DNA of 64,000 nucleotides from Minisyncoccota bacterium. GTDB lineage: Bacteria; Patescibacteriota; Minisyncoccia; Phycocordibacterales; CAJBRS01. Each line of letters begins with the position of its first letter. Positions within the stretch are counted from its first letter, which is position 1. The notes beneath the pieces were generated by a model. The model was not told where the DNA came from. It did not search any database and saw only the letters and a list, made by a program, of their open reading frames with translations. Location: assembly GCA_017881075.1 (NCBI GenBank), contig JADGRH010000006.1:48154-112153 (forward strand), in the 5' to 3' direction. Below are positions 1 through 64,000 of this stretch, in pieces. The translations under genes and the position numbers were made by a program.

Positions 1-2
1 TT

Positions 3-260
3 GTCACCGAGGTCGGCCCGGCCGTAAATCTTCTCTCCGGCCTTCGCAAGATACAATATAAAAAATTCTTATTTTACGAGATTTTGGGTGAAATTACCGA
101 CGTTCTTCTTTACTCTCTCGGTGGTTTCATTTTCGGCAAGGCTTGGCTCTATATATATCCGGTTTTGAATAAAGTTTGGATTTTAATTGTACTTCTCTGG
201 ATTGGTTTTTATTTTTATCAGAAGAGTAAAAAGAAAAAACAAAAAAATACCCTTATCTAA
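3..260 (+). CDS. 3' end of a membrane protein gene (DedA-like C-terminus), truncated by window start
   Basis: Frame-3 translation gives a hydrophobic ...LFYEILGEITDVLLYSLGGFIFGKAWLYIYPVL... tail ending in a Lys-rich stretch and TAA at 258-260. Not in the ORF track because the 5' end is missing. Confidence 0.35.
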   Translation, partial: VTEVGPAVNLLSGLRKIQYKKFLFYEILGEITDVLLYSLGGFIFGKAWLYIYPVLNKVWILIVLLWIGFYFYQKSKKKKQKNTLI

Positions 261-975
261 TAGGTTCCCACACTTTTGAGAATGATTTGTTTAAGAAGAT
301 AACATGGGTTGTATTCATAAACCATTCAAAAAGTAGTCGCGGCCAACCAATACTATGAGCTCTTCGGCCACTATGATATACCGTCAGGTTCGGATCATAT
401 AATGTTCTGCCTATTTTTGAAAGACGGTAGAACATATCTGAATCTTCATGGGCAATAAGATCATTCCTGAAACCCCCAACTGATTGATAGGCCTCTTTCC
501 TTATCATTTGAAATTCTCCAGCCGCATCGCCGCGAGAAAAATAGTTATTCATCAATCGAAAATAATTGTTTAAAAAGCCGAAAAATATTTGATCCGATAA
601 GGTTTCATCTTTGGAAAAAACCTTAATCCCGGGTATTAAAGCTACCAATTTCTCATCATGCTGAAATCTCAATAGAGCTTGTGTTAGAAAAAGATTCGGA
701 TTTTCCAGCTGGCAATCAGCATCCATAAATACTAGGAATTCTCCATTGGCTTTTTCTGCCCCAGCATTCCTTCCGGCTGAAATGGTTTGACGAATATTTT
801 CTGAATAAAACACAACCTTATCGGCATATTTCCGGGCAATAGCCAGAGTGCCGTCGGAGCTTTTACCGTCCGAGACAATAATCTGGTGAGAGATGGTTAA
901 GTCTTTCTTTAGAGTAAGAAGAGTGGACTTCAGAACTTTCTCTTCGTTCAGGGTGGGAATGATAATTGAGATCAT
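253..975 (-). CDS. glycosyltransferase family 2
   Basis: N-terminal IIIPTLNEE motif and DxD-like FMDADCQ motif typical of GT2 (GT-A fold). Confidence 0.8.
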   Translation of the reverse strand: MISIIIPTLNEEKVLKSTLLTLKKDLTISHQIIVSDGKSSDGTLAIARKYADKVVFYSENIRQTISAGRNAGAEKANGEFLVFMDADCQLENPNLFLTQALLRFQHDEKLVALIPGIKVFSKDETLSDQIFFGFLNNYFRLMNNYFSRGDAAGEFQMIRKEAYQSVGGFRNDLIAHEDSDMFYRLSKIGRTLYDPNLTVYHSGRRAHSIGWPRLLFEWFMNTTHVIFLNKSFSKVWEPIR

Positions 976-1553
976 ATTGAATAAGCTTTAGTCAGTCGTC
1001 CTTTCAAATATTTTCCAAAGCCAAATAAAGCCAGAAACACAACTATAATCATAGCAACTATGGAGAATTTCCCAATGATGTTATCAACATGCACGTAAGC
1101 CTCGCCAAGATAGTAGCCAACTGACAAGAGAAGCCCCGTCCAAATGAATTCACCGATAAAATTAAGTAGGGCATAACGTTTGAAAGGAATTTTAACCATT
1201 CCGGCCGTAAAAAGAGTGACCACAGCAAAACCGAACCCTGTGGTCAACTTAGAGATTATTAAAATCTTATTGTGGTGTTCATGATAGAGTTTTTCTACTA
1301 TAGCAACCCCCTCTTCGGTAATACTAAAAAACCGGCCGAATTTTTTTGTAAAACGATTTCCAAAATGGTAGCCGATCCAATACCAAACAATGTCCCCCGC
1401 AAAATCTGAAATAACCAGGCATAGATAGAGGGGCAGAAAACTGAAATAACCAAGACGAAGGAGCAGTCCGGAGACCATCATCACTAAAGGCCCTTCGATT
1501 AATGTCAGAGGAGCAAGAATAAAATATTTGTAATGAAGAATGAGGGCAATCAT
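972..1553 (-). CDS. DedA/SNARE-associated (VTT domain) membrane protein
   Basis: Polytopic membrane protein with an LIEGPLVMMVSG...GYHFG pattern resembling the DedA family. Overlaps the neighbouring GT2 genes, consistent with an operon. Confidence 0.65.
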   Translation of the reverse strand: MIALILHYKYFILAPLTLIEGPLVMMVSGLLLRLGYFSFLPLYLCLVISDFAGDIVWYWIGYHFGNRFTKKFGRFFSITEEGVAIVEKLYHEHHNKILIISKLTTGFGFAVVTLFTAGMVKIPFKRYALLNFIGEFIWTGLLLSVGYYLGEAYVHVDNIIGKFSIVAMIIVVFLALFGFGKYLKGRLTKAYSI

Positions 1554-2251
1554 GAATTCTTGGGTTTAGTGGTTGAGAATGAAACCTTAAAGAAATGGAA
1601 GAAATACAAAAAAGTAATTCTCGAAATACCTTCCTCTCTAAGCCTTCTGGCCGATGTCCTCATCAGTAGATTTCTATCAAATACAATCCTTCCTGTGGCG
1701 GAAATCCTTTTAGCCGTATCGGTGCCATCTCCATAAAAAGTAAAGGAGGTGTCGTATCCCTGGATTTTTTCCAAAGCCATAGCTCTGAAGAGGACATTGC
1801 CTTCTATAATCATACCTCTTTTCAACGGCTGACACATCTTATGACATAAAAAATAGATATTTTTTTGAAACCATAATGAAAATCGGCGAAAGATTTTTGG
1901 AGCATCGTAATAATCATAAGGGCCCGTGACGGCCGAGACTCTCCAATCACTGAAAGGTTTGATCCCATTTGAAAGCCATGTTTTTTCTGGTAAACAATCC
2001 GCGTCCACATTAGCGATAATCTCGCCTTCTGCCTCTTTACGCCCTCGTTCGCGAGCCCAGAGAGTCCCTTTTTTTAATTCGTTGAGCACTTTTATCGGGA
2101 AAGTTCTGGCAATTTTTTCAGTCTTGTCCGTGCATGAATTACAGACAACAAGAACTTCAAAATCCGGGTAATCCTGCCTCAAAACCGCCTTCAGAGTTTC
2201 TCCGATATATTTCTCTTCGTTGTGGGCTGGAATGACTACGGATATTTTCAT
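1550..2251 (-). CDS. glycosyltransferase family 2
   Basis: VVIPAHNEEKYIGETL...NVDADC motifs typical of GT2. Confidence 0.8.
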   Translation of the reverse strand: MKISVVIPAHNEEKYIGETLKAVLRQDYPDFEVLVVCNSCTDKTEKIARTFPIKVLNELKKGTLWARERGRKEAEGEIIANVDADCLPEKTWLSNGIKPFSDWRVSAVTGPYDYYDAPKIFRRFSLWFQKNIYFLCHKMCQPLKRGMIIEGNVLFRAMALEKIQGYDTSFTFYGDGTDTAKRISATGRIVFDRNLLMRTSARRLREEGISRITFLYFFHFFKVSFSTTKPKNS

Positions 2252-2265
2252 GATATTATTATCTC

Positions 2266-2913
2266 ATGAACTTCCATACCTTAATAACTACTTATCGAAA
2301 TTTTTGGACCAGAGAGAGAGCAGTCTCTTTTTTCAAGGGGGTTTTGTTGTTTATTGTGGCCTTATTCATTGAAGGATATGCGGATGGTTATGTTAGCCGG
2401 TTAAGTGGATTGTCGGTAGATGACCTTATTTTAAGCCATATTCCGACAATAGATATAGACATCATTATCATTATGGGACCACTCGCTCTCACCTTTCTTA
2501 TTTTGTTGTTATTAATTTTCCAGCCAAGATACATCAATTTTACTTTAAAGACCTTAGCTGTGTTCATCATCATTCGATCATTTTTCATCAGTCTTACTCA
2601 CCTCGGCGTTGACCCTCACCAACTTCAAATTGACACCTCAAGTGTCGGCTTTGGACTTTATAATTTTCTTTACAATACTAAAGGAGATTTTTTCTTCTCC
2701 GGACATACCGGCATTCCGTTTTTAATGTCTCTTATTTTTTGGGAAGAAAAGACATGGCGATATGTTTTCCTCGCCACGTCCGTTCTACTTGGCGTGAGCG
2801 TCCTTCTCGCCCACATTCATTATTCCATTGATGTCTTTGCCGCGCCATTTATGGCCTTCGGCATTTTTTCAATCTCTAAATTTTTATTTCCAAAAGATTT
2901 TAGTGCAATATAA
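2266..2913 (+). CDS. PAP2-superfamily-like membrane protein
   Basis: Multi-TM protein with FFSGHTG and AHIHYSIDV motifs matching PAP2 phosphatase motifs C2 (PSGH) and C3 (SRxxxxxHxxxD). Confidence 0.5.
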   Translation: MNFHTLITTYRNFWTRERAVSFFKGVLLFIVALFIEGYADGYVSRLSGLSVDDLILSHIPTIDIDIIIIMGPLALTFLILLLLIFQPRYINFTLKTLAVFIIIRSFFISLTHLGVDPHQLQIDTSSVGFGLYNFLYNTKGDFFFSGHTGIPFLMSLIFWEEKTWRYVFLATSVLLGVSVLLAHIHYSIDVFAAPFMAFGIFSISKFLFPKDFSAI

Positions 2914-2958
2914 ATTCCGCCCCTTTACATTATTCTCATGATTCTTTAATCTAGATAG

Positions 2959-4449
2959 ATGAAGAAAGACCCCTTTTTTGAAAAAATGGCAAATCTGGGT
3001 TTAGCCCTCACTTATGATGATGTTCGCCTGCGTTCCGGCTATTCGGAAACTGATCCGCGAGATGTTTTGATCGAGAGTTTCTTTAGTAAAAATATTCCCC
3101 TGCACTGTCCTATTGTCAGTGCCCCAATGGATACGGTTACCGAAAGCAAGATGGCAATTGCCATGGCTAAGCTTGGCGGTTTAGGCATTATTCACAAAGG
3201 TCTCACTCCCGAGATCCAATCAAATCATGTCAAAAAAGTAAAACTTCACCTGAATGGCTTGATAGAAAAACCAATCACTGTAAAAGCGGATGATATCGTT
3301 GGAGCAATTGAAGAAAGACAACAAAATAAAGACTACGGTTTTCACAGTTTCCCGGTAGTGGATGAGGGTGGAAAATTAATCGGCCTGATTAGCCGCAACG
3401 ATTTTGATCTGAATAATGATAAAAGTCTCCGCGCCAGAGATATCATGACAGTTCTCGCGGAATTAATCACTGCTCCGGTAAACACTTCTCTGGAAGAAGC
3501 GTACTCTATTTTGAAACAGGCTCGGAAAAAAATACTGCCCCTCATCAACGATAAAACCGAACTTACTGGTTTGTATGTTTTCTCCGATGTTAATCGGCTT
3601 TTAACTGATAGTTCCAGTCTTTATAATGTCGATAAATCGGGACATTTACGCGTTGGGGCAGCCGTTGGCACCGGAAATGCTGAAATTGAAAGAGCTTCTC
3701 TTCTAGTGAGAGCGGGAGTTGATGTTTTAGTTATCGATACCGCTCACGGTGACTCCAAGAATGTTTACGAAACTTTGAAAACATTAAAACAATCGCACCC
3801 TAAAGTTGATATTGTGGTTGGAAATGTTTCGGAAGGAGAATCGGCCAAACGGCTTGTTGATGCCGGAGCTGATGGCATCAAAATTGGACAAGGGCCGGGT
3901 TCTATTTGCACCACTCGAATTATTGCTGGCATCGGCTGTCCCCAAGTGACAGCTGTCTATAATTGCGCCAAGGCCGTTCGTGGCTCCGGTGTTCCGGTCT
4001 GCGCCGACGGCGGCATTAAAAATTCCGGCGACATTACCATCGCCCTTGGCCTTGGCGCCCATTCGGTAATGCTTGGCCGAGTCTTGGCTGGCACAACAGA
4101 GACTCCCGGGGAAATACGGCTCACTGCCCAGGGCCGGATGAAAATTTACCGGGGTATGGGATCTCTTGGAGCAATGCAATCTAGTCGAACGGCACGAGAG
4201 CGTTACCGCCAAGGAGAAGACGATATTAAGAAGCTGGTGCCTGAAGGAATAGAGAGTGTGGTGTCCTATCAAGGAGATCTTGCCAACGTTCTTTTTAAAC
4301 AAATTGGTGGATTACGAAGTGGTATGGGCTATGTTGGCGCTAAAACGATTGCGGAACTCCAAGAAAAAGCAGACTTCCATCGTCTATCCGGTGCCGGCAT
4401 GATAGAATCACATCCTCACGATGTTACTATTATAGATTCTGCTCAATAA
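2959..4449 (+). CDS. guaB: inosine-5'-monophosphate dehydrogenase
   Basis: IMPDH catalytic TIM barrel with GSICTTR active-site loop and a tandem CBS insert; 496 aa. Confidence 0.95.
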
Positions 4450-4463
4450 ATCCGAACAATACA

Positions 4464-5972
4464 GTGAGTTCGTCACCAAAAAATTATCAGCAATTACTTG
4501 TTGGAGTAAAGACTCTGGCTGTTGTCTGCAATCAGTGGGGCGACACCGGCAAGGGAAAATTTGTGGATGTTTTTGCTGAATGGGCCGACATCATTGCCCG
4601 CGGTACCGGCGGAGCTAATGCCGGGCATACAATTTCCCTCAACGGCAAAGAAAATATCTTCCATCTTGTTCCATCCGGTATTCTGCATGATGGAGATGGC
4701 AAGATAAATATCATCGGTAGTGGTGTTGCCCTTGATCCGAAGGTTGTTTGTGAGGAGTTGGATATGTTAAAAGAGGAAGGTTTGAGCTATAAAAATTTGA
4801 AGATCTCCAAAAATGCCAAGTTGGTTCTGCCACAGCACCTGGTAATGGATAGAGCCAGAGACACGATTGTGGATGGAAAGATCGGCACTACTGGCCGAGG
4901 CATTGGACCGGTTTACGAAGATTATGTGGCCAGAATTGGGCTAACAATTAATGATCTTTTGAATAAAGATATCTTTGTTAAAAAACTGAAGCGCAACCTG
5001 CGCGACAAAATAATGTTTTTAAAATTGGCTGACCAAGAAATTATTAAAAATATCATGCAGCATGAGCATCTTAGTAAAGGCCGTTACTGGAGTGCTGAAA
5101 ACATTTTTGATATTGATGCCATAACTCAAAATTATATGCGATATGGTGAGAGACTATCCGACATGATTGATGATACCGATACATATCTCCGAGAGGCTAT
5201 AGGCAAGAAGAATATTTTACTTGAAGGAGCTCAAGGAAATCTCTTGAGCGTTGATATCGGCACATATCCTTATGTGACATCATCGGATTGCTCCATTTCC
5301 AACTTAGTGAAAGGTGTGGGATTAAAAGAAAATGATGTTAACTTAACTCTTGGAATCGTTAAAGCCTATTATATGACTCGGGTGGGTGGTGGACCATTCC
5401 CTACAGAATTGGGGAGAGATAAATATGAAGAGCTATGCAGTAAAAGCGGCACGACAAAAGAAACAGAAAAGAAACAGTTTGGCCACCCGACAGTAAACGA
5501 AAAAGACGAATTCCTTCAAAGTATCGGCATCAGAATGGCGGGGGCAGAATATGGCGCAACCACTGGCCGACCACGCCGAATTGGCTGGCTTGATCTAGCG
5601 CTCTTGAGACATTCCGTAATTTATAGCGGTCCAAACGTCATTTTAACAAAACTGGATGTCTTAGATGAATGTAAAGAAATTAAAATTTGCCATGCATATG
5701 AATATGTAGGCGCACCGTATCGAGTAGGCAAGATTACTCTAAAGAAAGGAGATCGAATTGACATCGCAATTATGGATAATGAAATAATGAAGAATTCAAA
5801 ACCGATTTACCAAACATTTCCCGGCTGGCAAAGCCCGCTCGGAGATATCAGAAATTTTGAAGATCTCCCCACGAACTTCAAAAACATCCTGAAGTTTGTG
5901 GCAGACCAGACCGGAATAAAAACCCGAGTCATCTCCGTCGGACCGGACCGAGATCAAAATATATTTATCTAA
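4464..5972 (+). CDS. purA: adenylosuccinate synthetase
   Basis: QWGDTGKGKFVD P-loop and GIGPVYEDK motifs. 502 aa, about 70 aa longer than typical PurA, with an internal insertion around KSGTTKETEKKQ. Confidence 0.93.
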   Translation: MSSSPKNYQQLLVGVKTLAVVCNQWGDTGKGKFVDVFAEWADIIARGTGGANAGHTISLNGKENIFHLVPSGILHDGDGKINIIGSGVALDPKVVCEELDMLKEEGLSYKNLKISKNAKLVLPQHLVMDRARDTIVDGKIGTTGRGIGPVYEDYVARIGLTINDLLNKDIFVKKLKRNLRDKIMFLKLADQEIIKNIMQHEHLSKGRYWSAENIFDIDAITQNYMRYGERLSDMIDDTDTYLREAIGKKNILLEGAQGNLLSVDIGTYPYVTSSDCSISNLVKGVGLKENDVNLTLGIVKAYYMTRVGGGPFPTELGRDKYEELCSKSGTTKETEKKQFGHPTVNEKDEFLQSIGIRMAGAEYGATTGRPRRIGWLDLALLRHSVIYSGPNVILTKLDVLDECKEIKICHAYEYVGAPYRVGKITLKKGDRIDIAIMDNEIMKNSKPIYQTFPGWQSPLGDIRNFEDLPTNFKNILKFVADQTGIKTRVISVGPDRDQNIFI

Positions 5973-6438
5973 TTCCACTATCGAATTGAATGTTTAGGTG
6001 AGAAAATGTATTGGCTTTGACCACTACTGATTGAGGCGACATGCTGGGCAGACCAGACTTGTTTGCTTGGCGAATTTCATAATTGCCCGGCGAGAGATTT
6101 ATTGTAAATTTACCATTACTATCCGACTTAAGTGTATTGATTAACGTCTCCACTCCGTCTCCTGGACCAGCTTTGGAATAGAGATTGAAGGTGGCGGAAT
6201 AAGGTTTATCTTCACATCCAGGTCGTGTCGGACCAGCGCATGTGGGACCGATGGTAACAGTACCTGTTATACCCGAATCCGTAGAGATTGGCGTTGGCGT
6301 TGGGGTTGTGGAGGTGGCAACCGGAGGAATAGTCTCGTTCACATTAGAAACATCCTGATTCTTCACTGAAGTAGTAATGTACCAGACAATGGCCAAAACA
6401 ATGATAATAACAACAATCCATATAATTTTTTTATTCAT
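5965..6438 (-). CDS. hypothetical secreted/membrane-anchored protein with Thr/Pro-rich linker
   Basis: N-terminal TM helix, TTPTPTP linker, then a small beta-rich domain. Confidence 0.45.
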   Translation of the reverse strand: MNKKIIWIVVIIIVLAIVWYITTSVKNQDVSNVNETIPPVATSTTPTPTPISTDSGITGTVTIGPTCAGPTRPGCEDKPYSATFNLYSKAGPGDGVETLINTLKSDSNGKFTINLSPGNYEIRQANKSGLPSMSPQSVVVKANTFSHLNIQFDSGIR

Positions 6439-6983
6439 ATTCTTAATTTATATATTAAATTCCCCATCGAGACAATAGATATCGATTTCATATATCGACC
6501 TGCTTCAAATATGCCAAAGAATGCTCCTGTGTAGAATAGATCTCCAAAAAGAGAATTCTTAAAAAATGGGATAGCCATAGTATAAGACTCCACAAGGCCC
6601 TGCCATGAATGAACATACATAGTCCCGAACTGCCATACAGCCCAATTGGTAACTAAAAAGAAAACGAGAGATGAGCTAATTGTTAATACAATTGTCGAGC
6701 CAATGGTCTTATTTTTCTGAAGATACATGCCCAATAATCCGGCAAGGACGAGACTGCCGTATACAGAAAGCATAATTGGCCAAGAATAAAAACCAATAAT
6801 TGCATCGCTTATTAACATCAGACCAATGATTGTTGGAATTGAATATCTTATTCCAAAATATGCAGAAATAAAAAGTGCGATTGCCGTTACGGGTGTTACA
6901 TTTGCCGCATGAGAAATAAGCCTCATCACTACGCCGAGAATTATTAAAGCAATTAAACTATAAAATATATTTTTCTTAGACAT
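6435..6983 (-). CDS. small polytopic membrane protein, candidate ECF-transporter S component (possibly cobalamin-specific)
   Basis: 182 aa, about 5-6 TM helices. Translationally coupled to the downstream DUF4430 gene and adjacent to the B12-dependent RNR and adenosyltransferase genes. Call is by size, topology and context only. Confidence 0.4.
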   Translation of the reverse strand: MSKKNIFYSLIALIILGVVMRLISHAANVTPVTAIALFISAYFGIRYSIPTIIGLMLISDAIIGFYSWPIMLSVYGSLVLAGLLGMYLQKNKTIGSTIVLTISSSLVFFLVTNWAVWQFGTMYVHSWQGLVESYTMAIPFFKNSLFGDLFYTGAFFGIFEAGRYMKSISIVSMGNLIYKLRI

Positions 6984-7435
6984 TATTGTTGACCTTGAAT
7001 AAATTTAAACTCAACCACATCACCTTTCTGAATTTTATATGTGCTTGCTCCGATTTGACTATATTTATCGTTTACCCAATACTGCCACCAACTTTTTCCG
7101 GAAGGATCTTTGCCTACACCCCCAATTGAATCAATAAATACTCCGAGCTCTCCTCCATAATCCTTATATTTTAAATCAATCTTATTTTTGTCAGCGGCCT
7201 GCTTCAAAACATCGAAGACAGTTGCTCCGTTTGTAATTACAAGATCATTGTATGTCCCTACCTTGCCATTACCGTAATCAACCATCAGGTTTGCTGTTGT
7301 CGCCTGGGTCTGGTTTTGGCTAATTGCTTTAGTGTCCGGGGCCTTATACCCTCTCCCAACTGAAATACCCAACAAAAACACAGCGGCGATAATGACCAAC
7401 CTCCCAATATATGTTAGGAATCTGTTATTTTGCAT
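6983..7435 (-). CDS. DUF4430-domain exported protein (transcobalamin-like beta-domain family)
   Basis: Signal/TM start followed by GATVFDVLKQA...GGELGVFIDSIGG...WQYWVND...KGDVVEF, characteristic of DUF4430. Confidence 0.65.
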   Translation of the reverse strand: MQNNRFLTYIGRLVIIAAVFLLGISVGRGYKAPDTKAISQNQTQATTANLMVDYGNGKVGTYNDLVITNGATVFDVLKQAADKNKIDLKYKDYGGELGVFIDSIGGVGKDPSGKSWWQYWVNDKYSQIGASTYKIQKGDVVEFKFIQGQQ

Positions 7436-7580
7436 AGATGGTTAGGCTAAAAGTGGAGTTTCAAATTGACATCCAGCAAGAGCTGATGCGCAACATACAT
7501 TTTACCCCTTTTTTCTTTGAATCACCGCCTTTGATTGATATACTAATTTAGTAATAATTAACTACTTAAGAATATCACCT

Positions 7581-9896
7581 ATGGCAACCAAAAGGAATGC
7601 CCGAATTGTCGAAGTAATAATTAAAAACATTCAAAAAAGAGACGATTCGATTGTTCCTTTTGATATTCAAAGAATAATTACTGCGGTTAACAAAGCGATG
7701 ATCGCTGCAAGTGAAGGTTCTCTTAAAGAAGCGGAGTCGGTGGCAAATAAAGTATACACCGATGTCCTGCATATAACTAAAAAGTATAAAAACTTTGTTC
7801 CGACGGTTGAAGGCATACAGGATACGGTGGAAAAAGAGCTTATTTTGTCCGAATATGTCCAAACCGCCAAGACTTACATCCTCTACCGAGAAAAACGATC
7901 CAAGCTCCGGGCAAAAGGATTGCGTGTTCCTCCAAAAGTAAGAAAGTTAGCAGAAGAAAGCAAGAAATATTTTAGAAATTCTCTTGGAGAGTTTGTATAT
8001 TATCGTACTTACTCGCGTTGGATTACCGAAGAGGGTCGCCGAGAGACGTGGATCGAAACAGTAGACCGTTACATTTCATTCATGAAAGAGAATTTGGGCA
8101 ATAAACTAAAAGAATCAGAATATAAAGAGATTCGGGAAGGAATTCTCAACCAAGAAGCAATGCCCTCAATGAGACTTCTGCAGTTTGCCGGCCACGCCGC
8201 CCGAAAGACAAGTGTCTGCGCATATAATTGTTCATACATTGCTCCTGAAAAATTTCAAGATCTAGCTGAAATTATGTATATCTCTATGTGCGGTACTGGT
8301 ACTGGATGGTCTGTAGAAAGCCAGAATATTCAAAAGTTTCCACAAATTAATCTGCAGAGTGGTAAGAAGCTTCCGATCCATATAATTCCTGACAATAAAG
8401 AAGGTTGGGCAGATGCGTTGACTCTTGGAATGAATGCATGGGCTCTGGGTCAAGAGATTGATTTTGATTATTCCCTGCTTCGTCCTGCAGGCACAAGATT
8501 GGAAACTATGGGAGGTAAAGCCTCCGGTCCCGAACCTCTGCGACGACTGCTTACATTTACCCGAGAAAAGATGCTCGCTCGACAAGGCAGAAGGCTTCGC
8601 AATATTGATATTCACGACATTATCTGCATGATTGGCGATTGCGTCGTCTCGGGAGGTGTCCGCAGAAGCGCCATGATTTCCCTATCAGACTTGGATGATA
8701 ACGATATTCGTGATGCCAAAAAGGGAGCATTTTATATGAATGATCCCCAAAGAATGTTAGCCAATAACTCTGCTGTATATATTCAAAAACCATCTAACAC
8801 CGAGTTTGTTGAGGAGTGGACTGCCCTTATGAAATCGGGCTCGGGTGAACGAGGTATTTTTAACAGGGGTTCGCTTGCCAATACACTGCCAGAGAGACGA
8901 ATTAAGGTGCTGAAAGAATATGAAGGATACTTTGATCCAACCGGCCAAAATATTATTGGATCTATTGGCACAAATCCTTGCGGCGAAATTATTTTACAAT
9001 CAAAACAATTTTGTAATTTATCGGAAGTAGTAGCACGAGCAGAAGACACCGAGAAATCTCTGCTTCGAAAGATTCGTCTGGCAACAATACTTGGAACATA
9101 TCAGGCAAGTCTTACCCATTTCCCTTATTTATCAAAAGAATGGAAAGAACATTGTGAAAAGGAAGCACTGCTTGGAGTCTCAGTCACCGGCCAGTGGGAT
9201 TGTCTAGCCGTAAGAAATGCAAAAACACTTGAAAAACTGAAGAAAGAAGTAATTAAAGTCAATCAGAAATATGCCAAAAAATTGGGAATCAACCCGTCAA
9301 CCTGCGCTACGGCAGTAAAGCCTTCTGGTAACCTTTCTCAAACAGTTGACTGTTCTTCCGGTATGCACCCTCGTCACGCACCTTACTACATTCGAAGAGT
9401 CCGGATCTCGGCAACCGATGCCTTGTTTAAGATGCTGAAAGATCAAGGGGTTCCCTATCATCCCGAAGTAGGCCAATCAAAGGACAACGCCACCACTTAT
9501 GTTCTGGAATTTCCAGTGAAAGCTCCCGATGGGTCGCTCTATAAAAATGATATTTCAGCCATAGATCAGCTTGAGCATTGGAAGTTGGTAAAGATAAATT
9601 ATACAGAGCATAATCCGTCCGTCACAGTTTCTGTCGGAGAAGATGAGTGGATTGAGGTGGCTAATTGGGTATATAAGAATTGGGACATTGTTGGTGGCCT
9701 TTCTTTCCTTCCTAGAGATAATCATGTCTATCAGCTTGCACCTTATGAAACAATTAATGAAAAGAAGTATCTTGAACTTTCAGAAAGGCTTATGCATATT
9801 GATTATTCCAAGATCATCACTTACGAGAAGACTGATGAGCTTGATATAAAAAAAGAATTAGCTTGTGTCGCTGGTGTCTGTGAGATTGCCTTGTAG
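7581..9896 (+). CDS. nrdJ: ribonucleoside-triphosphate/diphosphate reductase, class II (adenosylcobalamin-dependent), with N-terminal ATP-cone
   Basis: ATP-cone (VIKNIQKRDDSIVPFD...), the NPCGEI active-site motif, and a C-terminal Cys pair; 771 aa. Confidence 0.9.
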   Translation: MATKRNARIVEVIIKNIQKRDDSIVPFDIQRIITAVNKAMIAASEGSLKEAESVANKVYTDVLHITKKYKNFVPTVEGIQDTVEKELILSEYVQTAKTYILYREKRSKLRAKGLRVPPKVRKLAEESKKYFRNSLGEFVYYRTYSRWITEEGRRETWIETVDRYISFMKENLGNKLKESEYKEIREGILNQEAMPSMRLLQFAGHAARKTSVCAYNCSYIAPEKFQDLAEIMYISMCGTGTGWSVESQNIQKFPQINLQSGKKLPIHIIPDNKEGWADALTLGMNAWALGQEIDFDYSLLRPAGTRLETMGGKASGPEPLRRLLTFTREKMLARQGRRLRNIDIHDIICMIGDCVVSGGVRRSAMISLSDLDDNDIRDAKKGAFYMNDPQRMLANNSAVYIQKPSNTEFVEEWTALMKSGSGERGIFNRGSLANTLPERRIKVLKEYEGYFDPTGQNIIGSIGTNPCGEIILQSKQFCNLSEVVARAEDTEKSLLRKIRLATILGTYQASLTHFPYLSKEWKEHCEKEALLGVSVTGQWDCLAVRNAKTLEKLKKEVIKVNQKYAKKLGINPSTCATAVKPSGNLSQTVDCSSGMHPRHAPYYIRRVRISATDALFKMLKDQGVPYHPEVGQSKDNATTYVLEFPVKAPDGSLYKNDISAIDQLEHWKLVKINYTEHNPSVTVSVGEDEWIEVANWVYKNWDIVGGLSFLPRDNHVYQLAPYETINEKKYLELSERLMHIDYSKIITYEKTDELDIKKELACVAGVCEIAL

Positions 9897-9898
9897 CT

Positions 9899-10420
9899 AT
9901 GCTTATTATTTTTACCGGAAATGGCAAAGGCAAAACTACAGCTGCCTTAGGACAAGCTCTGCGGGCGGTAGGAGATGGTAAAAAGGTCCTAATGGTTCAA
10001 TTTATTAAAGGGCCATGGAAATCCGGTGAGGATAGCTCGTATCATAAATTAGAGCCTGATTTAAAAATTGTGAAAACCGGCAAAGGTTTTGTGGGCATTG
10101 GTAATGATACTCTGCCTTTTGAAGAGCATCGAAAAGCGGCTGAAGACGGCCTAAAATATGCGGATGAGGAGGCCTCGTCAAAAAAGTGGGATATCTTAAT
10201 ACTTGATGAGATATGGAATGCTCTCAAACTGAAGTTAATTAGTTCAGAAGCTATTCAGGACTTTATCAACAAGTATGTATCTACAATCGAACATCTTATA
10301 CTGACCGGCCGTGATTGCCCGCCAAAATTCATAGATCAAGCAAACCTCGTTACTGAAATGCGGGAAATTAAACATCCTTTTTCTGAAGGAATAAAAGGGA
10401 CAAAGGGTGTCGAGTACTAA
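9899..10420 (+). CDS. btuR: cob(I)yrinic acid a,c-diamide / corrinoid adenosyltransferase (CobA/BtuR/CobO type)
   Basis: IIFTGNGKGKTTAALGQALRAVGDGKKVLMVQFIKG P-loop signature of the CobA family. Start overlaps the nrdJ stop. Confidence 0.85.
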   Translation: MLIIFTGNGKGKTTAALGQALRAVGDGKKVLMVQFIKGPWKSGEDSSYHKLEPDLKIVKTGKGFVGIGNDTLPFEEHRKAAEDGLKYADEEASSKKWDILILDEIWNALKLKLISSEAIQDFINKYVSTIEHLILTGRDCPPKFIDQANLVTEMREIKHPFSEGIKGTKGVEY

Positions 10421-10438
10421 AGCTCGGGTTTGTTTCAA

Positions 10439-10981
10439 TTAAAGGGCACTGCCTGGCCGCCAGGATCTGGTGAGAAACGGTAACAAATAACGATCAAGTC
10501 CATAATATCCGGCAACCTTTCGGGCAAGAACAATACCTATGGCCAAAGTAAACAAAGTGGGATTGGTACTGACCGTTCCGGCAAGAAGATAGTTCAGATT
10601 CATAAAGAGGCCGAAGAATGCGGCAATTCCTGTCAATATTCCAAGAATAAGAGCGATACCAACAAGAAGTTCCCCATAGGCCACAGCATGGGACCAGATA
10701 TTGGTGTGAGGCAAAACTACATTCTGTAAAAAAGAAGCATACCAGCCCGAGACATCAGCATGAGCGCCTGTGGTTTTTTGCATTGCTCCTTGGACAAAGC
10801 CCGTCAGTGCGGAACCGGCATCCGGCCCTGTCCAAACAGGATTAATAACTTTTTCCCAGCCGGCCACAAGCCATTCCCAGCCGACATACAATCTAACAAT
10901 TAACCAAAACCAAGCAAGACGGGTGTCAGAAAACAAGAACTTAGATATAGACGACCTCTCTAATGAAATTTGTTGAGCCAT
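10439..10981 (-). CDS. DoxX-family membrane protein
   Basis: Four TM segments with the WLIVRLYVGWEWLVAGWEK pattern typical of DoxX/DoxD. Confidence 0.65.
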   Translation of the reverse strand: MAQQISLERSSISKFLFSDTRLAWFWLIVRLYVGWEWLVAGWEKVINPVWTGPDAGSALTGFVQGAMQKTTGAHADVSGWYASFLQNVVLPHTNIWSHAVAYGELLVGIALILGILTGIAAFFGLFMNLNYLLAGTVSTNPTLFTLAIGIVLARKVAGYYGLDRYLLPFLTRSWRPGSAL

Positions 10982-11067
10982 GTTAGTTAAAGTTAATAAT
11001 AAGTAAGGTTATTAATATTATCTAACAAGAAAGCTCATTTGGAAAGGAGGTGAGTGTGTTCGTATGA

Positions 11068-11277
11068 TTAATCATTGGAAGTTGCTTCCCACTTCGGCTT
11101 CATTTCTTTACCCCATTTCTGCGGGTCTTCGTTGTGCATCTTTTCCATCTCCTTTGCAACATCAGGATGTTTTTCCATCACGTGTTTTGTCATTGTTGTT
11201 ACCATCTCATCCCACGACTCAGCCGACAACTTCTGGTCACATGCTCCACCCAATTCTTTACAGGTCATTGTTTTCAT
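11068..11277 (-). CDS. DUF1059 small protein
   Basis: MKTMTCKELGGACD... N-terminal signature of DUF1059; 69 aa. Confidence 0.65.
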   Translation of the reverse strand: MKTMTCKELGGACDQKLSAESWDEMVTTMTKHVMEKHPDVAKEMEKMHNEDPQKWGKEMKPKWEATSND

Positions 11278-11477
11278 ATGTTTTTTGTTTAATTGATAAG
11301 GATTGTCAATATTAATGTCGTTTTAGGATACTAGCTATTACAACCGAGTACCGTTAGAACTGATTTCACAGCCCTAATAAAAGATAATTTAAAGATTTTT
11401 ATCGCTAGGTGCACCGTTCGCTTCTTACAGAGCTCCCAGCACACTCCAAAAATATAGTCGCTTCGCTCGTTATTTTT

Positions 11478-11550
11478 GGGTGGCTAGAGAGAATCGGACT
11501 CTCGACTCAAGTTCCACAAACTTGGGTTTTACCACTAAACTATAGCCACC
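11478..11550 (-). tRNA. tRNA-His (anticodon GTG)
   Basis: Reverse complement folds as a cloverleaf: acceptor GGTGGCT/AGCCACC, anticodon stem CAAGT/ACTTG with loop TTGTGGA (GTG), T-arm GAGAG-TCCGATT-CTCTC. Confidence 0.85.
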
Positions 11551-11558
11551 ATAGTAGT

Positions 11559-11581
11559 GAAGCGGCCTTCGGCCGCTTCGT
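11559..11581. terminator. perfect 9-bp GC hairpin (GAAGCGGCC-TTC-GGCCGCTTC)
   Basis: Lies between the minus-strand gene ending at 11620 and tRNA-His. Likely terminator/processing hairpin. Confidence 0.4.
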
Positions 11582-11619
11582 TGTTATTATATATCAGATT
11601 TTAGGGGCCTTAGCTAGAA

Positions 11620-12423
11620 TTATTGACTGATCTTGCTTCTAAGTGCGCCCATAGGATTTAAAATATTTTTCAGAGAACTGTAAGGAATAGTAATCTCCTG
11701 CTCACCGGCGGCATATGAAGCCACCTGATATTCATTGAAAATTACCAGTAGTCCCTGATCGGTGATAAGAAAAGTTCCAAAATTGTCTTCCTTTGGCCCA
11801 GCTCCCACCGCGATTGTGTCGGCAGAAGTATCGGCACCGAGCTTATCTTCCAGGGCATTGATGGAGTAAGAAGAGAGAACGTCCAAGTATTGGGAGCCGG
11901 GCCGGAAAAGACTGACAAGACTAATAGGCTCTCCGGAAGTTAGATCATAATTTGCGGTTACTATAGTCGCTCCCGGATGAGCCGCGCCGGCACTGTAAAA
12001 GTCCTCATTAAACTTGATAGGTAGAATATTTTTAAGAGTTTGATTAGCGTCAATGCTAAAAGTGAGAGCAAAAGTGCTGGCGCCATATTGGCCACCCGGA
12101 TTTGCGGTGCCATCAAAAGAAGATTTGTATGCCCCCGTTTCCTGATTAACCAACAAAACAATATTATCGTTAAGATTTTTTTGAGCCTCGGCATTACTTA
12201 AAGAAAAAACCGGATAGGTAGATGTAATAGAATAAAATTTATCTTTGTTATCTTCGGTAATAGTTTTGGTGGTGTAAGTAAAAGCAGCTTCGAGAGTTGT
12301 AGTGCCGGTCTGAATACTTTTTTCCGGGGCCTGAGTTTTCACCGGAAAGAAAAAGTAAAAAAGAGCGGCAATTATAACAAGGACGAGAAAAAATATTAGG
12401 AGATGAATTCGTTGCGGAGTCAT
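11620..12423 (-). CDS. hypothetical exported protein (N-terminal TM anchor)
   Basis: ORF-track start at 12486 overlaps tRNA-Leu. Internal Met (MTPQRIHLLIFF...) at 12423 is followed by a TM helix, so the start is reassigned there. Confidence 0.5.
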   Translation of the reverse strand: MTPQRIHLLIFFLVLVIIAALFYFFFPVKTQAPEKSIQTGTTTLEAAFTYTTKTITEDNKDKFYSITSTYPVFSLSNAEAQKNLNDNIVLLVNQETGAYKSSFDGTANPGGQYGASTFALTFSIDANQTLKNILPIKFNEDFYSAGAAHPGATIVTANYDLTSGEPISLVSLFRPGSQYLDVLSSYSINALEDKLGADTSADTIAVGAGPKEDNFGTFLITDQGLLVIFNEYQVASYAAGEQEITIPYSSLKNILNPMGALRSKISQ

Positions 12424-12441
12424 ATGTTGATTATAGCACTG

Positions 12442-12523
12442 TGCCCGGGACAGGAGTTGAACCTGCATGCCTTTCGGCGCTACCACCTCAAGGTAGTACG
12501 TCTACCAGTTTCGCCACCCGGGC
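12442..12523 (-). tRNA. tRNA-Leu (anticodon GAG), long variable arm
   Basis: Reverse complement: acceptor GCCCGGG/CCCGGGC, anticodon stem CTACC/GGTAG with loop TTGAGGT (GAG), long variable arm CGCCGAAAGGCATG, T-arm CAGGTTCAACTCCTG. Confidence 0.85.
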
Positions 12524-12529
12524 AAATAT

Positions 12530-13009
12530 TTAAACTACGGGCTCAGCAACTACTTCAGGAGTTTTTACTTCCTCGTCTGATTTTTCTGTAAATGCAGGCG
12601 CTTCAACTGTTTCTTCTTTAACAGCCATCATTCTTTCTTGTCGCATCTGTCGGTTAATTTCTTTGGCTACCTTGTCGCGAACATAATAGAGTTTTGATCG
12701 ACGAACTTTCGCTCGGCGGACCACTTCAATCTTATCAATTAGAGGAGAGTATAGCGGGAAAATTTTTTCCACACCGTAGCCACCGGAAACTCTGCGGACG
12801 GTAAAGGTAGCACCTGCTTCAGTACCATGCTTTCTGGCCAGAACCAACCCCTCAAACATCTGTAGGCGAGTCTTACCCTTTTCCTGAATTTTCTGAGAAA
12901 TACGAACGGTGTCACCGGCTCGGAGGTCGGTCTTTTTTCGCTCTTCCTTGTTTAAAGTGGAAAGAGTGATGATTTTTGGGGTGTTTACGGTCTTTACTGC
13001 TTTAGCCAT
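12530..13009 (-). CDS. rplS: 50S ribosomal protein L19 with C-terminal acidic extension
   Basis: RAGDTVRISQKIQEKGKTRLQMFEGLVLARKHGT...TFTVRRVSGGYGVEKIFPLYSP aligns to L19. Extra C-terminal tail. Confidence 0.9.
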   Translation of the reverse strand: MAKAVKTVNTPKIITLSTLNKEERKKTDLRAGDTVRISQKIQEKGKTRLQMFEGLVLARKHGTEAGATFTVRRVSGGYGVEKIFPLYSPLIDKIEVVRRAKVRRSKLYYVRDKVAKEINRQMRQERMMAVKEETVEAPAFTEKSDEEVKTPEVVAEPVV

Positions 13010-13068
13010 TAGGAGATTAATTTAACACAGGTCTTTTTCATTAGCAAACTGCGGCCTAAGACGCGAAA

Positions 13069-13135
13069 CCCACAACTTTCAGAGAGACTAAGACTTGGGC
13101 AAACGCCCCGGAGTGGTCTCTCTGAAAGTTGTGGG
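13069..13135. repeat. palindromic repeat element copy 1 (27-nt conserved core flanked by 20-bp perfect inverted arms)
   Basis: Arms cccacaactttcagagagac / gtctctctgaaagttgtggg enclose core TAAGACTTGGGCAAACGCCCCGGAGTG. An outer, weaker inverted repeat ggcctaa/ttaggcc extends the structure. Intergenic between rluA-family gene and rplS. Confidence 0.65.
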
Positions 13136-13143
13136 TGAGCGGT

Positions 13144-13878
13144 TTAGGCCGTAAGCTCTAAAGCTCTTTGGAAATCAGACGGAAGCGGTGCCTCTGCCTT
13201 GATAAGAGTGCCGTCCATACTTTTAAACTCAATGCTCTTGGCATGAAGGGCCAGCCGTTCAAAACCGAGAATAGGAGCACGTTTTGGAGCATAGAGCTTA
13301 TCGCAGACAATCGGGTGATTAATGGCTTTGAAATGAACACGGATTTGGTGGGTCCGGCCGGTTTCCGGCCGGACCTCTAAGTAGCTCGCCCCGCCAAGGG
13401 CGGGGCTCGTCTCCTTACTCCTTTTCAAAACCTTAAAATTAGTCACCGCCTCCCTCGCCACTCCTCTTCCCCCTCTTTGTGCCGACCACATCCGAAAATC
13501 TTTTTTGCTTCTGGCGATTGGTCTGTCGATCACTCCTTCGTCCTGCTTTACTTCACCATAAACAAAGGCATGATAAATTTTTGAGATCTCCCGAGTCTGA
13601 AAAAGATTTTTTAAATATAAAAATGATTCTTGAGTTCTGGCCACCACCAATACACCTGAAGTCTCCCTATCGAGTCGATGCACAATCCCAGGTCTGTAAA
13701 TAATTTTTCCGTCGGGTGTTTTCCACGGTTCCCCCACCTCCTTTATCTCCGGATATTTTTCTAAAAGCCAATCGACAACCGAAAGCTCCTTGGTCTTGCC
13801 ATCAGAATGAACGACAAAGCTGGAGGGTTTGTCTAGGATCAGGAGATTTTTATCTTCATGTAACATATTCATATTCAT
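13144..13878 (-). CDS. RluA-family 23S rRNA/tRNA pseudouridine synthase
   Basis: HRLDRETSGVLVVART catalytic-Asp motif and TGRTHQIRVH motif. Contains an internal GC palindrome (13384-13410). Confidence 0.85.
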   Translation of the reverse strand: MNMNMLHEDKNLLILDKPSSFVVHSDGKTKELSVVDWLLEKYPEIKEVGEPWKTPDGKIIYRPGIVHRLDRETSGVLVVARTQESFLYLKNLFQTREISKIYHAFVYGEVKQDEGVIDRPIARSKKDFRMWSAQRGGRGVAREAVTNFKVLKRSKETSPALGGASYLEVRPETGRTHQIRVHFKAINHPIVCDKLYAPKRAPILGFERLALHAKSIEFKSMDGTLIKAEAPLPSDFQRALELTA

Positions 13879-13948
13879 TTTTTCATTGTAACAAAATATA
13901 AGAGCCTTAAAAATAAAACTAGGGCCAAGGGATAAAACCTCAGCCCTA

Positions 13949-14482
13949 TCAAATTACTTGATGCACCAGTTTTTTTTGCAAAGCCTCCTCCCACTCAAAG
14001 ACCTTGCCGTCCGGTGTATTCATGATCTTCGTCAATTCCGATCGACTTATCTTGGTGTTGGCCAAAATAATGCGTTCGGCGACTGCCTGGAGAATGAGAG
14101 CCTCGCGGAATCGCGACCGCTTCAGAAGACCGTTACAATTGAAATCACTTAGTGGAACATTAACGTCCAGTATGTGAAGTCCGATCCGATCGCCCTTATG
14201 CATGATCCTCTGTTTGAGAGAGAGGAAGATAATGGCGGCGGCCGAATTGGCCTCGCCGCGTGTCATTCCCACCGTGGGAATAGGACTTTTCATTATCTGC
14301 TGAGCGAGCGAGACGGAGTTTTGGCTATGTCCGCCAATGCTATTGATGTGAAAAACGATTGGTTCAGTTCCTTCTCTCCCTAGTTGAGCGAACATCTCCC
14401 CGGCCCTTATCAGGACCCCGGGGGTCAGAACCTTGATGCCGGCATGTAGCGGCAGATTAATGATGCGTGGCTGATTGATAAG
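13949..14482 (-). CDS. clpP: ClpP-like serine peptidase (S14) lacking a canonical start codon
   Basis: IVFHINSIGG...GEANSAAAIIFL...RIMHKGDRIGLH matches the ClpP core. ATG ORF is 13949-14395, but homology continues upstream (..RIINLPLHAGIKVLTPGVLIRAGEMFAQL..) to an in-frame TGA at about 14483 with no ATG/GTG/TTG in between. Confidence 0.55.
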   Translation of the reverse strand, partial: LINQPRIINLPLHAGIKVLTPGVLIRAGEMFAQLGREGTEPIVFHINSIGGHSQNSVSLAQQIMKSPIPTVGMTRGEANSAAAIIFLSLKQRIMHKGDRIGLHILDVNVPLSDFNCNGLLKRSRFREALILQAVAERIILANTKISRSELTKIMNTPDGKVFEWEEALQKKLVHQVI

Positions 14483-14571
14483 TCACCCCCTTGTCTAATT
14501 AAATGGTTTGTGCTATACTATACCTGTCGCAACAATAACTTATTATTATCAAATTGTCAAATAATAAAACC

Positions 14572-14772
14572 ATGACATCACCAGAAGAAAATAAAAGTGA
14601 AAGGGTTAACATTACTGCAGAAGAAATTCTCGGGCGTAAATTCGGAGATGTTTTTGGAGAAGGTGGAGAGAATCTTAAATCCATAGTGGTGGAAATGAAT
14701 AATGGAGAAAGAATGACTTTCACTAATATGCAAGAGATAAAAGATTGGAGAGATAGCGAAAAAGAGAGATAA
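14572..14772 (+). CDS. small hypothetical protein (66-72 aa)
   Basis: ORF with ATG at 14572 (track uses TTG at 14554), followed by a strong terminator. Acidic; no recognisable domain. Confidence 0.4.
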   Translation: MTSPEENKSERVNITAEEILGRKFGDVFGEGGENLKSIVVEMNNGERMTFTNMQEIKDWRDSEKER

Positions 14773-14796
14773 CTCCAATTTATAAAAAAGTAAATC

Positions 14797-14826
14797 AAAA
14801 AGCCGCCCAGAGGGCGGCTTTTTGAT
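14797..14826. terminator. bidirectional rho-independent terminator
   Basis: GCCGCCC-AGA-GGGCGGC hairpin flanked by an A-run on one side and a T-run on the other. Confidence 0.7.
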
Positions 14827-14935
14827 TTTATTTGTGGGCGATGAGGGATTCGGTCACGAATAATTTTCTGCTGAAAATTTTCGCGACCCCGCCTCGGCGC
14901 CGACGCACCTGCGGCTTTCTCATCCCTCATCGCCT
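14823..14935 (-). repeat. tRNA-associated conserved module, copy A, fused to a 20-nt duplicate of the tRNA-Val 3' end
   Basis: 14823-14842 is an exact copy of 14991-15010, the 3' 20 nt of tRNA-Val. 14842-14885 carries the conserved hairpin ggtcacgaataattttc-tgct-gaaaattttcgcgacc plus gcgaccccgcctc, shared with 17091-17135, 29683-29731 and 33001-33050. An inner inverted repeat ggcgatgagggat/atccctcatcgcc forms a 13-bp minihelix. Confidence 0.55.
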
Positions 14936-14992
14936 CACAATGATGAATGATTGATTGCTCGAAGAGTCCCCGACTCTTCTCGCAAATCATTG

Positions 14993-15065
14993 TGGGCGAT
15001 GAGGGATTCGAACCCCCGACCTTTTCGGTGTAAACGAATTGCTCTACCAACTGAGCTAATCGCCC
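14993..15065 (-). tRNA. tRNA-Val (anticodon TAC)
   Basis: Reverse complement: acceptor GGGCGAT/ATCGCCC, D-arm GCTC-AGTTGGTA-GAGC, anticodon loop TTTACAC (TAC), T-arm GGGGG-TTCGAAT-CCCTC, discriminator A. Confidence 0.85.
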
Positions 15066-15106
15066 CTGCTTTTGCTAGCTTAAACTATATCTTTCTAGTT
15101 TTCAAC

Positions 15107-16225
15107 CTATCTGATGGATCGGTAGCCACCGACTACACCTTTTTTTGATAGGACAATCTGCCACAATTGAATATTCCGAGCTCTAAAACTACCAGCGAAA
15201 GAGAGAAGATAAAATTGCCACATTCTGTAAAACTTTTTGCCATATTTTGAAGCAATTTCTGGCCAATGTTTTTTAAAATTATTCTCCCAAGCTAAGAGGG
15301 TTTTTTCATAATCTAGTCCGAAATTGTGCCAGTCCTCCATGACGAATTTACTACCAAAGCTTTTACCTATACTAGAAATAGTTGGGAGAGCTCCATTGGG
15401 AAAAATGTAGCGTTCCACCCAAGGATTGTTGGTATCATAGGCTCTCTGATTACTGCCTATTGTATGAAGAAGAAATAAGGCGTGTGGGGGGAGACACTTA
15501 TATACTACGTCCATAAATTTATTGAAATTCTTATACCCAACAGCCTCAAACATTCCTATCGAGACCACCGCATCAAATTTCTCGTTGAGATCCCTATAGT
15601 CTTGCAATCTAATTTCAATAGGCAATTTTTCACATAACTTTTTAGCAAAAGTTAATTGTTCTTTTGATAAAGTGATACCCACGCCGACTATTCCATATTT
15701 TTCGGCAGCAAATTTAAGAAAACTTCCAAAACCACAACCAATATCCAATATTTTCATTCCCGGCTTCAAATTAAGTTTGCGGCAAATAAGATCAAGCTTG
15801 TCTTCTTGAGCCTTATCTAAGTCATCGGTATTTGCCCAATAGGCACAGGTGTACACCATGCGCTTATCGAGCATTCTTTCATACAAATCATTGCCTAAAT
15901 CATAATGGATATCAATTACTTCTTTTGCTTTATTTTTGGTTTGTTTATTTATTATACGAGCAAGCAAATAATCTATGATTAGACCTGGACTTATGGGCAA
16001 ACTCTTTCTAATATTGGCTAGAAGGATTCTATTTATAAATTCATCAACACTTTCAGAATCCCACCAACCTTCCATGTATGATTCTCCTAAGCCTAATGAT
16101 CCTTGGCCTAAAACTCGGTTATAAAAGCGTTCATTGTGAACCTGAATATCCCAGGCACGTGAGCCATTAATTTTTATATCCGCCTTTAGAAGTAGGCTCT
16201 CTATAATCTTTTTTGCTTTATTCAT
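15107..16225 (-). CDS. cfa: cyclopropane-fatty-acyl-phospholipid synthase family SAM-dependent methyltransferase
   Basis: ILDIGCGFGSFLKFAAEKYG SAM-binding motif and overall CFA-synthase architecture; 372 aa. Confidence 0.88.
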   Translation of the reverse strand: MNKAKKIIESLLLKADIKINGSRAWDIQVHNERFYNRVLGQGSLGLGESYMEGWWDSESVDEFINRILLANIRKSLPISPGLIIDYLLARIINKQTKNKAKEVIDIHYDLGNDLYERMLDKRMVYTCAYWANTDDLDKAQEDKLDLICRKLNLKPGMKILDIGCGFGSFLKFAAEKYGIVGVGITLSKEQLTFAKKLCEKLPIEIRLQDYRDLNEKFDAVVSIGMFEAVGYKNFNKFMDVVYKCLPPHALFLLHTIGSNQRAYDTNNPWVERYIFPNGALPTISSIGKSFGSKFVMEDWHNFGLDYEKTLLAWENNFKKHWPEIASKYGKKFYRMWQFYLLSFAGSFRARNIQLWQIVLSKKGVVGGYRSIR

Positions 16226-16379
16226 GTATATTGTTTTTCCCCCTCTCGGTCTATCTCACTAAATGGTGCTCCACTCGCGTCTCGGACGTGGGTATACCAA
16301 GCAGTGTAAGGCTTCCTGAACGATTTTCCAAGTCTTCAATTGAATCCCTTCATATCTGTGTTGACATTATGTACACGAC

Positions 16380-16646
16380 GTGTATACTAGAAATATGGAT
16401 ACATTACATATAAGAATCGATAAGGGCGTTAAAACTAAAGCGGGGAAAACTCTGGCTGATTTAGGCATGGATATGAGTACAGCGGTAAAGATTTTTCTCC
16501 ATCAGGTAATAGTAGATAAGGGTTTGCCTTTTACTCCATCACGAAATACGACAGCTCTTCGAGCCAGATGGGACAAAGAGGTTGCCGATGCTTTAGAAAA
16601 AGGTAAGAGATATAAAAGTGCTGAAGAAGCTCATGCGGATATTTAA
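16380..16646 (+). CDS. dinJ: DinJ/RelB-family antitoxin
   Basis: 88 aa. IRIDKGVKTKAGKTLADLGMDMSTAVKIFLHQVIVDKGLPF matches DinJ. Immediately followed by the toxin gene. Confidence 0.8.
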   Translation: MYTRNMDTLHIRIDKGVKTKAGKTLADLGMDMSTAVKIFLHQVIVDKGLPFTPSRNTTALRARWDKEVADALEKGKRYKSAEEAHADI

Positions 16647-16652
16647 TAAAAT

Positions 16653-16937
16653 ATGTATACTCTCGTTCTGGCTAAGGGCTATGTAAGGTCTTACAGAAAA
16701 TTAAGATATTCGGGCAATTTTACAATCAAAGCCAAAGAAGATTTAGAGTTTGCTATCAACACTCTACTTTTGGGTAATAAATTGCCCCTTGAATACAGAG
16801 ATCATCAATTAAGCGGTGAGCTCAAAGGCTATAGGGATTGTCATATTAAAGGGAACCTCTTACTAATTTATCAGATAAGAAGTAAGGAGCTTATTTTGAT
16901 TTTAGCTAATATTGGAACGCATTCGGAATTATTCTGA
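16653..16937 (+). CDS. yafQ: YafQ/RelE-family mRNA interferase toxin
   Basis: 94 aa. HQLSGELKGYRDCHIKGNLLLIYQI...LILANIGTHSELF matches YafQ. A terminator-like hairpin lies at 16946-16993. Confidence 0.8.
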   Translation: MYTLVLAKGYVRSYRKLRYSGNFTIKAKEDLEFAINTLLLGNKLPLEYRDHQLSGELKGYRDCHIKGNLLLIYQIRSKELILILANIGTHSELF

Positions 16938-16998
16938 AAAAATCCAAAGAAGTCGATGCTTCATCGCACTGTCGAGTGTAAGGATTTTTTGGCTTGTG

Positions 16999-17071
16999 CT
17001 CCTGGTAGGAATCGAACCTACATTGACGGCTTAGAAGTCCGCAGTTCTATCCATTGAACTACAGGAGCATG
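16999..17071 (-). tRNA. tRNA-Arg (anticodon TCT)
   Basis: Reverse complement: acceptor GCTCCTG/CAGGAGC, anticodon loop CTTCTAA (TCT), T-arm GTAGG-TTCGATT-CCTAC. One A-G mismatch at the base of the anticodon stem. Confidence 0.8.
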
Positions 17072-17079
17072 AAAATATT

Positions 17080-17236
17080 ATACAGGAATCGGTCACACAT
17101 AATTTTCTGCTGAAAATTTGCGCGACCCCGCCTCCTCGCCTTCGCTCGTCCGGCCTTGCGCTTTGGGTCCCATCCCAAAGCTCACCTCTCATTACGGCTT
17201 AGAAGTCCGCTGTTCTATCCATTGAACTACGAGGGC
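17080..17236 (-). repeat. tRNA-associated conserved module, copy B, fused to a duplicated 5' portion (positions 1-47) of a tRNA-Arg-like sequence
   Basis: 17193-17236 (minus strand) reproduces the tRNA-Arg acceptor 5' strand variant GCCCTCG, D-arm and full TCT anticodon arm. Then a roughly 110-nt insert contains the shared hairpin (17091-17135) and ends in ..GACCGATTCCT, imitating the T-loop 3' side, 17 nt before the intact tRNA-Arg. Confidence 0.55.
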
Positions 17237-17277
17237 ATTGAATCTATAAAATAGCGCGTAACAGACATGGGCGCAAG

Positions 17278-17607
17278 TTAAAAGGTGGGATCTATCGTGG
17301 TGGGTTTCGCCAAGCGAAGTGCTTCGAACTGCTTCTCCTTTGCATCATAGATGGTCAAAATATTTTTCAGATTATCCCGAGTGGCGGCATCGGCGCCGAC
17401 CGTAGGCGCCGATGCCACTTCAAAAATATCCCCTTGGTTGATCTGCCAGAAAAGATAGGCACTCCAACCAATGGTTAAAAGATTGATGGTAAGAAAAAGG
17501 ATGACCAACTTCTCCCAATCTTTTCTCGGGTCCTGGCCGAAAAAAACTTGGGTTCTGACCTTTTTCTTGAAGAGTTTGCTAAATATGGATCCAATGTTCT
17601 GTTTCAT
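17278..17607 (-). CDS. small membrane protein, last gene of the pilM/N/O-like operon
   Basis: 109 aa, single TM helix. Start overlaps the upstream gene's stop. Confidence 0.4.
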   Translation of the reverse strand: MKQNIGSIFSKLFKKKVRTQVFFGQDPRKDWEKLVILFLTINLLTIGWSAYLFWQINQGDIFEVASAPTVGADAATRDNLKNILTIYDAKEKQFEALRLAKPTTIDPTF

Positions 17608-18215
17608 TATTTTAATTTGGTTACTGAAATATCATAAGATGTCTCCCAGACACTACTTTTTTTAGTGGCTACCGTTGAAATGGAAGTGCTTGAACTACTG
17701 GAGATTGTTTCCGCAACCGTCCCGCCAGTGGAATGAAGATTGATCTGATTAATAGTTAGCTGAAATGGAAGACTCTCAAGAAGAGAAATGAAGTAATAGG
17801 TATTCTGCCAACTACCGTTAGTCCTAAAAGTAATGTGGAGTCTTTCTCGATTGGCCGAAGATGGATTTTCCTCCTCTGTGTTAACTGTCTGAGTTTCATG
17901 ATTAAGATTGGCAAAGGTAGCTAAATTTTCAATGATAGTAATAAAATCAACCGCTCCGTCGCTCTGAACGAAATAGGAATTTATTTTCTGCCTCTCATTG
18001 GTAGTATCGGAAAAAACAGCTTTCAATGAATTGAGGTTGGTTTCTTCAGTCAAGAGTGAGGTGGTCTCATTGCTAAGAGTGGATATTTTTTCGCCAGTCA
18101 CCCGAAGTTCATGAAAAAAATAATAGTAGGCACCAACCATAAGCAGAACCAGGATAAAGAAGCCGATCAATAACTGTCTAACATTGGAAATTCCTTCTTT
18201 ATTTCTTTCAGTCAT
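17607..18215 (-). CDS. PilO-like type IV pilus assembly protein
   Basis: Short cytoplasmic N-terminus, TM helix, coiled-coil periplasmic region. Operon position after the pilN-like gene. Confidence 0.45.
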   Translation of the reverse strand: MTERNKEGISNVRQLLIGFFILVLLMVGAYYYFFHELRVTGEKISTLSNETTSLLTEETNLNSLKAVFSDTTNERQKINSYFVQSDGAVDFITIIENLATFANLNHETQTVNTEEENPSSANRERLHITFRTNGSWQNTYYFISLLESLPFQLTINQINLHSTGGTVAETISSSSSTSISTVATKKSSVWETSYDISVTKLK

Positions 18216-18738
18216 TAGTTTTTAGAGTAATGGTAATAGAAAAATTAATGTTTTTATCTTTAGCAAAATCTGAAATGGGCAGATCCACCTTGCTAAAATC
18301 CGCTACCATCTGAAGATCACGAGAGAAACGGATTAGATTATCGCGATTATCTGCTTGGCCGCCAATAATAATGCCCTTGCCATCCCGACTAAAAGAATCA
18401 ATGCCGATGCCAGTGGTTTTCTTATCCGTAATTTCTTTTACAAGAGTCGAAAAATTAGGGGTTTTTTGGGTTGGTTTTAGAGCGGCTAAATTGTCTTTCA
18501 AGGTAGAGAGAAATGTGGAAATAGACGGGTCGGTCTTGGTTTTAATCTCGTTCTTTACTTGGTCATTTCTGACACTAACGTCAGTTAGTCTCCTTGCTGA
18601 CAGAAGATAGGATGGCAAGAGAAAAACACTGGCTACAACCAAACTTGCCAGAATAAAAATTAAACCAACTAATAGCAGGCGATAACGATACTCGGCTTCT
18701 AATACTTTCTTTTCTTTTTCTGGGAGAAGATGAAACAT
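18208..18738 (-). CDS. PilN-like type IV pilus assembly protein
   Basis: 176 aa, N-terminal TM helix followed by coiled-coil. Overlaps pilM stop and pilO-like start. Confidence 0.5.
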   Translation of the reverse strand: MFHLLPEKEKKVLEAEYRYRLLLVGLIFILASLVVASVFLLPSYLLSARRLTDVSVRNDQVKNEIKTKTDPSISTFLSTLKDNLAALKPTQKTPNFSTLVKEITDKKTTGIGIDSFSRDGKGIIIGGQADNRDNLIRFSRDLQMVADFSKVDLPISDFAKDKNINFSITITLKTND

Positions 18739-18742
18739 GTTT

Positions 18743-19825
18743 TTAAAGTTTTGGCAAAGCGAGCCCTATGACAGTGGCGTAGTCTAAGGCGTCATGGTAT
18801 TCGATTGGAGGAATGTAATCGTCAAAAGAAAATCCATTGACCCAGACGTCGGCCACTTCCGCTTCCACTCGAACGCTTTCAGTAATATATTCTTTAAAAC
18901 CAACAATGGAAGCATCTTTACCCGTAAGCAGTATTTTTTTAACCTTTCCTCTGTCATTTTGGACTTTCTCGACATGAGTATGCCAATAAACATGAACTCT
19001 TTCAATTTCATCTTTCAAAGCAGAAGCAACACTAATCAGAGCAAAAAAGAGATCCTTGTTTTCTTTATCTTTAACAAAACCTTTTTCCCGTTTCAATTTT
19101 TTAGCTTGATCGGGAGTGATATTGAATTGTTTGACAATAGCGGAAGTGAAGTCGTCAGCTCCTACCGCTAAAGTAGAGGTAAATTGAACAGCATCATCGC
19201 TCACTATGGCCACTTCGGTTTTAGTATCGTTTATATGAACGATGAGATAAGTATCTCTGTCCCCTTTTTTGATCACCGCCTTAGCAATGGCCTGGGATTC
19301 AATTAAAAAAGAAACCGGAATCAACCCGACTTTATGAAATAACTCTATGTATTCATTCACTACCTGCTTCGGTAGCACTGATACGGTGGCCTCTTTAAAC
19401 GCTACCTCCTTCTTATCTGGGTCCTTTTCAATGACATGATAATCAAAAATGGCCTCCTCAAGAGAGATGGGCACGTTTTCTTCTAAATGAAATTCTATGT
19501 GATTGCAGATCTCGTTTTCGCTTTTGTTTGGAATCTCCATCTTAAAAAGGTAGGACTTCTCTTCCGGCAAAGCGGCTTCAATAAACTTTAGACCGTATTC
19601 TGTTTTTAGATCACGAAGAGCTGATTCCACTTCCTTATTTTCTATTAAGGAAATAGTTGGATTATAGGAGGTTAATTTCTTTTCGGCGAAACGGCCCACT
19701 CGGAAACCATTCTTGACTCTCAAGATCTCTATAAAACGGACGGCTCGAGGAGTAATATTAATACCAATGTATGGGAATTCCAGAAAACGAGGCGGGGGAA
19801 AATAATCAAAAAACTTTTTGCTCAT
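18743..19825 (-). CDS. pilM: type IV pilus assembly ATPase-fold protein PilM
   Basis: 360 aa actin-like fold (YIGINITPRAVRFIEI... N-terminus). Followed by PilN/PilO-like genes. Confidence 0.65.
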   Translation of the reverse strand: MSKKFFDYFPPPRFLEFPYIGINITPRAVRFIEILRVKNGFRVGRFAEKKLTSYNPTISLIENKEVESALRDLKTEYGLKFIEAALPEEKSYLFKMEIPNKSENEICNHIEFHLEENVPISLEEAIFDYHVIEKDPDKKEVAFKEATVSVLPKQVVNEYIELFHKVGLIPVSFLIESQAIAKAVIKKGDRDTYLIVHINDTKTEVAIVSDDAVQFTSTLAVGADDFTSAIVKQFNITPDQAKKLKREKGFVKDKENKDLFFALISVASALKDEIERVHVYWHTHVEKVQNDRGKVKKILLTGKDASIVGFKEYITESVRVEAEVADVWVNGFSFDDYIPPIEYHDALDYATVIGLALPKL

Positions 19826-19975
19826 TATGAATATTATACAACATTCAAGCCTTCCCGCTCCATCATCAGTATTATCTCAGCGGGCATTCGCCGACTCATG
19901 CCCATGACGGCCACGGCACGTAGGAAGTGCCCCGCAATGCTTCGATAACACTGATGATTGCGCGGGAAGTCTTGA

Positions 19976-20329
19976 TTAGTTACCCATTGTACCTTCTGGG
20001 ACTTCGGGATTGGATGGAGTAATGAGAGAAAACGGAATACCCTCCTTCCCTCCCATGGCAAAAAGCATCCCATTACTCTCATACCCACGTATAGTGCGAG
20101 GCTCCAGATTTGTGACAAAAAGACACTTCACTCCCACAAGCACCGCTGGATCAGAAAAATATTCAGCGATGCCGGAAACAATTTGACGCGGCTCACCCTC
20201 GGCAAGATCCACCATAAGTTTCAGTAGTTTATCGGTGTCGGGAATTCGGTCGGCCGCGAGAATCCGGCCGACCTTTATCTCCACTTTCTTGAAATCGTCA
20301 TATGAAATTTTTGATTGGTCGGGATTCAT
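19976..20329 (-). CDS. csaA: tRNA-binding domain protein (CsaA/Trbp111/EMAP-II-like)
   Basis: KVGRILAADRIPDTDKLLKLMVDLAEGEPRQIVSGIAEYF...GMLFA matches the OB-fold tRNA-binding domain. Confidence 0.8.
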   Translation of the reverse strand: MNPDQSKISYDDFKKVEIKVGRILAADRIPDTDKLLKLMVDLAEGEPRQIVSGIAEYFSDPAVLVGVKCLFVTNLEPRTIRGYESNGMLFAMGGKEGIPFSLITPSNPEVPEGTMGN

Positions 20330-20730
20330 AATTTTTTATTCCTCCGTTTAGCTAAAAAACTTTTTAATATCAGTGCCGCCGCCGAAGCATCCAACATCGG
20401 CGATCGTCCACCCTGAAGCCGTGATGCCTCAGCCGAGGTCATAAATTCTGGTTCAAAATAGACCGGCAAGCCTGTTTGAGAAGCAAGAAGTTGTTTGAAC
20501 ATCTTGATCTCCCCCATCACTTTATTTTCTTCTCCTTTGAAATTATGGGACTCACCGATGATAATGGCTGCCACTTCTTCTTTTAGACAGAGTTCTTTGA
20601 TCTTGGTCAGTAAATTTTTATCATTATTCAACACATCCTTCGGAAATGCCATCGTCTGATCCTCATTAGAAACAGCCAGCCCCACATTTCTCCCGCCGTA
20701 ATCAATGCCTAATAACTTGGACATAGTCAT
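20326..20730 (-). CDS. ruvX: Holliday junction resolvase-like protein YqgF/RuvX
   Basis: LGIDYGGRNVGLAVSN...IIIGESHNFKGEEN pattern of the RuvX family; 134 aa. Confidence 0.85.
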   Translation of the reverse strand: MTMSKLLGIDYGGRNVGLAVSNEDQTMAFPKDVLNNDKNLLTKIKELCLKEEVAAIIIGESHNFKGEENKVMGEIKMFKQLLASQTGLPVYFEPEFMTSAEASRLQGGRSPMLDASAAALILKSFLAKRRNKKL

Positions 20731-20764
20731 AGTTTAACATGTCGAGCAATGGGATTTATATAAA

Positions 20765-22243
20765 TTATTCCAGATGCACCTTAATATCAGAGCGTTCATT
20801 TTTTAATTTCAAAAAAAGTATCGTAAACGATCCGATAAAAACTATAATTGAAGCAATTAAAAAGACATAGTCATAAGCAACTACTTGAGCCTTTAGTTCT
20901 ATAAGAGACGTAAACTTCTGAATTTCTATCGGAGAGTGGCTGTTTATTTTACTAAAGCTATTGATAGTAATAACGTTACTGGTGATTCTATTACTTAGTA
21001 TTGTGGCAAAAATAGCTATACCGAATGCACCGGCTATGTTTCGCACCAGAGCGAGAACAGAAGAGGCAATACCAATCTCGCTTTGCGGCACAACCGACGC
21101 AATAATATTTGTTCGCTGTGCCATTCCAAAACCAAGTCCAAATGCCATAATCGACAAAGGAATCATAATATCGATAGCGGTTGATTTTGGATCAAGACCA
21201 GTAAAAAGATAGATACCGAGCGCGGCTACAATGGTACTGGCAAATATAACGTAACGAGATTGTACTTTCCCGGTGAGCATTCCGCCCAGCGGTGCTCCCA
21301 TCATCATCGCCACTGCCATCGGGATAAAAAGATATCCTGCTTCTGTCGCATTGAATCCTAGAAATGTTTGAGCAAAAACTGGTATGAGAAATACGCCTCC
21401 CATCATACCCATAAAAACAACAAAGTTGTTAACCAGTGCATTAACAAATGCCGGAATTTTGAAAAACTTAAGATCAACAATTGGTTCAGGAGCCTTATGT
21501 TCAATTTTAATAAATAACCCCAGAAGAAATACGACTAAGAAATAACATATGCTACTACTTACCGATAGCCACCCCCAATCAGAACCTTTATCTAATACTA
21601 AAACAAGTGAGGAAAGCATACCCCCTAAAACAAATGCGCCCCACCAATCAAAGAATTTTGTTTTTATATTTGAGCGTGATTCATTTATGAAGCGCATGGC
21701 CATAACAATACCCAGAATTCCAATCGGTAAATTAATTAAAAAAACTGATCGCCAACCAAAATTATCAATGAGCGGTCCACCGAGCAACGGACCAAATACT
21801 ACGGCGGCCGCAAAAGAAGAGGACCAGATACCGAGAGCTTGCGCCCGTTCCTTTCCCTCTTTGAATGTTACGGCGATGATGGCCATGGCCGTTGGATAGT
21901 CTGCCGATCCGGCGATTGCTTGGATTATACGAAAAACAATCATTGATAAAAGATTCCAGGATAAACCGGCTAAAACCGAACCGATTATAAAAATACTAAA
22001 GCCCCAAATATAAACCTTCTTTCGTCCGAGTGTATCGCCTAGTTTGCCCCAGATAGGGACAAAAACCGCGTTGGCAATTATGTATGCCGTAGCAATCCAC
22101 CCAGCGGAAGAAACGGTGATACCAAAGTCGTTAATAATCTTTGGCAGAGCTAGGTTGACGATAGTCTGATCAAGGCGACCTAAAAATGTGCCTACAATAA
22201 CAGTAAGTAATATCCACCAACGTAAGTTAGATCCCCCCTTCAT
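20765..22243 (-). CDS. MFS transporter, DHA2 (EmrB/QacA-like, 14 TMS) efflux pump
   Basis: 492 aa, 14 predicted TM segments, MFS motif GKLGDTLGRKK. In an operon with HlyD-family and MarR genes. Confidence 0.85.
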   Translation of the reverse strand: MKGGSNLRWWILLTVIVGTFLGRLDQTIVNLALPKIINDFGITVSSAGWIATAYIIANAVFVPIWGKLGDTLGRKKVYIWGFSIFIIGSVLAGLSWNLLSMIVFRIIQAIAGSADYPTAMAIIAVTFKEGKERAQALGIWSSSFAAAVVFGPLLGGPLIDNFGWRSVFLINLPIGILGIVMAMRFINESRSNIKTKFFDWWGAFVLGGMLSSLVLVLDKGSDWGWLSVSSSICYFLVVFLLGLFIKIEHKAPEPIVDLKFFKIPAFVNALVNNFVVFMGMMGGVFLIPVFAQTFLGFNATEAGYLFIPMAVAMMMGAPLGGMLTGKVQSRYVIFASTIVAALGIYLFTGLDPKSTAIDIMIPLSIMAFGLGFGMAQRTNIIASVVPQSEIGIASSVLALVRNIAGAFGIAIFATILSNRITSNVITINSFSKINSHSPIEIQKFTSLIELKAQVVAYDYVFLIASIIVFIGSFTILFLKLKNERSDIKVHLE

Positions 22244-22883
22244 AAACTGTTATTTTTGCAGACATTCCACTCTTCAGCTCGGGATAATTAGCGACATTAA
22301 AACGCACTTTTATATCAAATTTTTTAACCGGGCGTTTATCCGAAATAGAAAAGACTACGCCGTTGTCACTTGACACTGGGCTTATCTCGTCCAATACCCC
22401 TTCATAATTTTTACCCGGAAAGGCATCTACGGTAAAAACCGCACGCTGTCCTGTTTTAAGACTGCTTAATCCTTTAGTTTCTTCGATTTGACCTACCACT
22501 TTCATTTCCTGGTCATTGACGATAGAAACAATAGTATCTCCGGGAGAAAAATAAGATCCTAATATAGGAGAGGCGCTGGAAACAATACCGGCTTCTTGTG
22601 TATAAATAACCTGAGAACCTACTAAGGTTACTTGAGTATTTGCTTGTACTCGATCCCCTTCTTTCACATATAAAGCATTCAATGTCCCGGGTAATGTTGG
22701 AGAAAGATTTATAATTGGTGCATCCAAATATGAATTTTCGATAAATACAGTGCCACGCTTAGTTTGCCAAAACAAAAATGTTGCTAATGCACCAAAAATA
22801 AACACAAAAGCAATAATGCTCTGCATCCAAGGTCTTCTTAATAAGTGTACTTTTTTTAATGTTTGCTCTATGTTTTTTTCCAT
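22227..22883 (-). CDS. HlyD-family membrane fusion protein (short)
   Basis: N-terminal TM, a biotin-lipoyl-like hairpin (VKEGDRVQANTQVTLVG), and a beta-barrel C-terminus. Confidence 0.65.
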   Translation of the reverse strand: MEKNIEQTLKKVHLLRRPWMQSIIAFVFIFGALATFLFWQTKRGTVFIENSYLDAPIINLSPTLPGTLNALYVKEGDRVQANTQVTLVGSQVIYTQEAGIVSSASPILGSYFSPGDTIVSIVNDQEMKVVGQIEETKGLSSLKTGQRAVFTVDAFPGKNYEGVLDEISPVSSDNGVVFSISDKRPVKKFDIKVRFNVANYPELKSGMSAKITVYEGGI

Positions 22884-22892
22884 ACAGTTTTT

Positions 22893-23969
22893 TTAAATTG
22901 AATCGTTACTTAAAAACCCAATGGCGGGGGCATTCGGTACGGCTATTTGACCGGCAGTAATGGAAACTGATGTCACCGCTCCATCAGACGGAGCGGTGAT
23001 TATCGTATTTTTATAAGCAGCATCGGCAATTTCTACAGCACCGAGGGCACTATTTACCTGTGCCTCTGCAGCTATCACATCTTCTGGACGGGCAGTTGTC
23101 ACTACAGCAGTAAGAGCCGCATTAGCCTGATCAAGGCTTGCTTGTGCCCCAGCAATTATTTGGTTCTTTGTTTGAATAGCCAATTGGTAATTGTTGGAAT
23201 TTACCAAATAATTTGAAGCTTTTTTATTTGGAATTTCGATATTCCAATCCTTTGTATCAAAATTGTCAGATGAACATTTAATATATAATCCTGAGTTACC
23301 TATTGATTGTGATGTGATTGTATTACAAGAACCACTGCCGGTAGTTAAGCCAGAGGCATTAAAGTTTACACCTCCGGCACTATTATAAAAACTAATTTTT
23401 ATAGTTCCTTCTTCTCCTAAATTATAATTACCGCTAATTATTGGCGCGACATAATCCTTGGTAATATCATTCGGTACTGCTTCTGGACTTGAATTAAGAA
23501 GGTTGCGATAAGCATTATCAACTAAAATATTTTGCTGTTTGGTAACTTGATCAAGATTTGTTTTAGCTGTATTTAGAGCAACCTTGGCAACATCTATTGT
23601 TGTGCCGGTTGCGCCATTAATAACTTTCTGATAATTAGCTTGTGCTGTTTGGTATGATGCCCTAGCTTGAGTGAGTGCACCAACAGTATTTCCGGCATCA
23701 AGTTCTGCTAGTACCTGATCTTTTTTAACAACATCACCGGCCTTAACGGCAACAGATTTAATTCTTCCGGAAGCTAGAAAACCAAGAGTGAGATTACGAG
23801 AAGATGAAGTTGTGGCGTTTATATTTGTGTTTTCCTCTACCGTCGAGATAGCCACATTTTTATTTATTTTAATGTAGCCAAAAATGCCTATTGCTAATGC
23901 AATAATTAGAGAAATTATAATTACTCTTTTTGGATGATGCGGTAATGATTTTATGTGTTTGTGAATCAT
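22893..23969 (-). CDS. HlyD/EmrA-family membrane fusion protein
   Basis: TM anchor, GRIKSVAVKAGDVVKKDQVLAELD lipoyl-like motif, long coiled-coil. Confidence 0.7.
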   Translation of the reverse strand: MIHKHIKSLPHHPKRVIIISLIIALAIGIFGYIKINKNVAISTVEENTNINATTSSSRNLTLGFLASGRIKSVAVKAGDVVKKDQVLAELDAGNTVGALTQARASYQTAQANYQKVINGATGTTIDVAKVALNTAKTNLDQVTKQQNILVDNAYRNLLNSSPEAVPNDITKDYVAPIISGNYNLGEEGTIKISFYNSAGGVNFNASGLTTGSGSCNTITSQSIGNSGLYIKCSSDNFDTKDWNIEIPNKKASNYLVNSNNYQLAIQTKNQIIAGAQASLDQANAALTAVVTTARPEDVIAAEAQVNSALGAVEIADAAYKNTIITAPSDGAVTSVSITAGQIAVPNAPAIGFLSNDSI

Positions 23970-23971
23970 AA

Positions 23972-24397
23972 TTATTCAGTTATTAAAATTCGAATAATGC
24001 GTTCAAGATTATTCTTATCTTTTTCATTTAATTTCGTAATCATTTTTTTAAAAATGGCATCTTTCCGTTTAGAAAGAGAGGTAAAAAGTTTTCTGGAAAT
24101 TTCTGTCGGAACAATAAAAATAACACGCCTATCAGCTTTATTACCCTGCCTTTTAACTAAACCCTTTTTTTCTAATTCGGCTACTATGACTGTTGCTGAA
24201 GGAGGAGTAATTTTCAAATAATCCGCAATACTTTTCATGGTTTCTTTTCCATTGGGTCCGACAAAACTTAAAACCTCGACTTGGGAAAAAGTCAACTCAT
24301 GTTTTAAGCCTTCTTTTCTAATACTTTCACGGATGTTTCTTCGAAAAAGAAATAACAGATCCCCTAAATTGGATTCGGTATGTTTATTGTTTTTCAT
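23972..24397 (-). CDS. MarR-family transcriptional regulator
   Basis: Winged-helix motif LTFSQVEVLSFV...TMKSIADYLKITPPSATVIVAELEKKGLVKRQ...DRRV. Confidence 0.85.
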   Translation of the reverse strand: MKNNKHTESNLGDLLFLFRRNIRESIRKEGLKHELTFSQVEVLSFVGPNGKETMKSIADYLKITPPSATVIVAELEKKGLVKRQGNKADRRVIFIVPTEISRKLFTSLSKRKDAIFKKMITKLNEKDKNNLERIIRILITE

Positions 24398-24405
24398 ATA
24401 TTTAT

Positions 24406-24426
24406 CTATCTAATAGTTAGATAGAC
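24406..24426. promoter_or_regulatory. perfect palindrome TCTATCTAA-TAG-TTAGATAGA immediately upstream of marR
   Basis: 9-bp arms, located 9 bp upstream of the marR start. Candidate MarR autoregulatory operator. Confidence 0.4.
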
Positions 24427-24660
24427 TAAGTATATACTACAGCATAAACATTGTCAATATTATGTAATACAGGGCCTTGATTTTTCGAAATGTGATTCTT
24501 GGCGGGCCATCTCGAGTTAGAACTTTTCTCGGTTAGGCCTGGCAAGGGTTTTTAACATATTTTTATTTTATCGCAACGACGGCGCTCGAGCAGACTAATT
24601 TTTCAAATAAAAATGAGCCTGTCACCAGGTCTCATAGCTAACAAACCGGTATTTCAGAGA

Positions 24661-25206
24661 TCAACGAATACGATTGTACTCTTCAAGCACGACATCCTTG
24701 ACCTTTTCAGGGGTTGCTTTGTCGCCCAATTCTTTCAACCTCTCTTCAACGTTAAGCTGAAAATCCGCCCCAGTCGTGGGAATGTAATCCTTAAGGCTCC
24801 CGGTCCATTTTGAGGAAAGATTTTCTTTGCGGATTTTATCTAGTGACTTATCGAAGTATATGTGTGCCATTTCGTCGTCGTTATTTAAGAGACCTTCTCC
24901 ATCTTGCCAGCCAAGAACATCGCGAATGTTATTTTGAAGTTTATCTCTCCAAAAATATTCTTTCCGGCCCTCATTCTCTTCTTGTCTCTTGCGCTCTTGT
25001 TCCTCCCCTTTCTCTCTCATCAACTTTCTAAATTCCTCCGGTGGTAACTCAGCCAGATTTTTATAGCCTGGAAACCTTTTTTGAAGCTCAGGAGATAATG
25101 GTCGAAGTGTTACCCATTCTTCCTCCTCCTTTTCTTTTGCGGTCATCTCATCCTTATTCACATCATTCTCCTCTTCGGATGATACATTGGGTGTTTCGAA
25201 TGGCAT
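24661..25206 (-). CDS. hypothetical highly charged (Glu/Lys-rich) protein
   Basis: 181 aa ORF with no recognisable domain. AT-rich, native-like composition. Confidence 0.45.
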   Translation of the reverse strand: MPFETPNVSSEEENDVNKDEMTAKEKEEEEWVTLRPLSPELQKRFPGYKNLAELPPEEFRKLMREKGEEQERKRQEENEGRKEYFWRDKLQNNIRDVLGWQDGEGLLNNDDEMAHIYFDKSLDKIRKENLSSKWTGSLKDYIPTTGADFQLNVEERLKELGDKATPEKVKDVVLEEYNRIR

Positions 25207-25335
25207 ATTGTCTTTATTAGATAATAATAGTCTTAGTTTATCATAGGCTAAAGATATTCTATAAGAGACATTACTCCTCCTTATGGATGATGTTAGGACC
25301 TACCGGGTGAAGAAAAATCAAGATTTGTACTCAGC

Positions 25336-25671
25336 TTATTTAAGAAACACCGCCGATAGTAAACCAAGAATACCAAGAATTAAGCCAGTCAGAGCTCCTT
25401 TTGATGGTAGCTGGTGAAATATAATATAGTTAATTAATGGCTCCATGATCACGATTGAGGCAATCGATACTACACCCACTATCCAAATACTACCGAGATA
25501 TTTAACACCCAGCATATATCCAGCAATTAAAAATATTCCAGCGATAGCTATAAGTACCGACATTTTTATTAGAACCGGAGCGAAATTTTCTAAATTTTTA
25601 GCTGCAATTACTTCAGAATAGATAGACAGGCTTTCTCCAAAGAATATAAGGAGTATGGGAAATATCTGCAT
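25336..25671 (-). CDS. small 3-TM membrane protein
   Basis: 111 aa hydrophobic ORF. Confidence 0.45.
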   Translation of the reverse strand: MQIFPILLIFFGESLSIYSEVIAAKNLENFAPVLIKMSVLIAIAGIFLIAGYMLGVKYLGSIWIVGVVSIASIVIMEPLINYIIFHQLPSKGALTGLILGILGLLSAVFLK

Positions 25672-25838
25672 ATAAAAATTATATCACTGGAGTGTGGAAT
25701 TTGGTCATAAGATTATCAGTTAAGGCGAGTCTCGTGCGCGATGACTCATCACGACTTGGCGGAGCCCTACGTCGAGGACTCCTCAGGACTCTCGTAAAAC
25801 ATAGTCGCCCAATGCTTCACATTGTGCTCCTTGTTTTG

Positions 25839-25925
25839 CGGAGGAGGTGAGATTCGAACTCACGACCCCGTTTCCAGGGTTCCAGTTTTCAAGACTGGTG
25901 CGATCGACCACTCTGCCACTCCTCC
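25839..25925 (-). tRNA. tRNA-Ser (anticodon TGA), long variable arm
   Basis: Reverse complement: acceptor GGAGGAG/CTCCTCC, anticodon stem CCAGT/ACTGG with loop CTTGAAA (TGA), variable arm AACCCTGGAAACGGGGTC, T-arm GTGAG-TTCGAAT-CTCAC. Confidence 0.85.
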
Positions 25926-25929
25926 GTGG

Positions 25930-26166
25930 TTATATATTATTCTCTGGAATACGATTTGTTTCTACTGTATCCTTTGAGAAAAAGTAGATGTAAAGAATAT
26001 CCAAGATGCCTAGAGTATTAACCAGAAGTAGAACAACAAACCAAATCTTTTCTCCTCTTCGGGCTGATCTCCACAAAGCCATTCCTTTCCACGCAAGAGT
26101 CCAGATGACCAGCAAGATAAGTATCAATATGAATCCGGGTCTATTATTAAACATAAAGTATGGCAT
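25930..26166 (-). CDS. small 2-TM membrane protein
   Basis: 78 aa hydrophobic ORF. Confidence 0.4.
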   Translation of the reverse strand: MPYFMFNNRPGFILILILLVIWTLAWKGMALWRSARRGEKIWFVVLLLVNTLGILDILYIYFFSKDTVETNRIPENNI

Positions 26167-26226
26167 GCGGAAATACTATAATAAACGGCCTCTTTTTACA
26201 AGAAAGCTTCTATTCGGCGTGGTTCA

Positions 26227-26718
26227 GTGATAAAATTAAAAGAAATGGATAAACCTATTCCTATAACTTGGCAAGCTCTTGAATATCACCATGAACCGAA
26301 AGGAACGGATTGGTTTTGGGCCGTTGGTATTGTGGCTGTCTGTATCGCCATCACTTCCATAATTTATGGCAATATTCTCTTTGCTATTTTAATAATGATC
26401 GCCACGGCCGCTCTTTTTATGTATGCGGTGAGACTGCCGGAGCTTATTGAATTTGAATTGAATAACAAAGGGGTGGTAATCGAGGAGAAAATGTATCCTT
26501 ATGCAACCCTGCAGTCCTTTTGGGTAGAGGATTTTGATAATCGCCATCCCCACATGAAACTCTTGATCAAATCGCAGAAGCTCACCATGCCGCTGATTGT
26601 CATACCTATATCGGGCGTGCATCCAGAAGATATCAGAGAATTCCTTCTGAATTATCTTGTAGAAGAAGAGCAATTTGAGCCCCTCTCGCAGAAGGTGATG
26701 GAATATTTGGGGTTTTAA
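26227..26718 (+). CDS. hypothetical membrane protein
   Basis: 163 aa, two TM helices near the N-terminus, soluble C-terminal domain. Confidence 0.45.
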   Translation: MIKLKEMDKPIPITWQALEYHHEPKGTDWFWAVGIVAVCIAITSIIYGNILFAILIMIATAALFMYAVRLPELIEFELNNKGVVIEEKMYPYATLQSFWVEDFDNRHPHMKLLIKSQKLTMPLIVIPISGVHPEDIREFLLNYLVEEEQFEPLSQKVMEYLGF

Positions 26719-26742
26719 TAAATTTGCGCTACATTTCTATAA

Positions 26743-26814
26743 CCCCTCGTCGTTCAATGGATAGGATGCAGACTTGCGGAGTCTGTGATATAGGTTCGAT
26801 TCCTATCGAGGGGA
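26743..26814 (+). tRNA. tRNA-Arg (anticodon GCG)
   Basis: Acceptor CCCCTCG/CGAGGGG, anticodon stem CAGAC/GTCTG with loop TTGCGGA (GCG), T-arm ATAGG-TTCGATT-CCTAT. C1-G72 pair and G37 are atypical for tRNA-Arg. Confidence 0.7.
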
Positions 26815-26820
26815 CAAATT

Positions 26821-27084
26821 TTAAGAAGCCTTCTTGATCAGTTTTGAGAGGCGGGACTTTTTGCGAGCGGCGTTATTCTTCTTGATGATTCCCCTCTTAG
26901 CGGCCTTGTCGATGGCTTTGTAGGCCCGGCTAAGAGCGACCTTGGCCTCTTTCACATTTTTCAGGCCAACCATTTTTTTGATCTCTTTAGTGACGTTATC
27001 CATCTTGCTCTTGCGACGGAGGTTGAATACTCGCTTTCGCTTTGAGGCTCGCAGGGCTTTTTTAGCATTTTTTGTGATCGGCAT
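26821..27084 (-). CDS. rpsT: 30S ribosomal protein S20
   Basis: KNAKKALRASKRKRVFNLRRKSKM... aligns to S20; 87 aa. Confidence 0.9.
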   Translation of the reverse strand: MPITKNAKKALRASKRKRVFNLRRKSKMDNVTKEIKKMVGLKNVKEAKVALSRAYKAIDKAAKRGIIKKNNAARKKSRLSKLIKKAS

Positions 27085-27140
27085 AGTTTTCCTACTTTAG
27101 CAAAACTGGTATAAAGAAGCAAATATTCTATACTATAGCT

Positions 27141-27710
27141 ATGATTGGCAGACTTGAAGGTAAAATCTCCTACAAAGACGAGCGATTCATTATATTGAAT
27201 GTCGCAGGCGTCGGCTACAAAGTTTTTATAACATTAGACATTCTCCAAAAAACAAAAGAGGGTGATGCCGCTTCGTTTTGGACATACCTCGCTGTCCGCG
27301 AAAATGCTCTGGATCTTTATGGTTTTGTCGACAGAGAATCTCTAGATTTTTTTGAAATGCTCTTGGATGTGCCTGGGATCGGCCCGAAGTCTGCCATGAC
27401 TGTCCTTAGCACTGCCGGAATTGAGACTTTGAAATCCGCCATCTCTTCAAGTGATCATAATTATCTCACCAAGCTCTCTGGCATCGGCCGCCGCACTGCA
27501 GAAAAAATTGTTCTCGAATTGAAAGATAAAATGGGAATAACAACGGAAAGTGGCAACACCACAATGAAAGATGAATCAGATGCAATCGACGCTCTAAAAT
27601 CCCTTGGCTATCGCGAGCGTGAGGCCCGAGATGCTCTCAAAAAAGTGCCAAAAGAAACAGTGGGCACCAATCAGAAAATAAAAGAGGCTTTAAAGATCCT
27701 CGGCCGATAA
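27141..27710 (+). CDS. ruvA: Holliday junction branch-migration complex subunit RuvA
   Basis: MIGRLEGKI...GVGYKV N-terminal OB domain and helix-hairpin-helix motifs (LLDVPGIGPKSA, LSGIGRRTAEKIV). Confidence 0.9.
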   Translation: MIGRLEGKISYKDERFIILNVAGVGYKVFITLDILQKTKEGDAASFWTYLAVRENALDLYGFVDRESLDFFEMLLDVPGIGPKSAMTVLSTAGIETLKSAISSSDHNYLTKLSGIGRRTAEKIVLELKDKMGITTESGNTTMKDESDAIDALKSLGYREREARDALKKVPKETVGTNQKIKEALKILGR

Positions 27711-27714
27711 AGAT

Positions 27715-28638
27715 ATGCCGGAACTTCCTGAAGTACAAACCACAGTCAATGGTTTGAAAGAGTCTGTAGTTGGTCTAAAAATCTTGGATGTCTGGACGGA
27801 TTATCGGAGTGTTTCGCATGTTGGAAAAGATAATATTAAAGACAAAATTTTCTTCGCCTCATTCAGGAAGAAAATTTTGGGCAAAAAGATCACCGGCGCT
27901 TCGCGCCGAGCCAAAAATGTTCTAATCCATCTCTCCGGCGATCTCACTATTTTAATTCATATGAAAATGACCGGCCACATCATGCACGGCCGATATAAAT
28001 TTGACCCCAAGGCGAAGAAAGATAGTTGGATCGCACTTGATGAAGGTCCCCTGAAAGACCCTTTCAATAAATTCATTCGACTTGCATTCACTCTCTCCGA
28101 TAAAAAACAATTGGTCCTTTCCGATATGCGGCGCTTCGCCAAAGTAACATTGATTGAGGGCAAAAATTTAGAGGAATCACCACATCTAAAAGGACTAGGC
28201 CCCGAACCGCTCACCAAAGATTTCACCTACCCCATTTTCAAAAAGCAGATCATGATGCGCCCTAACGGCCGCATCAAAAACGTCCTGATGGACCAAACTC
28301 TCATAGCCGGTATCGGCAATATCTATTCTGACGAAGCGCTCTTCCGCAGCAACATTCACCCCGAAAGCCGAGTAGCAAAAATCCCAGAAAAAAATCTGAA
28401 GCTCCTTTTTCCTGCTACTAAAGAGGTCTTGAAAAAAGGTCTTGAGTTTGGTGGCGACTCCACCTCCGATTATCGTAACCTCAAAGGCGAGCGCGGCCGT
28501 TTCCAAGCCGAGCACCAAGTCTATCGCCGCAAGGGCAAACCCTGCCCGAAGAAAGGCTGTAAAGGAATTATTGTCCGCAAAGTAGTCGGTGGCCGTAGTG
28601 CTCATTTTTGTCCGGTGCATCAAAAACTATTTCACTAG
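27715..28638 (+). CDS. mutM: formamidopyrimidine-DNA glycosylase (Fpg/MutM)
   Basis: MPELPEVQT catalytic N-terminus, H2TH domain, C-terminal zinc finger CPKKGCKG...FCPVHQ. Confidence 0.9.
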   Translation: MPELPEVQTTVNGLKESVVGLKILDVWTDYRSVSHVGKDNIKDKIFFASFRKKILGKKITGASRRAKNVLIHLSGDLTILIHMKMTGHIMHGRYKFDPKAKKDSWIALDEGPLKDPFNKFIRLAFTLSDKKQLVLSDMRRFAKVTLIEGKNLEESPHLKGLGPEPLTKDFTYPIFKKQIMMRPNGRIKNVLMDQTLIAGIGNIYSDEALFRSNIHPESRVAKIPEKNLKLLFPATKEVLKKGLEFGGDSTSDYRNLKGERGRFQAEHQVYRRKGKPCPKKGCKGIIVRKVVGGRSAHFCPVHQKLFH

Positions 28639-29105
28639 ATGTCTAAAATCCGAAACAAGGCAATGCCGGCGGCGACGGAGACATTCAGGGATTCTTTCTT
28701 CCCTTTCATGGGGATCTGGCAGATGATATCGCATTGATCAAGTATTTCCTTTGGAATGCCGTGAACTTCTTCACCAAGAATGATAGCAGAGGGGTATTTC
28801 AATTTCACTTCTTTGTAATCAATTGCGTCCGGCGATTGTTCCAAAGCGATAATTTGCACTCCTTCCTTTTTTAGTTTTTGAATTAATGCTTCGGCCGACG
28901 GCAGGTGCTCCCACTTCAATGATCGTTCGGCGCCAAGGGCCACTTTGGAGAGATCTGGTCGCGGACGGCCGAAGCGATCAGTTGGCGCCGGTGTCGTGCC
29001 AATCAAGTAAATCTTTCCAACACCAGCCCCGTCCGCCGTCCGAAAAATGGAACCGACATTGTGAACGCTTCGGATATTATTGAGGATAAGATATAATTTA
29101 TTCAT
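28635..29105 (-). CDS. SpoU/TrmH/TrmL-family RNA 2'-O-methyltransferase (SPOUT)
   Basis: HNVGSIFRTADGAGV...YLIGTT and GIALFRI SPOUT knot motifs; 156 aa. Confidence 0.8.
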   Translation of the reverse strand: MNKLYLILNNIRSVHNVGSIFRTADGAGVGKIYLIGTTPAPTDRFGRPRPDLSKVALGAERSLKWEHLPSAEALIQKLKKEGVQIIALEQSPDAIDYKEVKLKYPSAIILGEEVHGIPKEILDQCDIICQIPMKGKKESLNVSVAAGIALFRILDI

Positions 29106-29496
29106 GTTTCATATTCTAACCCCTTTTCCCAACCTTCTCATCTACAGCCTTTGGGCACCAATCATTTTACGTGTAGCTCTCGGTTACTTCTTTTTCATGG
29201 TGGCTATTTCCAGATTTAAAACGGTTTCCTCTAGCGAAGGATCGTTGGCAACACCCACGAGTTGGAAGATCTTAGGAGTTGTGGAAATTATCCTGGCTAT
29301 TTGTTTTGTTGCAGGTCTGGGTATTCAGATAGATGCCCTGATCTCGATCATCCTTATCGGCACCGCTTTGATCTTCTTTCAAGATACTTACTATCTTAGA
29401 AAATATTCTAAAGAGGCCCTATGGCTCCTTCTTCTCATTTCCTTTTCTCTCCTCCTCTCCGGCGCCGGCCTCCCGGCAATTGATTTGCCGTTATAA
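29080..29496 (+). CDS. hypothetical membrane protein (DoxX-like topology)
   Basis: 138 aa, four hydrophobic segments. Weak call. Confidence 0.35.
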   Translation: MRIRYNLFMFHILTPFPNLLIYSLWAPIILRVALGYFFFMVAISRFKTVSSSEGSLATPTSWKILGVVEIILAICFVAGLGIQIDALISIILIGTALIFFQDTYYLRKYSKEALWLLLLISFSLLLSGAGLPAIDLPL

Positions 29497-29529
29497 TCTG
29501 TTATATTTTCTATCTGTTAGTCATATTAA

Positions 29530-29602
29530 CCGCCCGTAGCTCAGTCGGTAGAGCAGCTCCCTTTTAAGGAGATGGTCGCAGGTTCGATTCCTGCCGGGCG
29601 GA
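29530..29602 (+). tRNA. tRNA-Lys (anticodon TTT)
   Basis: Acceptor CCGCCCG/CGGGCGG, D-arm GCTC-AGTCGGTA-GAGC, anticodon loop CTTTTAA (TTT), T-arm GCAGG-TTCGATT-CCTGC, discriminator A. Confidence 0.85.
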
Positions 29603-29743
29603 CAAGAGAGAAAAATGCAAACCGCTTTGCATTTTTCGATACTTGTCCGAGCCGCAGTCATGTTGAGGCTTTGCGAGACAGACGAGGCGGGGTCGCAGAA
29701 ATTTTGCTGCAGCAAAATTATCTGTGGCGACAGTTAAAAGGAG
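29599..29743 (+). repeat. direct repeat copy 1 (attL-like): tRNA-Lys 3' end plus trailer terminator hairpin plus conserved module C
   Basis: 98 bp (29599-29696) identical to 32913-33010, with continued similarity to about 29743. Contains a terminator-like hairpin AAAAATGCAAA-ccgc-TTTGCATTTTT and the gaggcggggtcgc-hairpin module. Confidence 0.7.
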
Positions 29744-29766
29744 GAGTGTTGGTAAGCTGTTGGCAA

Positions 29767-30525
29767 CTAAATCGCTTGTTTACTAACGATAGATTTCCAT
29801 ATAATTTCAAATTGTTCGCGTTGCATTTGAACCATACTCTTGTTTTCAATCAATATAGAAATAATCGGCTCTACTATCTGCGTAATAATTAATTTATGTG
29901 GGAGGATAACCAAATTGGCTGTTAAATCAACCTCTTTCGGTAAGAAACGGACCTCCTGGTTAGTATTTTTCTCTATCTGCTTATAGTAATGAGCATCTTC
30001 ATTATCTTGCAAAATTGTTCTTATTTTTAAATCAAGTTTTGCTCTTTTCTCGATGAAATTAGTGAAATACCTTCTATCCATACTTAAAAATCTTTTCATA
30101 TCGGAGAGGATTAAATATTCATCTCCTGGTTTAAGTCCATCGAGAATTTCATCATAGACAGTTTTTACTCCCTTAATGCCTTCATAATATTTAATAAAAC
30201 TTTCTCCACTTTTTAAGCTGTGTATGGCATTGAGTTCGGGTATCATGCTTTTTAAGCGATCCTTTTTCTGTTCAATTATCCCCTCTAATCTTTCGGGCCT
30301 CTCAGCCATAAAGAGTTTTTTAAGACCTTGAACCTCAGTAGTCATTATTCCTTTATTTTTAAGTGCGTCGATGACTGTGTAAATAGTGGTACGTTTTACA
30401 CCTGATTTTTTAGCTATTTCTTGAACGGTGGACGGACCTAATGATAGGGACGCCAAATAGACCAAAGCCTCATGCTCACTTAACCCAAAATCAATCAAAA
30501 TATCGGTTAATTCGTCTTTTTTCAT
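29767..30525 (-). CDS. TrmB-family transcriptional regulator
   Basis: N-terminal HTH (LSEHEALVYLASLSLGPSTVQEIAKKSGVKRTTIYTVIDALKNKG) and a TrmB-type C-terminal domain; 252 aa. Confidence 0.75.
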   Translation of the reverse strand: MKKDELTDILIDFGLSEHEALVYLASLSLGPSTVQEIAKKSGVKRTTIYTVIDALKNKGIMTTEVQGLKKLFMAERPERLEGIIEQKKDRLKSMIPELNAIHSLKSGESFIKYYEGIKGVKTVYDEILDGLKPGDEYLILSDMKRFLSMDRRYFTNFIEKRAKLDLKIRTILQDNEDAHYYKQIEKNTNQEVRFLPKEVDLTANLVILPHKLIITQIVEPIISILIENKSMVQMQREQFEIIWKSIVSKQAI

Positions 30526-30641
30526 AAAATGTCGATTAAATCGACAACAAATATATCATATAAAATATAGATATTATTGTCAATATAGATATATTGTCGA
30601 CACATTTGACACTACTGTTAAAAATTACTATAATACTTAAT
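30526..30641. promoter_or_regulatory. divergent promoter region with palindromic operator candidates
   Basis: Perfect palindrome GTCGATTAAATCGAC (30531-30545), a TGTCGACA palindrome about 30592, and a TATAAT -10-like hexamer just upstream of the aminotransferase start. Confidence 0.4.
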
Positions 30642-31955
30642 ATGAAAAATGTCAATTCAGTAAAAGTACTTGGAGCAAACAGAGGGGTCGTAATGCTCAA
30701 TAACGCTGCAACAACAGCGCCTTTTGCGAGTACCATGCTAGAAGTAAATAATTACCTTAAAGAATACGGCGCTCTACATCGTGGGTCTGGCCCTTATGCT
30801 AATAAGACTTATGATAAGGCTATTAAGGCGCAGTCGATTATTAGGAAGTTTATTGGCGCCAAAGATGAGACATGTCTTCTCTTTACTCAAAATACAAGCA
30901 GTGCGATCAATCTCTTTGTTCGTCTGCTTAATTTAAAGAAGGTTGATGTCATTCTGACTTCTTCAATAGAACACACCTCTAATAATCTACCGTATATCTA
31001 TAACAGCAAAGCTAGAGTAATTTACATCGATACATTTAATGATGGTTCAATCGACTACGCTGATTTAGAAAAGAAAGCTTCAAAATACGCGCTTCATTTA
31101 AAGCTCATTAGCATTACAGGAGCATCAAATCTAAGCGGATATATTCCAGATATTAAAAGAGTTGCCAATATAGCTCACAGGAACAATGCTCTGTTGTTTG
31201 TCGATGCGGCTCAGCTTGCGCCTCACAGACAAATTGATATGCAGAAATCTCATATTGATGCTTTAGCGTTCTCTGCCCATAAGATTTACGCACCTTTTGG
31301 CTTAGGAGTTCTTGCTATATCAAAATCGATATTAGATAAAACTCCAGTTGAACCAGGGGGAGGCTCAATAGACATGCTAAGCAATCACGGAGTTGTTTGG
31401 GCATCAGTGCCTAATCGACACCAAACAGGCACATGGAATGTCACCGGCATCGTAGCGCTTGGGGCCAGTTGTAAACAAATCATAGACACTGGTTGGAAAA
31501 AAATTGTTCAACATGAGCGAGAGCTAGTTGAATATACAACAAAAAATCTGAAAAAGGTTCCTGGTCTAGTTATGTACATAACGCCGGAAAAGTATTTAGA
31601 GGAAGACAGAATAGGAACTTTTGTTTTTAATCTACCGAGCTATCATCATGCATTACTATCTTCAATCTTAGATCGTGAATATGGTATAGAAACTCGCGCT
31701 GGGACAATTTGTAATCATAAGCTTGTCCGACGATGGTTTAAAGTCGACGACAAAGATCAACTAAGGATTGAAAAAGAAATCAGGGAGGGTAACAAATTGG
31801 CCTCATATGGAATTGTTCGAGTCAGTCTTGGCATGCAAAATACCAAGAAGGATATAGACAAATTGGTTACGGCTCTTATCTCAATTCAGAAAAACGGCCC
31901 AAAACTAAAATACAAAGCGGCACCCAAAGAGGAGGCTTATTCGGTAATAAAATAA
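30642..31955 (+). CDS. class V aminotransferase / cysteine desulfurase-like PLP enzyme
   Basis: PLP fold-type I with LAFSAHKIYAPFGLGVL (Lys-PLP site) and VDAAQLAPH. Start moved to ATG at 30642, because the first 16 track codons overlap the operator region. Confidence 0.75.
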   Translation: MKNVNSVKVLGANRGVVMLNNAATTAPFASTMLEVNNYLKEYGALHRGSGPYANKTYDKAIKAQSIIRKFIGAKDETCLLFTQNTSSAINLFVRLLNLKKVDVILTSSIEHTSNNLPYIYNSKARVIYIDTFNDGSIDYADLEKKASKYALHLKLISITGASNLSGYIPDIKRVANIAHRNNALLFVDAAQLAPHRQIDMQKSHIDALAFSAHKIYAPFGLGVLAISKSILDKTPVEPGGGSIDMLSNHGVVWASVPNRHQTGTWNVTGIVALGASCKQIIDTGWKKIVQHERELVEYTTKNLKKVPGLVMYITPEKYLEEDRIGTFVFNLPSYHHALLSSILDREYGIETRAGTICNHKLVRRWFKVDDKDQLRIEKEIREGNKLASYGIVRVSLGMQNTKKDIDKLVTALISIQKNGPKLKYKAAPKEEAYSVIK

Positions 31956-31959
31956 ACAT

Positions 31960-32658
31960 ATGAAAACTACAAACGTTAAAGCAGATAATTTAAATTACGA
32001 TCATTATGCAACGGGGAAGTATGATGCTGATATCCGCAGGGTTATTCCCGGCCATGAGGATTTACATAAAGAAATTGAAAATTTTGTTACTGACTATACT
32101 AAATCTAACAAGATATCTAGAGTTGCTGATCTTGGTATCGGCACGGGTCTTACCTCGGAGAGAATATTAAAACTTACACCTGATGCAGAACTTATTGCCA
32201 TTGATTTCTCTGATCAAATGATAGAAGGAGCAAAGAAGAGACTTGCTTCCTATAATGTTAAGTACCGGTTTGGTGATTATTCCGAAATTAATTTTGGAGA
32301 AAATTTCGATATTGTAACTTCAGTTATTGGAATCCATCATCAAAATACTGGGGGTAAAAAGAAGGTGTTTAAGAAAGTCTATGACTCTCTAAAGAAAGGA
32401 GGAGTCTTCATGTTTGGTGATTTAGTTACCTACCGAGACAAAGAAGAAGCGGCTTACAATGATGCAAAACATTATGCCTTGATGGTAAAAAATGCTGAGG
32501 ATGAGAAATCTCTTAGGGAGTGGGCTTATCACCATAAGTTTCTCAATGATCTGGCTCCAATCGAAGACCAAATTAAATGGTTAAAAGCTGTAGGCTTCAA
32601 ACATGTCACTGTTACATTTCAGTATCTAAACACAGCTTTGATTATTGCGGAGAAATAA
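31960..32658 (+). CDS. class I SAM-dependent methyltransferase
   Basis: VADLGIGTGLTSERIL motif I and downstream acidic motif II; 232 aa. Tightly linked to the aminotransferase gene. Confidence 0.8.
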   Translation: MKTTNVKADNLNYDHYATGKYDADIRRVIPGHEDLHKEIENFVTDYTKSNKISRVADLGIGTGLTSERILKLTPDAELIAIDFSDQMIEGAKKRLASYNVKYRFGDYSEINFGENFDIVTSVIGIHHQNTGGKKKVFKKVYDSLKKGGVFMFGDLVTYRDKEEAAYNDAKHYALMVKNAEDEKSLREWAYHHKFLNDLAPIEDQIKWLKAVGFKHVTVTFQYLNTALIIAEK

Positions 32659-32912
32659 AGCAAGATAGATCCAGAATAACATTGTTAACATCTAACATAG
32701 TACATTCCTGTTCAATCATTGCGGTTCTTATATCGACTACTAGACCGGAGTAGTATTCAACTTGTGAAAGTTGTGAACATCATTCGTTTTAATAGAATGA
32801 GATCAAGTTTTTTGCTCCTCCTTCTGCAAAGCCCTAATAAACAATAGTTTGTTATACAGACCTTCCATGTAATCTCCATCTGAAAGAATGGTTATAATAT
32901 TGTGATGGTCTC

Positions 32913-33057
32913 CGGACAAGAGAGAAAAATGCAAACCGCTTTGCATTTTTCGATACTTGTCCGAGCCGCAGTCATGTTGAGGCTTTGCGAGACAGACGAG
33001 GCGGGGTCGCGGAAATTTCCGAGTTGGCGAGGAAATTATCTGTGACGACATTAAAAG
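32913..33057 (+). repeat. direct repeat copy 2 (attR-like), including conserved module D
   Basis: 98-bp perfect match to 29599-29696, starting with the last 6 nt of tRNA-Lys (cggaca). Followed by a variant of the hairpin module. Confidence 0.7.
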
Positions 33058-33133
33058 ATGCTAATTGGCTATTGCATTTCCCTCATTTTCCCGTACTATC
33101 GTCTTTAGAAAACAAAAGGGAAAGATCTATAAA

Positions 33134-34198
33134 ATGAAAATATGCGGAATTAATTTCGGCCCGATCTGGGCTATGTCTGGCGCTTTGAATTTCTTCGGCG
33201 AAGGTTACAACTACCACAAACTACTGAAAGCTCTTCTTGGTGTTCGTGTCGACGGTCTTACCTTTGTGGCAAAGACCGTTACTCTGAAATCTCGGCAAGG
33301 AAACATGCCGATGAATGAGAGAACTCTTCAACCGAAAGAGCTTTTGCCCGCCTGTATCTGGATTAATCACAGAAAAGGCATCGCTCTAAACGCAGTCGGT
33401 CTCACCAATACTGGCATCTACAACATGATGCGACGGGGAATATGGCAGCAAAGAAAAGACCCCGGATTCTTTCTTTCCTTCATGCCGGTAGGTGAAACTT
33501 CGAAAGAAAGACTGGAAGAAGCGGCTTGTTTCGTCGAAATTGTCCTACAATTTCTGCACGAATTTAAATCGAAGCGATTCGGTATACAGATCAACTTGAC
33601 TTGCCCGAACACCGGCCACAAGGCAGAGACATTAATGGCGGAAGCAAATGGAATACTGACTGCTTTTCAGCCACTTGCTGAGCGAGGTATCGTCATTGGC
33701 GTAAAATTCAGTGTAGAAATCCCGCCGGAAACGGCGGTAGAGATCGCCAATCATCCGGTTTGCGACTTTGTTCATGTGAGCAACACTGTGCCATTCAGAG
33801 CTCTCCCGGATTTGATCGACTGGGACGCCTATTTCGGTAAGGTACCGGACCATTATCTTTCCGAGCTTAAGCTAGGCATTCGAAAATGGGGAGAGTACAA
33901 AGGGCCGGGCGGCTCGCCGCTGGTCATAGAAAGAGGACTGAAACAGCCTGGCGGCCTTTCCGGAGAACCACTACGACTATTGGTCGTTAACTGGGTCAGA
34001 CAAGTTCGTGAACTTGGTTGTACCAAACCGCTCAATGCCGGAGGAGGCATTCTGCATCCGTCTCACATTGACGAGCTTCGACGTGCCGACGCAGATAGCT
34101 ATTCCATCGGTAGCATCTTCTTTCTGCGGCCTTGGGCGATAAATGCCACCATCGCCAGGGCACATGAATTGAGCCAGTACGCCAGAGGATATCGTTAA
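33134..34198 (+). CDS. dihydroorotate dehydrogenase-family (FMN TIM-barrel) protein
   Basis: GLTNTG and NLTCPNTGHK motifs resemble the class 1 dihydroorotate dehydrogenase (DHOD) signature (N.SCPN). Start set at ATG 33134 (MKICGINFGP...). Confidence 0.65.
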   Translation: MKICGINFGPIWAMSGALNFFGEGYNYHKLLKALLGVRVDGLTFVAKTVTLKSRQGNMPMNERTLQPKELLPACIWINHRKGIALNAVGLTNTGIYNMMRRGIWQQRKDPGFFLSFMPVGETSKERLEEAACFVEIVLQFLHEFKSKRFGIQINLTCPNTGHKAETLMAEANGILTAFQPLAERGIVIGVKFSVEIPPETAVEIANHPVCDFVHVSNTVPFRALPDLIDWDAYFGKVPDHYLSELKLGIRKWGEYKGPGGSPLVIERGLKQPGGLSGEPLRLLVVNWVRQVRELGCTKPLNAGGGILHPSHIDELRRADADSYSIGSIFFLRPWAINATIARAHELSQYARGYR

Positions 34199-34260
34199 GA
34201 TTCGTCGGCCGGTCGCGTAAACTCTGCGACCGGCTCTTTTATTTTCCCTAGCGTCAGAGA

Positions 34261-35646
34261 TTAATTAGCAGAAGTAATTGTGAATTTAAGGGCGTTGCTG
34301 GTGCCGTTAATATTTGCCACCGAGATGGTGTGATCGCCTGGCTGGGTCATTTGTGAGGGGATATAGCATTGAGGTGATGTGTGGAAGCAGGCGTAATCGG
34401 TTCCTGAAGGAATAGTGAAGGAAATGCTGGTGCCATTTGATGAGCTTAGATTACTTAGATTATAGTACTCGCCTCCACTGAAATTTATTTTGTTTCCGGT
34501 TGCGGTAAACTTTGAACCATAAATTGTTACCTGCATACCTACCGGGCCCGAATTAGGTGAGAGCTGGCTTAAGGTTGGACCACCCACAGTTGAAAGAATA
34601 TCTACCTGAACTGTAGTTTTTGTCTGTGCTTGCCCTACTCCATTGCTCACTGTAAAAGTTTGAGTATAGATGCCTGCCTGTGAGTAGGAATGAGTAAAGG
34701 AAGCCGATTGCTGGAAGGATGATACTGGAGCAGCTGCGGCCGACGAAAAGTAACAAGGTGATTCACGATTTGGTGGACAATATTGACTCTCTCCCCAGTC
34801 TACAGCGTAGGAAAGTTGATTGTTTATCGGAGAAGCACTCTGATCATTTACTGGATTGGTTGCTTTCACGGTCCAGGTGCCCATTTGGTTTAGAGCAAGA
34901 GTAGTGGGCGCAGTCACTCCGTTTATAATCGGACCGCCGTTATTATTAGAAGAACCAACAATGAAGTTAACACTATTGCTTGTGCCGTTGATATTTGTAA
35001 CGGAGACGGGATAGTTGCCGGGTACTACTTGTTGGCTAGCAATTAGGCATTGTGGGCTGGAGTAGTAACAGCCTGGATTAAGAGAGTTAGGCACGGTAAA
35101 AGTAAGTGATGTGCCATTGCTACTTGAAATATTTGGAATTACTCCTCCACCAAAATTTACTGTATTTCCGTTTGAGACAAATCCATTTCCAAAAATGGTC
35201 ACTTGGGTTTGGGCGGGACCGGAGGAAGGCGAAATTGCGGAAAGGGAAATATTCCGATTAGTATCTCCACACCCTATTGATTGGAATTTAGCTCGAGTGA
35301 TCGAACCAAAATATCCGACTGCCGGATAAATTCCAAGACTGGCCTGGTAAGAAGCCAGCGCCTTTTTAGTCAAATTTCCAAAGTACCCTGTGGATACTCC
35401 CGGCGGCATAGTTAAATACCCTTTCAGTACTAAAATATTCTGCAAAACACTGACCTTTCCATTGCTGGCGGCGTCGACAGAGCCTACATGAAGATCTATG
35501 GGGCTTACATAAAGATCTTGGGACAGGGTGGGGCAGGAAGGAACAGGGCCGCTTACTGAAGATACAGGCCCGCTTTGCTGTGCAAAAATGGCTCCTGGGA
35601 TTAGGAGGCTAAGGCTAATAATGGCTGAAAATATTGTTTTTTTCAT
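34261..35646 (-). CDS. secreted cell-surface protein: peptidoglycan-binding domain plus repeated IPT/TIG-like beta domains
   Basis: Signal peptide. PG_binding_1-like segment (LQNILVLKGYL...ALASYQASLG). Two repeats: SPNSGPVGMQVTIYGSKF and SPSSGPAQTQVTIFGNGF. Confidence 0.55.
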   Translation of the reverse strand: MKKTIFSAIISLSLLIPGAIFAQQSGPVSSVSGPVPSCPTLSQDLYVSPIDLHVGSVDAASNGKVSVLQNILVLKGYLTMPPGVSTGYFGNLTKKALASYQASLGIYPAVGYFGSITRAKFQSIGCGDTNRNISLSAISPSSGPAQTQVTIFGNGFVSNGNTVNFGGGVIPNISSSNGTSLTFTVPNSLNPGCYYSSPQCLIASQQVVPGNYPVSVTNINGTSNSVNFIVGSSNNNGGPIINGVTAPTTLALNQMGTWTVKATNPVNDQSASPINNQLSYAVDWGESQYCPPNRESPCYFSSAAAAPVSSFQQSASFTHSYSQAGIYTQTFTVSNGVGQAQTKTTVQVDILSTVGGPTLSQLSPNSGPVGMQVTIYGSKFTATGNKINFSGGEYYNLSNLSSSNGTSISFTIPSGTDYACFHTSPQCYIPSQMTQPGDHTISVANINGTSNALKFTITSAN

Positions 35647-35680
35647 ATGTATTAAATAAGACGTTATTAATAATAAAACC

Positions 35681-36346
35681 TTACATTTTTAGAATAAACC
35701 TTTCAAGAGCTAAGTCAAACTCAAATAAGCCACGGTGAGCGTCGTGATATATGGAAACAAGGGTAAACGCGATTTTCTTTAGTTCATCGGCCGAGTATTT
35801 CCCGGCTTTACCCGAGAGAATCATATTTTTTACCTTCCACCAGAGAATGCCGTGGATTTCTTCGGGCACGGCATTCTTTCTAGCCGTCTGATAGAGGATC
35901 CAGAGTTTTCTTTTATCCCGATATTCCAGAGCGAAAGTCAGGCTGAAGATGTTGAATTTTTCTTTGCCTGCCCCGAGCTTTATCGAGGGGTCGGCGGAAA
36001 ATGCTTGCGCTTTTTCCGCCTGTTTCTCAATCCTAGTCAGGCTTGCCTTATCCAATTTCTGCTGAAGAATTATAAAGATGTGTGATGACTCTTTTAGATT
36101 GTTGAGAGACTTTAAAATAAATTCTTTCGCTTCCTCATTTTCAATGACTCTGTCTAAAATAACAATGTATTTATTTTCAAATAATCCTTGAGCCGTAATC
36201 AACTCTTCTAATTGAAATTGATTAAAGTTCTCCGCGTTAAATCTAAAAATGGAAGCATTCGGCTTCTTCTTTAATAGATCTTGCTGCAGGCTATTTGCTT
36301 TTTCTCTGACTTTCTCAAAATCAGTTCCGTGGAGAAGATAGAGCAT
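35681..36346 (-). CDS. holA: DNA polymerase III delta subunit-like (HolA) protein
   Basis: 221 aa. LYLLHGTDFEKVREKA N-terminus and overall helical C-terminus resemble the clamp-loader delta subunit. Weak call. Confidence 0.45.
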   Translation of the reverse strand: MLYLLHGTDFEKVREKANSLQQDLLKKKPNASIFRFNAENFNQFQLEELITAQGLFENKYIVILDRVIENEEAKEFILKSLNNLKESSHIFIILQQKLDKASLTRIEKQAEKAQAFSADPSIKLGAGKEKFNIFSLTFALEYRDKRKLWILYQTARKNAVPEEIHGILWWKVKNMILSGKAGKYSADELKKIAFTLVSIYHDAHRGLFEFDLALERFILKM

Positions 36347-36377
36347 ATGGAAAGTATATCAAAATAAAAGGCCAGCC

Positions 36378-36791
36378 TTACTGGACTGGCACATTTGCAC
36401 GTTCGATAGTGAGATAATCGGCCATTTTTTTGGCAAGATCGCAGGCCCAGATGTCAAAGACGCGATGGGATTGATAGCGGTCCCTAAAACCTGTAACCCA
36501 CGAGCTGGGGAAATCGCCGACCAAAATAACATCCGGTTTGATCTTTTCTTCCTCGAGATCCTCGGCCAACATAGGCAAGGAATATAGATCCGTCATGGTG
36601 TTAAAACTCACCACCACAACAGTCAGATTTGGTAAGCGTTTTACGATTTCCGAGAACTTCGATGGAGAGTACTCCAGTAACACTTGCTCTTCTGCTCTCT
36701 CACCAAAACGATTTATGAGACTTCCAATCCAGAGAGCATAGATATCTGGATTTCGTTCAAATACCAATGCTCTTATATTTTGTCTATCCAT
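36378..36791 (-). CDS. hypothetical protein
   Basis: 137 aa ORF immediately upstream of polA on the same strand. Confidence 0.4.
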   Translation of the reverse strand: MDRQNIRALVFERNPDIYALWIGSLINRFGERAEEQVLLEYSPSKFSEIVKRLPNLTVVVVSFNTMTDLYSLPMLAEDLEEEKIKPDVILVGDFPSSWVTGFRDRYQSHRVFDIWACDLAKKMADYLTIERANVPVQ

Positions 36792-36812
36792 TCTGAAAAA
36801 AGATTACCACAA

Positions 36813-39242
36813 CTAGACTATTTTATCCATCTCTCCCCAATTATCCCCTGCCGCGGCGTTAGCTACAATCGGAATTCCTTTGGTTTCTTCCAAACTAAGA
36901 ACTCCTTCCATAATCTCTTTTATCTTCGGTGAAAGCTCGTCCACCAAATTATTTTTAATTTCATAAACTAATTCGTCGTGCACTTGGAGTAGTAAATAAA
37001 CTTTTTCTTGAAAATCGGATTTAGTAAGACGCTCATCAATTCTGCCCATAGCGATTTTAATAATATCCGATTGTGTGCCTTGCATCGGCGCATTGATAGC
37101 CATGCGCTCGGCTTGGGCCCGGATGTATGGCAGTTTGGAATCAATGCCGGCGAAATAGCGCCGACGCCCAAAGAGCGTCTCGGTGTAGCCGAGACGGAGG
37201 GCGTCGGCCTTCACTTTATCCAAATACCAAGCCAAGCCCGAATAGTTCTTAAAATATTCATTATAAAAATTTTGGGCCTCTTCCCGCGTGCCACCAAGAT
37301 TGGCCCGCAAAGCATTCACCCCCATGCCGTATAGGATACCGAAGTTAATGACCTTGGCCTCTCGACGCATCTCGGCATCCACTATTTCCGGCGGCACACC
37401 GAAAACTTGTGCCGCCACGGCCGTGTGAACATCCTGTTTGGATTTGAAAATCTCCATCAATTTTGGATCTTCGGAGAGAATGGCGGCAACCCGAAGTTCA
37501 ATTTGAGAATAATCAAAAGCCACTAATTTAAAACCTTTCTCCGCCACAAAAGCCTTTCGAATATTACGCCCGAGTTCCGATTTTATCGGAATATTCTGTA
37601 AATTCGGATTGTTTGACGACATTCGGCCGGTAGTAGTGCCGGTTTGAGAGAAGGTGGTATGCAAACGGTCATTTTCATCAAGCAAAACCGGAATGGTGTC
37701 AATGTAAGTGGAGAGCAGTTTTGAAAGCTCCCGATGATTGAGAATGAGATCAATAATTGGATGTAAGTCCTTCAATTTCAAAAGTTCCGATTCTTTAGTA
37801 GAAAGAGCACCGCCAGGGGTCTTTTTAACCTTTGCCTTTAACCCCAACTTGTCAAAGATAATCTTTGACATCTGTTTCGGAGAATTAATATTGAATTTCT
37901 CCCCACCTTGTTGCCATATCTCCTGCTCCAGTTTTTCCAGTTCTTGATGATAATTCTTGCTTAGTTCGACAAGATAGGGTTTATCAATCTTAATCCCCCG
38001 TTTTTCCATTTTTTCAATAATCGGACAAAGTGGTAATTCGATCTTTTCATAAACCTTCTCTAGTTTCCGTTTGTGAATTTCGGCCAGGATAATTTCTCGG
38101 GCTTTTTCAAAAGATTTTGTTTTGGCAAAATGTAAAATGTCATCAAGAACAGGGTTGGTAATATTCGAATCCAAAACCCAGAGAGCAACAGCTATTTCGC
38201 GCAACTCGCCTTTATCAATTTTTTCGTCAAGTATTTCATTGAAGCTTAACTGAGATACGGTATTCTCCTCGGTCGACTTCGCCGCAACAGCAGTTTTGAC
38301 TCCGTCTCCTTTCGGCGATATGCCCATCACTTCTTTCGTCCTGGCCAGCAAAGTTTTGAATTCCAATTCTCTAAAAAGGGTCTCTATTTTTTCAATATTG
38401 AAAGATTCTTTCCAGGATTGTTCGGTCAATTTGAAGTCAATTGGCACATCTCGCTTTATGGTGGCCAGCATCTTACTAAAGAGGGCTTCCTCCTTGCCCT
38501 CCTCGAGAAGTTTAATAATGCGGTCGGTCATTCCGGTCTTTTTGAATTTCTCCGGCCCTTTTTCCAATTCTTTGTAAATGTTTTCAATAGTGCCAAATTG
38601 TTGGATCAAAATAGTGGCGGTCTTTTCACCAATGCCAGCAATACCGATAATGTTGTCAGAGGGATCTCCCCGAAGGCCTTTGTAATCGGCGAGAAGTATG
38701 GGCGGAAAACCAAATCGTTCAACTACTTTTTTCTGGTCATATAAAATGGTGTCATTGATTCCTTTTCGTAAAGTATAAACTTGGACTTTTTTGTCATCTA
38801 CTAACTGAAGAGTATCCATATCGCCCGAAGCGATAACAGTAGAGATGCTTTTTTCTTTTATCATTTCCTCGGCAATAGTGCCAATAATGTCATCGGCTTC
38901 AAAACCAACTTTATCGTAAATGGGAATATTAAATGCCGTGAAAACATCTCGTGAGCGCTCTATTTGAGAGACCAGTTCCGGATCTGTCTTCTTACGTCCC
39001 GCTTTGTAAGCTTCGTAAGCTTGGTGACGATAAGTCGGTTCGGGCAGATCGTAACAAGCCACCAAATAATCGGGCTTCAGATCTTGGATAATTTTGATCA
39101 GCATGGCAGAAAGTCCGTAGAGTCCGCCTGTGGCTTCTCCCTTGCTTGAAGAAAAATCGGGTAGAGCGTGGTAGGCCCGATGCAGAATGGCGTGCGCATC
39201 AAGGAGAATGAGTTTTTTGTTTTCTGTTTTATTTTCTACCAT
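36813..39242 (-). CDS. polA: DNA polymerase I (5'-3' exonuclease plus polymerase domains)
   Basis: N-terminal FEN-like 5' nuclease (LLDAHAILHRAYHA), then the polymerase A motif DYSQIELRVAA and motif C VHDELV; 809 aa. Confidence 0.95.
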   Translation of the reverse strand: MVENKTENKKLILLDAHAILHRAYHALPDFSSSKGEATGGLYGLSAMLIKIIQDLKPDYLVACYDLPEPTYRHQAYEAYKAGRKKTDPELVSQIERSRDVFTAFNIPIYDKVGFEADDIIGTIAEEMIKEKSISTVIASGDMDTLQLVDDKKVQVYTLRKGINDTILYDQKKVVERFGFPPILLADYKGLRGDPSDNIIGIAGIGEKTATILIQQFGTIENIYKELEKGPEKFKKTGMTDRIIKLLEEGKEEALFSKMLATIKRDVPIDFKLTEQSWKESFNIEKIETLFRELEFKTLLARTKEVMGISPKGDGVKTAVAAKSTEENTVSQLSFNEILDEKIDKGELREIAVALWVLDSNITNPVLDDILHFAKTKSFEKAREIILAEIHKRKLEKVYEKIELPLCPIIEKMEKRGIKIDKPYLVELSKNYHQELEKLEQEIWQQGGEKFNINSPKQMSKIIFDKLGLKAKVKKTPGGALSTKESELLKLKDLHPIIDLILNHRELSKLLSTYIDTIPVLLDENDRLHTTFSQTGTTTGRMSSNNPNLQNIPIKSELGRNIRKAFVAEKGFKLVAFDYSQIELRVAAILSEDPKLMEIFKSKQDVHTAVAAQVFGVPPEIVDAEMRREAKVINFGILYGMGVNALRANLGGTREEAQNFYNEYFKNYSGLAWYLDKVKADALRLGYTETLFGRRRYFAGIDSKLPYIRAQAERMAINAPMQGTQSDIIKIAMGRIDERLTKSDFQEKVYLLLQVHDELVYEIKNNLVDELSPKIKEIMEGVLSLEETKGIPIVANAAAGDNWGEMDKIV

Positions 39243-39269
39243 TTAATAAATATAGTATACGCTCGCATA

Positions 39270-39328
39270 CGAACTTTAAAACAGACCGCTCCGGGGCGCT
39301 TGCCCAAGTCTTAGTCTATTTTAAAGTT
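39270..39328. repeat. palindromic repeat element copy 2 (opposite orientation), at the tsaE 3' end / polA upstream intergenic region
   Basis: Reverse complement reads acaactttaaaatagac-TAAGACTTGGGCAAGCGCCCCGGAGCG-gtctgttttaaagtt. Core differs at two positions from copies 1 and 3. The last four tsaE codons (HTTLK) and the TAG stop lie in the right arm. Confidence 0.6.
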
Positions 39329-39864
39329 GTATGTTTCGCGCTACTATATTCTATTTCACGTGTGTTTTCGTCAATAAATTTAAAATAAACTTTATGAAAG
39401 TTTTCCGGCATAGCGCTCGCTACATTTTCCGGCCACTCTATTAAAACAAGATTATTCGGATCTGCAAGCACTTCGGCAAAGTTCAACTTCATTAATTCTT
39501 CACCGTTTTTTAGACGGTAAGCGTCTATGTGAATGAGTCTTTCAAAAGACGAGGTGGGGCGATCGGAACCAGCCATTTTAGAGACTAAGACTTGGGCAAA
39601 CGCCCCGGAGTGGTCTCTAAAATGGCTGGTTCCGGGAGCTTCCACCTCATATCTTTTCATAATCACAAACGTGGGGCTGGTGATAATCTCTTTGATTCCC
39701 ACAAGCCTCCCTATCGCCTGAACAAAGGTAGTTTTTCCGGCACCCAAGTCGCCAAAGAGTCCCGCGACTTGGGCGCCTTTTCCTACTTTATTTTCACTCA
39801 AAAAATCTAAAAAATCCTTGGCGGCCTCTTCTGTCTCGGCCAAACTTTTACTTACCCTCTTCAT
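39316..39864 (-). CDS. tsaE: tRNA threonylcarbamoyladenosine biosynthesis ATPase TsaE (YjeE), with about 31-aa in-frame insertion
   Basis: GDLGAGKTTF Walker A, SPTF and HIDAYRL motifs. The segment GTSHFRDHSGAFAQVLVSKMAGSDRPTSSFE between them is encoded by palindromic element copy 3. Confidence 0.8.
   Translation of the reverse strand: MKRVSKSLAETEEAAKDFLDFLSENKVGKGAQVAGLFGDLGAGKTTFVQAIGRLVGIKEIITSPTFVIMKRYEVEAPGTSHFRDHSGAFAQVLVSKMAGSDRPTSSFERLIHIDAYRLKNGEELMKLNFAEVLADPNNLVLIEWPENVASAMPENFHKVYFKFIDENTREIEYSSAKHTTLK
39563..39634. repeat. palindromic repeat element copy 3, inserted in-frame inside tsaE
   Basis: 22-bp perfect arms cggaaccagccattttagagac / gtctctaaaatggctggttccg flank core TAAGACTTGGGCAAACGCCCCGGAGTG, identical to copy 1. 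No stop codon in the tsaE frame. Confidence 0.65.
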
Positions 39865-39942
39865 AAATGAATCTTAACATAAAAGAAAACGGCGGGTTCA
39901 GAATTGAACCCGCCGGCGAACTTTGCGCTTACGCGCGATGCT

Positions 39943-40806
39943 CTATCGTCGTACTCCGTTAACCGTCACGGTGGTGTAGTTCCCATTGGAGTTATAATTA
40001 CCGGTCGTGTTCGTGAGCACAATCCCAGGACCTGCCATCTGCCGCTGTGGCTGTGGCTGTGGCCGCGGTTGCTGTTGCGGTTGCATCCGAGGAAACTGCT
40101 GCCGAATCGGCTGGGAATGATACTGAGAAATTAACCTCGGTAACATCGCCAGAAACGGTTGGAACGGCTGAGGCGACGGCCGGTATTGAGGCCGCGGTAC
40201 TTGCTGACGCTGCACCTCACATTCTCGACAAGGCGGTGGAGGAGCAGACACGTGCCGTCTTTCCTGCTTCGGACATGGTACCTGAGTAAGATTTACCCGG
40301 TTCTTATAATCATGGCCGTCGAGAATGCAGTGGTCAATGTAGAGGGGAATCCACATCCCCTTAATCTTGAGACACCAGAACCACGCATCTTTGGCCTGGT
40401 CCAGTTCCACCCCGCCATTGTTCATGTCGTTGAGGAAGAGGTAGCCAGGAATCTCGCTTCCAGGAACGTGAGTCAAGCCTTTCAAACTTTCCGGGCCTGC
40501 ATATCGTGGCTGACGAAAAATCTCCGGGCCGACACCGCTCTCGCTCACCGTTTTGATAGTGTCGTAGCGTTTTTCCGTATGACCTGTCCGATCGTGAGGC
40601 CGATATCGGTTTCCATCGTAGGAAGTGCGCTGAGGTCGCGAGTCGGTGCGATCGTAGTGATCGCTTGATTCGGATGGTCCGTAACTTGGAAGCGACGGCG
40701 CCATTGGAAGTGTTGGGTCGTACTCGCCACCATTTTGGGCGCGCACGTTGATAGTTAAACTGACGCTGACAATTGCTGTCAGCAAGATTGCAATGAACGT
40801 TTTCAT
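39943..40806 (-). CDS. secreted Pro/Gln/Arg-rich repetitive protein
   Basis: Signal peptide. C-terminal QPRPQPQPQRQ-type low-complexity repeats from the ggctgtggctgtgg DNA repeat at about 40020-40110. Confidence 0.5.
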   Translation of the reverse strand: MKTFIAILLTAIVSVSLTINVRAQNGGEYDPTLPMAPSLPSYGPSESSDHYDRTDSRPQRTSYDGNRYRPHDRTGHTEKRYDTIKTVSESGVGPEIFRQPRYAGPESLKGLTHVPGSEIPGYLFLNDMNNGGVELDQAKDAWFWCLKIKGMWIPLYIDHCILDGHDYKNRVNLTQVPCPKQERRHVSAPPPPCRECEVQRQQVPRPQYRPSPQPFQPFLAMLPRLISQYHSQPIRQQFPRMQPQQQPRPQPQPQRQMAGPGIVLTNTTGNYNSNGNYTTVTVNGVRR

Positions 40807-40920
40807 ACTGTCCTTTCGTTGAGGTTTATCTGAAATTTACTATGGTGTATTATATCACTTTCAGCCAAAAAGTCAAGCATAAGGCTCTCTTTAGCTAAAT
40901 ATGCGATATAATAAGGGCTC

Positions 40921-42603
40921 ATGGTCAAATTTAACGAAGACAAACAAAAACGTCGTATAGCCGATCTCTATAAAAGTGAGGAGGAAGAGTTGGCTCAGGT
41001 TCTTTCTAAAAAGTACGACTTGGAATATGTAGACCTCACCAGTATTACCATCAATACCGATGCTCTGCGTATAGTGAAGGAAGAAGAGGCTCGAAAGAGC
41101 CATCTGGCTGTCTTTGACATTGTTAATAAAAAAATCAACGTGGCCATTCAGACCCCCAATAATCCAGACACTGTGACGACACTGGCAGACTTAAAACAAA
41201 AAGGCTACGAGTCAAGAGTTTTTATGACTTCAACTGAGAGTTTAAATAAGGCTTGGGATCGTTATAAGGATCTTTCTTTTGCTTTTGAAACTGCCGCTGG
41301 TTCGTTGGACATTTCTAATGAAGAAATCGAAACTTTTTTGGGTCAGGTACATAAATTACCGGACATTCAAAAACTGATCGTGGAAACTTTGGCCATGAAA
41401 AAGAGTTATCGCGTCTCTCGAGTGTTGGTGATTATTTTAGCCGGCGCTCTTTCTACAAAAGCTTCCGATATTCATATTGAACCGGAAGAGGACCACACCC
41501 GATTGCGTTATAGGCTGGACGGGGTGTTGCTGGATGTCCTTAATTTTGATAATGAAACTTATAATCTTCTGCTTTCTCGAATCAAACTCCTCTCTAATTT
41601 GAAATTAAATATTAAACAGAACGCCCAAGATGGACGCTTTAGTATTAAAGTTCGTGATGATGAGATTGAGGTTCGAACTTCTATTTTGCCCGGCAATTAC
41701 GGTGAGTCTATCGTGTTACGACTTTTGAATCCTAAATCCATCACCGTCCCATTAGAAGAATTGGGGGTGGAGCCGCGCCTCTTTAAAATTCTGGAAGCGG
41801 AAATCAGAAAACCAAACGGCATGATCTTAACTACAGGACCAACCGGTTCCGGCAAGACTACTACTCTCTATTCTTTTATGCGCCGTATCTATAGCCCAGA
41901 AATTAAAATCATTACCATTGAAGATCCAATTGAATACCATTTGTCCGGCATTGTTCAAACCCAAGTTGAGGCTAAAAAGGGTTATACCTTCGTGGCCGGA
42001 TTACGCAGCGCTCTTCGACAAGACCCTGATGTGATAATGGTGGGAGAAATCCGAGATGAAGAGACAGCGGAGATTGCTATTAATTCCAGTCTTACCGGAC
42101 ATTTAGTTTTTTCCACCCTTCACACCAACGACGCCGCCGGTACCTATCCGCGTTTGATAGACCTAGGAATTAACCCGCAAGTTCTTTCGTCGGCAATCAA
42201 TGTCTCTATTGCCCAACGTTTGGTGCGAGTGCTTTGTCCGGCCTGTAAAAAAGAGATTCCGGTGCCGGAAGAGAGAAAAGTGATTTTAGATAAAGTAATA
42301 GGTTCTATCTTTTTGGAAGAAAATAAAGTGGAAGTGAAAACAATTTTTGAGCCGGTGGGTTGCGAGAAATGTAATCATCAGGGGTTTAAAGGCCGTATCG
42401 GTATCTATGAAGCGATCGTTACCGACGCAGCACTCGAAGAAGTAATTAAAATGAATCCGAGCGAGCGAGAGATCCGAAAAGCCACCCGACCGCAAGGAAT
42501 CCTCACTATGGAACAAGACGGCGTACTGAAAGTACTTCGTGGTGTCACCTCCATCTCTGAACTCGAACGTGTCGTCAATTTGGAACAGTATTTGAATCTA
42601 TAA
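40921..42603 (+). CDS. pilB: type IV pilus assembly ATPase PilB / GspE-family secretion ATPase
   Basis: Walker A TTGPTGSGKTTTLYS, Asp box, His box, tetracysteine motif CPACK...CEKCN; 560 aa. Confidence 0.9.
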   Translation: MVKFNEDKQKRRIADLYKSEEEELAQVLSKKYDLEYVDLTSITINTDALRIVKEEEARKSHLAVFDIVNKKINVAIQTPNNPDTVTTLADLKQKGYESRVFMTSTESLNKAWDRYKDLSFAFETAAGSLDISNEEIETFLGQVHKLPDIQKLIVETLAMKKSYRVSRVLVIILAGALSTKASDIHIEPEEDHTRLRYRLDGVLLDVLNFDNETYNLLLSRIKLLSNLKLNIKQNAQDGRFSIKVRDDEIEVRTSILPGNYGESIVLRLLNPKSITVPLEELGVEPRLFKILEAEIRKPNGMILTTGPTGSGKTTTLYSFMRRIYSPEIKIITIEDPIEYHLSGIVQTQVEAKKGYTFVAGLRSALRQDPDVIMVGEIRDEETAEIAINSSLTGHLVFSTLHTNDAAGTYPRLIDLGINPQVLSSAINVSIAQRLVRVLCPACKKEIPVPEERKVILDKVIGSIFLEENKVEVKTIFEPVGCEKCNHQGFKGRIGIYEAIVTDAALEEVIKMNPSEREIRKATRPQGILTMEQDGVLKVLRGVTSISELERVVNLEQYLNL

Positions 42604-42740
42604 CCTGGAGTAGCCGCGCCACTACACAAAAACCATGCAATACCCAATGGTCCAGGCTGTTCCCGGAGAGCTCGTGAACGACACTTCTGGAGTCTGCGGA
42701 AGAATGTCGGGCAGGAGCGATACGGGCCACACCAGACTAT

Positions 42741-42768
42741 TTGAAAAATATTGAAGTCAGACTTCAAT
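42741..42768. repeat. 13-bp perfect inverted repeat AAATATTGAAGTC-A-GACTTCAATATTT
   Basis: About 140 nt downstream of pilB, in a 575-bp stretch with poor coding potential. Confidence 0.4.
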
Positions 42769-43090
42769 ATTTTCCACCACAAAAATGGGGATATGTTAAG
42801 TTGCGCGATTAAAGAGAGAGGTTTAGCATGCAAAATAGATACAAAAAAGACCTCGACAGCATAAATCTCTCAGCAATGCTTTCAATGTTTATGATTAAAA
42901 GATAAGCGCCTCTTGTAAGGATAACGCCAGCTAGCTTCCCGAAGGTAGCACCAGAGTGTCCTATGAGAAGCACCAGTAAGCCCGTTAAGGGCCTAATTGC
43001 TGAGAGATTTATATTGTCGAAGTTTCTTTCCCACATACTAGCATATATAAACCTTTTTGTCAAATCGTTGAGAATTGCCACTTTTAGCAT

Positions 43091-43113
43091 AAATAAAGAA
43101 GCCCCGCGCAAGT
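43091..43113 (-). terminator. GC hairpin GCCCCG-cgcaagtgcga-CGGGGC followed on the minus strand by a T-rich tract
   Basis: Immediately downstream (minus strand) of the GC-rich gene at 43179-43796. Confidence 0.4.
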
Positions 43114-43178
43114 GCGACGGGGCTGGAAGTTGAACGCTATTCTCCCGAGCGTGTATATATTTTGCCGAGGACTAAGTC

Positions 43179-43796
43179 CTAAGCGTTGACTTGCGAGACG
43201 ACAAACGCGAACCCGTGCTCACGAAACCACCCGCTGCCGGGGTGGCCGCCGTACGCGTGCAGCCAGCGACCATCGACGCCGCGGCTCGCGCCGAGGAGGC
43301 CCGGAGAGCCGTCGGAATCCTCGATCGGCTCATGCATGGCGACAATCCAGATGAGGCCCATGGCTTCAATCTCATCGTCCGAGAAGTTGTCGCGGATGAG
43401 GCAACCCACTTCGGCGTTCGGCTTGCCCAGGTTGCGGCGGTCAGCTTCGGCCCGGATCTTCTTGGTAACGCGGTCGCTATCCGAGAAGAGCATGCCCTTC
43501 AGGATGGCGATCCGGTAGGTAACGCCTTTCGTCGGCTTGAAGTCGTCCGAGAGAAGAAAGCTCTTGGCGTATTTGGTCAGGCGAATGCCCTTCTTCTCAA
43601 AGTGAGCGACCCATTCCGCACCGGTTTTGCCGTCGGAAGTGACCGTGATGTAGATGACGCCGTCCTTTTCTTCGAAGCGGCGATCCGGTTCGGCGATTGT
43701 AATTTCGCCGCGGAGAAGTCGGTCCACACCATCTTCACCGCCAAGTATGTTCCAGACCGCTTCAATGCGGCCCAGTGTATTTGGGTACTTACTCAT
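43179..43796 (-). CDS. hypothetical protein encoded by a ~60% GC segment (compositionally foreign)
   Basis: 205 aa with balanced amino-acid composition. The overlapping plus-strand 219-aa ORF is Ala/Arg-rich and looks like an antisense artefact. GC content about 20 points above surrounding DNA. Confidence 0.55.
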   Translation of the reverse strand: MSKYPNTLGRIEAVWNILGGEDGVDRLLRGEITIAEPDRRFEEKDGVIYITVTSDGKTGAEWVAHFEKKGIRLTKYAKSFLLSDDFKPTKGVTYRIAILKGMLFSDSDRVTKKIRAEADRRNLGKPNAEVGCLIRDNFSDDEIEAMGLIWIVAMHEPIEDSDGSPGLLGASRGVDGRWLHAYGGHPGSGWFREHGFAFVVSQVNA

Positions 43797-44020
43797 GATT
43801 TTTTGTCTATCCTTTCAACTTTTAGTTGGAGTTTTATGCCTTTCTACTAGAAAGGACATACTAGACCGTGCGGTCGTAGCCAGGAAGCGCCCAATAGCTT
43901 CAGCACCTTCTGGCTACGACCGATTTCGCGAGTCATTTCAAGGAACCCAATTTGGCTGTATTATACCATATCTAATTTAAAAATGCAAGCTCGTTATTTT
44001 ATGATATTATTTTTGTAACT

Positions 44021-45052
44021 ATGAATGCTGAGGATAAAAAGGTAGATGAAACGGAGAAAGTTTATGTGGAGGATCAGGTCCTCGACCAGACCTTGCGGCC
44101 GACCCGGTGGGATGATTATGTCGGACAAGATCCGATAAAACAAAATCTTAATATTCTTCTTTCTGCCGCCAAGGAGAGGAAACACCCACCGGAACATGTT
44201 CTTTTTTACGGACCACCAGGACTTGGTAAAACAACATTGGCACACTTAATTGCTAAAGAGATCAGCGCACCTATTAAAATCACTTCCGGTCCTGCTATTG
44301 AACGAGTTGGCGATCTTGCTTCCATTCTGACCAATCTTTCAGCTGGTGATATTTTATTTATTGATGAGATCCATCGCTTGAACAAAACAATTGAGGAAGT
44401 ACTATACCCCGCCATGGAATCAGGGGTGTTAGATATTATTATTGGCAAGGGGCCATCGGCGCGTACCATTCAACTTGATCTCCCCAGCTTCACTCTGATT
44501 GCCGCCACTACTCGTATTGCTCTTCTCTCTTCTCCACTTCGATCACGTTTTTCCGGTGGAGTTTTTCGTTTGGAGTTCTATAGTCAGAAAGAAATTGAAG
44601 AAATCGTTCGTCGTTCAGCCAAGATCTTAAAAATTGAGATTGAGGAAGAAGCGATTAAAGAAATTGCCAAACGGAGCCGTTTTACTCCGCGGACCGCCAA
44701 CTATCTACTGAAACGATGTCGTGATTATGCACAAATTAAGAGGGTCCCACTTTCTAAAGAAATGGTAGTGGAGGCATTGAAACTCCTTGGTATTGATGAA
44801 GTGGGGCTCTCGCTTTCGGACAAAAATCTTTTGGAGACAATAATTAATAAATTCAATGGTGGGCCGGTTGGCCTAAACACTTTGTCTGCCTCAATGTCGG
44901 AAGAAGAAACCACTATTGAAGAGTTCAACGAACCTTATCTGATTCAGATAGGTTTTTTGGAGAGGACACCGCGCGGCCGTACCGCCACAGCGCGCGGATA
45001 TGGGCATTTGAAAATAAAAATGCCAGAACATTTACAAAATAAATTACTTTAA
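44021..45052 (+). CDS. ruvB: Holliday junction branch-migration ATPase RuvB
   Basis: AAA+ Walker A GPPGLGKTTLAHLIAKE, Walker B ILFIDEIHRL, sensor and winged-helix C-terminus. Confidence 0.95.
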   Translation: MNAEDKKVDETEKVYVEDQVLDQTLRPTRWDDYVGQDPIKQNLNILLSAAKERKHPPEHVLFYGPPGLGKTTLAHLIAKEISAPIKITSGPAIERVGDLASILTNLSAGDILFIDEIHRLNKTIEEVLYPAMESGVLDIIIGKGPSARTIQLDLPSFTLIAATTRIALLSSPLRSRFSGGVFRLEFYSQKEIEEIVRRSAKILKIEIEEEAIKEIAKRSRFTPRTANYLLKRCRDYAQIKRVPLSKEMVVEALKLLGIDEVGLSLSDKNLLETIINKFNGGPVGLNTLSASMSEEETTIEEFNEPYLIQIGFLERTPRGRTATARGYGHLKIKMPEHLQNKLL

Positions 45053-45053
45053 A

Positions 45054-45374
45054 ATGAAATTGCAACCAGGATTCTACTATCACTACAAACATGATCCAAA
45101 GAAAGGGATATTTGATTACGCTTACGAGATATTGAACATCGCCCATCATACTGAAATAGCCGATTGGGATTTGAGTGAAATGGTAATTTATCGTCCACTT
45201 TATGAGGGAGCTCGAGTTTATCAATCCGGCAAACATTGGGATGCCCGGCCACTGGGAATGTTTATGGAAAATGTGGGGGGGTCAGAGAATCCCATTCCTC
45301 GATTCGAGCAGATTACTGACAAAAAAATAATTGTCGAGCTGGAAAAACAACGCGACAAAATGTATCCGAATTAA
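45054..45374 (+). CDS. DUF1653-domain protein
   Basis: FYYHYKHDPKKGI.DYAYEILNIAHHTE...MVIYRPLYE pattern typical of DUF1653; 106 aa. Confidence 0.55.
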   Translation: MKLQPGFYYHYKHDPKKGIFDYAYEILNIAHHTEIADWDLSEMVIYRPLYEGARVYQSGKHWDARPLGMFMENVGGSENPIPRFEQITDKKIIVELEKQRDKMYPN

Positions 45375-45413
45375 CCCTATAAGCTAACACCTAAAAGCTA
45401 TAAGCTATTCAAA

Positions 45414-45944
45414 ATGTCCGGACATAATAAATTTTCTAAAATTAAACACCAAAAAGCGGCGACCGATGCCAAGAAAAGTCAAGTGTTTTCTAAATATTCA
45501 CGATTGATTACCTCGGAGTCAAAGAAAGTGAAGGGTGATGTCAATTCTCCTAGTTTGGTATTTATAATTGAAAAAGCTCGCAAAGAAAATATGCCAAAGG
45601 ATGTGATAGAGCGCGCCGTTAAAAAAGGAACGGAAAGCGGCGCAGGCTCAATGGAAGCAATTATGTATGAGGGGTATGGGCCCGGCGGAGTAGGAATAAT
45701 TATTGAAGTTTTAACTGATAATCGCAACAAATCAGCCCAAGAAATAAAGTTTATTCTTTCTAGAAACGAGGCCTCACTTGCAGCTATGGGTGCCGCTAGC
45801 TGGGCCTTCACTAAACAGGAACGTGGGTGGATTCCAAATACTACTATTTCTCTCGAAGATTCCGACATTGAAAAATTAGGAAAGCTCGTGGACGAACTTG
45901 AGAGCAATGATGACGTGCAGGCAGTGTTTACAAACGCAGAATAA
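45414..45944 (+). CDS. yebC: YebC/PmpR-family probable transcriptional regulator (short form)
   Basis: SGHNKFSKIKHQKAATDAKK...YEGYGPGGVGIIIEVLTDNRNK matches YebC/TACO1. Sits directly upstream of ruvC, as is common. Confidence 0.75.
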   Translation: MSGHNKFSKIKHQKAATDAKKSQVFSKYSRLITSESKKVKGDVNSPSLVFIIEKARKENMPKDVIERAVKKGTESGAGSMEAIMYEGYGPGGVGIIIEVLTDNRNKSAQEIKFILSRNEASLAAMGAASWAFTKQERGWIPNTTISLEDSDIEKLGKLVDELESNDDVQAVFTNAE

Positions 45945-45951
45945 ATAAAAG

Positions 45952-46434
45952 ATGAAAATCTTATCAATTGATCCAGGATATGAGAGATTGGGAGTGGCGA
46001 TAGTTAAAAAGAATCCAGGAGAGAAAGAGAAACTGGTTTATTCGAATTGTTTTAAGACCTCGGCCAAGCTCTCCTTTCACGACCGACTTGTTCTTATTGG
46101 AAAAGAAGTGAAAAGATTAATAAAAGAATTCGAGCCGACTGCCTTGGCAATAGAGACTTTATATTTCAATACCAATCAAAAGACAGCCATAAATGTGGCA
46201 GAGGTGTGTGGAGTTATAAAATACGAAGCTTTGTCAGCCAAATTAAAACTTTACGAATACACTCCCCTTCAAGTAAAGATCGCTGTCACCGGCTACGGTC
46301 GTGGCGATAAAAAACAAGTTATCTCCATGATCAATCGGCTCATAACCATCGATAAAAAAATCACTCATGACGACGAATTCGACGCCATCGCCATCGGCCT
46401 CACCTATTTTGCCTCTGTTTCGAGCCTGAAATGA
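45952..46434 (+). CDS. ruvC: crossover junction endodeoxyribonuclease RuvC
   Basis: ILSIDPGYERLGVAIV N-terminal catalytic Asp motif, RNase H-like fold; 160 aa. Confidence 0.9.
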   Translation: MKILSIDPGYERLGVAIVKKNPGEKEKLVYSNCFKTSAKLSFHDRLVLIGKEVKRLIKEFEPTALAIETLYFNTNQKTAINVAEVCGVIKYEALSAKLKLYEYTPLQVKIAVTGYGRGDKKQVISMINRLITIDKKITHDDEFDAIAIGLTYFASVSSLK

Positions 46435-46635
46435 GTGGTGCAGAACCAAAAAGCCTGTTTCGCCGCCGAGGATAGCGAAAGTACTGCTAGGATTGCCTTT
46501 TCAAGAGCGTCGCACCGCAGGCAAGAAACAGGCTTTTTGGTGAAGCAAAACTTATCCACAGGTTATTCCTACAGCTCTTCACAAGTTATCCTTTATTTGA
46601 TACAACTAGGGCATTAATAGTTAGCTCATTGCTAA

Positions 46636-46800
46636 ATGCAAGACGATTTACAAAACGATTCCGCAGTGGCGGACCAAGATGATGCCGGCGTTGTCGCCGA
46701 CGACAATCTTGATCTCGAAACGGCGGAGCTCGATGAAGAGGAAAACGCCTATCTGGTCAACGATGACGAGATAAGTGAAGGATTCCAATTTCAAAGTTAA
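46636..46800 (+). CDS. small acidic protein (54 aa), below the ORF-track threshold
   Basis: ATG...TAA ORF encoding MQDDLQNDSAVADQDDAGVV...EEENAYLVNDDEISEGFQFQS. Followed 8 nt later by a strong terminator. Confidence 0.35.
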   Translation: MQDDLQNDSAVADQDDAGVVADDNLDLETAELDEEENAYLVNDDEISEGFQFQS

Positions 46801-46808
46801 AAAAGATG

Positions 46809-46836
46809 CCCCGCCGGAAGGCGGGGTTTCTTTTTT
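46809..46836 (+). terminator. rho-independent terminator CCCCGCC-GGAA-GGCGGGG plus T-run
   Basis: 7-bp GC stem, GNRA-like loop, then TTTCTTTTTT. Confidence 0.65.
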
Positions 46837-46937
46837 AACACCCCCTCCTTAGATAAGGAGGGGGCAGGGGGTGGTCTGAGATCAATTAGTCTTCAACCAC
46901 CCCTCAATCCCCTCCTCATCTGAGGAGGGGAGGAAGA

Positions 46938-48155
46938 CTACTCAACATTAACTCTCAGAAATCTTTTCTTGCCGATTTTAAAGTCGGTGGTAGTTTCAAT
47001 TTTAAAATCTTTATCTTTTATTTTTTCCTCACTACCTATTACCGAAACAGCTCCTTCGGCTACTAAGCGACTAAATTCCGTCTTTGATTTGACAAGACCT
47101 TGACGAAGTAAAACGTCCCCTAATTTCTGACCTTTTTTAATCTTGACAATTTCTATTTCCAGCGGAGCTTCTCTTTTTTGGAATGCAGCGGAAAAAGCGG
47201 CAGTAGCTTTTTCCGCTGCATTCTCCCCATGATAAATTTTTACAATTTCTTTCGCTAGTCGAACTTTCAGCTCTTTCGGATTAACTCCCCTTTTTAAATC
47301 TTTTTCCATTTGTTTAACCTGCTTCATTGATAGATCGGTGCAGAGTTCAAAACCTGAAATAATCATTTCATCTGTCCAGCTCATCACCTTGCCGAACATT
47401 TCATTTGAACTGTCAGAAAGAGTTATCATATTGCCTTCTGTCTTGCCCATCTTTCGGCCGCTGCTGTCAGTCAGTAGTTTCATGGCAATGATAATCTTTT
47501 CCTTATTCTTGATTTGTTTCAAAAGTTGACGACCAACAAGCATGTTGAAGGTCTGATCGTTTCCACCAATCTCACCATCCACTTCCATAGCAACACCATC
47601 GTAACCGTGGAAAAGTGGGTAAAGAAATTCATGAATAAAAATCGGTCGAGCATTCTTAATTCTATCCTCAAACATGTCGCGCTTCAGCATCTGCTCCACT
47701 GTCATGTGGGAGAGTAGTTTCATCACTTCAGAAAGGTTCATTTTAGAAAGCCATTCGGAATTGTATCGAATCAAGGCGGCGCCTTTGCCCGAAAAATTCA
47801 AAAACGCCACCGCTTGTTTTTTGTAATTCTTAAAATTCCTAGCTACTTCAGCCACCGAGAGTGATTTTCTGGTAGCGTCTTTACCGGTCGGATCGCCAAT
47901 GGTGGCAGTGAAATCACCAATTAAAAGCACCACTTTATGGCCAAGCTTCTGCAGTTCGGCAAGTTTTCTCAAATTAATAGCGTGGCCCAAATGAAGCGAT
48001 GGGCCGGTCGGATCAATTCCTAGGTAAAAAGAAAGCTTCTTTCCGGATTTTAAGAGCTTCTCGGCAAATTCTTTATTAGGAAAGACATTTTCTACCCCCC
48101 GATTCAATATTTCCTTTAGGATATCTTCCTTCATATTAATAAATCTAGCATACAC
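46938..48155 (-). CDS. tyrS: tyrosine--tRNA ligase
   Basis: HIGH-type motif (LHLGHA), KMGKT (KMSKS) motif, C-terminal S4-like domain; 405 aa. Confidence 0.95.
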   Translation of the reverse strand: MYARFINMKEDILKEILNRGVENVFPNKEFAEKLLKSGKKLSFYLGIDPTGPSLHLGHAINLRKLAELQKLGHKVVLLIGDFTATIGDPTGKDATRKSLSVAEVARNFKNYKKQAVAFLNFSGKGAALIRYNSEWLSKMNLSEVMKLLSHMTVEQMLKRDMFEDRIKNARPIFIHEFLYPLFHGYDGVAMEVDGEIGGNDQTFNMLVGRQLLKQIKNKEKIIIAMKLLTDSSGRKMGKTEGNMITLSDSSNEMFGKVMSWTDEMIISGFELCTDLSMKQVKQMEKDLKRGVNPKELKVRLAKEIVKIYHGENAAEKATAAFSAAFQKREAPLEIEIVKIKKGQKLGDVLLRQGLVKSKTEFSRLVAEGAVSVIGSEEKIKDKDFKIETTTDFKIGKKRFLRVNVE

Positions 48156-48187
48156 GCCCCTATTTTGATACCATTTGAATACTATAT

Positions 48188-50761
48188 ATGTGGTATCAAT
48201 TCTTTAAATCCGTCAGGAGAGAGATTTTGTCTTTATCCAAAACTTTTCGCCAATTGGGAGGCAAATTAAAAAATTGGAAAGTGATCCGGGACGGTTTGAT
48301 AATTTTGGTGATCTTATTCCTGATAGCTGTGGGTGCTATTTTGCTTTGGTCTTCTTTCCTTCAAATACCAGACTTGAATTCTTTTGATCAAAAACTGATC
48401 AGCCAGTCCACCCAGATCTACGATCGCACCGGTAAAATTCTACTTTATGATCTCGGTCATGAGGTCAGAAGAACGGTGGTACCGTTTGATCAAATCTCGC
48501 CAAATATTAAAAATGCCACCGTCGCCATTGAGGATGCTGAATTTTATACTCACAAAGGAATTCGACCCACTTCCATTATTCGAGCCATTCTTTATGACAT
48601 TCTTCATTTCGGCATCAACCCTCAAGGCGGCTCAACTATCACCCAACAAGTCATTAAAAATTCCCTCTTAACCAATAATAGAAGTATCACCAGAAAGATA
48701 AAGGAGTGGATTTTGGCCATCAAACTTGAACAGCAGGCCGATAAAGATACCATTCTTAATCTTTATTTAAATCTTATTCCTTACGGAGGTAACATCTACG
48801 GCATTGAGGAAGCAAGCCAGACTTATTTCGGCAAACATTCTATAGATTTGACTCTAACTGAGTCGGCCTATCTCGCCGCCATGACTCAAGCACCGAGCTA
48901 CTACTCTCCTTATGGTGCTCACCGTGAGGCCCTGGAAGTCAGAAAGAATCTGGTATTAGAAAAAATGTTGGAGAATCATTTTATTACCCAGAAGCAACAT
49001 GATCAGGCTATGACCGAGCAAGCTACTTTTCTTTCTCAGCCTACAAATAGCATAAAGGCTCCACATTTTTCCATGTTCATTGAACAATATTTGGAAGACA
49101 AATACGGTGTCGATGTGGTGGCGCAAAGCGGTTTGAAAGTTATTACTACTTTGGACTACGTCATGCAGCAAAAAGCGGAGGATATTGTCAGTAAATACGT
49201 AAAAGACCACGCTAAAAGTTTCAAAGCAAGTAATGGTGCCCTGGTTGCCATAGATCCAAAAAGTGGTCAGATCCTAACTATGGTAGGATCGCGAGATTAT
49301 TTTGATAAAGATATTGATGGGAATTTTAATGTTGCCACCGCTCACCGCCAGCCGGGTTCTTCATTCAAACCGTTTGTTTACTCCACCGCTTTTGATAAAG
49401 GCTACACTCCCGACACAGTTGTCTTCGATGTTAATACTGAATTTTCGGTTAATTGTAGTGTTGATAGCGTTCCTAATTTCCCTGGTGCCCAATGTTATAA
49501 TCCACAAAATTATGAGGGTGGTTATCAAGGGCCAATGACTTTACGCAAAGCTCTCGGACAATCCAGAAATATTCCCGGGGTAAAAGTTTTATATTTGGCC
49601 GGAGTGAAAGAGTCGCTTAATACGGCGCACGCCATGGGTATTCAGAGTTTAAACGGATCACCAAATCAATATGGTCTTACTTTAGTGCTTGGAGGCGGAG
49701 AAGTCTCGCCACTTGATATGGCGGAGGCTTACGGAGTCTTTGCTAATAACGGGGCCCGAAATCCGGAAACAGGAATTTTAAGTGTTATTGATCGAGATGG
49801 AAAAGTTTTGGAAGAATTCGCCACTAGCACGACTCAAGCTATTCCAGAACAATCGGCGTTGCTTATTAATGACATTCTGTCGGATACCGGTGCTCGCACT
49901 CAAATTTTTCCGCCAAGTTATTTTGGCACTAGAAAAGTGGCTATGAAAACTGGAACTACTAACGATTCCCGAGATGCGTGGGTCATTGGTTACACTCCGG
50001 ATATCGCCGTCAGTGCCTGGATGGGAAATAATGATAACAGCCCGATGGTCCAAAAAGCTTCCGCTTTGATTGTGGCGCCGATGTGGAAACAATTCATGGA
50101 TGCTATTTTACCCGACCTGTCTGATACTCCGTTTAAAGCCCCGTCTCCGATTGATGAGTCTAGTATGAAACCAGTTTTGCGTGGTGTATGGCAGGGAGGA
50201 GTAGCTTACACCACTGACAAGACTACAGGTGGTATTGCTACCGAACTCACGCCGCCTGAACTCCGTCAAGATGTTTACAATTATAATGTCCATGAAATCC
50301 TTTATTGGTTAAATAAAGATGACCCACAAGGGCCGCCGCCCGAGAACCCCGCTCTTGACCCCCAATTTGAGCATTGGGAGATACCTGTGGAACGGTGGGC
50401 AGCGACCCAAGGCTATAGTAGTCTGATCTCCTCAAGTAGTGCTCCAAGTGTCTTTGATACAGCTCACACGCCCGAGTCAGCTCCGAAAATTTCTATCACC
50501 AATCCTAATGCCGGTCGCTCTTATTCCAGGTCAGACTCTTTAATTATCACCATTAACAATCAAGGGTTATTTCCTCTTTCAAAAGTGGACTACTTTGTGA
50601 ATGGATCATATATCGGCTCTGCCGACCGAGCTCCTTTTAGTTTCACCTTCACTCCTGAGGCTGTTTCCAACTTGAAAGAAGTGAATGAGTTACGAGCTGA
50701 AGCTTACGATAATGTTTTAAATAAAGGAGAAGCTTCAGTTTTGTTTAAGATAAGTCTTTAA
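48188..50761 (+). CDS. penicillin-binding protein 1A (bifunctional glycosyltransferase/transpeptidase) with C-terminal extension
   Basis: GT51 motifs (AIEDAEFYTHKGI, GGSTITQQV), transpeptidase SxxK (SSFKP), SxN and KTG (KTGTT) motifs; 857 aa. Confidence 0.9.
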   Translation: MWYQFFKSVRREILSLSKTFRQLGGKLKNWKVIRDGLIILVILFLIAVGAILLWSSFLQIPDLNSFDQKLISQSTQIYDRTGKILLYDLGHEVRRTVVPFDQISPNIKNATVAIEDAEFYTHKGIRPTSIIRAILYDILHFGINPQGGSTITQQVIKNSLLTNNRSITRKIKEWILAIKLEQQADKDTILNLYLNLIPYGGNIYGIEEASQTYFGKHSIDLTLTESAYLAAMTQAPSYYSPYGAHREALEVRKNLVLEKMLENHFITQKQHDQAMTEQATFLSQPTNSIKAPHFSMFIEQYLEDKYGVDVVAQSGLKVITTLDYVMQQKAEDIVSKYVKDHAKSFKASNGALVAIDPKSGQILTMVGSRDYFDKDIDGNFNVATAHRQPGSSFKPFVYSTAFDKGYTPDTVVFDVNTEFSVNCSVDSVPNFPGAQCYNPQNYEGGYQGPMTLRKALGQSRNIPGVKVLYLAGVKESLNTAHAMGIQSLNGSPNQYGLTLVLGGGEVSPLDMAEAYGVFANNGARNPETGILSVIDRDGKVLEEFATSTTQAIPEQSALLINDILSDTGARTQIFPPSYFGTRKVAMKTGTTNDSRDAWVIGYTPDIAVSAWMGNNDNSPMVQKASALIVAPMWKQFMDAILPDLSDTPFKAPSPIDESSMKPVLRGVWQGGVAYTTDKTTGGIATELTPPELRQDVYNYNVHEILYWLNKDDPQGPPPENPALDPQFEHWEIPVERWAATQGYSSLISSSSAPSVFDTAHTPESAPKISITNPNAGRSYSRSDSLIITINNQGLFPLSKVDYFVNGSYIGSADRAPFSFTFTPEAVSNLKEVNELRAEAYDNVLNKGEASVLFKISL

Positions 50762-51012
50762 AGGATTTTTTTGATCTTAAAATTGGGTAATTTTTCTTTT
50801 AATTCTTGAAGGATTTTTTCTTGTTGTAGAAAAATTTCATTTTTAACATAGCTGTCTGCTTTAATAAAGAGGATGCCACCATGTAATTCTAATTGTTTTT
50901 TATTCAGTAACAATCCTGTAGATTCGACAATTTGTTTCAGTAAGATTTCTTTCTTTGCATCCGGGTGTTCAAGGTTTTTAAATTTTAAAAGAAGCTCGGA
51001 GATTTTTTTCAT
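50758..51012 (-). CDS. DUF721-like small protein downstream of dnaN
   Basis: 84 aa, Lys/Glu-rich. Sits in the conserved position after dnaN. Confidence 0.5.
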   Translation of the reverse strand: MKKISELLLKFKNLEHPDAKKEILLKQIVESTGLLLNKKQLELHGGILFIKADSYVKNEIFLQQEKILQELKEKLPNFKIKKIL

Positions 51013-51023
51013 CTTCTCTCTTT

Positions 51024-52124
51024 TTATTTATTCATTGGGCTCACCAAGTAGAGGAAAGACTTATCATTGACCCCTCTTAGCACTAATGGTTTGCCGGCCC
51101 CATTAAAACTTAATGAGACACTATCTGCTTCTATTGATTGAAAAGAGTCGTTAATATATTTATAATTAAAACTAATTTCAATATCTTCTCCAGAAAGAGC
51201 CGCTTCTAATTTATCTTGATTTTCTCCTACTTCACCATTTTTAGTACTTAACTCAAAAATTTTTTGCTTTGCTGATATCTTCATACTAATTTGATTGAAG
51301 TTATCTGAAAAAATATTAGCCACTTTTAAAGAGTTGATTAAATCTTGTTTCAAAACCACTACTTCGGTAGTTGCTTCTTTAGGAAGAATTTGTTTGTAAT
51401 CAGGAAAGATGCCGTCAATGACCCGGGAAATTAGTCGAATACTATTAACTTCGAAAGAGATTTGGTTTTTACTTAAAAAAACATTTATCTCTCCTTCAGC
51501 TTGTTCTAAGGTCCTGATAATCTCGGGGATGTTTTTAAACGGGATAAGAATTTGGGAAAAATCTTTTTTTTGTTTTACTTTAATTTTTTTTTCAGCTAAA
51601 CGAAAGGAATCGGTGGCCACAAAAACTACCGAGTCGTTGTCTGGGTAGACAAAAATACTGGAGAGTTCTGGTTTCATACTAGAAATAGACGAGCTATACC
51701 AAACAGATTTAAAACCATTTATAAGATCTTTACTATTAAAAGTGAGTTTTTTAGCCCCAGATACCTCAGGGATGCCGGGGAAATCTTCGTGTGGATAACT
51801 TTTTATTAAGGTTTTGTTTCTTTTGGTAGAAATTTGGAGGTTATTGTTTTTAGTCTCTAAAATAATATTTTTCTCTCCTTGTAAACTAGTAATTAGGGTA
51901 TTTAGGGTATTACCCGGAACAGCAACTATTCCAACTTCTTCAGTTTTCACTGGTAAGGTTATTTCAATACCTAAATCAAGGTTGGTTGCTTTTATAACAA
52001 GAAGATTGTCTTTAGCTTCCAATAAAACACACTTAAGAACCGGGAGAGTGGTGTTTCGGGAGGTGATTTTTTCCGCTAAAGAAATAGCGGTGGTAATTTT
52101 TTCTTTTAAACACTCAACTTTCAT
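51024..52124 (-). CDS. dnaN: DNA polymerase III beta sliding clamp
   Basis: Three-domain beta-clamp architecture, 366 aa, directly downstream of dnaA. Confidence 0.9.
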   Translation of the reverse strand: MKVECLKEKITTAISLAEKITSRNTTLPVLKCVLLEAKDNLLVIKATNLDLGIEITLPVKTEEVGIVAVPGNTLNTLITSLQGEKNIILETKNNNLQISTKRNKTLIKSYPHEDFPGIPEVSGAKKLTFNSKDLINGFKSVWYSSSISSMKPELSSIFVYPDNDSVVFVATDSFRLAEKKIKVKQKKDFSQILIPFKNIPEIIRTLEQAEGEINVFLSKNQISFEVNSIRLISRVIDGIFPDYKQILPKEATTEVVVLKQDLINSLKVANIFSDNFNQISMKISAKQKIFELSTKNGEVGENQDKLEAALSGEDIEISFNYKYINDSFQSIEADSVSLSFNGAGKPLVLRGVNDKSFLYLVSPMNK

Positions 52125-52279
52125 TTTATTTATTTAATAACTATTATAATTTTATATATAAATACTTACTATTATATTTAAGGCTGTGGATTTGTGGATA
52201 AAAATATTTAACTATATTCTTAGGTTCTTTTTAGCTTTGGGTGATTGATAAATTGTGGACAAGTGTTTAATAAAAATTT
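52125..52279. promoter_or_regulatory. AT-rich dnaA-dnaN intergenic region with DnaA boxes (candidate oriC segment)
   Basis: TGTGGATAA (52194-52202, perfect reverse complement of TTATCCACA) and TGTGGACAA (52254-52262). Region GC content is very low. The 16-mer tgataaattgtggacaa recurs upstream of dnaA at 53706-53722. Confidence 0.55.
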
Positions 52280-53614
52280 TTAAATAAGGGCTTTTATTTG
52301 GGTAAGCTCCTGAACCAATAAGTTATCCACTTTTAATTCATTCTTTATCTTCTCACAAGAATGAATAACTGTAGTGTGGTCTCTTCCCCCAAGCTTCTGG
52401 CCGATTGATGGGTAGGAAACATTAAACTCTTCCCGTAGAATATACATTGCTAATTGTCTTGGCCTTACCACTTCCTTACGGCGAGTTTTATCATAAATAC
52501 TATCTTCTTCAATGTTGTAAAAACCAGCCACAATTTTTACCACCTCCTTTACTGAAAGATTTTTAATCGGCTTAGCGCTATTTTTCAATAAAGTTTTAAT
52601 CTCCACTAAACTCAATTCCCTACCTCGCACCTGAGATTGATGCATTAAAGAATTCAAAAGTCCTTCCAATTCGCGGATATTTCCTTCAACTGAAGAAGCT
52701 AAATAGTCGGCCACTTCCCTGGGTAGGGTAAAATTATGGGCCCGGCTTTTAGTCTGAAGAATAGCAACCCTTGACTCTTGGTCTGGAGCCGGAATATCAA
52801 CCATCATGCCTGCCACACACCTTGATTTCAGGCGCTCTTCTAGTCCGGGAATAAAATTAGGATGTTTATCAGAAGAAAAAACCAACTGCTTATTATTATC
52901 GTAAAGGTAATTAAAAAGATGGAAAAGCTCCTCCTGACTCTTCTCTTTATTTGAGAGGAATTGAACATCATCCATAATCAAACAGTCATACTTTCGGTAT
53001 TTATCCTTAAAATTCTTCATTTTATTACTCTGAATGCAATTAACTAGATCTTGAGAGAATTTTTCCGAGGTAACGTAATAAATCTTTTTACCACTCTGCC
53101 CTTTCATTTGGTTGCCAATAGCCTGCATTAAGTGAGTTTTACCAAGACCAGTATTGCCGTAGATAAAAAGTGGATTATAAGCAACTGGTTTCTTGATAAT
53201 AGCTTGGGCCGCAGCGTGAGCCAGCTCATTAAAAGGTCCCACCACAAAAGAGTCAAAAGTATATCGAGGGTTTAAATTATCTTCAGGGTTAATATATAGA
53301 TCGGAAAGAGGAAGTTCTTGAGTGGGCATGTGACCGGAGAAAACCGGCGCCTCCTTTGGGGCCTGACTAGCAGAAATAACATATTCAATAGAGCGGACAT
53401 TTTCTTGAAGCTCTCGCAAAATCTTCAACATAGTCTTATGGAACTTGTCGGAGAGCCAGTCTTTAACGAATGGGTTTGGCACCGAAAGAGTAATAATCCC
53501 CTCTTCTTGTTTTAGAACGTAGGTTGGTTTAAACCAAACATTAAAGTTACCTTTTGAAACTAAAAGCTCCACTCGAGCCAGTACTGAATCCCAGAGTTTT
53601 TTATTATCCAACAT
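52280..53614 (-). CDS. dnaA: chromosomal replication initiator protein DnaA
   Basis: AAA+ Walker A GNTGLGKTHLMQAIGN, Walker B, and a C-terminal DNA-binding domain; 444 aa. Confidence 0.95.
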   Translation of the reverse strand: MLDNKKLWDSVLARVELLVSKGNFNVWFKPTYVLKQEEGIITLSVPNPFVKDWLSDKFHKTMLKILRELQENVRSIEYVISASQAPKEAPVFSGHMPTQELPLSDLYINPEDNLNPRYTFDSFVVGPFNELAHAAAQAIIKKPVAYNPLFIYGNTGLGKTHLMQAIGNQMKGQSGKKIYYVTSEKFSQDLVNCIQSNKMKNFKDKYRKYDCLIMDDVQFLSNKEKSQEELFHLFNYLYDNNKQLVFSSDKHPNFIPGLEERLKSRCVAGMMVDIPAPDQESRVAILQTKSRAHNFTLPREVADYLASSVEGNIRELEGLLNSLMHQSQVRGRELSLVEIKTLLKNSAKPIKNLSVKEVVKIVAGFYNIEEDSIYDKTRRKEVVRPRQLAMYILREEFNVSYPSIGQKLGGRDHTTVIHSCEKIKNELKVDNLLVQELTQIKALI

Positions 53615-53800
53615 AACTTAAAGTTTAGATAAAGATATGATAAAAGTTTTCTTATTATATACTTCTAGCCCAAATTGCAACCTTGTTTAAAGTTTATAAC
53701 CATGTTGATAAATTGTGGACAACTCATCATGCCGAAATAGGCTTCATGTGTCAATGAAGAAAATTTTAGCCAAAATTGAATTTTAATGTATAATTTAATC

Positions 53801-53935
53801 ATGTCTATCACATATAAACCAAAAAAGAGAAAAAGAGCTCGAAGTCACGGATTTTTGAAGAGACAAAGAAGCAAAACTGGCCGAAGAGTTATAAAAAAAA
53901 GAAGACAAAAAGGCCGAAAGCGCTTGTCGGTTTAA
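53801..53935 (+). CDS. rpmH: 50S ribosomal protein L34
   Basis: 44-aa [47 protein letters not shown]. Not in the ORF track (under 60 aa). Confidence 0.85.
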
Positions 53936-53948
53936 ATCCCCTTTCAAA

Positions 53949-54164
53949 ATGTCTGCTCCGAAGCCGATAGTGATCGTTTCTAAAAAATCTTATCGAAGAG
54001 CTGTTGATCGAAATAAATTAAAAAGAAGACTACGAGTTATTCTTGGAAAATTAAAACAAAACCGTCGAACTCCAATTATTTTTGTGGCCAAAAAAGGAGA
54101 CCTGGAACTTTCTTTTGTAGATTTAGAAAAAAAAGTCAACATGTTGTTGCAAAAAATCAAATAA
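53949..54164 (+). CDS. rnpA: ribonuclease P protein component (unusually short)
   Basis: IVIVSKKSYRRAVDRNKLKRRLRVIL matches the RnpA RNR-motif region. Only 71 aa; the usual N-terminal 40 aa are absent. Sits between rpmH and yidC, as is conserved. Confidence 0.6.
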   Translation: MSAPKPIVIVSKKSYRRAVDRNKLKRRLRVILGKLKQNRRTPIIFVAKKGDLELSFVDLEKKVNMLLQKIK

Positions 54165-54179
54165 GATACTATAAATCCA

Positions 54180-54905
54180 ATGATTGAACACTTCTTTAAA
54201 CCTCTTTTTTATACCCCGCTCTACAACGGACTAATTTTTTTAATTTCCGTTTTACCGGGAGCCAACGTTGGCTTAGCGGTAATTATTTTTACCATCTTAG
54301 TGAAATTAGTTTTGTACCCCCTGACCAAAAGCTCCGTTATCACTCAAGCCAAAATGAAGAAACTTGAGCCGGAACTGGCGGCTTTACGCAAGAAATATGA
54401 AAAAGATAAACAGGAGCAAGCAAAACAAGTCATGGCATTTTACAAAGAAAATAATGTCAATCCTTTCTCCGGTATATGGCTTCTTTTAATCCAAACCCCC
54501 ATTATTTTAAGCCTTTATTACATCTTTTTGAGGGGGGGTCTACCAAACATCAGCACCGATCTGCTTTATCCTTTCATTCATGTTCCGGCGGCCATAAGTA
54601 TGCATTTCTTGGGAATGGATATGGGCAAGCCAAGCATTATCTTGGGAGCTATAGCAGCAATAACTCAATTTTTTCAAATCAGACTTTCAGTGCCAGCTTA
54701 TAAAAAACCGGAGGGTAATGAGCCGGCCTCATTTAAAAATGATCTGGCTCGTAGTATGAATATGCAATTTCGATACGTTCTGCCGATTTTTATTTTTATT
54801 ATCGCCTTGAAAGTTTCCGGTGCTGTCGCTCTCTACTGGATCACCAGCAATCTTTTTATTATCGGACAGGAACTAATCGTCAGAAAAAAGTTTAAGAAGG
54901 GTTAA
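54180..54905 (+). CDS. yidC: membrane protein insertase YidC/Oxa1 family (short form)
   Basis: Five TM helices with a conserved LYPF / NPFSGIWLLLIQ-like core; 241 aa. Confidence 0.85.
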   Translation: MIEHFFKPLFYTPLYNGLIFLISVLPGANVGLAVIIFTILVKLVLYPLTKSSVITQAKMKKLEPELAALRKKYEKDKQEQAKQVMAFYKENNVNPFSGIWLLLIQTPIILSLYYIFLRGGLPNISTDLLYPFIHVPAAISMHFLGMDMGKPSIILGAIAAITQFFQIRLSVPAYKKPEGNEPASFKNDLARSMNMQFRYVLPIFIFIIALKVSGAVALYWITSNLFIIGQELIVRKKFKKG

Positions 54906-56404
54906 CGTAAAATCGTACTTCTCACTGAAGTAGAGGTGGTAGCAGTAGTTGTGGCCGTTGAAGTTGCTGTGGTACTTGTCGACGTTAATGGAGCGGGTGG
55001 CACAGGCGGAGTGATCAAAAGATTCCACAAAGTAAGATCTTTTTTGTTGGTGAACATCAGATAATTTTCATTTGGGTCAAGTGTGAGGTTGGTTGCATCC
55101 ATACTTACTCTGGTTAACTGATTTGGTTGAGCAACCAAAGTCCTGTCTCCTGTTCTTACATTTATCTTCCAAATATTATCCGTAAAAGAAACTGCTCCCT
55201 GATACCAAACATCAGGATAGCTTCCTGATGGAACAGCTAAAGGCACAGCGCAATAGACGACAGCTGTCATTTTTTCGCTCCAGATACATTTTTCAGGAAG
55301 AGTTTTGAGGGAAACTCCCGAGCTTAGACCATTGGCTGGAGTATAGACGTTCAAACTAAAGTTAGAACCATTATTAGCCGAATAAAGGATGGAGGTTAGA
55401 TCCGGAGAAGGCAAAACAGTCAGTCCGGCCACATTTCCAAAAATTTTAGTGAATGTCCCGGCATTAACATTGAGAGAAAAAAGATAACCAGCCACTCCTC
55501 CCGAAGGCTTGGTGGTGAGAAAGATTGTATTAGTACCTGACCAATTAACCAACCATTCTTTAAGAGGATTGGTAAATATTTGTTTTTTTGAGGTGTTGTC
55601 GGGAAGGGCAATTACTCCAGTTGATCCCAGAGCAGTATTTTGCAGATAAAAAATTCGATCTTTTGCCGGCGAAATGGCTAAACTAAACAGATTTGGAGGT
55701 AAAATCGATCCAACCAATTGATATGTTGTGGTTGAGGTAGCTATGACAGCAGGTGTCGATGTCGCCTTGGTTGAAGTAGCTTGCCCCGAGCTTGTCGAGG
55801 GGCTAGTGGTTGCAACTTTAGGCAAGACTAAATTAGCATAATAAGTTTCAATAGTGTTTTCATCAGTGTCTAAATAACGATAGAGGATAGCAGTACCCCC
55901 CTTAACAAATGAAGCGTCATATATTTTAGGAATAGTTGTATTTGAAATTTCTATACTACTTAAAACTTCCGGCTTGGTTTCAAAAATGTGTCCGGTGGCA
56001 CGTTCAACATAACGAATGAAGGTTGTTGGAACCAAAATAGTTTTTAAAACTCCTTTAGTTAATGTGCTGGTGGCGACAACTCTACTCATAAAAGTTGCGC
56101 CAGCAGTTGGAGTATTAGAAACCTGACGCAAGCGTGGAATAGTCACGGACTCTCCATTGTCTGCTTGGATATTTACGGTAGGAGAAGTGGTAGTTCCTGC
56201 TGTTCCGGAATTATTATTAGTGCCTCGAAAGATAGAAAAGAAACCGCCGAAAGGATTACTTTGAGCTCCTCCATTTCCAGCAAGTTTATTAGAGCCGAGT
56301 GATAGGTACCCAATCACTAGAATAACAAGGAGGAGAATACAGACGCAGGCTATAATTGTGTAGAGTATTTTTCGCGACATATCTATTGATGACAAGTGGA
56401 ACAA
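54902..56404 (-). CDS. secreted/anchored Thr/Ser-rich beta-rich protein
   Basis: N-terminal TM anchor, Thr-rich linkers (TSTSTTATSTATTTATTSTS) and repeated beta-strand segments. Adjacent to the T4SS-like genes. Confidence 0.45.
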   Translation of the reverse strand: MFHLSSIDMSRKILYTIIACVCILLLVILVIGYLSLGSNKLAGNGGAQSNPFGGFFSIFRGTNNNSGTAGTTTSPTVNIQADNGESVTIPRLRQVSNTPTAGATFMSRVVATSTLTKGVLKTILVPTTFIRYVERATGHIFETKPEVLSSIEISNTTIPKIYDASFVKGGTAILYRYLDTDENTIETYYANLVLPKVATTSPSTSSGQATSTKATSTPAVIATSTTTYQLVGSILPPNLFSLAISPAKDRIFYLQNTALGSTGVIALPDNTSKKQIFTNPLKEWLVNWSGTNTIFLTTKPSGGVAGYLFSLNVNAGTFTKIFGNVAGLTVLPSPDLTSILYSANNGSNFSLNVYTPANGLSSGVSLKTLPEKCIWSEKMTAVVYCAVPLAVPSGSYPDVWYQGAVSFTDNIWKINVRTGDRTLVAQPNQLTRVSMDATNLTLDPNENYLMFTNKKDLTLWNLLITPPVPPAPLTSTSTTATSTATTTATTSTSVRSTILR

Positions 56405-57417
56405 GTTCCGTAAAAAGTAAAAGTAATATTATGACTTTGATTTATGTTGTTGTTATTACCAGGTGACCATAACCCAAGAGCATTTGCCGCCGCCGGCGAC
56501 ATCTCTCCCCAACCAGTTGCCCCATTATCTCCCGCTACCGCCATTATTGATCGAGGGGGTTGGGCGGTGTTATCAGTGATCAATACCGGTGTGCCCATAG
56601 GAATACCAGAGTTGCTTGGTACGGCAACGTAAGGAACATTAAAGGCATCTAAACTATGTCCATTTGGCTGATAAGATGTACCTGATGTCCAGGTGCTGTC
56701 CCAACCAGGATTATTTCCTCCATCAGTATCCAAGGCCACATTGTTTGCCTGATGGGGCATACCATTTACCACATTCCCATTTGGATCAATAAAATAAGAA
56801 CTGCTTCCATCCACCGGATTCACACCAGTGTAGCCATTATTATAATCCGTATATGTTCCATCACTCTCGTTACGTATCTGTGCTACCCCACTATCTCCTC
56901 CAGCAAGCCCGACTGGCGTAACTCCACTCCCAGTAGGAGCTTGTCCTCGCGGATTATTCAGACTGTCAGCTGTAACATTCACTCCTCCAATATTCGGCTC
57001 GGTGTTAAGTAGTTGTGGGTTGATAGTATTTAAGAGGAGATATGCTCCCAAGGCAATCAACAATCCCCACAAAGCCGAAGTAATTTTATCCTTTCCATCC
57101 TCTTTGCCCCCAATAGCATCGGTAGACATATATTTAATACCTCCCAAGACAATCATGACAACGGCCAGACCCGTGGCAATGGCCACCCCCAGTCGGAACA
57201 AGCCATTTAAATAACCAGTTAGATTATCAGATGTAGTAGAGGGTAAATATCCTGTTATAGGAGCGAGAGGAACATACGGAGTACCACCAACTGCCGAAGC
57301 ATTGCCGGAAGCCCCGATTCCAGCGGCCGATACAATAAATGGAAGAAAAATAAATAAAAAAAGGGATAAATAAACCAAACCCGTCAACGATAATTTTTTG
57401 AATTTAGAAGGTAACAT
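56383..57417 (-). CDS. VirB2/TrbC-like T4SS pilin with long Gly/Asn/Thr-rich C-terminal extension
   Basis: Long signal-like N-terminus, then two hydrophobic segments LGVAIATGLAVVMIVLGGIKYM and ITSALWGLLIALGAYLLLNTI, matching TrbC/VirB2 topology. 344 aa is much longer than canonical pilins. Confidence 0.45.
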   Translation of the reverse strand: MLPSKFKKLSLTGLVYLSLFLFIFLPFIVSAAGIGASGNASAVGGTPYVPLAPITGYLPSTTSDNLTGYLNGLFRLGVAIATGLAVVMIVLGGIKYMSTDAIGGKEDGKDKITSALWGLLIALGAYLLLNTINPQLLNTEPNIGGVNVTADSLNNPRGQAPTGSGVTPVGLAGGDSGVAQIRNESDGTYTDYNNGYTGVNPVDGSSSYFIDPNGNVVNGMPHQANNVALDTDGGNNPGWDSTWTSGTSYQPNGHSLDAFNVPYVAVPSNSGIPMGTPVLITDNTAQPPRSIMAVAGDNGATGWGEMSPAAANALGLWSPGNNNNINQSHNITFTFYGTCSTCHQ

Positions 57418-58447
57418 TGTTGCTTAATCCAAAACTAATCATTAAATTATTCGCCGCTTCCTGAAGAAAAGTTAAATTACTCAAAACATCTGTTGAAATT
57501 AAAGATTGCCCTTCAACTATACCATCCGGTTTTCGAAAAACGACACTATTCTGATTTGCTGACAATGTGTTAATCGAACTATTATTAATAGCCCACTGGT
57601 ATTTTAGTGAGGAAGAAGACGGACTATTAGTAGAAAAATAATAAGGATAGGCGCTTAATTTGAATTCAGTCTCTTTTAGAGCAAACTGATCTCGGAGGGC
57701 GTTATTGAACAACACACCGTACAGTGGATTATTTTCATAAAGTAAAACTTGAGGATTAACAGAGCCGACCGATATCGCACCTTCTCCCACCACCTCGTTC
57801 TTTATAGAATTGGCTTTTACTGAAATATTGACCGGGTGATTCAAAACATCACCACTCACCGTCAAAGTATTTTTGCCATAGCCAGAGCGATCCCCCAAAA
57901 TTTCATCATCCTGACTCCATGTGTAGATAAGATTTTGCGGACTGATCCTTACTCCGTTTAGGACTAAATTTGGTAAAGCCACAAAAGTCAGATTTCCTTC
58001 CGGCTGGTGTAGTTTCTTTCCATTATAAAAAGGTGGAACATATGAATCGGCTTCCCAAACAAGGTCAATATTTCCAGGATTGATCACTACTCTCTTGGTG
58101 ATCTTAATCCCATTAACTGGCAAGATTAAAATAGTGATATCCGAGACTGAGCCAATTTTGCCAGTATTAAAATTATATGTAATTATACCGACTCCACTCT
58201 GCGAAACCTTGTTATTTAAAAGCCAGGAAATAGTAGCCCTGTTTAAGTCGGTGCCAAAGGCCTCTAAACTGATTGAAACGTTTTGATTAGGCCCAGGATT
58301 CTCCGGGTTTACATGCACGCTAATTTGCTCTTCAAATCCCGGAATAAGGCTGGGAATAGAGGGGATATCATATTGGGCCAAGGCGCGAGACACCAAAAAA
58401 GAGAAGAAAAAAAGGACGCTTACAATAATTAACAAAATTCTTTTCAT
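57404..58447 (-). CDS. secreted hypothetical protein
   Basis: Signal peptide, 347 aa, beta-rich. Part of the same minus-strand operon as the VirB4 genes. Confidence 0.45.
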   Translation of the reverse strand: MKRILLIIVSVLFFFSFLVSRALAQYDIPSIPSLIPGFEEQISVHVNPENPGPNQNVSISLEAFGTDLNRATISWLLNNKVSQSGVGIITYNFNTGKIGSVSDITILILPVNGIKITKRVVINPGNIDLVWEADSYVPPFYNGKKLHQPEGNLTFVALPNLVLNGVRISPQNLIYTWSQDDEILGDRSGYGKNTLTVSGDVLNHPVNISVKANSIKNEVVGEGAISVGSVNPQVLLYENNPLYGVLFNNALRDQFALKETEFKLSAYPYYFSTNSPSSSSLKYQWAINNSSINTLSANQNSVVFRKPDGIVEGQSLISTDVLSNLTFLQEAANNLMISFGLSNNVTF

Positions 58448-58497
58448 TATTTAAATTATATAACTTATAGCCAAATCTGCCACTAAGCGGCCTCGCG

Positions 58498-59055
58498 CTA
58501 ATCTTCTCTCGGTGCTCTAATGTCATTCATCGACTGTGGCCGATTATTGAAATTCGGCCGGACGATGTTGTTGGAGCCTCCTCTAACATCTTCTGTACTC
58601 ACCGATCGATTGAGATCTGGCCGCACCCTCGACTGAGTTGTTTGAGGTCGCGGACCACTTAAATTACTTCCGCCTATTTTTGAACCAGGCACTCTTGCGG
58701 CAATATTTTGCAAATTTGTTCTAACATGATTAACACTTCTGACTGTCATTATCACACTGACTGTCCAAGCGAACCAACTGGTAAAAGGAATAAAACCCAA
58801 AGCAATTCCTAACCAAAAAGACATTGCTCTTTTGGTGCTAGAAAAAGTTACTCCTTTTGTCTTAAACCAAACATAAAATGTTAAACTAGCCAGCACATTA
58901 ATCAAAAATTCAAGCATTAATCCAACACCGGTTCCTATAATGGGAATTAACATAATCAAATCAGCAATGGCTTCAAGAACGTCAAAAAAAATAGAGACAG
59001 GAATCATCAGCCATAGGGTTGCTGAAGAAATTTGGGGGTTTCGATTTGGCTCCAT
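58498..59055 (-). CDS. polytopic membrane protein, possibly T4SS-associated
   Basis: Four TM helices in the first 110 aa, polar Arg/Asn-rich C-terminal tail. Confidence 0.4.
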   Translation of the reverse strand: MEPNRNPQISSATLWLMIPVSIFFDVLEAIADLIMLIPIIGTGVGLMLEFLINVLASLTFYVWFKTKGVTFSSTKRAMSFWLGIALGFIPFTSWFAWTVSVIMTVRSVNHVRTNLQNIAARVPGSKIGGSNLSGPRPQTTQSRVRPDLNRSVSTEDVRGGSNNIVRPNFNNRPQSMNDIRAPRED

Positions 59056-59060
59056 TTCTT

Positions 59061-60878
59061 TTAGGCCTGTCCTTCCTCCAGATCTTTTCGAGCTTGTTTA
59101 ATAGCGAGAAGTTGGTGTGGGTCGGAAGTGATGATCTGGTCTTCGGTGTAGGATGCGATCACTTTAATAGCTACGTGTTTTAGTCCGGCAAAAAAGATTC
59201 CCTCTCCGACGTCTGATTCCAATAATAAATATTTTTCTTCCTCGGTCAGGTTAAAAGTTTTCTGAACGATATCAATAGAGGATGGAGATTGTTTCATCAA
59301 CATTTGAATAGAAGAGTTGGTGATAATTGGCACGCCGTACTGGGATTTCAAAAAGTCTTCAACGTCTTGAGTGATGGTGGCGAGGCCGAGATAATATTTT
59401 CGGCCTCGCTTGGCAAGACCTAAAAGAAAGGAGGCTGTGTCTTCGGATTTCATCATCCACCAGGCCTCATCAATCACCAAAAGCCGTTTTTTCAATTGTT
59501 TTCTGATGGCATTCCAAATGAAGTGGGTGACAATATACATAGCCACCGGTTTTAATTCGTCTTCCATGTCTCGAATGGAAAAGACCACGAATTTTTTATT
59601 TATATCTACATTTGTAGGACGATTGATAAATCCGGACCACGACCCCTTCGTATATTTAGTCAGTCTTTGCACTAACGATTCCCCTCCTTCCATACCGGCA
59701 AGCACCAATTCAAAGTCGGAAAGAAGCGGCGGCTCAACGTCAGCAAAGTTGGCTTCAGGAGTAATGTCTTTTAAGGCGTAAGTTTCGGTAATGGCCCGGT
59801 CAATGATGGAGTCTTCCTCCGGAGTCAGTCCTCCCAACATGATTCGAAAGAGTCCAACAAGATTGACCGTGTTTGAACGCAAAACATCTGCCTGCGATTC
59901 ATCCTCACGGGCTATCGGCAGATCAAATGGATTAATATGATTATCGGAAGTGAGGGAAATATTGAAATAACGTCCGCCGGTAGCTTCTACAAGATATTCG
60001 TACTCTCGTTCAGGGTCGATCACCAACACGTCGGTATCAAACATCAATGAGCGCAGAATTTCCAGTTTAGTGAAATATGATTTTCCCGATCCGGCTTTGG
60101 CAAAGGTGACAGAATTGTAGTTTTCCAATGAAAAACGATCAAAGAGAATTAAACTTGAGTTGTGGCGATTAATGCCGTAAAGAATTCCTTTGTCAGAAGT
60201 TAAGTCAAAAGAAATAAATGGAAAAAGACTTGATAGTGGAGAAGAATTCAGTTTTGAACGAACTTCTAAAAGATCGGTAGAAATTGGCAGAATACTTTTA
60301 TATCCCTGCTCTTGTTGAAAAAGGGCTGGCTTCACATACACAAGGCTCGCTTCCAAAATAGATTTAATTTCCGATTCGGTTTTATCCAACTCCCCCTCAT
60401 CTTCTCCGTAAATAGACATATAAAGACCTACGTCAAAAATTCTCTCCTGGGCTTGTTGAAGATTGTCCCGGAGTTGTTCAAGATCCTGATAAGCAGTATC
60501 TAAGATCGGATCACGGACAAGACCTTTTTCTTCTCGAGTGGAAATCTGGCTTTGAACTTCGGCTACCTTCTTTTGGAATTGGCGTAGGATGGTGGCAGTT
60601 TCAATTGGATGAATGAAAATAGAAATATCAAAAACCTTGTCCAAATTGATAATAGGAGCAAACCAGGAGTCTCCTAAAAATCTCGGATAAGAAATGACGA
60701 AAAAAGTGCGCACTACCTTGTCCCCCAGATTCATTTCGCGGGGGGTGATTTTTAGAGCCGATGGAGCAATAATGTCTTTCAGCTCCAAAACTCCTGCCTG
60801 GTATATCTCCTGAGGCAGAATAGAAGTAATCTTTGACAACTCCTTCTTTTTTGGTTTAAAAAGGTCTAAAAGAGCCAT
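59061..60878 (-). CDS. virB4: VirB4/TrbE-family type IV secretion ATPase, C-terminal two thirds
   Basis: Walker A FAKAGSGKSYFT, Walker B LLVIDEAWWMM, LGLATITQ motif; 605 aa. Lacks the N-terminal domain, which is encoded by the preceding ORF in another frame. Confidence 0.8.
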   Translation of the reverse strand: MALLDLFKPKKKELSKITSILPQEIYQAGVLELKDIIAPSALKITPREMNLGDKVVRTFFVISYPRFLGDSWFAPIINLDKVFDISIFIHPIETATILRQFQKKVAEVQSQISTREEKGLVRDPILDTAYQDLEQLRDNLQQAQERIFDVGLYMSIYGEDEGELDKTESEIKSILEASLVYVKPALFQQEQGYKSILPISTDLLEVRSKLNSSPLSSLFPFISFDLTSDKGILYGINRHNSSLILFDRFSLENYNSVTFAKAGSGKSYFTKLEILRSLMFDTDVLVIDPEREYEYLVEATGGRYFNISLTSDNHINPFDLPIAREDESQADVLRSNTVNLVGLFRIMLGGLTPEEDSIIDRAITETYALKDITPEANFADVEPPLLSDFELVLAGMEGGESLVQRLTKYTKGSWSGFINRPTNVDINKKFVVFSIRDMEDELKPVAMYIVTHFIWNAIRKQLKKRLLVIDEAWWMMKSEDTASFLLGLAKRGRKYYLGLATITQDVEDFLKSQYGVPIITNSSIQMLMKQSPSSIDIVQKTFNLTEEEKYLLLESDVGEGIFFAGLKHVAIKVIASYTEDQIITSDPHQLLAIKQARKDLEEGQA

Positions 60879-60894
60879 GAAAGTATTATATCAC

Positions 60895-61533
60895 TTAAGA
60901 TAGGGCTATTGGCTTCTCCGTGTCTCCCGGATTGAAGATCTTATAGAACAATTCAATCAATTCTTCGGTGCCAAGCTGGACGATACGAATGCCGCAGCGA
61001 ACCAGGCCCTGCTCTACCACATCAACTCTCTGCTCGAGTTGGGTGCGATGTTCTTCAAAATCGTGCCCAGCTTCCTCTGCCATTTCTCCTTCCGTTCTTT
61101 TCTTTTTCATAAAATTACCGAAGCCTTTTTTAGCCTGTAAAATAGCCGGAGTAAAAGGAATGACTACGAAGAAACTTTTAGACATTATATTAGAGTTGTC
61201 GGTAAAGTTTTTAATAAACTCTATGTATTCATGAGTCTGGATCTTCATCAAATCAATTGTTTGTTCTTTCTCGGTCTGCTCCAAGAGGGCAATATAAGGT
61301 CGAATATTAAGCTTTCTTGACTCAATAAAGATTTGAATGGAAAAATTTAGAGAGTTGAGAAAGTTTTGGAATTGGAAGATGATTGAAGTTTGTTCGTCTT
61401 GGGATTTAAGAGCGAAGTTCAGGGAAGAGGTCATAATAATAGAGCGAAGAGAGCCATCTTTTAAGACGATCACTCCGTCTCGGATCTCTTTGATCGGTAC
61501 AAACTCTTGAGTTGCTTTGGAAATTGTAGCCAT
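60895..61533 (-). CDS. virB4: VirB4-family N-terminal domain (separate ORF)
   Basis: FVPIKEIRDGVIVLKDGSLRSIIMTSSLNFALKSQDEQTSIIFQFQNFLNSL resembles the N-terminus of Gram-positive-type VirB4 proteins. Stop TAA at 60895-60897 is followed 16 nt later by the ATG of the ATPase ORF in the +1 frame. Confidence 0.5.
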   Translation of the reverse strand: MATISKATQEFVPIKEIRDGVIVLKDGSLRSIIMTSSLNFALKSQDEQTSIIFQFQNFLNSLNFSIQIFIESRKLNIRPYIALLEQTEKEQTIDLMKIQTHEYIEFIKNFTDNSNIMSKSFFVVIPFTPAILQAKKGFGNFMKKKRTEGEMAEEAGHDFEEHRTQLEQRVDVVEQGLVRCGIRIVQLGTEELIELFYKIFNPGDTEKPIALS

Positions 61534-61541
61534 TCCCTTAA

Positions 61542-61988
61542 TTATACACCAGTTCTTTGTTCTCTCTGAAATTTCTTGGTTTCCTGTGAGTAAATAGTAT
61601 CGTTTATATCAAGGCTCCAGGTCAGATCCTTTAGTTTGCTTTCCGATAATTTAGGAATATAGATAGGATTTATTGGTTTTATCAACTGCTCCATAGTATG
61701 AGGAGTCCTATCCACTTTTTTCCAGATATAGAGCTTGTTGCCAATAACATAACGAAAAGCCGACTCCATTATTTTTACAAAAGGGCGATTATTAACCTTA
61801 TAAAATGCTAAAGCGGCGACCAGTCCTAAGATCGGAATAATAAAAAAGAGAGCAATGATAAGAGGAAAAAATTTATAAAAAACATAAGAGAGGCCAGCTC
61901 CGCCGGCCAGATATATAAATTGCTTGAAGGTCAACGGACCAAAGATCTTGTCCTCTACTTCTATGAATTGTGGAACTTGGAATCGCAT
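61542..61988 (-). CDS. VirB3/PrgI-like small membrane protein
   Basis: 148 aa with two adjacent TM helices (FIYLAGGAGLSYVFYKFFPLIIALFFIIPILGLVAALAFY), immediately upstream of the VirB4 N-terminal-domain ORF, as in conjugative T4SS operons. Confidence 0.45.
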   Translation of the reverse strand: MRFQVPQFIEVEDKIFGPLTFKQFIYLAGGAGLSYVFYKFFPLIIALFFIIPILGLVAALAFYKVNNRPFVKIMESAFRYVIGNKLYIWKKVDRTPHTMEQLIKPINPIYIPKLSESKLKDLTWSLDINDTIYSQETKKFQREQRTGV

Positions 61989-62366
61989 TTATCTTTTGCC
62001 TCCGTGCGCTAACTCTCCGCAGAGCTTATTAACTACACCACTCTGCATAGCTATTTTATCAAATGTAGCCTGGTCAAGGTAGCCTAGATCCCTAGCAATC
62101 AGAATATAATTTTGAATTTCTCGCACTGATTTAAGGGCGAATGAATAGAATTGAACTTTTTCCTTGAAGACTTTTCGACCAAAACCTTCAACGATATTAG
62201 AAGTGATAGCCAGAGCCGATCTTTTTATCTGACTGGTCAATCCATATACCTCTGTCGGCGAAAAATTTTTAGTAGCCTGAAATATTTCCAATACCAATTG
62301 ATGTCCTTCCTGCCAGGCAGGGAGTTCTGTAAAAGATTTGATCTGACCTATTTTAATTTCACTCAT
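61989..62366 (-). CDS. four-helix-bundle protein (23S rRNA intervening-sequence protein family)
   Basis: 125 aa all-helical ORF with LTSQIKRSALAITSNIVEGFGR pattern typical of the TIGR02436 family. Confidence 0.65.
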   Translation of the reverse strand: MSEIKIGQIKSFTELPAWQEGHQLVLEIFQATKNFSPTEVYGLTSQIKRSALAITSNIVEGFGRKVFKEKVQFYSFALKSVREIQNYILIARDLGYLDQATFDKIAMQSGVVNKLCGELAHGGKR

Positions 62367-62396
62367 ATTTACCGGAGTTTAACTCCCATAATCCTT

Positions 62397-63146
62397 TTAA
62401 TTGGCTGGTTCGCGATATGGATCAACCACCGAGGATTTTACCGCCTCTGCCGGCAATTTTACACTAATCTCTTTTTTGGGTGCCGTTACCACTTTAGTCA
62501 ATTTATCATCCACAAAACTTTTCTCCTCCTTCCTAATTCCTAATTCTTGATCCCTAACACCTACTTCCTGACTCCTCTCCTTCTCCGCTCTCCTCAAATC
62601 ATCCAAATGCTTCGATTCAGTCATTACCTGCATATCTCGGTCCCTCAATTTCTCACTAATATTAGAAAGTCCACTTGAACGGATGGGCATTCTGATAGGT
62701 TGGGAAGGTTGCTCAATCTCTCGAAGCAGTGCCTCCTTGTTCGCTGAAACATCCCCCCCTTCGCCCGGATTCTTCATCGTTGGTCCAGCATTTATTCTTA
62801 CCGGCTCATCCACCTCTTCCTCCTCCCCCGCGTATGTTTCCTTTAATGAGTCTTTAATATCTTTTAAGATAGACTCATTAACGTCATCGGAAATACTTCT
62901 TGCCTCATCGCGGGTAAGTCGCAACTCTCTCTCAATATTTTCCAGGTAGTTTTTGGTTGGCTCAAGCTCAAGCATTACCAAAAATGTTTCTGTTTCCAAA
63001 GCATTAGCCTGATCAATATGAAGATTATGTTTTCTAGAAATGGTACTAAATTTTTCAGCTAGATTAGCAGAAGTAATAGCCTCCTGCACTCTTTTTGGCA
63101 GTCTGCTGTATGCTTCCTGAATTAATTTTTTTGATTCGGGGCCCAT
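62397..63146 (-). CDS. hypothetical charged protein
   Basis: 249 aa Glu/Lys/Arg-rich ORF, no recognisable domain. Confidence 0.4.
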   Translation of the reverse strand: MGPESKKLIQEAYSRLPKRVQEAITSANLAEKFSTISRKHNLHIDQANALETETFLVMLELEPTKNYLENIERELRLTRDEARSISDDVNESILKDIKDSLKETYAGEEEEVDEPVRINAGPTMKNPGEGGDVSANKEALLREIEQPSQPIRMPIRSSGLSNISEKLRDRDMQVMTESKHLDDLRRAEKERSQEVGVRDQELGIRKEEKSFVDDKLTKVVTAPKKEISVKLPAEAVKSSVVDPYREPAN

Positions 63147-63171
63147 TTTTATCGAAAATTATAACTAATCT

Positions 63172-63981
63172 TTATTTCTTACTTTCTTCAACATCATCTG
63201 CCACTCCTTTTATTTCTTCCTCTAAATGTTCAATTCCAGATTCGGTTTTCTTCTCTCCCTTTTCTAACTCATCTAAAACTTCTTTAAAATCGTCAATTCT
63301 TCTTTCTTTTTTACTCTTACTCATATCCACTCTAATCTTATTAATCTCTTGTTTTGGAGCGAAGACGCCAAGATTATAAACACTCGGCCTCTCTTTTTCT
63401 GATAGATAGGCATGCTTTCGAACATCTCCTGCATCTTTTGCATCTTGTTTGACTCGGCTAATCTTGTCCGCTGCTTTGTCCATTACTCTGCTAACTTGTT
63501 TAAATTTCTCTACGTTTGCTTTCTCTGTGTCTGACAACTTATCTATGGAACCTCTTAACTCATCGCGCTCACTGTTAATATTTCTCAAACTCCTCTCAAG
63601 TCGAGATTTATCCGCTGCTGCTTTTCTTAACTCTTCATCGGCTAAACTTTTTGCCTCAGGATCCTTATTTAAAATAGCCTGCAAGGAAGCTTCAGAGTGT
63701 TTAGTCATTCTTGCTTCTACCGCCTGTAGTGCCTTTTCATCCTTTCCAGCTTTGACGTCTATTTCATGACTTCTAACTGCAAGGGGTTTAGTTTTTTCCT
63801 TGTCCTCAAATGGAATAGCTTCTCTTTCTGCTTTTTTATCTCCTTCCTCTTTTACAGCACCAGCAATCTTTGCCAGCTCTTCGCTTGATGCCCGTGCCTG
63901 CCTCTTAGACGCTTCAATCAAAGCCTTCTCTCTTCTTTCCGTAATCTTTTCATATCCTCCCGTGCCTGCCGCTTGACCCAT
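63172..63981 (-). CDS. hypothetical coiled-coil protein
   Basis: 269 aa, heptad-like Lys/Glu/Ala-rich sequence. Confidence 0.4.
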   Translation of the reverse strand: MGQAAGTGGYEKITERREKALIEASKRQARASSEELAKIAGAVKEEGDKKAEREAIPFEDKEKTKPLAVRSHEIDVKAGKDEKALQAVEARMTKHSEASLQAILNKDPEAKSLADEELRKAAADKSRLERSLRNINSERDELRGSIDKLSDTEKANVEKFKQVSRVMDKAADKISRVKQDAKDAGDVRKHAYLSEKERPSVYNLGVFAPKQEINKIRVDMSKSKKERRIDDFKEVLDELEKGEKKTESGIEHLEEEIKGVADDVEESKK

Positions 63982-64000
63982 TCCACTCTGCTTGCCCGCA

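Follow-up and report, generated by a model that had tools for sequence, protein, structure and literature searches.

A CPR/Patescibacteria-wide family of hairpin repeats with a conserved, structured tip and variable paired arms

Three hairpins in a 64,000-nt stretch of DNA from a Minisyncoccota bacterium (contig JADGRH010000006.1; the whole stretch is called the window below) belong to a large family of repeats, about 80-110 nt each, that extends across the CPR/Patescibacteria. This family is CPR-specific: its members carry a structured, strand-specific tip on variable paired stems, and they are tolerated in-frame within proteins. With a probability of roughly 60%, we interpret them as non-autonomous mobile hairpin repeats that would be recognized as a folded single strand and whose arms would be maintained in part by template switching. 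The family is apparently undescribed; a literature search returned no account of such a repeat in CPR bacteria, nor of the core sequence in such a context.

Three copies in the window and their setting around tsaE

The first-pass annotation of the window had proposed three copies of a palindromic element with a common 27-nt core. A pattern search with this core (TAAGACTTGGGCAARCGCCCCGGAGYG) confirmed three exact matches, at 13089-13115 (+), 39287-39313 (-), and 39586-39612 (+), each capping a self-complementary stem; a fourth match was absent from the window even at 3 mismatches (0 expected; 100 shuffles). A covariance model trained on 148 family members and then run over the window identified precisely three places at 75-76 bits. 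The next-best match, at 18.7 bits, falls on the opposite strand of the same sites, which puts the two strands about 57 bits apart. On the core strand all three copies fold much better than shuffled sequences (z = -6 to -11), and in every case this strand folds better than its complement. The parts of the three copies and the gene that hosts copy 3 are as follows.

13050..13153, + strand: copy 1, whole hairpin (fold of -55 kcal/mol, z = -11)
13050-13059/13144-13153: copy 1, outer stem (wider fold, which also shows an internal loop)
13068..13088, + strand: copy 1, 5' inner arm, 21 nt, 100% complementary to 13116-13136
13089..13115, + strand: copy 1, core of the A15/T26 type (exact pattern match; covariance model 75.7 bits)
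13116..13136, + strand: copy 1, 3' inner arm, 21 bp, 100% paired with the 5' arm
39246..39345, - strand: copy 2, insertion of about 100 nt at the tsaE/polA junction, as read from a DNA alignment with contig L075 and from the fold
39266..39286, - strand: copy 2, 3' arm relative to the element's own orientation, paired with 39314-39333
39287..39313, - strand: copy 2, core of the G15/C26 type (pattern match; covariance model 75.0 bits)
39314..39333, - strand: copy 2, 5' arm relative to the element's own orientation, holds the present tsaE stop codon (39316-39318)
39316..39864, - strand: tsaE host gene, 182 aa (Pfam PF02367, E = 1.5e-28, two matched stretches)
39551..39648, + strand: copy 3, whole hairpin, inside tsaE and antisense to it (fold of -59.7 kcal/mol, z = -10; wider fold)
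39564..39585, + strand: copy 3, 5' inner arm, 22 nt, 100% complementary to 39613-39634
39586..39612, + strand: copy 3, core of the A15/T26 type (pattern match; covariance model 76.2 bits)
39613..39634, + strand: copy 3, 3' inner arm, 22 bp, 100% paired with the 5' arm

All three copies had been described as having perfectly self-complementary arms. This description holds for copies 1 (21 bp) and 3 (22 bp), both with arms spaced by exactly 27 nt, but not for copy 2, which pairs over 15 bp ungapped with one G:T or over about 21 bp with a 1-nt bulge. The extents first given (60-70 nt) were too short: in the window copies, pairing continues outward beyond a purine-rich internal loop into an outer stem, and with this additional pairing the elements measure about 100 nt. 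In copy 3 the order from the outside inward is outer stem GAGGTGG/CCACCTC, internal loop, inner stem, and core. The copies occur at about one per 20 kb of the window. Copy 1 lies between an rplS-like ORF (12530-13009, -) and an rluD-like ORF (13144-13878, -), and the final codons and stop of the latter fall in its outer stem. Promoter and terminator prediction made no call at the window copies.

Copy 3 occupies the TsaE loop between the SPTF and HIDAYRL motifs. That this copy is an in-frame insertion without a stop codon is borne out by the open 182-aa ORF, by the match to PF02367 in two stretches, and by the empty site in a relative described below. On the tsaE strand the core reads HSGAFAQVL, and the TsaE peptide of this host gene includes HFRDHSGAFAQVLVSK. 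The insert had been put at about 31 residues in the loop; protein alignment with the nearest uninterrupted orthologues (146-147 aa against 182 aa in the window) revises this figure to about 24-28 residues, with 7-9 further residues in the C-terminal tail that arise by read-through into copy 2, whose arm provides the stop codon. A 31-aa loop is not a general property of TsaE, since the orthologues are without it.

For the empty-site comparison we could draw on one distant relative (L075, the contig of P0004; TsaE 59% identical), which is syntenic with the window over a T2SS-type ATPase, a hypothetical gene, tsaE, and polA. DNA alignment shows that the L075 TsaE loop does not contain the copy 3 segment and that the tsaE stop codon TAA is directly followed by the polA ATG, with copy 2 absent. 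Both empty sites are without the arms as well as the core, and no element copy was found in 20 kb of L075. By sequence alignment, the absence of copies 2 and 3 from L075 marks both as insertions relative to this syntenic contig.

The same loop has received comparable sequences elsewhere. In L074 (TsaE 62% identical) it contains the element with the core in opposite orientation, read as RLGQAPRSG, and three more CPR TsaE genes have palindromes in this loop with arms of 15-21 bp, a spacing of 26-34 nt, and unrelated centers. The TsaE loop is a recurrent landing or tolerance site. In an AlphaFold model of TsaE, pLDDT exceeds 90 except at about residues 75-108 (insert) and 176-182 (tail); the predicted structure, with the insert as a low-confidence protrusion, fits a tolerated surface insertion.

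Size, placement, and anatomy of the family

A genome search with an exact 22-nt core, restricted to one genome per species, returned 73 loci, all from CPR/Patescibacteria save one contig labelled as archaeal (L053). This contig encodes a sortase-like protein and an LPNTG protein, and an archaeal host is unsupported. A metagenome search with a degenerate core added at least 120 loci from groundwater, sediment, human gut, and other samples, so that CPR genomes and metagenomes together contain at least 184 unique copies. One fragmented MAG alone has about 19-20 copies, and several contigs end within a copy. The core is thus found at hundreds of places with differing arms, and not merely as a recent duplication at three; the window copies belong to a large CPR/Patescibacteria-wide hairpin repeat family. 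Searches of viral contigs, phage genomes, and plasmids for the element gave no match. Rfam gave no match at gathering thresholds, and at E values up to 10 returned only spurious miRNA-shaped hairpins.

The majority of copies lie between genes, often no more than tens of bases from the end of one and in many cases just past a stop codon. About 10-20% lie inside long ORFs, in open frame and in both orientations. The in-frame hosts are IleRS-like (three orthologues), ValRS-like (three), UvrB-like, and RarA/RuvB-like proteins, TsaE, and prepilin leaders, and in the encoded peptides just the 9 core codons are kept (HSGAFAQVL, KTWASAPE, and similar). Since sense-oriented copies occur in essential genes, an efficient terminator, a self-cleaving RNA, or a nuclease target is disfavored. 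An intrinsic terminator (G+C-rich stem, 3-8-nt loop, U-tract) is also inconsistent with the 27-nt loop, with the copies in ORFs, and with the lack of terminator calls in the window. Relative to the flanking genes, 70 copies are antisense, 45 sense, and 40 mixed. As evidence for an antisense function this bias is weakened, because many of the antisense copies are orthologous or paralogous copies in prepilin leaders. The conserved flanks that these copies share are likewise prepilin genes and do not reflect insertion into rRNA.

The inner arm has a median length of 28 bp (5th-95th percentile 19-67), with an inner stem of about 21-22 bp in many copies, and the unit has a median of 83 nt across the family, compared with about 100 nt in the window. 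The core occurs mainly as type I, GAC-TAAGACTTGGGCAARCGCCCCGGAGYG-GTC, and type II, GAG-TAAGACTTGGCCTARCGGCCCGGAGYG-CTC; read directly, it is without dyad symmetry. Many type II copies contain a G•A or A•G mismatch two pairs away from the core. A symmetric internal loop of the GA or GNA type (5'-GC GA G...C GA GC-3') lies at the foot of the inner stem, and G•A mismatches recur at the same stem positions. Copies at unrelated loci have in common an apical stem (AGAGAC/GTCTCT or GNNNG/CNNNC) and the basal G•A loop motifs. Comparison by eye with K-turn, hammerhead, twister, pistol, 11-nt tetraloop receptor, and CsrA-type GGA motifs revealed a misfit in each case, and Rfam agrees for the curated motifs among them.

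Many stems have a run of A in the 5' arm and a run of T in the 3' arm. They resemble bidirectional terminators, and together with the position of many copies just downstream of genes and the unrelated arms of most copies they would suit a scenario in which the 27-nt core alone moves, entering the loops of existing host hairpins such as terminators, with the arms as host sequence. We consider this extremely unlikely. Both empty sites in L075 are devoid of arms too, TsaE orthologues do not contain the arm-encoded residues, the apical stem and basal G•A motifs recur at unrelated loci, and the arms of window copies 1 and 2 are homologous (16/21 identical) even though the loci differ.

Covariation, strand asymmetry, and arm evolution

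The first-pass annotation had described a conserved center between paired arms that differ from copy to copy. This pattern was reproduced in a gap-free alignment of 148 distinct copies, in which double changes occur at all 14 tested stem pairs flanking the core. Within the core, a small 4-bp hairpin (c9-12:c17-20) with a WARC tetraloop is paired in 100% of the copies. G:C/C:G swaps prove this hairpin: c11:c18 is a G:C pair in 99 copies, a C:G pair in 49, and broken in none, under a search pattern that admitted all four G/C combinations at these positions. The second covarying pair, c15:c26, is G:C in 107 copies, A:U in 36, G:U in 1, and other in 4, and is present on both c11:c18 backgrounds. 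Since the small hairpin has c15 in its tetraloop, this pair, along with c16:c25, implies a mini H-type pseudoknot. RNAalifold offers an alternative in which c26 pairs with the invariant G4 (G:C or G:U), next to C6:G25, U7:A24, and U8•G23. It is possible that c26 has c15 (in the mini-pseudoknot) or G4 as its partner, in two conformers. The nested pair c5:c26 can be eliminated, being paired in just 43/148 copies.

Mismatches in the stems are distributed asymmetrically between the strands. Counted on the core strand, both data sets together contain 189 G:T versus 63 A:C and 169 G•A versus 34 T•C. The genome set (G:T 75 vs A:C 31; G•A 65 vs T•C 14) and the independent metagenome set (G:T 114 vs A:C 32; G•A 104 vs T•C 20) show the same trend. 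The bias is alike whether the flanking genes are codirectional with the core (48:19), opposed to it (78:25), or of mixed direction (42:13), and the same bias in every gene context indicates that it is intrinsic to the element and not to host mRNAs. For the antisense majority we infer that it runs opposite to the C-to-T expectation for coding strands.

These observations bear on the idea that the element is a binding site in double-stranded DNA for a chromosome-organizing or regulatory protein, with the palindrome as an incidental feature. Dispersed copies, at the density seen in the window, and a near-invariant 27-bp sequence would agree with such a site. Yet the covariation at c11:c18 and c15:c26 and the strand-asymmetric mismatches need a folded single strand, the core is not dyad-symmetric, and copies within ORFs and their presence or absence between relatives also argue against this reading, which is the least probable of those we considered.

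How the arms change can be followed at one orthologous site, where three loci (L050, L071, and L027) contain the element in-frame within a prepilin leader; the prepilin ATG of L050 overlaps the upstream stop codon. Third codon positions of L050 and L027 differ at 49/87 and 20/41 (about 54%), and their cores differ at 1/27. The arms differ at 8/21 positions each, all changes are 100% compensated, and both stems are perfect. In the middle of the stem 8/11 positions differ, which is not significantly above the third-codon-position divergence. The copies within a single genome, CAZOQP01, have a common basal part (AGCGAG...CGAGCGAC) and a common apical part (AAAAGAGAC...GTCTCTTTT), with a stem middle that is perfectly paired and yet unique to every copy. 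Across the family, the mid-stem sequence is common to almost no two copies.

A stem that drifts at a nearly neutral rate without visible intermediates needs arm-to-arm copying. Replication template switching turns imperfect inverted repeats (quasipalindromes) into perfect ones (PMC7202029) and, according to one proposal, maintains perfect inverted repeats in bacteria (PMC5941160). The 100% compensation at a roughly neutral rate of stem change fits correction at the DNA level. The original argument, that divergence of arms with retained pairing points to selection on a hairpin, therefore stands in part: pairing is indeed kept, but template switching can also yield this outcome. Since template switching perfects palindromes, compensating arms are weaker evidence of selection than first assumed. 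The family is a natural example of inverted-repeat arms that drift at a neutral rate yet remain perfectly complementary, and a caution that compensatory changes in palindromes need not signal selection at the RNA level. Conserved mismatches and the G:T excess survive such correction. Covariation in the core, strand-asymmetric mismatches, and the recurrent G•A pairs are thus better evidence for a functional single-stranded fold than the compensating arms.

The main rival to mobile repeats is a structured RNA that functions for the host, either cis-acting or as a small RNA, and is kept in place by selection. As roles for such an RNA we considered a transcript stabilizer, a processing or termination signal, and a protein- or ligand-binding pseudoknot. 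Enrichment of G:U and G•A is a classic signature of functional RNA too, and its restriction to one strand, the recurrence of G•A mismatches at given stem positions, the covariation in core and stem, the core identity of 26/27 at an orthologous site with about 54% third-codon-position divergence, and the many copies just past stop codons are all consistent with this reading. We nevertheless hold it to be rather unlikely. Orientation relative to flanking genes is mixed (70, 45, and 40, as above), the strand bias is independent of transcription direction, and copies interrupt essential ORFs in both orientations, where a terminator, self-cleaver, or RNase target in sense would do harm. Two window copies are absent from the syntenic relative, and neither promoter or terminator prediction at the window copies nor Rfam supplied a match.

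The variable middle of the stem may instead be regarded as the informative part of the element: the unique segment, about 10 bp long, would determine specificity, either in the manner of a guide or as a double-stranded RNA that gives rise to small RNAs, or would be rewritten with each propagation. The CAZOQP01 copies, with their common base and apex around a unique, perfectly paired middle, the inner stem of about 21-22 bp in many copies, and the 8/11 differences at the orthologous site could be explained in this way. We regard such a programmable hairpin as very unlikely, because the 8/11 differences do not significantly exceed about 54% and neutral drift with arm correction suffices. Moreover, a comparison of the arms of these three copies with the rest of the window gave no match above chance level; two 3-mismatch matches (57194 and 61562) that could have been guide targets are ordinary coding sequence. 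No effector gene is associated with the copies, and the arrangement is not that of a TIGR array, with spacers in the loops of tandem units beside a Tas gene.

Mobility and comparison with known systems

Having weighed these alternatives, we return to mobile hairpin repeats. Each element consists of a long paired stem of free sequence, at least one purine-rich (G•A-type) internal loop, and the asymmetric 27-nt core at the apex. The elements insert at new sites and persist where harm is small: between genes, at gene ends, in leader peptides that are cleaved off, and in surface loops of proteins, whose reading frame continues through them as in TsaE. The in-frame copies in both orientations, the contigs that end in copies, and the low-confidence protrusion on the otherwise confident TsaE model match the behavior of a selfish element. 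The form relevant to propagation would be the folded core-sense single strand, with a putative enzyme encoded elsewhere that recognizes the conserved tip together with the stem segments at apex and base. The mid-stem sequence would be unconstrained, its pairing being held by the need for a hairpin and by intrastrand template switching that copies arm onto arm. Hairpin repeats that act as one strand and leave no duplication are a hallmark of elements mobilized by HUH/Y1 enzymes. Because of this hallmark, and because the fold is independent of host transcription, single-stranded DNA seems somewhat likelier than RNA as the propagating form, though the mismatch spectrum fits both. A trans-acting enzyme that acts on the folded ssDNA strand is a lead.

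Several findings weigh against mobility. At the palindrome ends there is no excess of direct repeats of at least 4 nt that would represent target-site duplications; an excess of 2-3-nt repeats is accounted for by the GA internal loop, and the GCGGAG/GCGAG direct repeats, considered as a target-site duplication, form the symmetric purine (G•A) internal loop of the element. The flanks contain no target motif and are merely purine-rich (GA). No transposase, HUH enzyme, or reverse transcriptase recurs beside the copies; the sequence covered reached at most 15 kb around each copy (8 kb for the genome loci), and no candidate enzyme gene, RAYT included, recurs within 3 kb. Clustering of 865 neighboring ORFs yielded housekeeping families alone, and the RecJ neighbors reflect conserved synteny with inconsistent positions. 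The nearly unique mid-stems do not suggest that a single master copy recently gave rise to many others. Finally, orthologous sites retain the core in the face of about 54% neutral divergence, albeit in loci that were selected by their core, and this retention could stem from in-place function or gene conversion instead of mobility.

A broader possibility, which we put forward tentatively and well short of even odds, is a CPR-specific new class with a conserved pseudoknotted head on a freely evolving paired stem, which either spreads via an ssDNA hairpin and an unknown enzyme or serves as a widespread functional RNA or ssDNA signal. If this reading were true, the family would be a natural system in which palindrome arms co-evolve neutrally without loss of pairing. 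To our knowledge, all bacterial repeat families described so far show the reverse of this arrangement of conserved tip and variable arms. A large part of bacterial diversity falls within the CPR/Patescibacteria, whose mobile DNA and non-coding RNA are, as far as we know, almost uncharted. The family is abundant and easily recognized in lineages from groundwater, sediment, and gut; it adds peptides to essential proteins (aminoacyl-tRNA synthetases, UvrB, TsaE) and breaks assemblies. Its 27-nt core could be a practical marker for CPR contigs, and the conserved structured tip points to a candidate partner enzyme or factor in these organisms.

Among known systems, HUH Rep origins, plasmid single-strand origins, and integron attC sites are recognized as folded ssDNA, with pairing mattering over stem sequence, and Rep origins present a conserved loop on a variable stem. 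These sites differ from the family in being single-copy, located beside the enzyme gene, and built on short stems, and no Rep or integrase is linked to the family; attC sites have their conserved boxes at the base, whereas the conserved part of the family is at the tip. An IS200/IS605-derived (PATE-like) origin was rejected: such elements have distinct left and right subterminal hairpins and a fixed 4-5-nt target, whereas the family has one central hairpin and no conserved flanking tetranucleotide. TIGR-Tas systems also place hairpin-flanked units in Patescibacteria genomes, but their units are tandem, lie beside a Tas (Nop-domain) gene, contain box C/D-like motifs, and have spacers in the loops (PMC12045711). 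A TIGR array can be dismissed for the family, in which copies are dispersed, the loop is conserved, the stem is variable, and no neighboring gene recurs.

MITEs such as Correia/NEMIS, ERIC, BOX, and RUP resemble the family: they are small and non-coding, occur in many copies, and form hairpins that can lie within genes or at their ends. RNase III cleaves some of them (PMC10969869). Insertion polymorphism, seen here as the empty sites in L075, is a further MITE trait of the family. In contrast to the family, MITEs have conserved terminal inverted repeats that match a parent IS, and they generate target-site duplications. Copies of the family have only about 5-9 bp beside the core and the basal G•A loop motif in common; their terminal inverted repeats vary from copy to copy, and no target-site duplications were found, in agreement with the earlier view that this is not a classical MITE.

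By behavior, the closest analogues of the family are REP/REPIN sequences and Rickettsia palindromic elements (RPEs). In REPIN/RAYT systems one folded DNA strand is mobilized in trans. The arms of REPINs are conserved and the center less so, the inverse of the conserved center and variable arms of the family. Like the family, REPs are dispersed, mostly extragenic hairpins with characteristic mismatches and no target duplication; they measure 20-40 nt, and both their stem and their GTAG or CGTC head are conserved (PMC3733652). Neither head was found in the flanks of the family, and GCGNAG occurs in one subfamily only. RPEs share with the family short palindromes in reduced, host-dependent genomes, no transposase of their own, and in-frame positions in unrelated housekeeping ORFs that are compatible with the fold of the host protein (PMC10969869). 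Compared by description only, the two differ in host clade, which is not CPR for RPEs, and in what is kept: sequence along the element and a conserved peptide in RPEs, 27 nt (9 codons) and short stem segments in the family. We place the family among the bacterial palindromic repeats, with a substantial chance that it represents a new mechanism.

Palindromes in the TsaE loop of other CPR bacteria

Palindromes also occur in the TsaE genes of other CPR bacteria, in the same loop that holds window copy 3, the in-frame family member.

L197, 1727-1794: palindrome in the TsaE gene
L198, 1733-1796: palindrome in the TsaE gene
L199, 1720-1789: palindrome in the TsaE gene

The arms of these palindromes measure 15-21 bp and are separated by 22-34 nt; in L199 the arm can be extended to 24 bp at 79%. 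Their centres show no relationship to the core of the family, the conserved 27-nt segment at the hairpin tip, and the palindrome in L197 has only short pieces in common with the family (AAGAC, CGCTCC). These elements could represent sister families, or decayed copies with arms that still pair.

Unusual, clustered and polymorphic family copies

Among the family members proper, we found one copy with a displaced basal motif, the purine-rich internal-loop segment at the stem base, and two closely spaced pairs.

L011, about 3150-3300, minus strand: family copy with displaced basal motif
L105, 8303-8425, minus strand: tandem pair of family copies, 68 nt apart
L065, 7259-7463: inverted pair of family copies, 150 nt apart

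In the L011 copy the core is separated from the basal motif (AGCGAG...CGAGCGAC) by approximately 45 nt instead of the usual distance of approximately 21 nt. Because an additional paired segment intervenes, this copy is either a long-stem variant or an element with a second one nested inside it. Window copies 2 and 3 also form an inverted pair (270 nt apart). Family copies tend to cluster.

Four human gut metagenome sequences (L079, L088, L101 and L104) represent one locus from different samples, in which core position 26 is either T or C, while position 15 is constantly A despite this variation. At this locus the covarying pair 15:26 is polymorphic between strains without compensation.

Other inverted repeats and features of the window

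An identical hairpin with perfect 18-bp arms (AAAAGTCCTTAC.../...GTAAGGACTTTT) and a 30-nt centre (GGAAGGGCTTGAAGCGTACATCTCCCTGGA) is present at L032:5633 and L150:4937; it is either a further type of hairpin repeat or one genomic region sampled twice. The window itself contains the following additional features.

19845-19975: longer imperfect inverted repeat, 37 nt at 84%
46431-46555: longer imperfect inverted repeat, 31 nt at 81%
17137-17236, minus strand: 100-nt tRNA match
39943-40806, minus strand: 287-aa ORF, flanked by tsaE and the gene for the T2SS-type ATPase

Both inverted repeats have arms separated by 57-63 nt, and neither contains the family core. With 29.3 bits against a cut-off of 29, the tRNA match only just reaches the Rfam threshold; it may represent either a degenerate copy or a tRNA that contains an insertion or intron. 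The C-terminal half of the 287-aa ORF is repetitive and Pro/Gln-rich (PQPQPQRQ...), and the syntenic relative L075 encodes a 290-aa counterpart in the equivalent position.

Flanks of the 21-22-bp-stem subfamily, and the host label of L053

Family copies with 21-22-bp stems (for example in L003, L005, L027, L036, L044, L050, L052, L053 and L071) are flanked by GCGNAGC on the 5' side and by GCGNAGY on the 3' side. The L053 contig is labelled "archaeon GW2011_AR5".

L053, 557-1159, minus strand: gene for a sortase-like protein
L053, 1169-1726, minus strand: gene for an LPNTG-anchored protein

Since these proteins are bacterial, CPR-typical features, the contig probably owes its archaeal label to a binning error. 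As to the flanks, d(GCGNAGC) is a DNA mini-hairpin motif of unusual stability; the resemblance may be coincidental, or it may point to a biology involving single-stranded DNA.

Follow-up and report, generated by a model that had tools for sequence, protein, structure and literature searches.

Diversity-generating retroelements (DGRs) of CPR bacteria, including those whose targets carry variable regions (VRs) of unassignable class, have already been described. Wu et al. 2018 (PMC5758913) report a 'CPR set' of 126 DGRs from CPR and DPANN genomes, whose VRs either belong to the classes UVR1–6 or stay ungrouped. Among DGR variable proteins (VPs) with a known C-type-lectin fold, the closest to the protein described here are Mtd of Bordetella phage BPP-1 (PDB 1yu0) and TvpA of Treponema denticola (PDB 2y3c); the minimal lectin fold of the archaeal AvpA type, which is cited in PMC5758913, is also close. 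Targets may further be remote from the retroelement, as in the case of the Treponema DGR, for which PMC5758913 lists seven remote targets.

We analyzed a stretch of 64 kb from a contig of ~205 kb (subsequently designated the window), which contains a single GC-rich gene surrounded by low-GC DNA. Judged from sequence comparison, this gene very probably encodes a stand-alone DGR variable protein, whose high GC content is intrinsic to its family. In contrast to Mtd and TvpA, the protein is much smaller, comprising ~205 aa with an N-terminal extension of only ~35 aa, it exhibits no detectable sequence similarity to any solved structure, and it is encoded without the template repeat (TR), without avd and without a reverse transcriptase (RT). 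Because the window lacks RT, TR and Avd, the locus is classified, on the basis of its homologies, as a DGR target gene and not as a DGR. The cassettes that accompany the gene in 44 of 82 related loci are of the kind described for CPR bacteria (PMC5758913 and ref. 23 therein): they occur in the same host group, possess a single adjacent target without recognizable motif, and have a VR class of unassigned fold. Solo copies of the target (23 of the 82 loci), a GC and C-ending codon bias specific to the target, and a conserved 5' leader do not appear in the consulted text of PMC5758913; the frequent solo copies, the target-specific GC and codon bias and the unannotated structured leader are what we regard as modestly new.

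Table 1. Features of the VP unit and of the downstream spacer, given in window coordinates and in the direction of transcription.
Feature	Position	Strand	Description
VP promoter (putative)	43960–43988	-	-35 TTGCAT (43983–43988), 17-nt spacer, -10 TATAAT (43960–43965)
Structured 5' leader (predicted)	43797–43955	-	~155 nt; three hairpins, first at 43871–43922
VP coding sequence	43179–43796	-	205-aa DGR variable protein, predicted C-type-lectin-like fold, GC 0.594
Variable region (VR)	43191–43318	-	codons 160–202; homologous to TRs of related DGR cassettes
Short palindrome GGACTTAGTCC at VP stop codon	43169–43179	-	contains family-conserved CTTAGTCC, between VR and terminator
Intrinsic terminator of VP gene	43090–43124	-	hairpin 43100–43124, U-run 43090–43099
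Candidate small RNA	42835–43063	-	~200 nt, own promoter; outside DGR family unit

The compositional contrast that had drawn attention to the gene is real. The VP gene (GC1 0.61, GC2 0.43, GC3 0.74) stands in a window with an overall GC content of 0.413. When read in steps of 200 nt, GC rises from 0.43 to 0.64 near 43150 and is back at 0.41–0.47 by ~43800, and both steps lie at most ~100 nt from the VP stop and start codons. Codon usage confirmed the exceptional position of the gene within the window, as its GC3 value is ~5 sd above those of the 62 other long ORFs (mean 0.395, sd 0.068). A step of this kind would, taken alone, also be produced by an assembly chimera, in which the fragment of a higher-GC organism has been joined to a low-GC contig. 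However, a second assembly (Logan, SRR10489828; L001) agrees with the window at 100% identity wherever compared, i.e. at 42713–43178, at 43797–44020 and in the VP, ruvB, yebC and ruvC products, and it reproduces both junctions. As this identity spans both GC boundaries, a chimeric join is unlikely. Moreover, the junctions coincide with a promoter and a terminator that are conserved together with the gene in at least 70 other genomes, and the same GC step recurs in all 82 related loci. The misassembly that the original prediction had asked to exclude therefore has a next to negligible probability.

The protein family, which was unknown at the outset, could be identified as that of a DGR variable protein by comparison of homologues and their cassettes. 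Searches with the VP protein against Pfam, PHROGs, NCBIfam and PADLOC returned no match, and this includes the FGE-sulfatase and DUF1566 domains. We retrieved 670 homologues with 60–70% identity, all of them unnamed and derived from Patescibacteria MAGs; their hosts include Vogel-, Taylor-, Uhr-, Wolfe- and Nomurabacteria as well as Paceibacterota, and no homologue from outside Patescibacteria-type MAGs was present among the matches listed. The best match in GTDB species representatives is 68% identical. When 1.84 billion cluster representatives were searched with a profile of the family, 2,530 were recovered at E ≤ 0.001, and to this large unannotated family (2,530 representative clusters) the role of a DGR-diversified, lectin-like binder can now be assigned as a prediction. 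The predicted fold resembles that of a C-type lectin; a profile search of PDB sequences with the VP gave nothing meaningful, and a Foldseek comparison of the predicted fold with the PDB was not significant. The protein has no signal peptide and looks cytoplasmic.

In the alignment of the family, residues ~36–160 are strongly conserved (mean core entropy 0.89 bits). A different picture emerges in the last ~40 residues, where ten hypervariable residues (positions 166, 169, 171, 173, 180, 182, 185, 188, 191 and 194), each represented by 11–15 residue types and with an entropy of 2.9–3.4 bits, are interspersed with invariant ones (L167, L168, W178, L179, P186, W190 and G195-F196-A197). In sequence terms, such an alternation of invariant and hypervariable residues is the signature of a DGR VR. 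The hypervariable codons align with TR columns in which adenine has a frequency of at least 0.4, and an nhmmer profile built from 33 cassette TR regions matches the window at 43188–43318 with E = 4e-21. The window VP is also 56–70% identical, over nearly its full length, to the DGR targets of L002, L012, L078 and other loci, and it thus combines full-length homology to known targets with a 3' VR whose hypervariable codons match TR adenines. At ~21 positions at which TRs carry adenine, the window VR departs from the TR consensus, which argues that it has been diversified at some time.

A further question is which strand is coding. An antisense ORF of 219 aa (43191–43850, plus strand) exceeds the sense ORF in length and is codon-aligned with it, and one could imagine that this is the real gene or that two overlapping genes constrain the composition of the block. 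However, of 80 homologues no more than 38 keep the antisense frame free of stops; it is closed in the other 42, among them most of the lower-GC members, in which up to 9 stops occur. Its openness elsewhere simply follows from avoidance of the sense codons TTA, CTA and TCA. In addition, protein conservation, the hypervariable codons and the homology to TRs are all found in the minus-strand frame. An antisense or overlapping gene was rejected on these grounds, and we consider it exceedingly improbable.

The survey of related loci (n = 82; 80 from GTDB species representatives and 2 from metagenome assemblies) revealed the cassette to which this type of gene belongs. A TR was found in 44 loci, accompanied by an RT in 35 and alone in 9, some of which are situated at contig ends. 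Neither TR nor RT was present in 23 loci for which 3 kb or more could be inspected downstream, while 8 loci were too short for judging and 7 were irregular, containing TRs that are truncated or fragments of an RT. Locus L002 may serve as an example: the last 127 nt of its VP gene recur as TR 319 nt downstream, followed by an RT of the RVT_1 type, and all 15 mismatches between VR (8480–8606) and TR (8943–9069) fall on TR adenines. Over 42 non-redundant TR-VR pairs, this is the case for 664 of 692 mismatches (96%). The cassette RT matches RVT_1 with E = 7e-26 and carries the motif LGNLTSQ in L002. Where examined, a bAvd gene is located antisense between TR and RT (L078, 11044–11391; PF22296, E = 3.5e-10). 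The spacing of the elements is constant, with ~335 nt from the stop codon to the TR, ~127 nt for the TR itself and ~421 nt from the TR to the RT. Upstream of the TR, the cassettes encode a conserved and structured non-coding RNA, which shows compensatory changes in 46 of 82 predicted pairs. In L078 this RNA (10733–10784) has a weak and partial match to the RT-7 RNA motif (Rfam RF03028; 22.5 bits, E = 0.015), a score far under the gathering threshold of 116.8 bits; this cassette RNA is absent from the window and is related neither to the window leader nor to its candidate small RNA. Recombinases or defence genes are found beside some VP copies, for example that of L005.

In the intact relatives, the RT of the cassette, acting with Avd, would copy the RNA that contains the TR (~127 nt) into cDNA, with low fidelity at template adenines. 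The cDNA would then replace the VR, i.e. the last ~43 codons of the VP gene, with the outcome that ~10–15 residues presumed to contact the ligand are randomized on a fixed lectin scaffold. The link to a mobile element that had been suggested for the window gene holds in this broad sense only, namely that the gene is the target of a diversity-generating retroelement.

None of the diversifying components could be detected next to the window VP. The searches for TR, RT and avd covered the 64 kb of the window out of the ~205-kb contig. Within these 64 kb, there is no second copy of the VR (blastn with word size 7; nhmmer profile) and no cassette RT, as tblastn gave no match better than E = 3.6, whereas an RT is present in 35 of the 82 related loci. 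When the entire stretch from stop codon to RT was used as nhmmer profile (33 cassettes), it matched the window VR and, weakly, the stretch up to the terminator, and detected no counterpart of the cassette RNA, the TR, avd or the RT in the window. An ORF of 100 aa in the downstream spacer (42809–43111) has no Pfam match, and homology to the cassettes does not extend past the terminator. Accordingly, the TR/VR pair and the Avd protein that mark a complete DGR besides its RT are both missing from the 64-kb window. What the window copy does retain is its promoter, the conserved structured leader at the 5' side, the VR and the terminator. The window copy thus appears to have lost, or never to have had, the TR-avd-RT module, and the action of a DGR on this gene is deduced from its relatives and from the pattern that its VR displays.

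Solo copies are scattered among TR-linked relatives in the family. In no case are two solo copies nearest neighbours, and the nearest relative is TR-linked for 14 of 21 solo copies, indicating that separation from the cassette happened many times. In roughly a quarter to a third of the species representatives the target comes without diversifying machinery, a proportion that bears on how frequently DGR specificities become fixed.

As to the present state of the window VP, we are inclined to regard it as a solo copy whose predicted binding site is probably frozen. Alternatively, it could be an active remote target, whose VR is rewritten in trans by a DGR located elsewhere in the genome. The window copy would be suited to this role, since its ORF, its VR, the motif following the VR and the terminator are all intact, and since the VR carries non-template residues where TRs have adenines. 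Non-adjacent targets are known for other DGRs, and those of Treponema likewise lie away from any TR or RT (both according to PMC5758913). At least one MAG possesses both a cassette (L020) and a solo copy (L013). However, remote targets differ from the TR of their own genome at adenines only, and this MAG, which provides the sole testable relative, does not conform: the solo VR of L013 mismatches the resident TR of L020 at 13 of 121 non-adenine positions, and the divergence between the paralogues is 11.7%. As the divergence at non-adenine positions equals that of the paralogues, the solo copy L013 is apparently not being rewritten. Two assemblies cross the window VR unbroken, which is weak evidence in the same direction. 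Two IUPAC patterns derived from the window VR (N at TR adenines) were used to look for the cognate TR or VR in JGI metagenomes and gave 0 matches each, in a collection in which the source sample is probably absent. Rewriting in trans is conceivable for the window copy, yet we consider it less likely than a solo copy whose VR is presently frozen.

The high GC content of the gene had been interpreted as a strong signature of horizontal transfer from a high-GC donor. Recent acquisition from such a donor, with a composition that has remained unameliorated, would be in agreement with the sharp GC contrast (0.59 versus 0.41) and with the variable genomic context, no related locus showing the pilB-VP-ruvB arrangement of the window. 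It would also fit the location of some copies beside recombinases or defence genes (L005), and horizontal movement of DGRs is documented, with atypical GC used as evidence (PMC5758913). However, the comparison of the 82 loci contradicts a foreign origin. In all 82 loci, which belong to many Patescibacteria lineages, the VP gene is richer in GC than the DNA on either side (mean 0.557 versus 0.420, excess +0.137), and its GC content tracks that of the hosts (r = 0.56; host GC between 0.28 and 0.55). Related low-GC genomes hence do contain close homologues of similar composition, a finding that had been named beforehand as speaking against foreign origin. The RT/avd part of the corresponding cassettes is low in GC: in the 35 complete cassettes, GC amounts to 0.534 in the VP gene outside the VR, 0.608 in the VR, 0.543 in the TR and only 0.375 in the RT, as compared to 0.420 in the DNA outside.

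Furthermore, the GC plateau of the family is flat over the coding sequence, peaks in the core of the VR and ends exactly at the start and stop codons. The leader, terminator and spacers, although inherited together with the gene, have a GC content near that of the host. The plateau is the same in solo and in TR-linked copies. Considering the excess in 82 of 82 loci, the GC-poor RT and the restriction of the plateau to the coding sequence, a high-GC donor is unsupported, and GC-biased conversion or another regional mutational cause is unlikely. With no homologue outside Patescibacteria-type MAGs among the matches listed, recent horizontal acquisition appears very unlikely to us, and the best explanation is that high GC is intrinsic to this class of VP genes and results from their codon and amino-acid bias.

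Most of the GC excess is due to codons that end in C. At four-fold degenerate sites, C accounts for 0.43 and A for 0.105 in the VP genes of the family, and for 0.55 and 0.04, respectively, in the window VP, whereas usage in the RT genes is even (C 0.22, A 0.25). The same holds true for two-fold codons of the Y type (Phe, Tyr, Asn, Asp, His), of which a fraction of 0.65–0.74 ends in C in VP genes versus 0.26–0.31 in RT genes; with Cys included, the range in VP genes is 65–77%, and for Cys, which is represented by few codons, 48% are C-ending in the RT. In the window VP the C-ending fraction reaches 0.69 and thereby ranks second of 76 ORFs (mean 0.315, sd 0.114). For comparison, the genes for ribosomal proteins S20 and L19 in the window have fractions of 0.75 and 0.48. 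Amino-acid composition contributes as well: Gly, Asp, Arg and Trp are abundant in the VP and Leu, Lys, Ile and Gln are scarce, which adds ~0.1 to each of GC1 and GC2.

Three sources would accordingly make up the GC content of the gene, i.e. the amino-acid make-up rich in Gly, Asp, Arg and Trp, the strong preference for C-ending codons, as seen in the S20 gene of the same genome, and, in the VR only, the exchange of template adenines for any base. The preference for C-ending codons probably reflects translational selection on a gene that would be highly expressed, a view that relies on two ribosomal protein genes. S20 alone of the two shows the bias clearly, and the C-ending and GC bias may have another cause. 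Because the VP gene is even more extreme than S20 (GC3 0.74 versus 0.61), translational selection is a step that we infer. We also considered that loss of adenines might have spread from the VR over the whole gene. Such bleeding was rejected as the main cause, since the shift from T to C in Y-ending codons equals the loss of A, and since the GC profile of the family is flat across the coding sequence and shows no gradient toward the VR. The compositional anomaly can hence be explained without foreign DNA, and it illustrates that the codon and amino-acid bias of a family can mimic the signal of horizontal transfer. For this reason, GC-based calling of genomic islands in low-GC Patescibacteria is expected to misfire on VP genes.

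The GC-rich block would form a complete stand-alone transcription unit composed of promoter, structured leader, coding sequence and terminator (Table 1). This agrees with the original prediction of one discrete gene with a terminator of its own. The GC hairpin terminator is real, but it had been placed at 43091–43113, which does not correspond to the position of hairpin and T-run given in the table. Its stem covaries in 72 relatives, with CG, UA and UG at several pairs. At the position of the putative promoter, the family alignment contains a conserved sigma-70-type element, TTGACA ... TAtaaT. The -35 sequence of the window agrees with the consensus in 3 of 6 positions; the promoter was not listed by the promoter scan and was read from the sequence.

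The region between promoter and start codon is predicted to fold into a stable leader (MFE -60 kcal/mol, z = -5.9). RNAalifold analysis of 77 sequences detected compensatory changes in 12 of 13 predicted pairs of the first hairpin, including one pair that is observed as GC, UA, CG and UG. In the predicted fold of the window sequence, a conserved UUCCUU element in the 5' part of the leader can pair with the Shine-Dalgarno sequence AAGGA (43807–43814). The leader has no match in Rfam, and a permissive scan of 42500–44100 provided only matches at chance level. A covariance model of the leader (R1) is found once in the window, at 43832–43923 with 61 bits, the window sequence having been part of the seed. 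The model also matches upstream of different genes, namely L005 661–1275, L081 8401–9024, L016 3904–4638 and L065 4049–4612, and these genes are likewise GC-rich and biased toward C-ending codons.

These observations allow a more speculative reading, which we put forward tentatively and regard as unlikely on present evidence. The leader might represent a new cis-regulatory RNA of small, very highly expressed binders of Patescibacteria with a bias toward GC and C-ending codons, and the solo copies might be kept as 'fixed' specificities in a strategy of diversifying first and freezing thereafter. If this were true, the leader class would comprise DGR VPs plus at least three other unrelated-looking proteins, and solo copies would not be decayed relics; rather, specificities would be kept after the diversifying module is lost, and episymbiotic bacteria would have used such a diversify-then-freeze scheme repeatedly.

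At the 3' end of the gene, the homology between VRs and TRs ends at a conserved ...GGGTTCGCGTTYGYCGTNTCGCAA, which is present in the window. The short palindrome at the stop codon (Table 1), with its family-conserved motif CTTAGTCC, emerged from an alignment of 3' flanks (42 copies with a linked TR, 24 solo) and from folds of single sequences. By analogy, this palindrome may have a role in the recognition of the target during retrohoming. Many relatives possess a downstream hairpin of the type GACTAAG..GGGAC-TTCA-GTCCC..CTTAGTC, whereas the window has only a shorter hairpin, GGAC-TTA-GTCC; the short version also occurs in some complete cassettes, e.g. in L078.

The 575-bp flank between 42604 and 43178 was non-coding by every test run and contains palindromes, in agreement with what had been stated for it; it is, however, located downstream of the VP gene, which is encoded on the minus strand, and not upstream. 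Within this spacer, there is an inverted repeat of 34 nt (42844–42877/42996–43029) and a palindrome of 17 nt (42742–42776). The repeat was considered as a possible MITE, and this was dismissed since neither the window nor the related loci contain a further copy. The candidate small RNA (Table 1) occupies the site taken in relatives by the DGR RNA, the TR, avd and the RT. Its putative promoter, TTGACA-17-(TG)TAGTAT (43063–43035), matches at 10 of 12 positions. The transcript would fold with an MFE of -83.6 kcal/mol (z = -7.8) into a closing stem of ~40 bp and a three-way junction, followed by a U-run. Rfam contains no match to this RNA, and no other copy was found in the window or in 87 loci. 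We rejected the idea that it is a remnant of the cassette RNA, as it shares no sequence similarity with the non-coding regions of the cassettes and as the structures look different. The leader RNA and the candidate small RNA may be viewed as new non-coding elements that are amenable to testing. The pilB-VP-ruvB context recurs in no related locus. The 3' region of pilB (42647–42776) is structured as well and ends in an AT-rich hairpin.

Covariance model R1 describes the conserved, structured 5' leader that precedes the VP gene, the gene for the DGR variable protein. This leader was also found upstream of genes differing from the VP gene in sequence at four related loci from other Patescibacteria genomes or metagenome assemblies (L005, L016, L065 and L081). 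These genes are GC-rich (0.52–0.61 vs 0.40–0.46 for the respective locus) and favor C-ending codons, and the C-termini of their products contain many W, G and C residues, resembling a variable region in appearance. The R1 leader may mark a broader class of co-regulated binding proteins.

In the window itself, the gene for ribosomal protein S20 ranks first in the use of C-ending codons (fraction 0.75; GC3 = 0.61), suggesting that in this genome such codons are characteristic of genes with high expression. The second GC-rich gene of the window lacks the C-ending preference and its four-fold sites are rich in G. Its product is rich in Pro, Gln and Arg, carries a hydrophobic segment at the N-terminus and has no match in Pfam; the GC excess looks like a consequence of amino-acid composition. 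The ORF running antisense to the VP gene was rejected as a real gene and put down to GC-rich codon usage as an artefact; of 80 homologues, only 38 have no stop codon in this frame.

Coordinates of the features
Feature	Location	Strand	Remarks
Antisense ORF, 219 aa	window 43191-43850	+	longer than VP gene, codon-aligned with it
Candidate small RNA, ~200 nt	window 42835-43063	-	promoter, fold, U-run
VP gene 5' leader (R1)	window 43797-43955	-	structured, conserved
R1 leader ahead of genes differing from VP in sequence	L005 553-644; L016 3792-3883; L065 3899-4017; L081 8294-8384
bAvd gene	L078 11044-11391; L002 9090-9340	-	related cassettes
Cassette non-coding RNA, ~220 nt	L078 10620-10900; equivalents in 42 loci		conserved, covarying
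Decayed cassette, TR remnant	L005 7513-7594 and surroundings
Second GC-rich gene, 287-aa product	window 39943-40806	-	GC 0.54
S20 gene	window 26821-27084	-	ribosomal protein
L19 gene	window 12530-13009	-	ribosomal protein
pilB/GspE-type ATPase gene, 3' region	window 42604-42790	+	folds

In the related DGR cassettes L078 and L002, bAvd lies antisense between the template repeat (TR) and the reverse transcriptase (RT) gene. The L002 copy is split into pieces of 45 and 36 aa, and TR and RT are apparently intact at this locus. The cassette RNA lies in the stretch that separates the VP terminator from the TR and possesses its own -10 box; its sole Rfam match, weak and partial, was the RT-7 motif (22.5 bits, E = 0.015). 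In the decayed cassette of L005 the RT is absent and the TR is cut off after ~82 nt, every remaining mismatch falling at adenines. Its neighbors are a serine recombinase, an N6/N4 methyltransferase and a CBASS pair (CD-NTase and Cap15), a setting suggestive of a mobile element or a defence island.

The candidate small RNA beside the VP gene is preceded by a strong promoter (TTGACA-17-TAGTAT, extended TG) and folds into a closing stem of ~40 bp with a three-way junction, ending in the U-run (MFE -83.6 kcal/mol, z = -7.8). It had no match in Rfam, and no second copy was detected in the window or in 87 loci. The 3' region of pilB is probably its terminator region: it folds into a long, irregular hairpin rich in GC, after which comes an AT hairpin with 13 perfectly paired bp at 42742-42776 (z = -3.9). 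Elsewhere in the window, a 100-nt Rfam tRNA match on the reverse strand (17137-17236; 29.3 bits, barely the gathering score), not called by ARAGORN, adjoins tRNA-Arg(TCT) and may represent an intron-containing or degenerate tRNA.

Follow-up and report, generated by a model that had tools for sequence, protein, structure and literature searches.

According to the ORF listing of the 64-kb window (the whole stretch of DNA that was analysed), seven open reading frames on the minus strand constitute one operon at 54902-61988, with the coordinates and lengths that an earlier sequence-only reading had given. The first gene (61542..61988; minus strand, as are all that follow) codes for a small PrgI/VirB3-like membrane protein of 148 aa. 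It is followed by the gene for a TrsD-like protein of 212 aa (60895..61533), a free-standing N-terminal VirB4 module, and, after an intergenic spacer of 16 nt that contains TGATATAAT (60879..60894), by that for a VirB4-family ATPase of 605 aa (59061..60878) which is without the first ~180 residues of a full-length VirB4. Further downstream are encoded a small membrane protein of 185 aa (58498..59055), in which three to four hydrophobic segments and a polar C-terminal tail were recognised by eye, a predicted secreted protein of 347 aa (57404..58447), whose N-terminal hydrophobic segment reads as signal-like, a protein of 344 aa (56383..57417) that combines a VirB2-like pilin with a GH75 chitosanase-like domain as judged by Pfam, AF2 and Foldseek, and a membrane-anchored extracytoplasmic protein which has 500 aa when started from a TTG codon (54902..56404). 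TATAAT boxes occur just 5' of three of the start codons; we record this as a mere observation, as the promoter/terminator scan returned 28 sites compared to a shuffled expectation of 21.4 +/- 3.5, which is not clearly above it.

The nearest relatives are metagenome-assembled genomes of Paceibacteria. Related loci were found by a genome scan, with a closer alignment set (A2), and 81 loci entered the synteny comparison. Across these, the gene order PrgI-TrsD-VirB4-(TM)-347-pilin-500-yidC-dnaA-dnaN is kept, and the operon has a fixed position in the related species examined, between housekeeping genes on one side and yidC-rnpA-dnaA-dnaN on the other; the start of dnaA lies ~1.3 kb past the operon end. 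The GC content of the operon is similar to that of its surroundings. The other genes of the window are housekeeping genes (Pfam-scanned ORFs, with the genes of the origin region named via the annotated context in the relatives). The Pfam scan also located the type IV pilus gene PilM at 18743-19825 and a PilB-type T2SSE ATPase at 40921-42603, which has an MshEN domain and is not a VirB11. A relaxase and a coupling protein (T4CP), already said to be absent from the window, were not detected by Pfam among the scanned ORFs of at least 240 aa within the 64-kb window.

This setting bears on the possibility that the operon belongs to an integrated conjugative element, with its relaxase and coupling protein encoded outside the window and DNA transfer retained. 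The VirB4, TrsD and PrgI proteins are closest to the MPF-FATA conjugation machinery of monoderms (PMC12102498), and our view is limited to 64 kb of the genome. However, the operon occupies a fixed chromosomal position among housekeeping genes in the related species examined and has a GC content like that of its surroundings, and the Pfam scan found no integrase among the scanned ORFs of the window, which are also those that yielded neither relaxase nor T4CP. In addition, a survey from 2025 counted relaxases in only 103 Patescibacteria genomes compared to 2,474 virB4 genes, and rarely near virB4 (PMC12102498); according to the same study, VirD4-like genes are located far from virB4 in many Patescibacteria. 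We consider a conjugative element to be very unlikely.

The two genes adjacent to the PrgI homologue had been described as a VirB4 N-terminal-domain ORF and a VirB4 ATPase ORF, and this description is corroborated by complementary matches to the VirB4 model of the CD1110 family (NCBIfam) and by the predicted fold of the shorter protein. The alignment places the break between model positions 2-136, which correspond to residues 9-141 of the 212-residue protein, and positions 184-733, which correspond to residues 30-570 of the 605-residue protein, and together they account for one VirB4 model with no overlap and nothing lost. The 605-residue protein passes the curated cutoff of this model (378.6 bits, cutoff 325), has Pfam matches to P-loop_TraG (E 4e-25) as well as AAA_10 and DUF87, with a full-length match to the P-loop ATPase domain, and is related to TrsE of pSK41 (BLASTP 3e-30). 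The 212-residue protein, by comparison, is matched by VirB4 models in their N-terminal parts only (Pfam/NCBIfam). Its AF2 model (pLDDT 90.5) is predicted to adopt the fold of the N-terminal domain of R388 TrwK/VirB4, as the top 14 Foldseek matches in the PDB are all to this protein (probability 1.0, TMq 0.54-0.61). The VirB3-like assignment of the first gene was also confirmed, as the 148-residue protein passes the cutoff for Pfam PrgI (E 3e-10, 40.9 bits, cutoff 27); in 80 of the 81 related loci, the gene of a homologue directly precedes that of the TrsD-like protein.

We term the 212-residue protein “TrsD-like” on the basis of its position and its apparent remote homology, and place it outside the curated staphylococcal TrsD family, since the NCBIfam TrsD model (NF041427) scores only 23.1 bits (E 5.3e-5) where its cutoff is 200, and since hhalign of the family against pSK41 TrsD gives a probability of 48% (E 1.9e-4, 172 columns). 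The protein has more than 7,894 homologues, which are stand-alone proteins of similar length (about 210-220 aa) and fall into 2,368 clusters at 50% identity; the best 120 homologues are all 209-222 aa long and have PF26593 (“TraC-like”) as their precomputed Pfam domain. A database entry that is 100% identical to the 212-residue protein carries this domain too; a look-up by exact sequence returned no record.

At the junction, the sequence reads ...TCT TAA gtgatataatactttc ATG, and the ORFs that flank the 16-nt gap differ in frame, just as had been described. The sequence-only reading treated this split as an oddity and offered three explanations, a genuine two-subunit VirB4, a frameshift that requires recoding, and a pseudogene, and it named a single-base correction as the sign of a sequencing artefact. 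Only the first of the three holds. Two separate ORFs (a TrsD-like one ending at a stop codon, then VirB4) are found in all 80 related loci where this could be measured. The split is a conserved two-gene arrangement of a TrsD-like protein and an ATPase, and not a frameshift, a sequencing error or a pseudogene; the organisation is ancestral and has already been published (PMC12102498).

A decaying pseudogene, left from a T4SS that is being lost, might be suspected in a reduced genome which has no relaxase or T4CP nearby and an ATPase without its N-terminus. Yet in every related species that was examined, both ORFs are intact, and protein identity among the related loci is 60-83% for the TrsD-like protein and 78-92% for VirB4 despite saturated synonymous sites. 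For the comparison to the closest relative we thus give only dN (0.13 for the TrsD-like gene, 0.06 for virB4) and no dN/dS ratio, as dS is saturated. The P-loop ATPase domain is full-length and above its curated cutoff, and in Southlakia the homologues of these genes are essential (PMC10633639). Decay can be excluded, as the ORFs are intact everywhere and the proteins are conserved while synonymous sites are saturated; its probability is negligible.

The short gap and the different frames in the window could also be taken to reflect programmed ribosomal frameshifting, or another form of recoding, by which the two ORFs would yield a full-length VirB4. However, there is no conserved slippery site. 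Across the relatives, the gap ranges from -4 to ~500 nt, the loci divide into 17, 37 and 26 with relative frames of 0, +1 and +2, respectively, and the stop codon of the TrsD-like gene may be TAA, TAG or TGA. At one extreme, the two ORFs share a 4-nt ATGA overlap, while the longest junction, of ~500 nt, holds another gene; IVP genes are positioned between the two ORFs in the related loci L021 and L080. Furthermore, the VirB4 ORFs of the relatives have an ATG as their start codon, whose place in the alignment is that of residue 1 or of residues 10-11 of VirB4 from the window. Recoding is excluded on the grounds that gap, frame and stop codon vary and that a whole gene lies between the ORFs in some relatives, and we assign it practically no weight. 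A rare relative (P0179, 797 aa) in the same genomic context has both parts fused, joined by a linker of ~10 residues.

A sequencing or assembly error, where a single-base indel in a homopolymer has split one virB4 gene of 817 codons, would fit two adjacent ORFs in different frames with the summed length of a normal VirB4, but is extremely improbable and can be excluded, as no single-base indel fuses the ORFs and as 80 of 80 independently assembled loci keep two, as do thousands of metagenomic proteins. The proposed correction to a single ORF of 817 aa does not exist: when all single-base insertions and deletions within ~130 nt on each side of the junction were tried, the longest read-through was 222 aa. 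A single indel cannot suffice, since the spacer holds a separate stop codon for each frame, that of the VirB4 frame being a TGA.

The 344-residue protein had been read as a VirB2/TrbC-like pilin with a 200-residue Gly/Asn/Thr-rich extension. The former part of this claim stands, while the extension turned out to be a linker and a predicted folded domain. Residues 63-131 match Pfam T4SS_pilin with 24.3 bits (E 3.4e-5), just under the gathering cutoff of 26.6, and among 60 syntenic homologues T4SS_pilin matches 51 and TrbC/VirB2 matches 4. The pilin module consists of a signal peptide and a helical hairpin (residues ~46-140), the latter with two helices at 66-98 and 105-132 in the AF2 model. The model continues with a disordered linker (residues 144-173) and a well-folded beta domain (residues 178-340, pLDDT ~90). 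In a Foldseek search of the PDB, the V-Csn GH75 chitosanase ranks on top (E 7.5e-6, probability 1.0), with a modest TM score (TMt 0.38), and MltA comes next, and a profile of the C-domain retrieves V-Csn from PDB sequences at E 1e-5. A GD...GE motif aligns with the positions mutated in the V-Csn entries D148N and E157Q, and the Asp and Glu concerned, predicted to be catalytic, are invariant in 7 homologues. Pfam, tested on the isolated C-domain and on its closest homologues, has no match for it, GH75 included. On the strength of the predicted structure and of the profile match at E 1e-5, we interpret the C-terminus as a GH75 chitosanase-like double-psi beta-barrel and a predicted enzyme.

This domain is not a constant part of the pilin. 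In 60 genomes with VirB4 proteins that are ~80% identical, those parts of the pilin that follow the membrane module make up 31 clusters without detectable mutual similarity, and in related genomes the domain is replaced by SLT, NlpC/P60, YkuD, VanY or dozens of unassigned folds. We tentatively raise the possibility, which we hold with clearly less than even confidence, that the syntenic pilin is a conserved VirB2-like module displaying an exchangeable extracellular C-domain, which may be a fast-evolving, host-specific determinant for breaching the envelope or for adhesion. We met no description of an exchangeable pilin C-domain in the literature searched.

Three other proteins are conserved by position. 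Of 75 loci, 63 have an ORF of 93-403 aa between virB4 and the gene for the 347-residue protein, and 62 of these ORFs contain one or more hydrophobic segments. The sequences are very divergent (16% mean column identity in alignment A5) and the family has no sequence match in Pfam or the PDB; its 185-residue member is, by position only, a candidate channel or VirB6-like component. Of the 81 loci, 75 encode a homologue of the 347-residue protein in synteny (28-52% identity), and the family alignment has a conserved Trp/Gly/Pro pattern; its only match in the PDB is an insignificant one of immunoglobulin type (E 0.016). For the 500-residue protein, a syntenic homologue exists in 60 of 81 loci. As its Met9 is invariant in alignment A8, a start at the ATG at 56380 (492 aa) is more likely than one at the TTG. 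Neither the protein nor its family has a consistent Pfam match, and a weak match of the family profile to TolB in the PDB (E 1.9e-4) suggests that it possibly contains a TolB-like beta-propeller.

Taken together, the region is very probably a chromosomal, origin-proximal T4SS-like operon as is typical of Patescibacteria (class Paceibacteria), in which VirB4 consists of two polypeptides by design and which serves as a housekeeping system for a host-dependent lifestyle, not for conjugation. The TrsD-like protein would supply the first half of the N-terminal domain of VirB4, and the 605-residue protein the rest of this domain and the ATPase. By analogy to single-chain VirB4, the two may assemble non-covalently and, with the PrgI/VirB3-like protein, form a membrane-docked motor that would power assembly or secretion of the VirB2-like pilin. 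The extracellular GH75-like hydrolase of the latter probably cuts cell-wall or envelope polysaccharide, either of its own cell or of the host. A T4SS-like cluster with a non-conjugative role in host interaction had been proposed from the outset, and this agrees with our evidence and with the literature (PMC12102498, PMC10633639), where T4SS genes have been found to be essential for epibiotic growth of the saccharibacterium Southlakia epibionticum (Wang et al. 2023, PMC10633639; PMC12857230).

The operon type has already been described for Patescibacteria, and the region adds little beyond the publications from 2023-2025, being a further instance of a system that is regarded as central to host-dependent life in a very large bacterial radiation. 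For annotation, it follows that pairs of a TrsD-like protein and a short VirB4 in Patescibacteria should neither be flagged as frameshift or pseudogene nor be merged. Details beyond PMC12102498 are the positionally conserved small TM, 347-residue and ~490-residue proteins as well as the GH75-like domain on the pilin and its variability. The variable, pilin-anchored C-domain is the only part that might repay follow-up; for knowledge of the ultra-small, host-dependent Patescibacteria, it might give a clue to the way in which the envelope of a host is opened or recognised by these cells.

Compared to the T4SS of the Patescibacteria clade (PMC12102498, PMC10633639), the operon shows no essential difference. 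These systems have TrsD beside virB4, a PrgI/VirB3-like protein and VirB2-like pilins, have no relaxase and are found near dnaA (Quinonero-Coronel et al. 2025, PMC12102498), and the operon shares with them the TrsD homologue next to virB4, PrgI/VirB3, a VirB2-like pilin and the lack of a relaxase or T4CP nearby. Its location near dnaA, dnaN and rnpA is also that reported for Paceibacteria. The trs/tra operon of the staphylococcal plasmids pGO1/pSK41 has the same order, trsC-trsD-trsE, with the VirB3-like gene first; in pSK41, a TrsD of 227 aa is followed, after a 14-nt gap, by a VirB4-like ATPase of 672 aa. The relationship of the TrsD-like protein to pSK41 TrsD is remote (16% identity). On the pSK41 plasmid there are also genes for a relaxase, a VirD4-like T4CP, a topoisomerase and a CHAP hydrolase, whereas the operon in the window is chromosomal and without DNA-processing genes. 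In R388 TrwK (PDB 7O43, 8RTD), the N-terminal region has the fold predicted for the 212-residue protein, and the 605-residue protein corresponds to the remainder of VirB4 models; TrwK is a single chain, whereas the N-terminal module in the window is a separate polypeptide, and identity is only 14-16%. Finally, the viral GH75 chitosanase V-Csn (PDB 7TVL-7TVP) has the fold predicted for the pilin C-domain, along with the GD...GE catalytic motif and a DxDG motif, but in the operon described here the GH75-like domain is fused to the membrane hairpin of a T4SS pilin.

A virB4 gene that appears broken in the window proved to be the real and normal state of this locus and not an anomaly. All seven minus-strand ORFs of the sequence-only reading were found where it had placed them, with labels backed by family scans: a 148 aa PrgI-like protein (61542-61988), whose match exceeds the Pfam gathering cutoff; a 212 aa TrsD-like protein (60895-61533), previously taken as a VirB4 N-terminal-domain ORF; a 605 aa VirB4 ATPase (59061-60878), which matches P-loop_TraG, AAA_10 and DUF87 in Pfam and reaches 378.6 bits with the CD1110-family VirB4 model of NCBIfam (cutoff 325); a small transmembrane protein of 185 aa (58498-59055); a 347 aa secreted protein (57404-58447); a 344 aa pilin (56383-57417) with a Pfam T4SS_pilin match at residues 63-131; and a 500 aa protein (54902-56404). 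Downstream of the operon end lie yidC and then rnpA, dnaA and dnaN, so that the operon adjoins the replication origin. Outside the operon, the window holds housekeeping genes and type IV pilus genes, namely those for PilM (18743-19825, minus strand) and for a T2SSE ATPase of PilB type that has an MshEN domain (40921-42603, plus strand) and is not to be mistaken for VirB11. No relaxase, coupling protein or VirB11 was found among the ORFs scanned in the 64 kb window, as had been claimed.

The junction was reproduced in the window sequence as ...TCT TAA gtgatataatactttc ATG, a gap of 16 nt between ORFs in different frames. With the 212 aa ORF as query, more than 7,894 significant proteins were retrieved, the best 120 of which are all 209-222 aa long and 66-100% identical; all belong to Patescibacteria/Paceibacterota, and their precomputed domain is PF26593 ‘TraC-like’. 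When representatives of clusters at 50% identity were searched exhaustively, 2,368 clusters matched; nearly all of the best 150 are 160-440 aa, with disordered tails on the longer ones, and exactly one of these 150 is a fused protein (797 aa). Among the related loci (80 species-representative loci plus L001, thus 81), the junction could be read and was measured in 80, and in every case the TrsD-like ORF closes at a stop codon (TAA 49, TAG 19, TGA 12), with VirB4 next in an ORF of its own. The gap ranges from a 4 nt ATGA overlap up to about 500 nt, the relative frames are distributed 37/26/17, and two loci (L021 and L080) have a complete 23S-rRNA-IVP-family gene between the two ORFs.

Of the three readings that had been offered for the split, only a genuine VirB4 in two ORFs stands. 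A one-base correction restoring a single VirB4 ORF had been named as the sign of an artefact, and none was obtained: with single-base indels within ~130 nt on each side of the junction, the longest read-through was 222 aa, because every frame carries its own stop in the spacer. In a comparison with L002, the nearest relative, the 212 aa gene has a dN of 0.13 and virB4 one of 0.06, with synonymous sites saturated; both genes evolve under strong purifying selection. The split conserved in 80 of 80 loci, the variable gaps, frames and stops, the failed indel trial and the low dN together exclude sequencing error, programmed recoding and pseudogenisation.

Within VirB4 models, matches of the 212 aa protein are confined to the N-terminal part (positions 2-136 of CD1110 and 8-172 of VirB4_CagE); it also has a weak match to the TrsD model of NCBIfam. 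Its AlphaFold2 model, built on 65 homologues, has a pLDDT of 90.5, and the 14 best PDB matches are TrwK/VirB4 chains of the R388 T4SS (probability 1.0, TMq 0.54-0.61). The 212 aa and 605 aa ORFs tile a full-length VirB4 model with no overlap and no loss. Placing the break against an intact VirB4, as had been proposed, was achieved with the rare fused relative P0179 (797 aa, locus L083, 544-2937): its residues 6-214 align to the 212 aa protein and 225-797 to residues 28-603 of the 605 aa protein, so that the break falls in a non-conserved linker of ~10 residues. The fused gene has the same PrgI...yidC-rnpA-dnaA context, in a shorter cluster that is without the 347 aa, pilin and ~490 aa genes. 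One relative (L013) has a rearranged operon, with the PrgI-like gene located downstream of virB4 and the distal genes in inverted orientation; despite this, the TrsD-like gene and virB4 remain neighbours, about 500 nt apart.

In 63 of 75 loci, the interval from virB4 to the 347 aa gene contains an ORF (93-403 aa), which has one or more hydrophobic segments in 62 of these loci; the sequences were too divergent for a family to be assigned, and by position only the protein is a candidate channel component. The 347 aa protein and the ~490 aa membrane-anchored protein are syntenic throughout the relatives; the sole match of the former is immunoglobulin-like and insignificant, and that of the latter is a weak one to a TolB-like beta-propeller. 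The 500 aa ORF probably starts at the ATG at 56380 rather than the listed TTG at 56404, as the corresponding Met9 is invariant in the family alignment (31 homologues); this start leaves a 2 nt gap behind the pilin stop codon.

The PrgI-like gene is directly adjoined by a gene (61989-62366, minus strand) of the 23S-rRNA-intervening-sequence-protein family (PF05635, E 3e-29). Genes of this family occupy various intergenic sites of the same operon in relatives (L021 10716-11063, L080 9718-10077, L032, L042, L043), some of them between the TrsD-like gene and virB4, and this diversity of sites suggests repeated, independent insertion. Three genes, all on the minus strand, have a perfect TATAAT hexamer 7-9 nt 5' of their ATG: the TrsD-like gene (61542-61547), virB4 (60884-60892, as TGATATAAT) and the 347 aa gene (58456-58461). 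No Shine-Dalgarno is visible ahead of these three genes, and the pattern may point to internal transcripts that are leaderless or have a short leader. A generic promoter scan gave a result not clearly over chance. Upstream of the operon are two ORFs of 249 and 269 aa (62397-63981, minus strand) that are rich in Glu and Lys, highly charged and without a Pfam family, and both GC skew (-0.28) and AT skew (-0.24) are strongly negative in the last 2 kb of the window.

In the AlphaFold2 model of the pilin, a signal peptide is followed by a VirB2 hairpin made of two long helices (66-98, 105-132), which bears out the two-TM topology expected for a VirB2. A disordered linker (144-173) leads to a beta domain (178-340, pLDDT about 90) for which V-Csn, a viral chitosanase of family GH75, ranks first in the PDB (E 7.5e-6, probability 1.0); matches to double-psi beta-barrel proteins are much weaker (MltA E 0.06, aspartate decarboxylase E at least 0.16). 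V-Csn was also found by a sequence profile of the domain (E 1e-5), which aligns its invariant GDNGATG-GE to GDVGPSSKIGE of V-Csn. From the 9-residue spacing of its Asp and Glu, we take the latter motif as the probable site of the residues exchanged in the D148N and E157Q structures deposited for V-Csn. The C-terminal half of the gene (56383-56900) would thus encode a putative GH75 chitosanase-like domain with conserved, putatively catalytic Asp and Glu and, as the pilin topology puts the C-terminus outside the cell, a putative glycosidase that is exposed and anchored to the membrane or the pilus. Of 60 syntenic pilin genes, only 4 have this domain. C-terminal regions of at least 60 aa are present in 56 of the 60 (related loci L001-L081) and fall into 31 clusters with zero BLAST similarity between them; database relatives carry SLT, NlpC/P60, YkuD or VanY domains in its place. 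As a lead rather than a result, the pilin gene may be a conserved anchor bearing an exchangeable extracellular domain. No description of such modularity was found in the literature looked at, and these variable domains are the only potentially new element, a modest side lead.

Our data establish which genes make up the operon, that a two-gene VirB4 is conserved and which fold its N-terminal module has. In R388, cryo-EM work reportedly identified the VirB4 N-terminal domain as the part contacting VirB3 and the membrane. By analogy, the TrsD-like protein would dock on the 605 aa ATPase and the PrgI-like protein, remaking a complete VirB4 at the membrane, and this motor might power pilin assembly or secretion, perhaps of other substrates too.

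The same layout occurs in the staphylococcal plasmid pSK41, where a VirB3-like gene is followed by trsD (227 aa), a 14 nt gap and a 672 aa VirB4-like ATPase. The window VirB4 aligns to this ATPase at 3e-30; the 212 aa family aligns to TrsD of pSK41 over 172 columns (E 1.9e-4, probability 48%), a remote homology that lies under the curated TrsD cutoff. In Patescibacteria, a survey of T4SS genes (Quinonero-Coronel et al. 2025, PMC12102498) reported TrsD encoded beside virB4, homologues of PrgI/VirB3, pilins of the VirB2 kind (uncommon among monoderm systems), a near absence of relaxases and, in Paceibacteria, T4SS genes close to dnaA, dnaN and rnpA. Wang et al. 2023 (PMC10633639) used Tn-seq to show that Southlakia epibionticum needs its T4SS cluster, pilins included, for epibiotic growth; no relaxase or coupling protein is recognisable in this cluster. 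This result is restated in a 2025 review (PMC12857230), and a 2026 preprint describes tubular structures, possibly T4SS pili, linking a cultivated member of the radiation to its host. From this literature, host interaction or macromolecule exchange would be a likelier role than conjugation. The apparent anomaly is the conserved TrsD plus VirB4 architecture of a T4SS already described in Patescibacteria, of which the window operon is one more instance.
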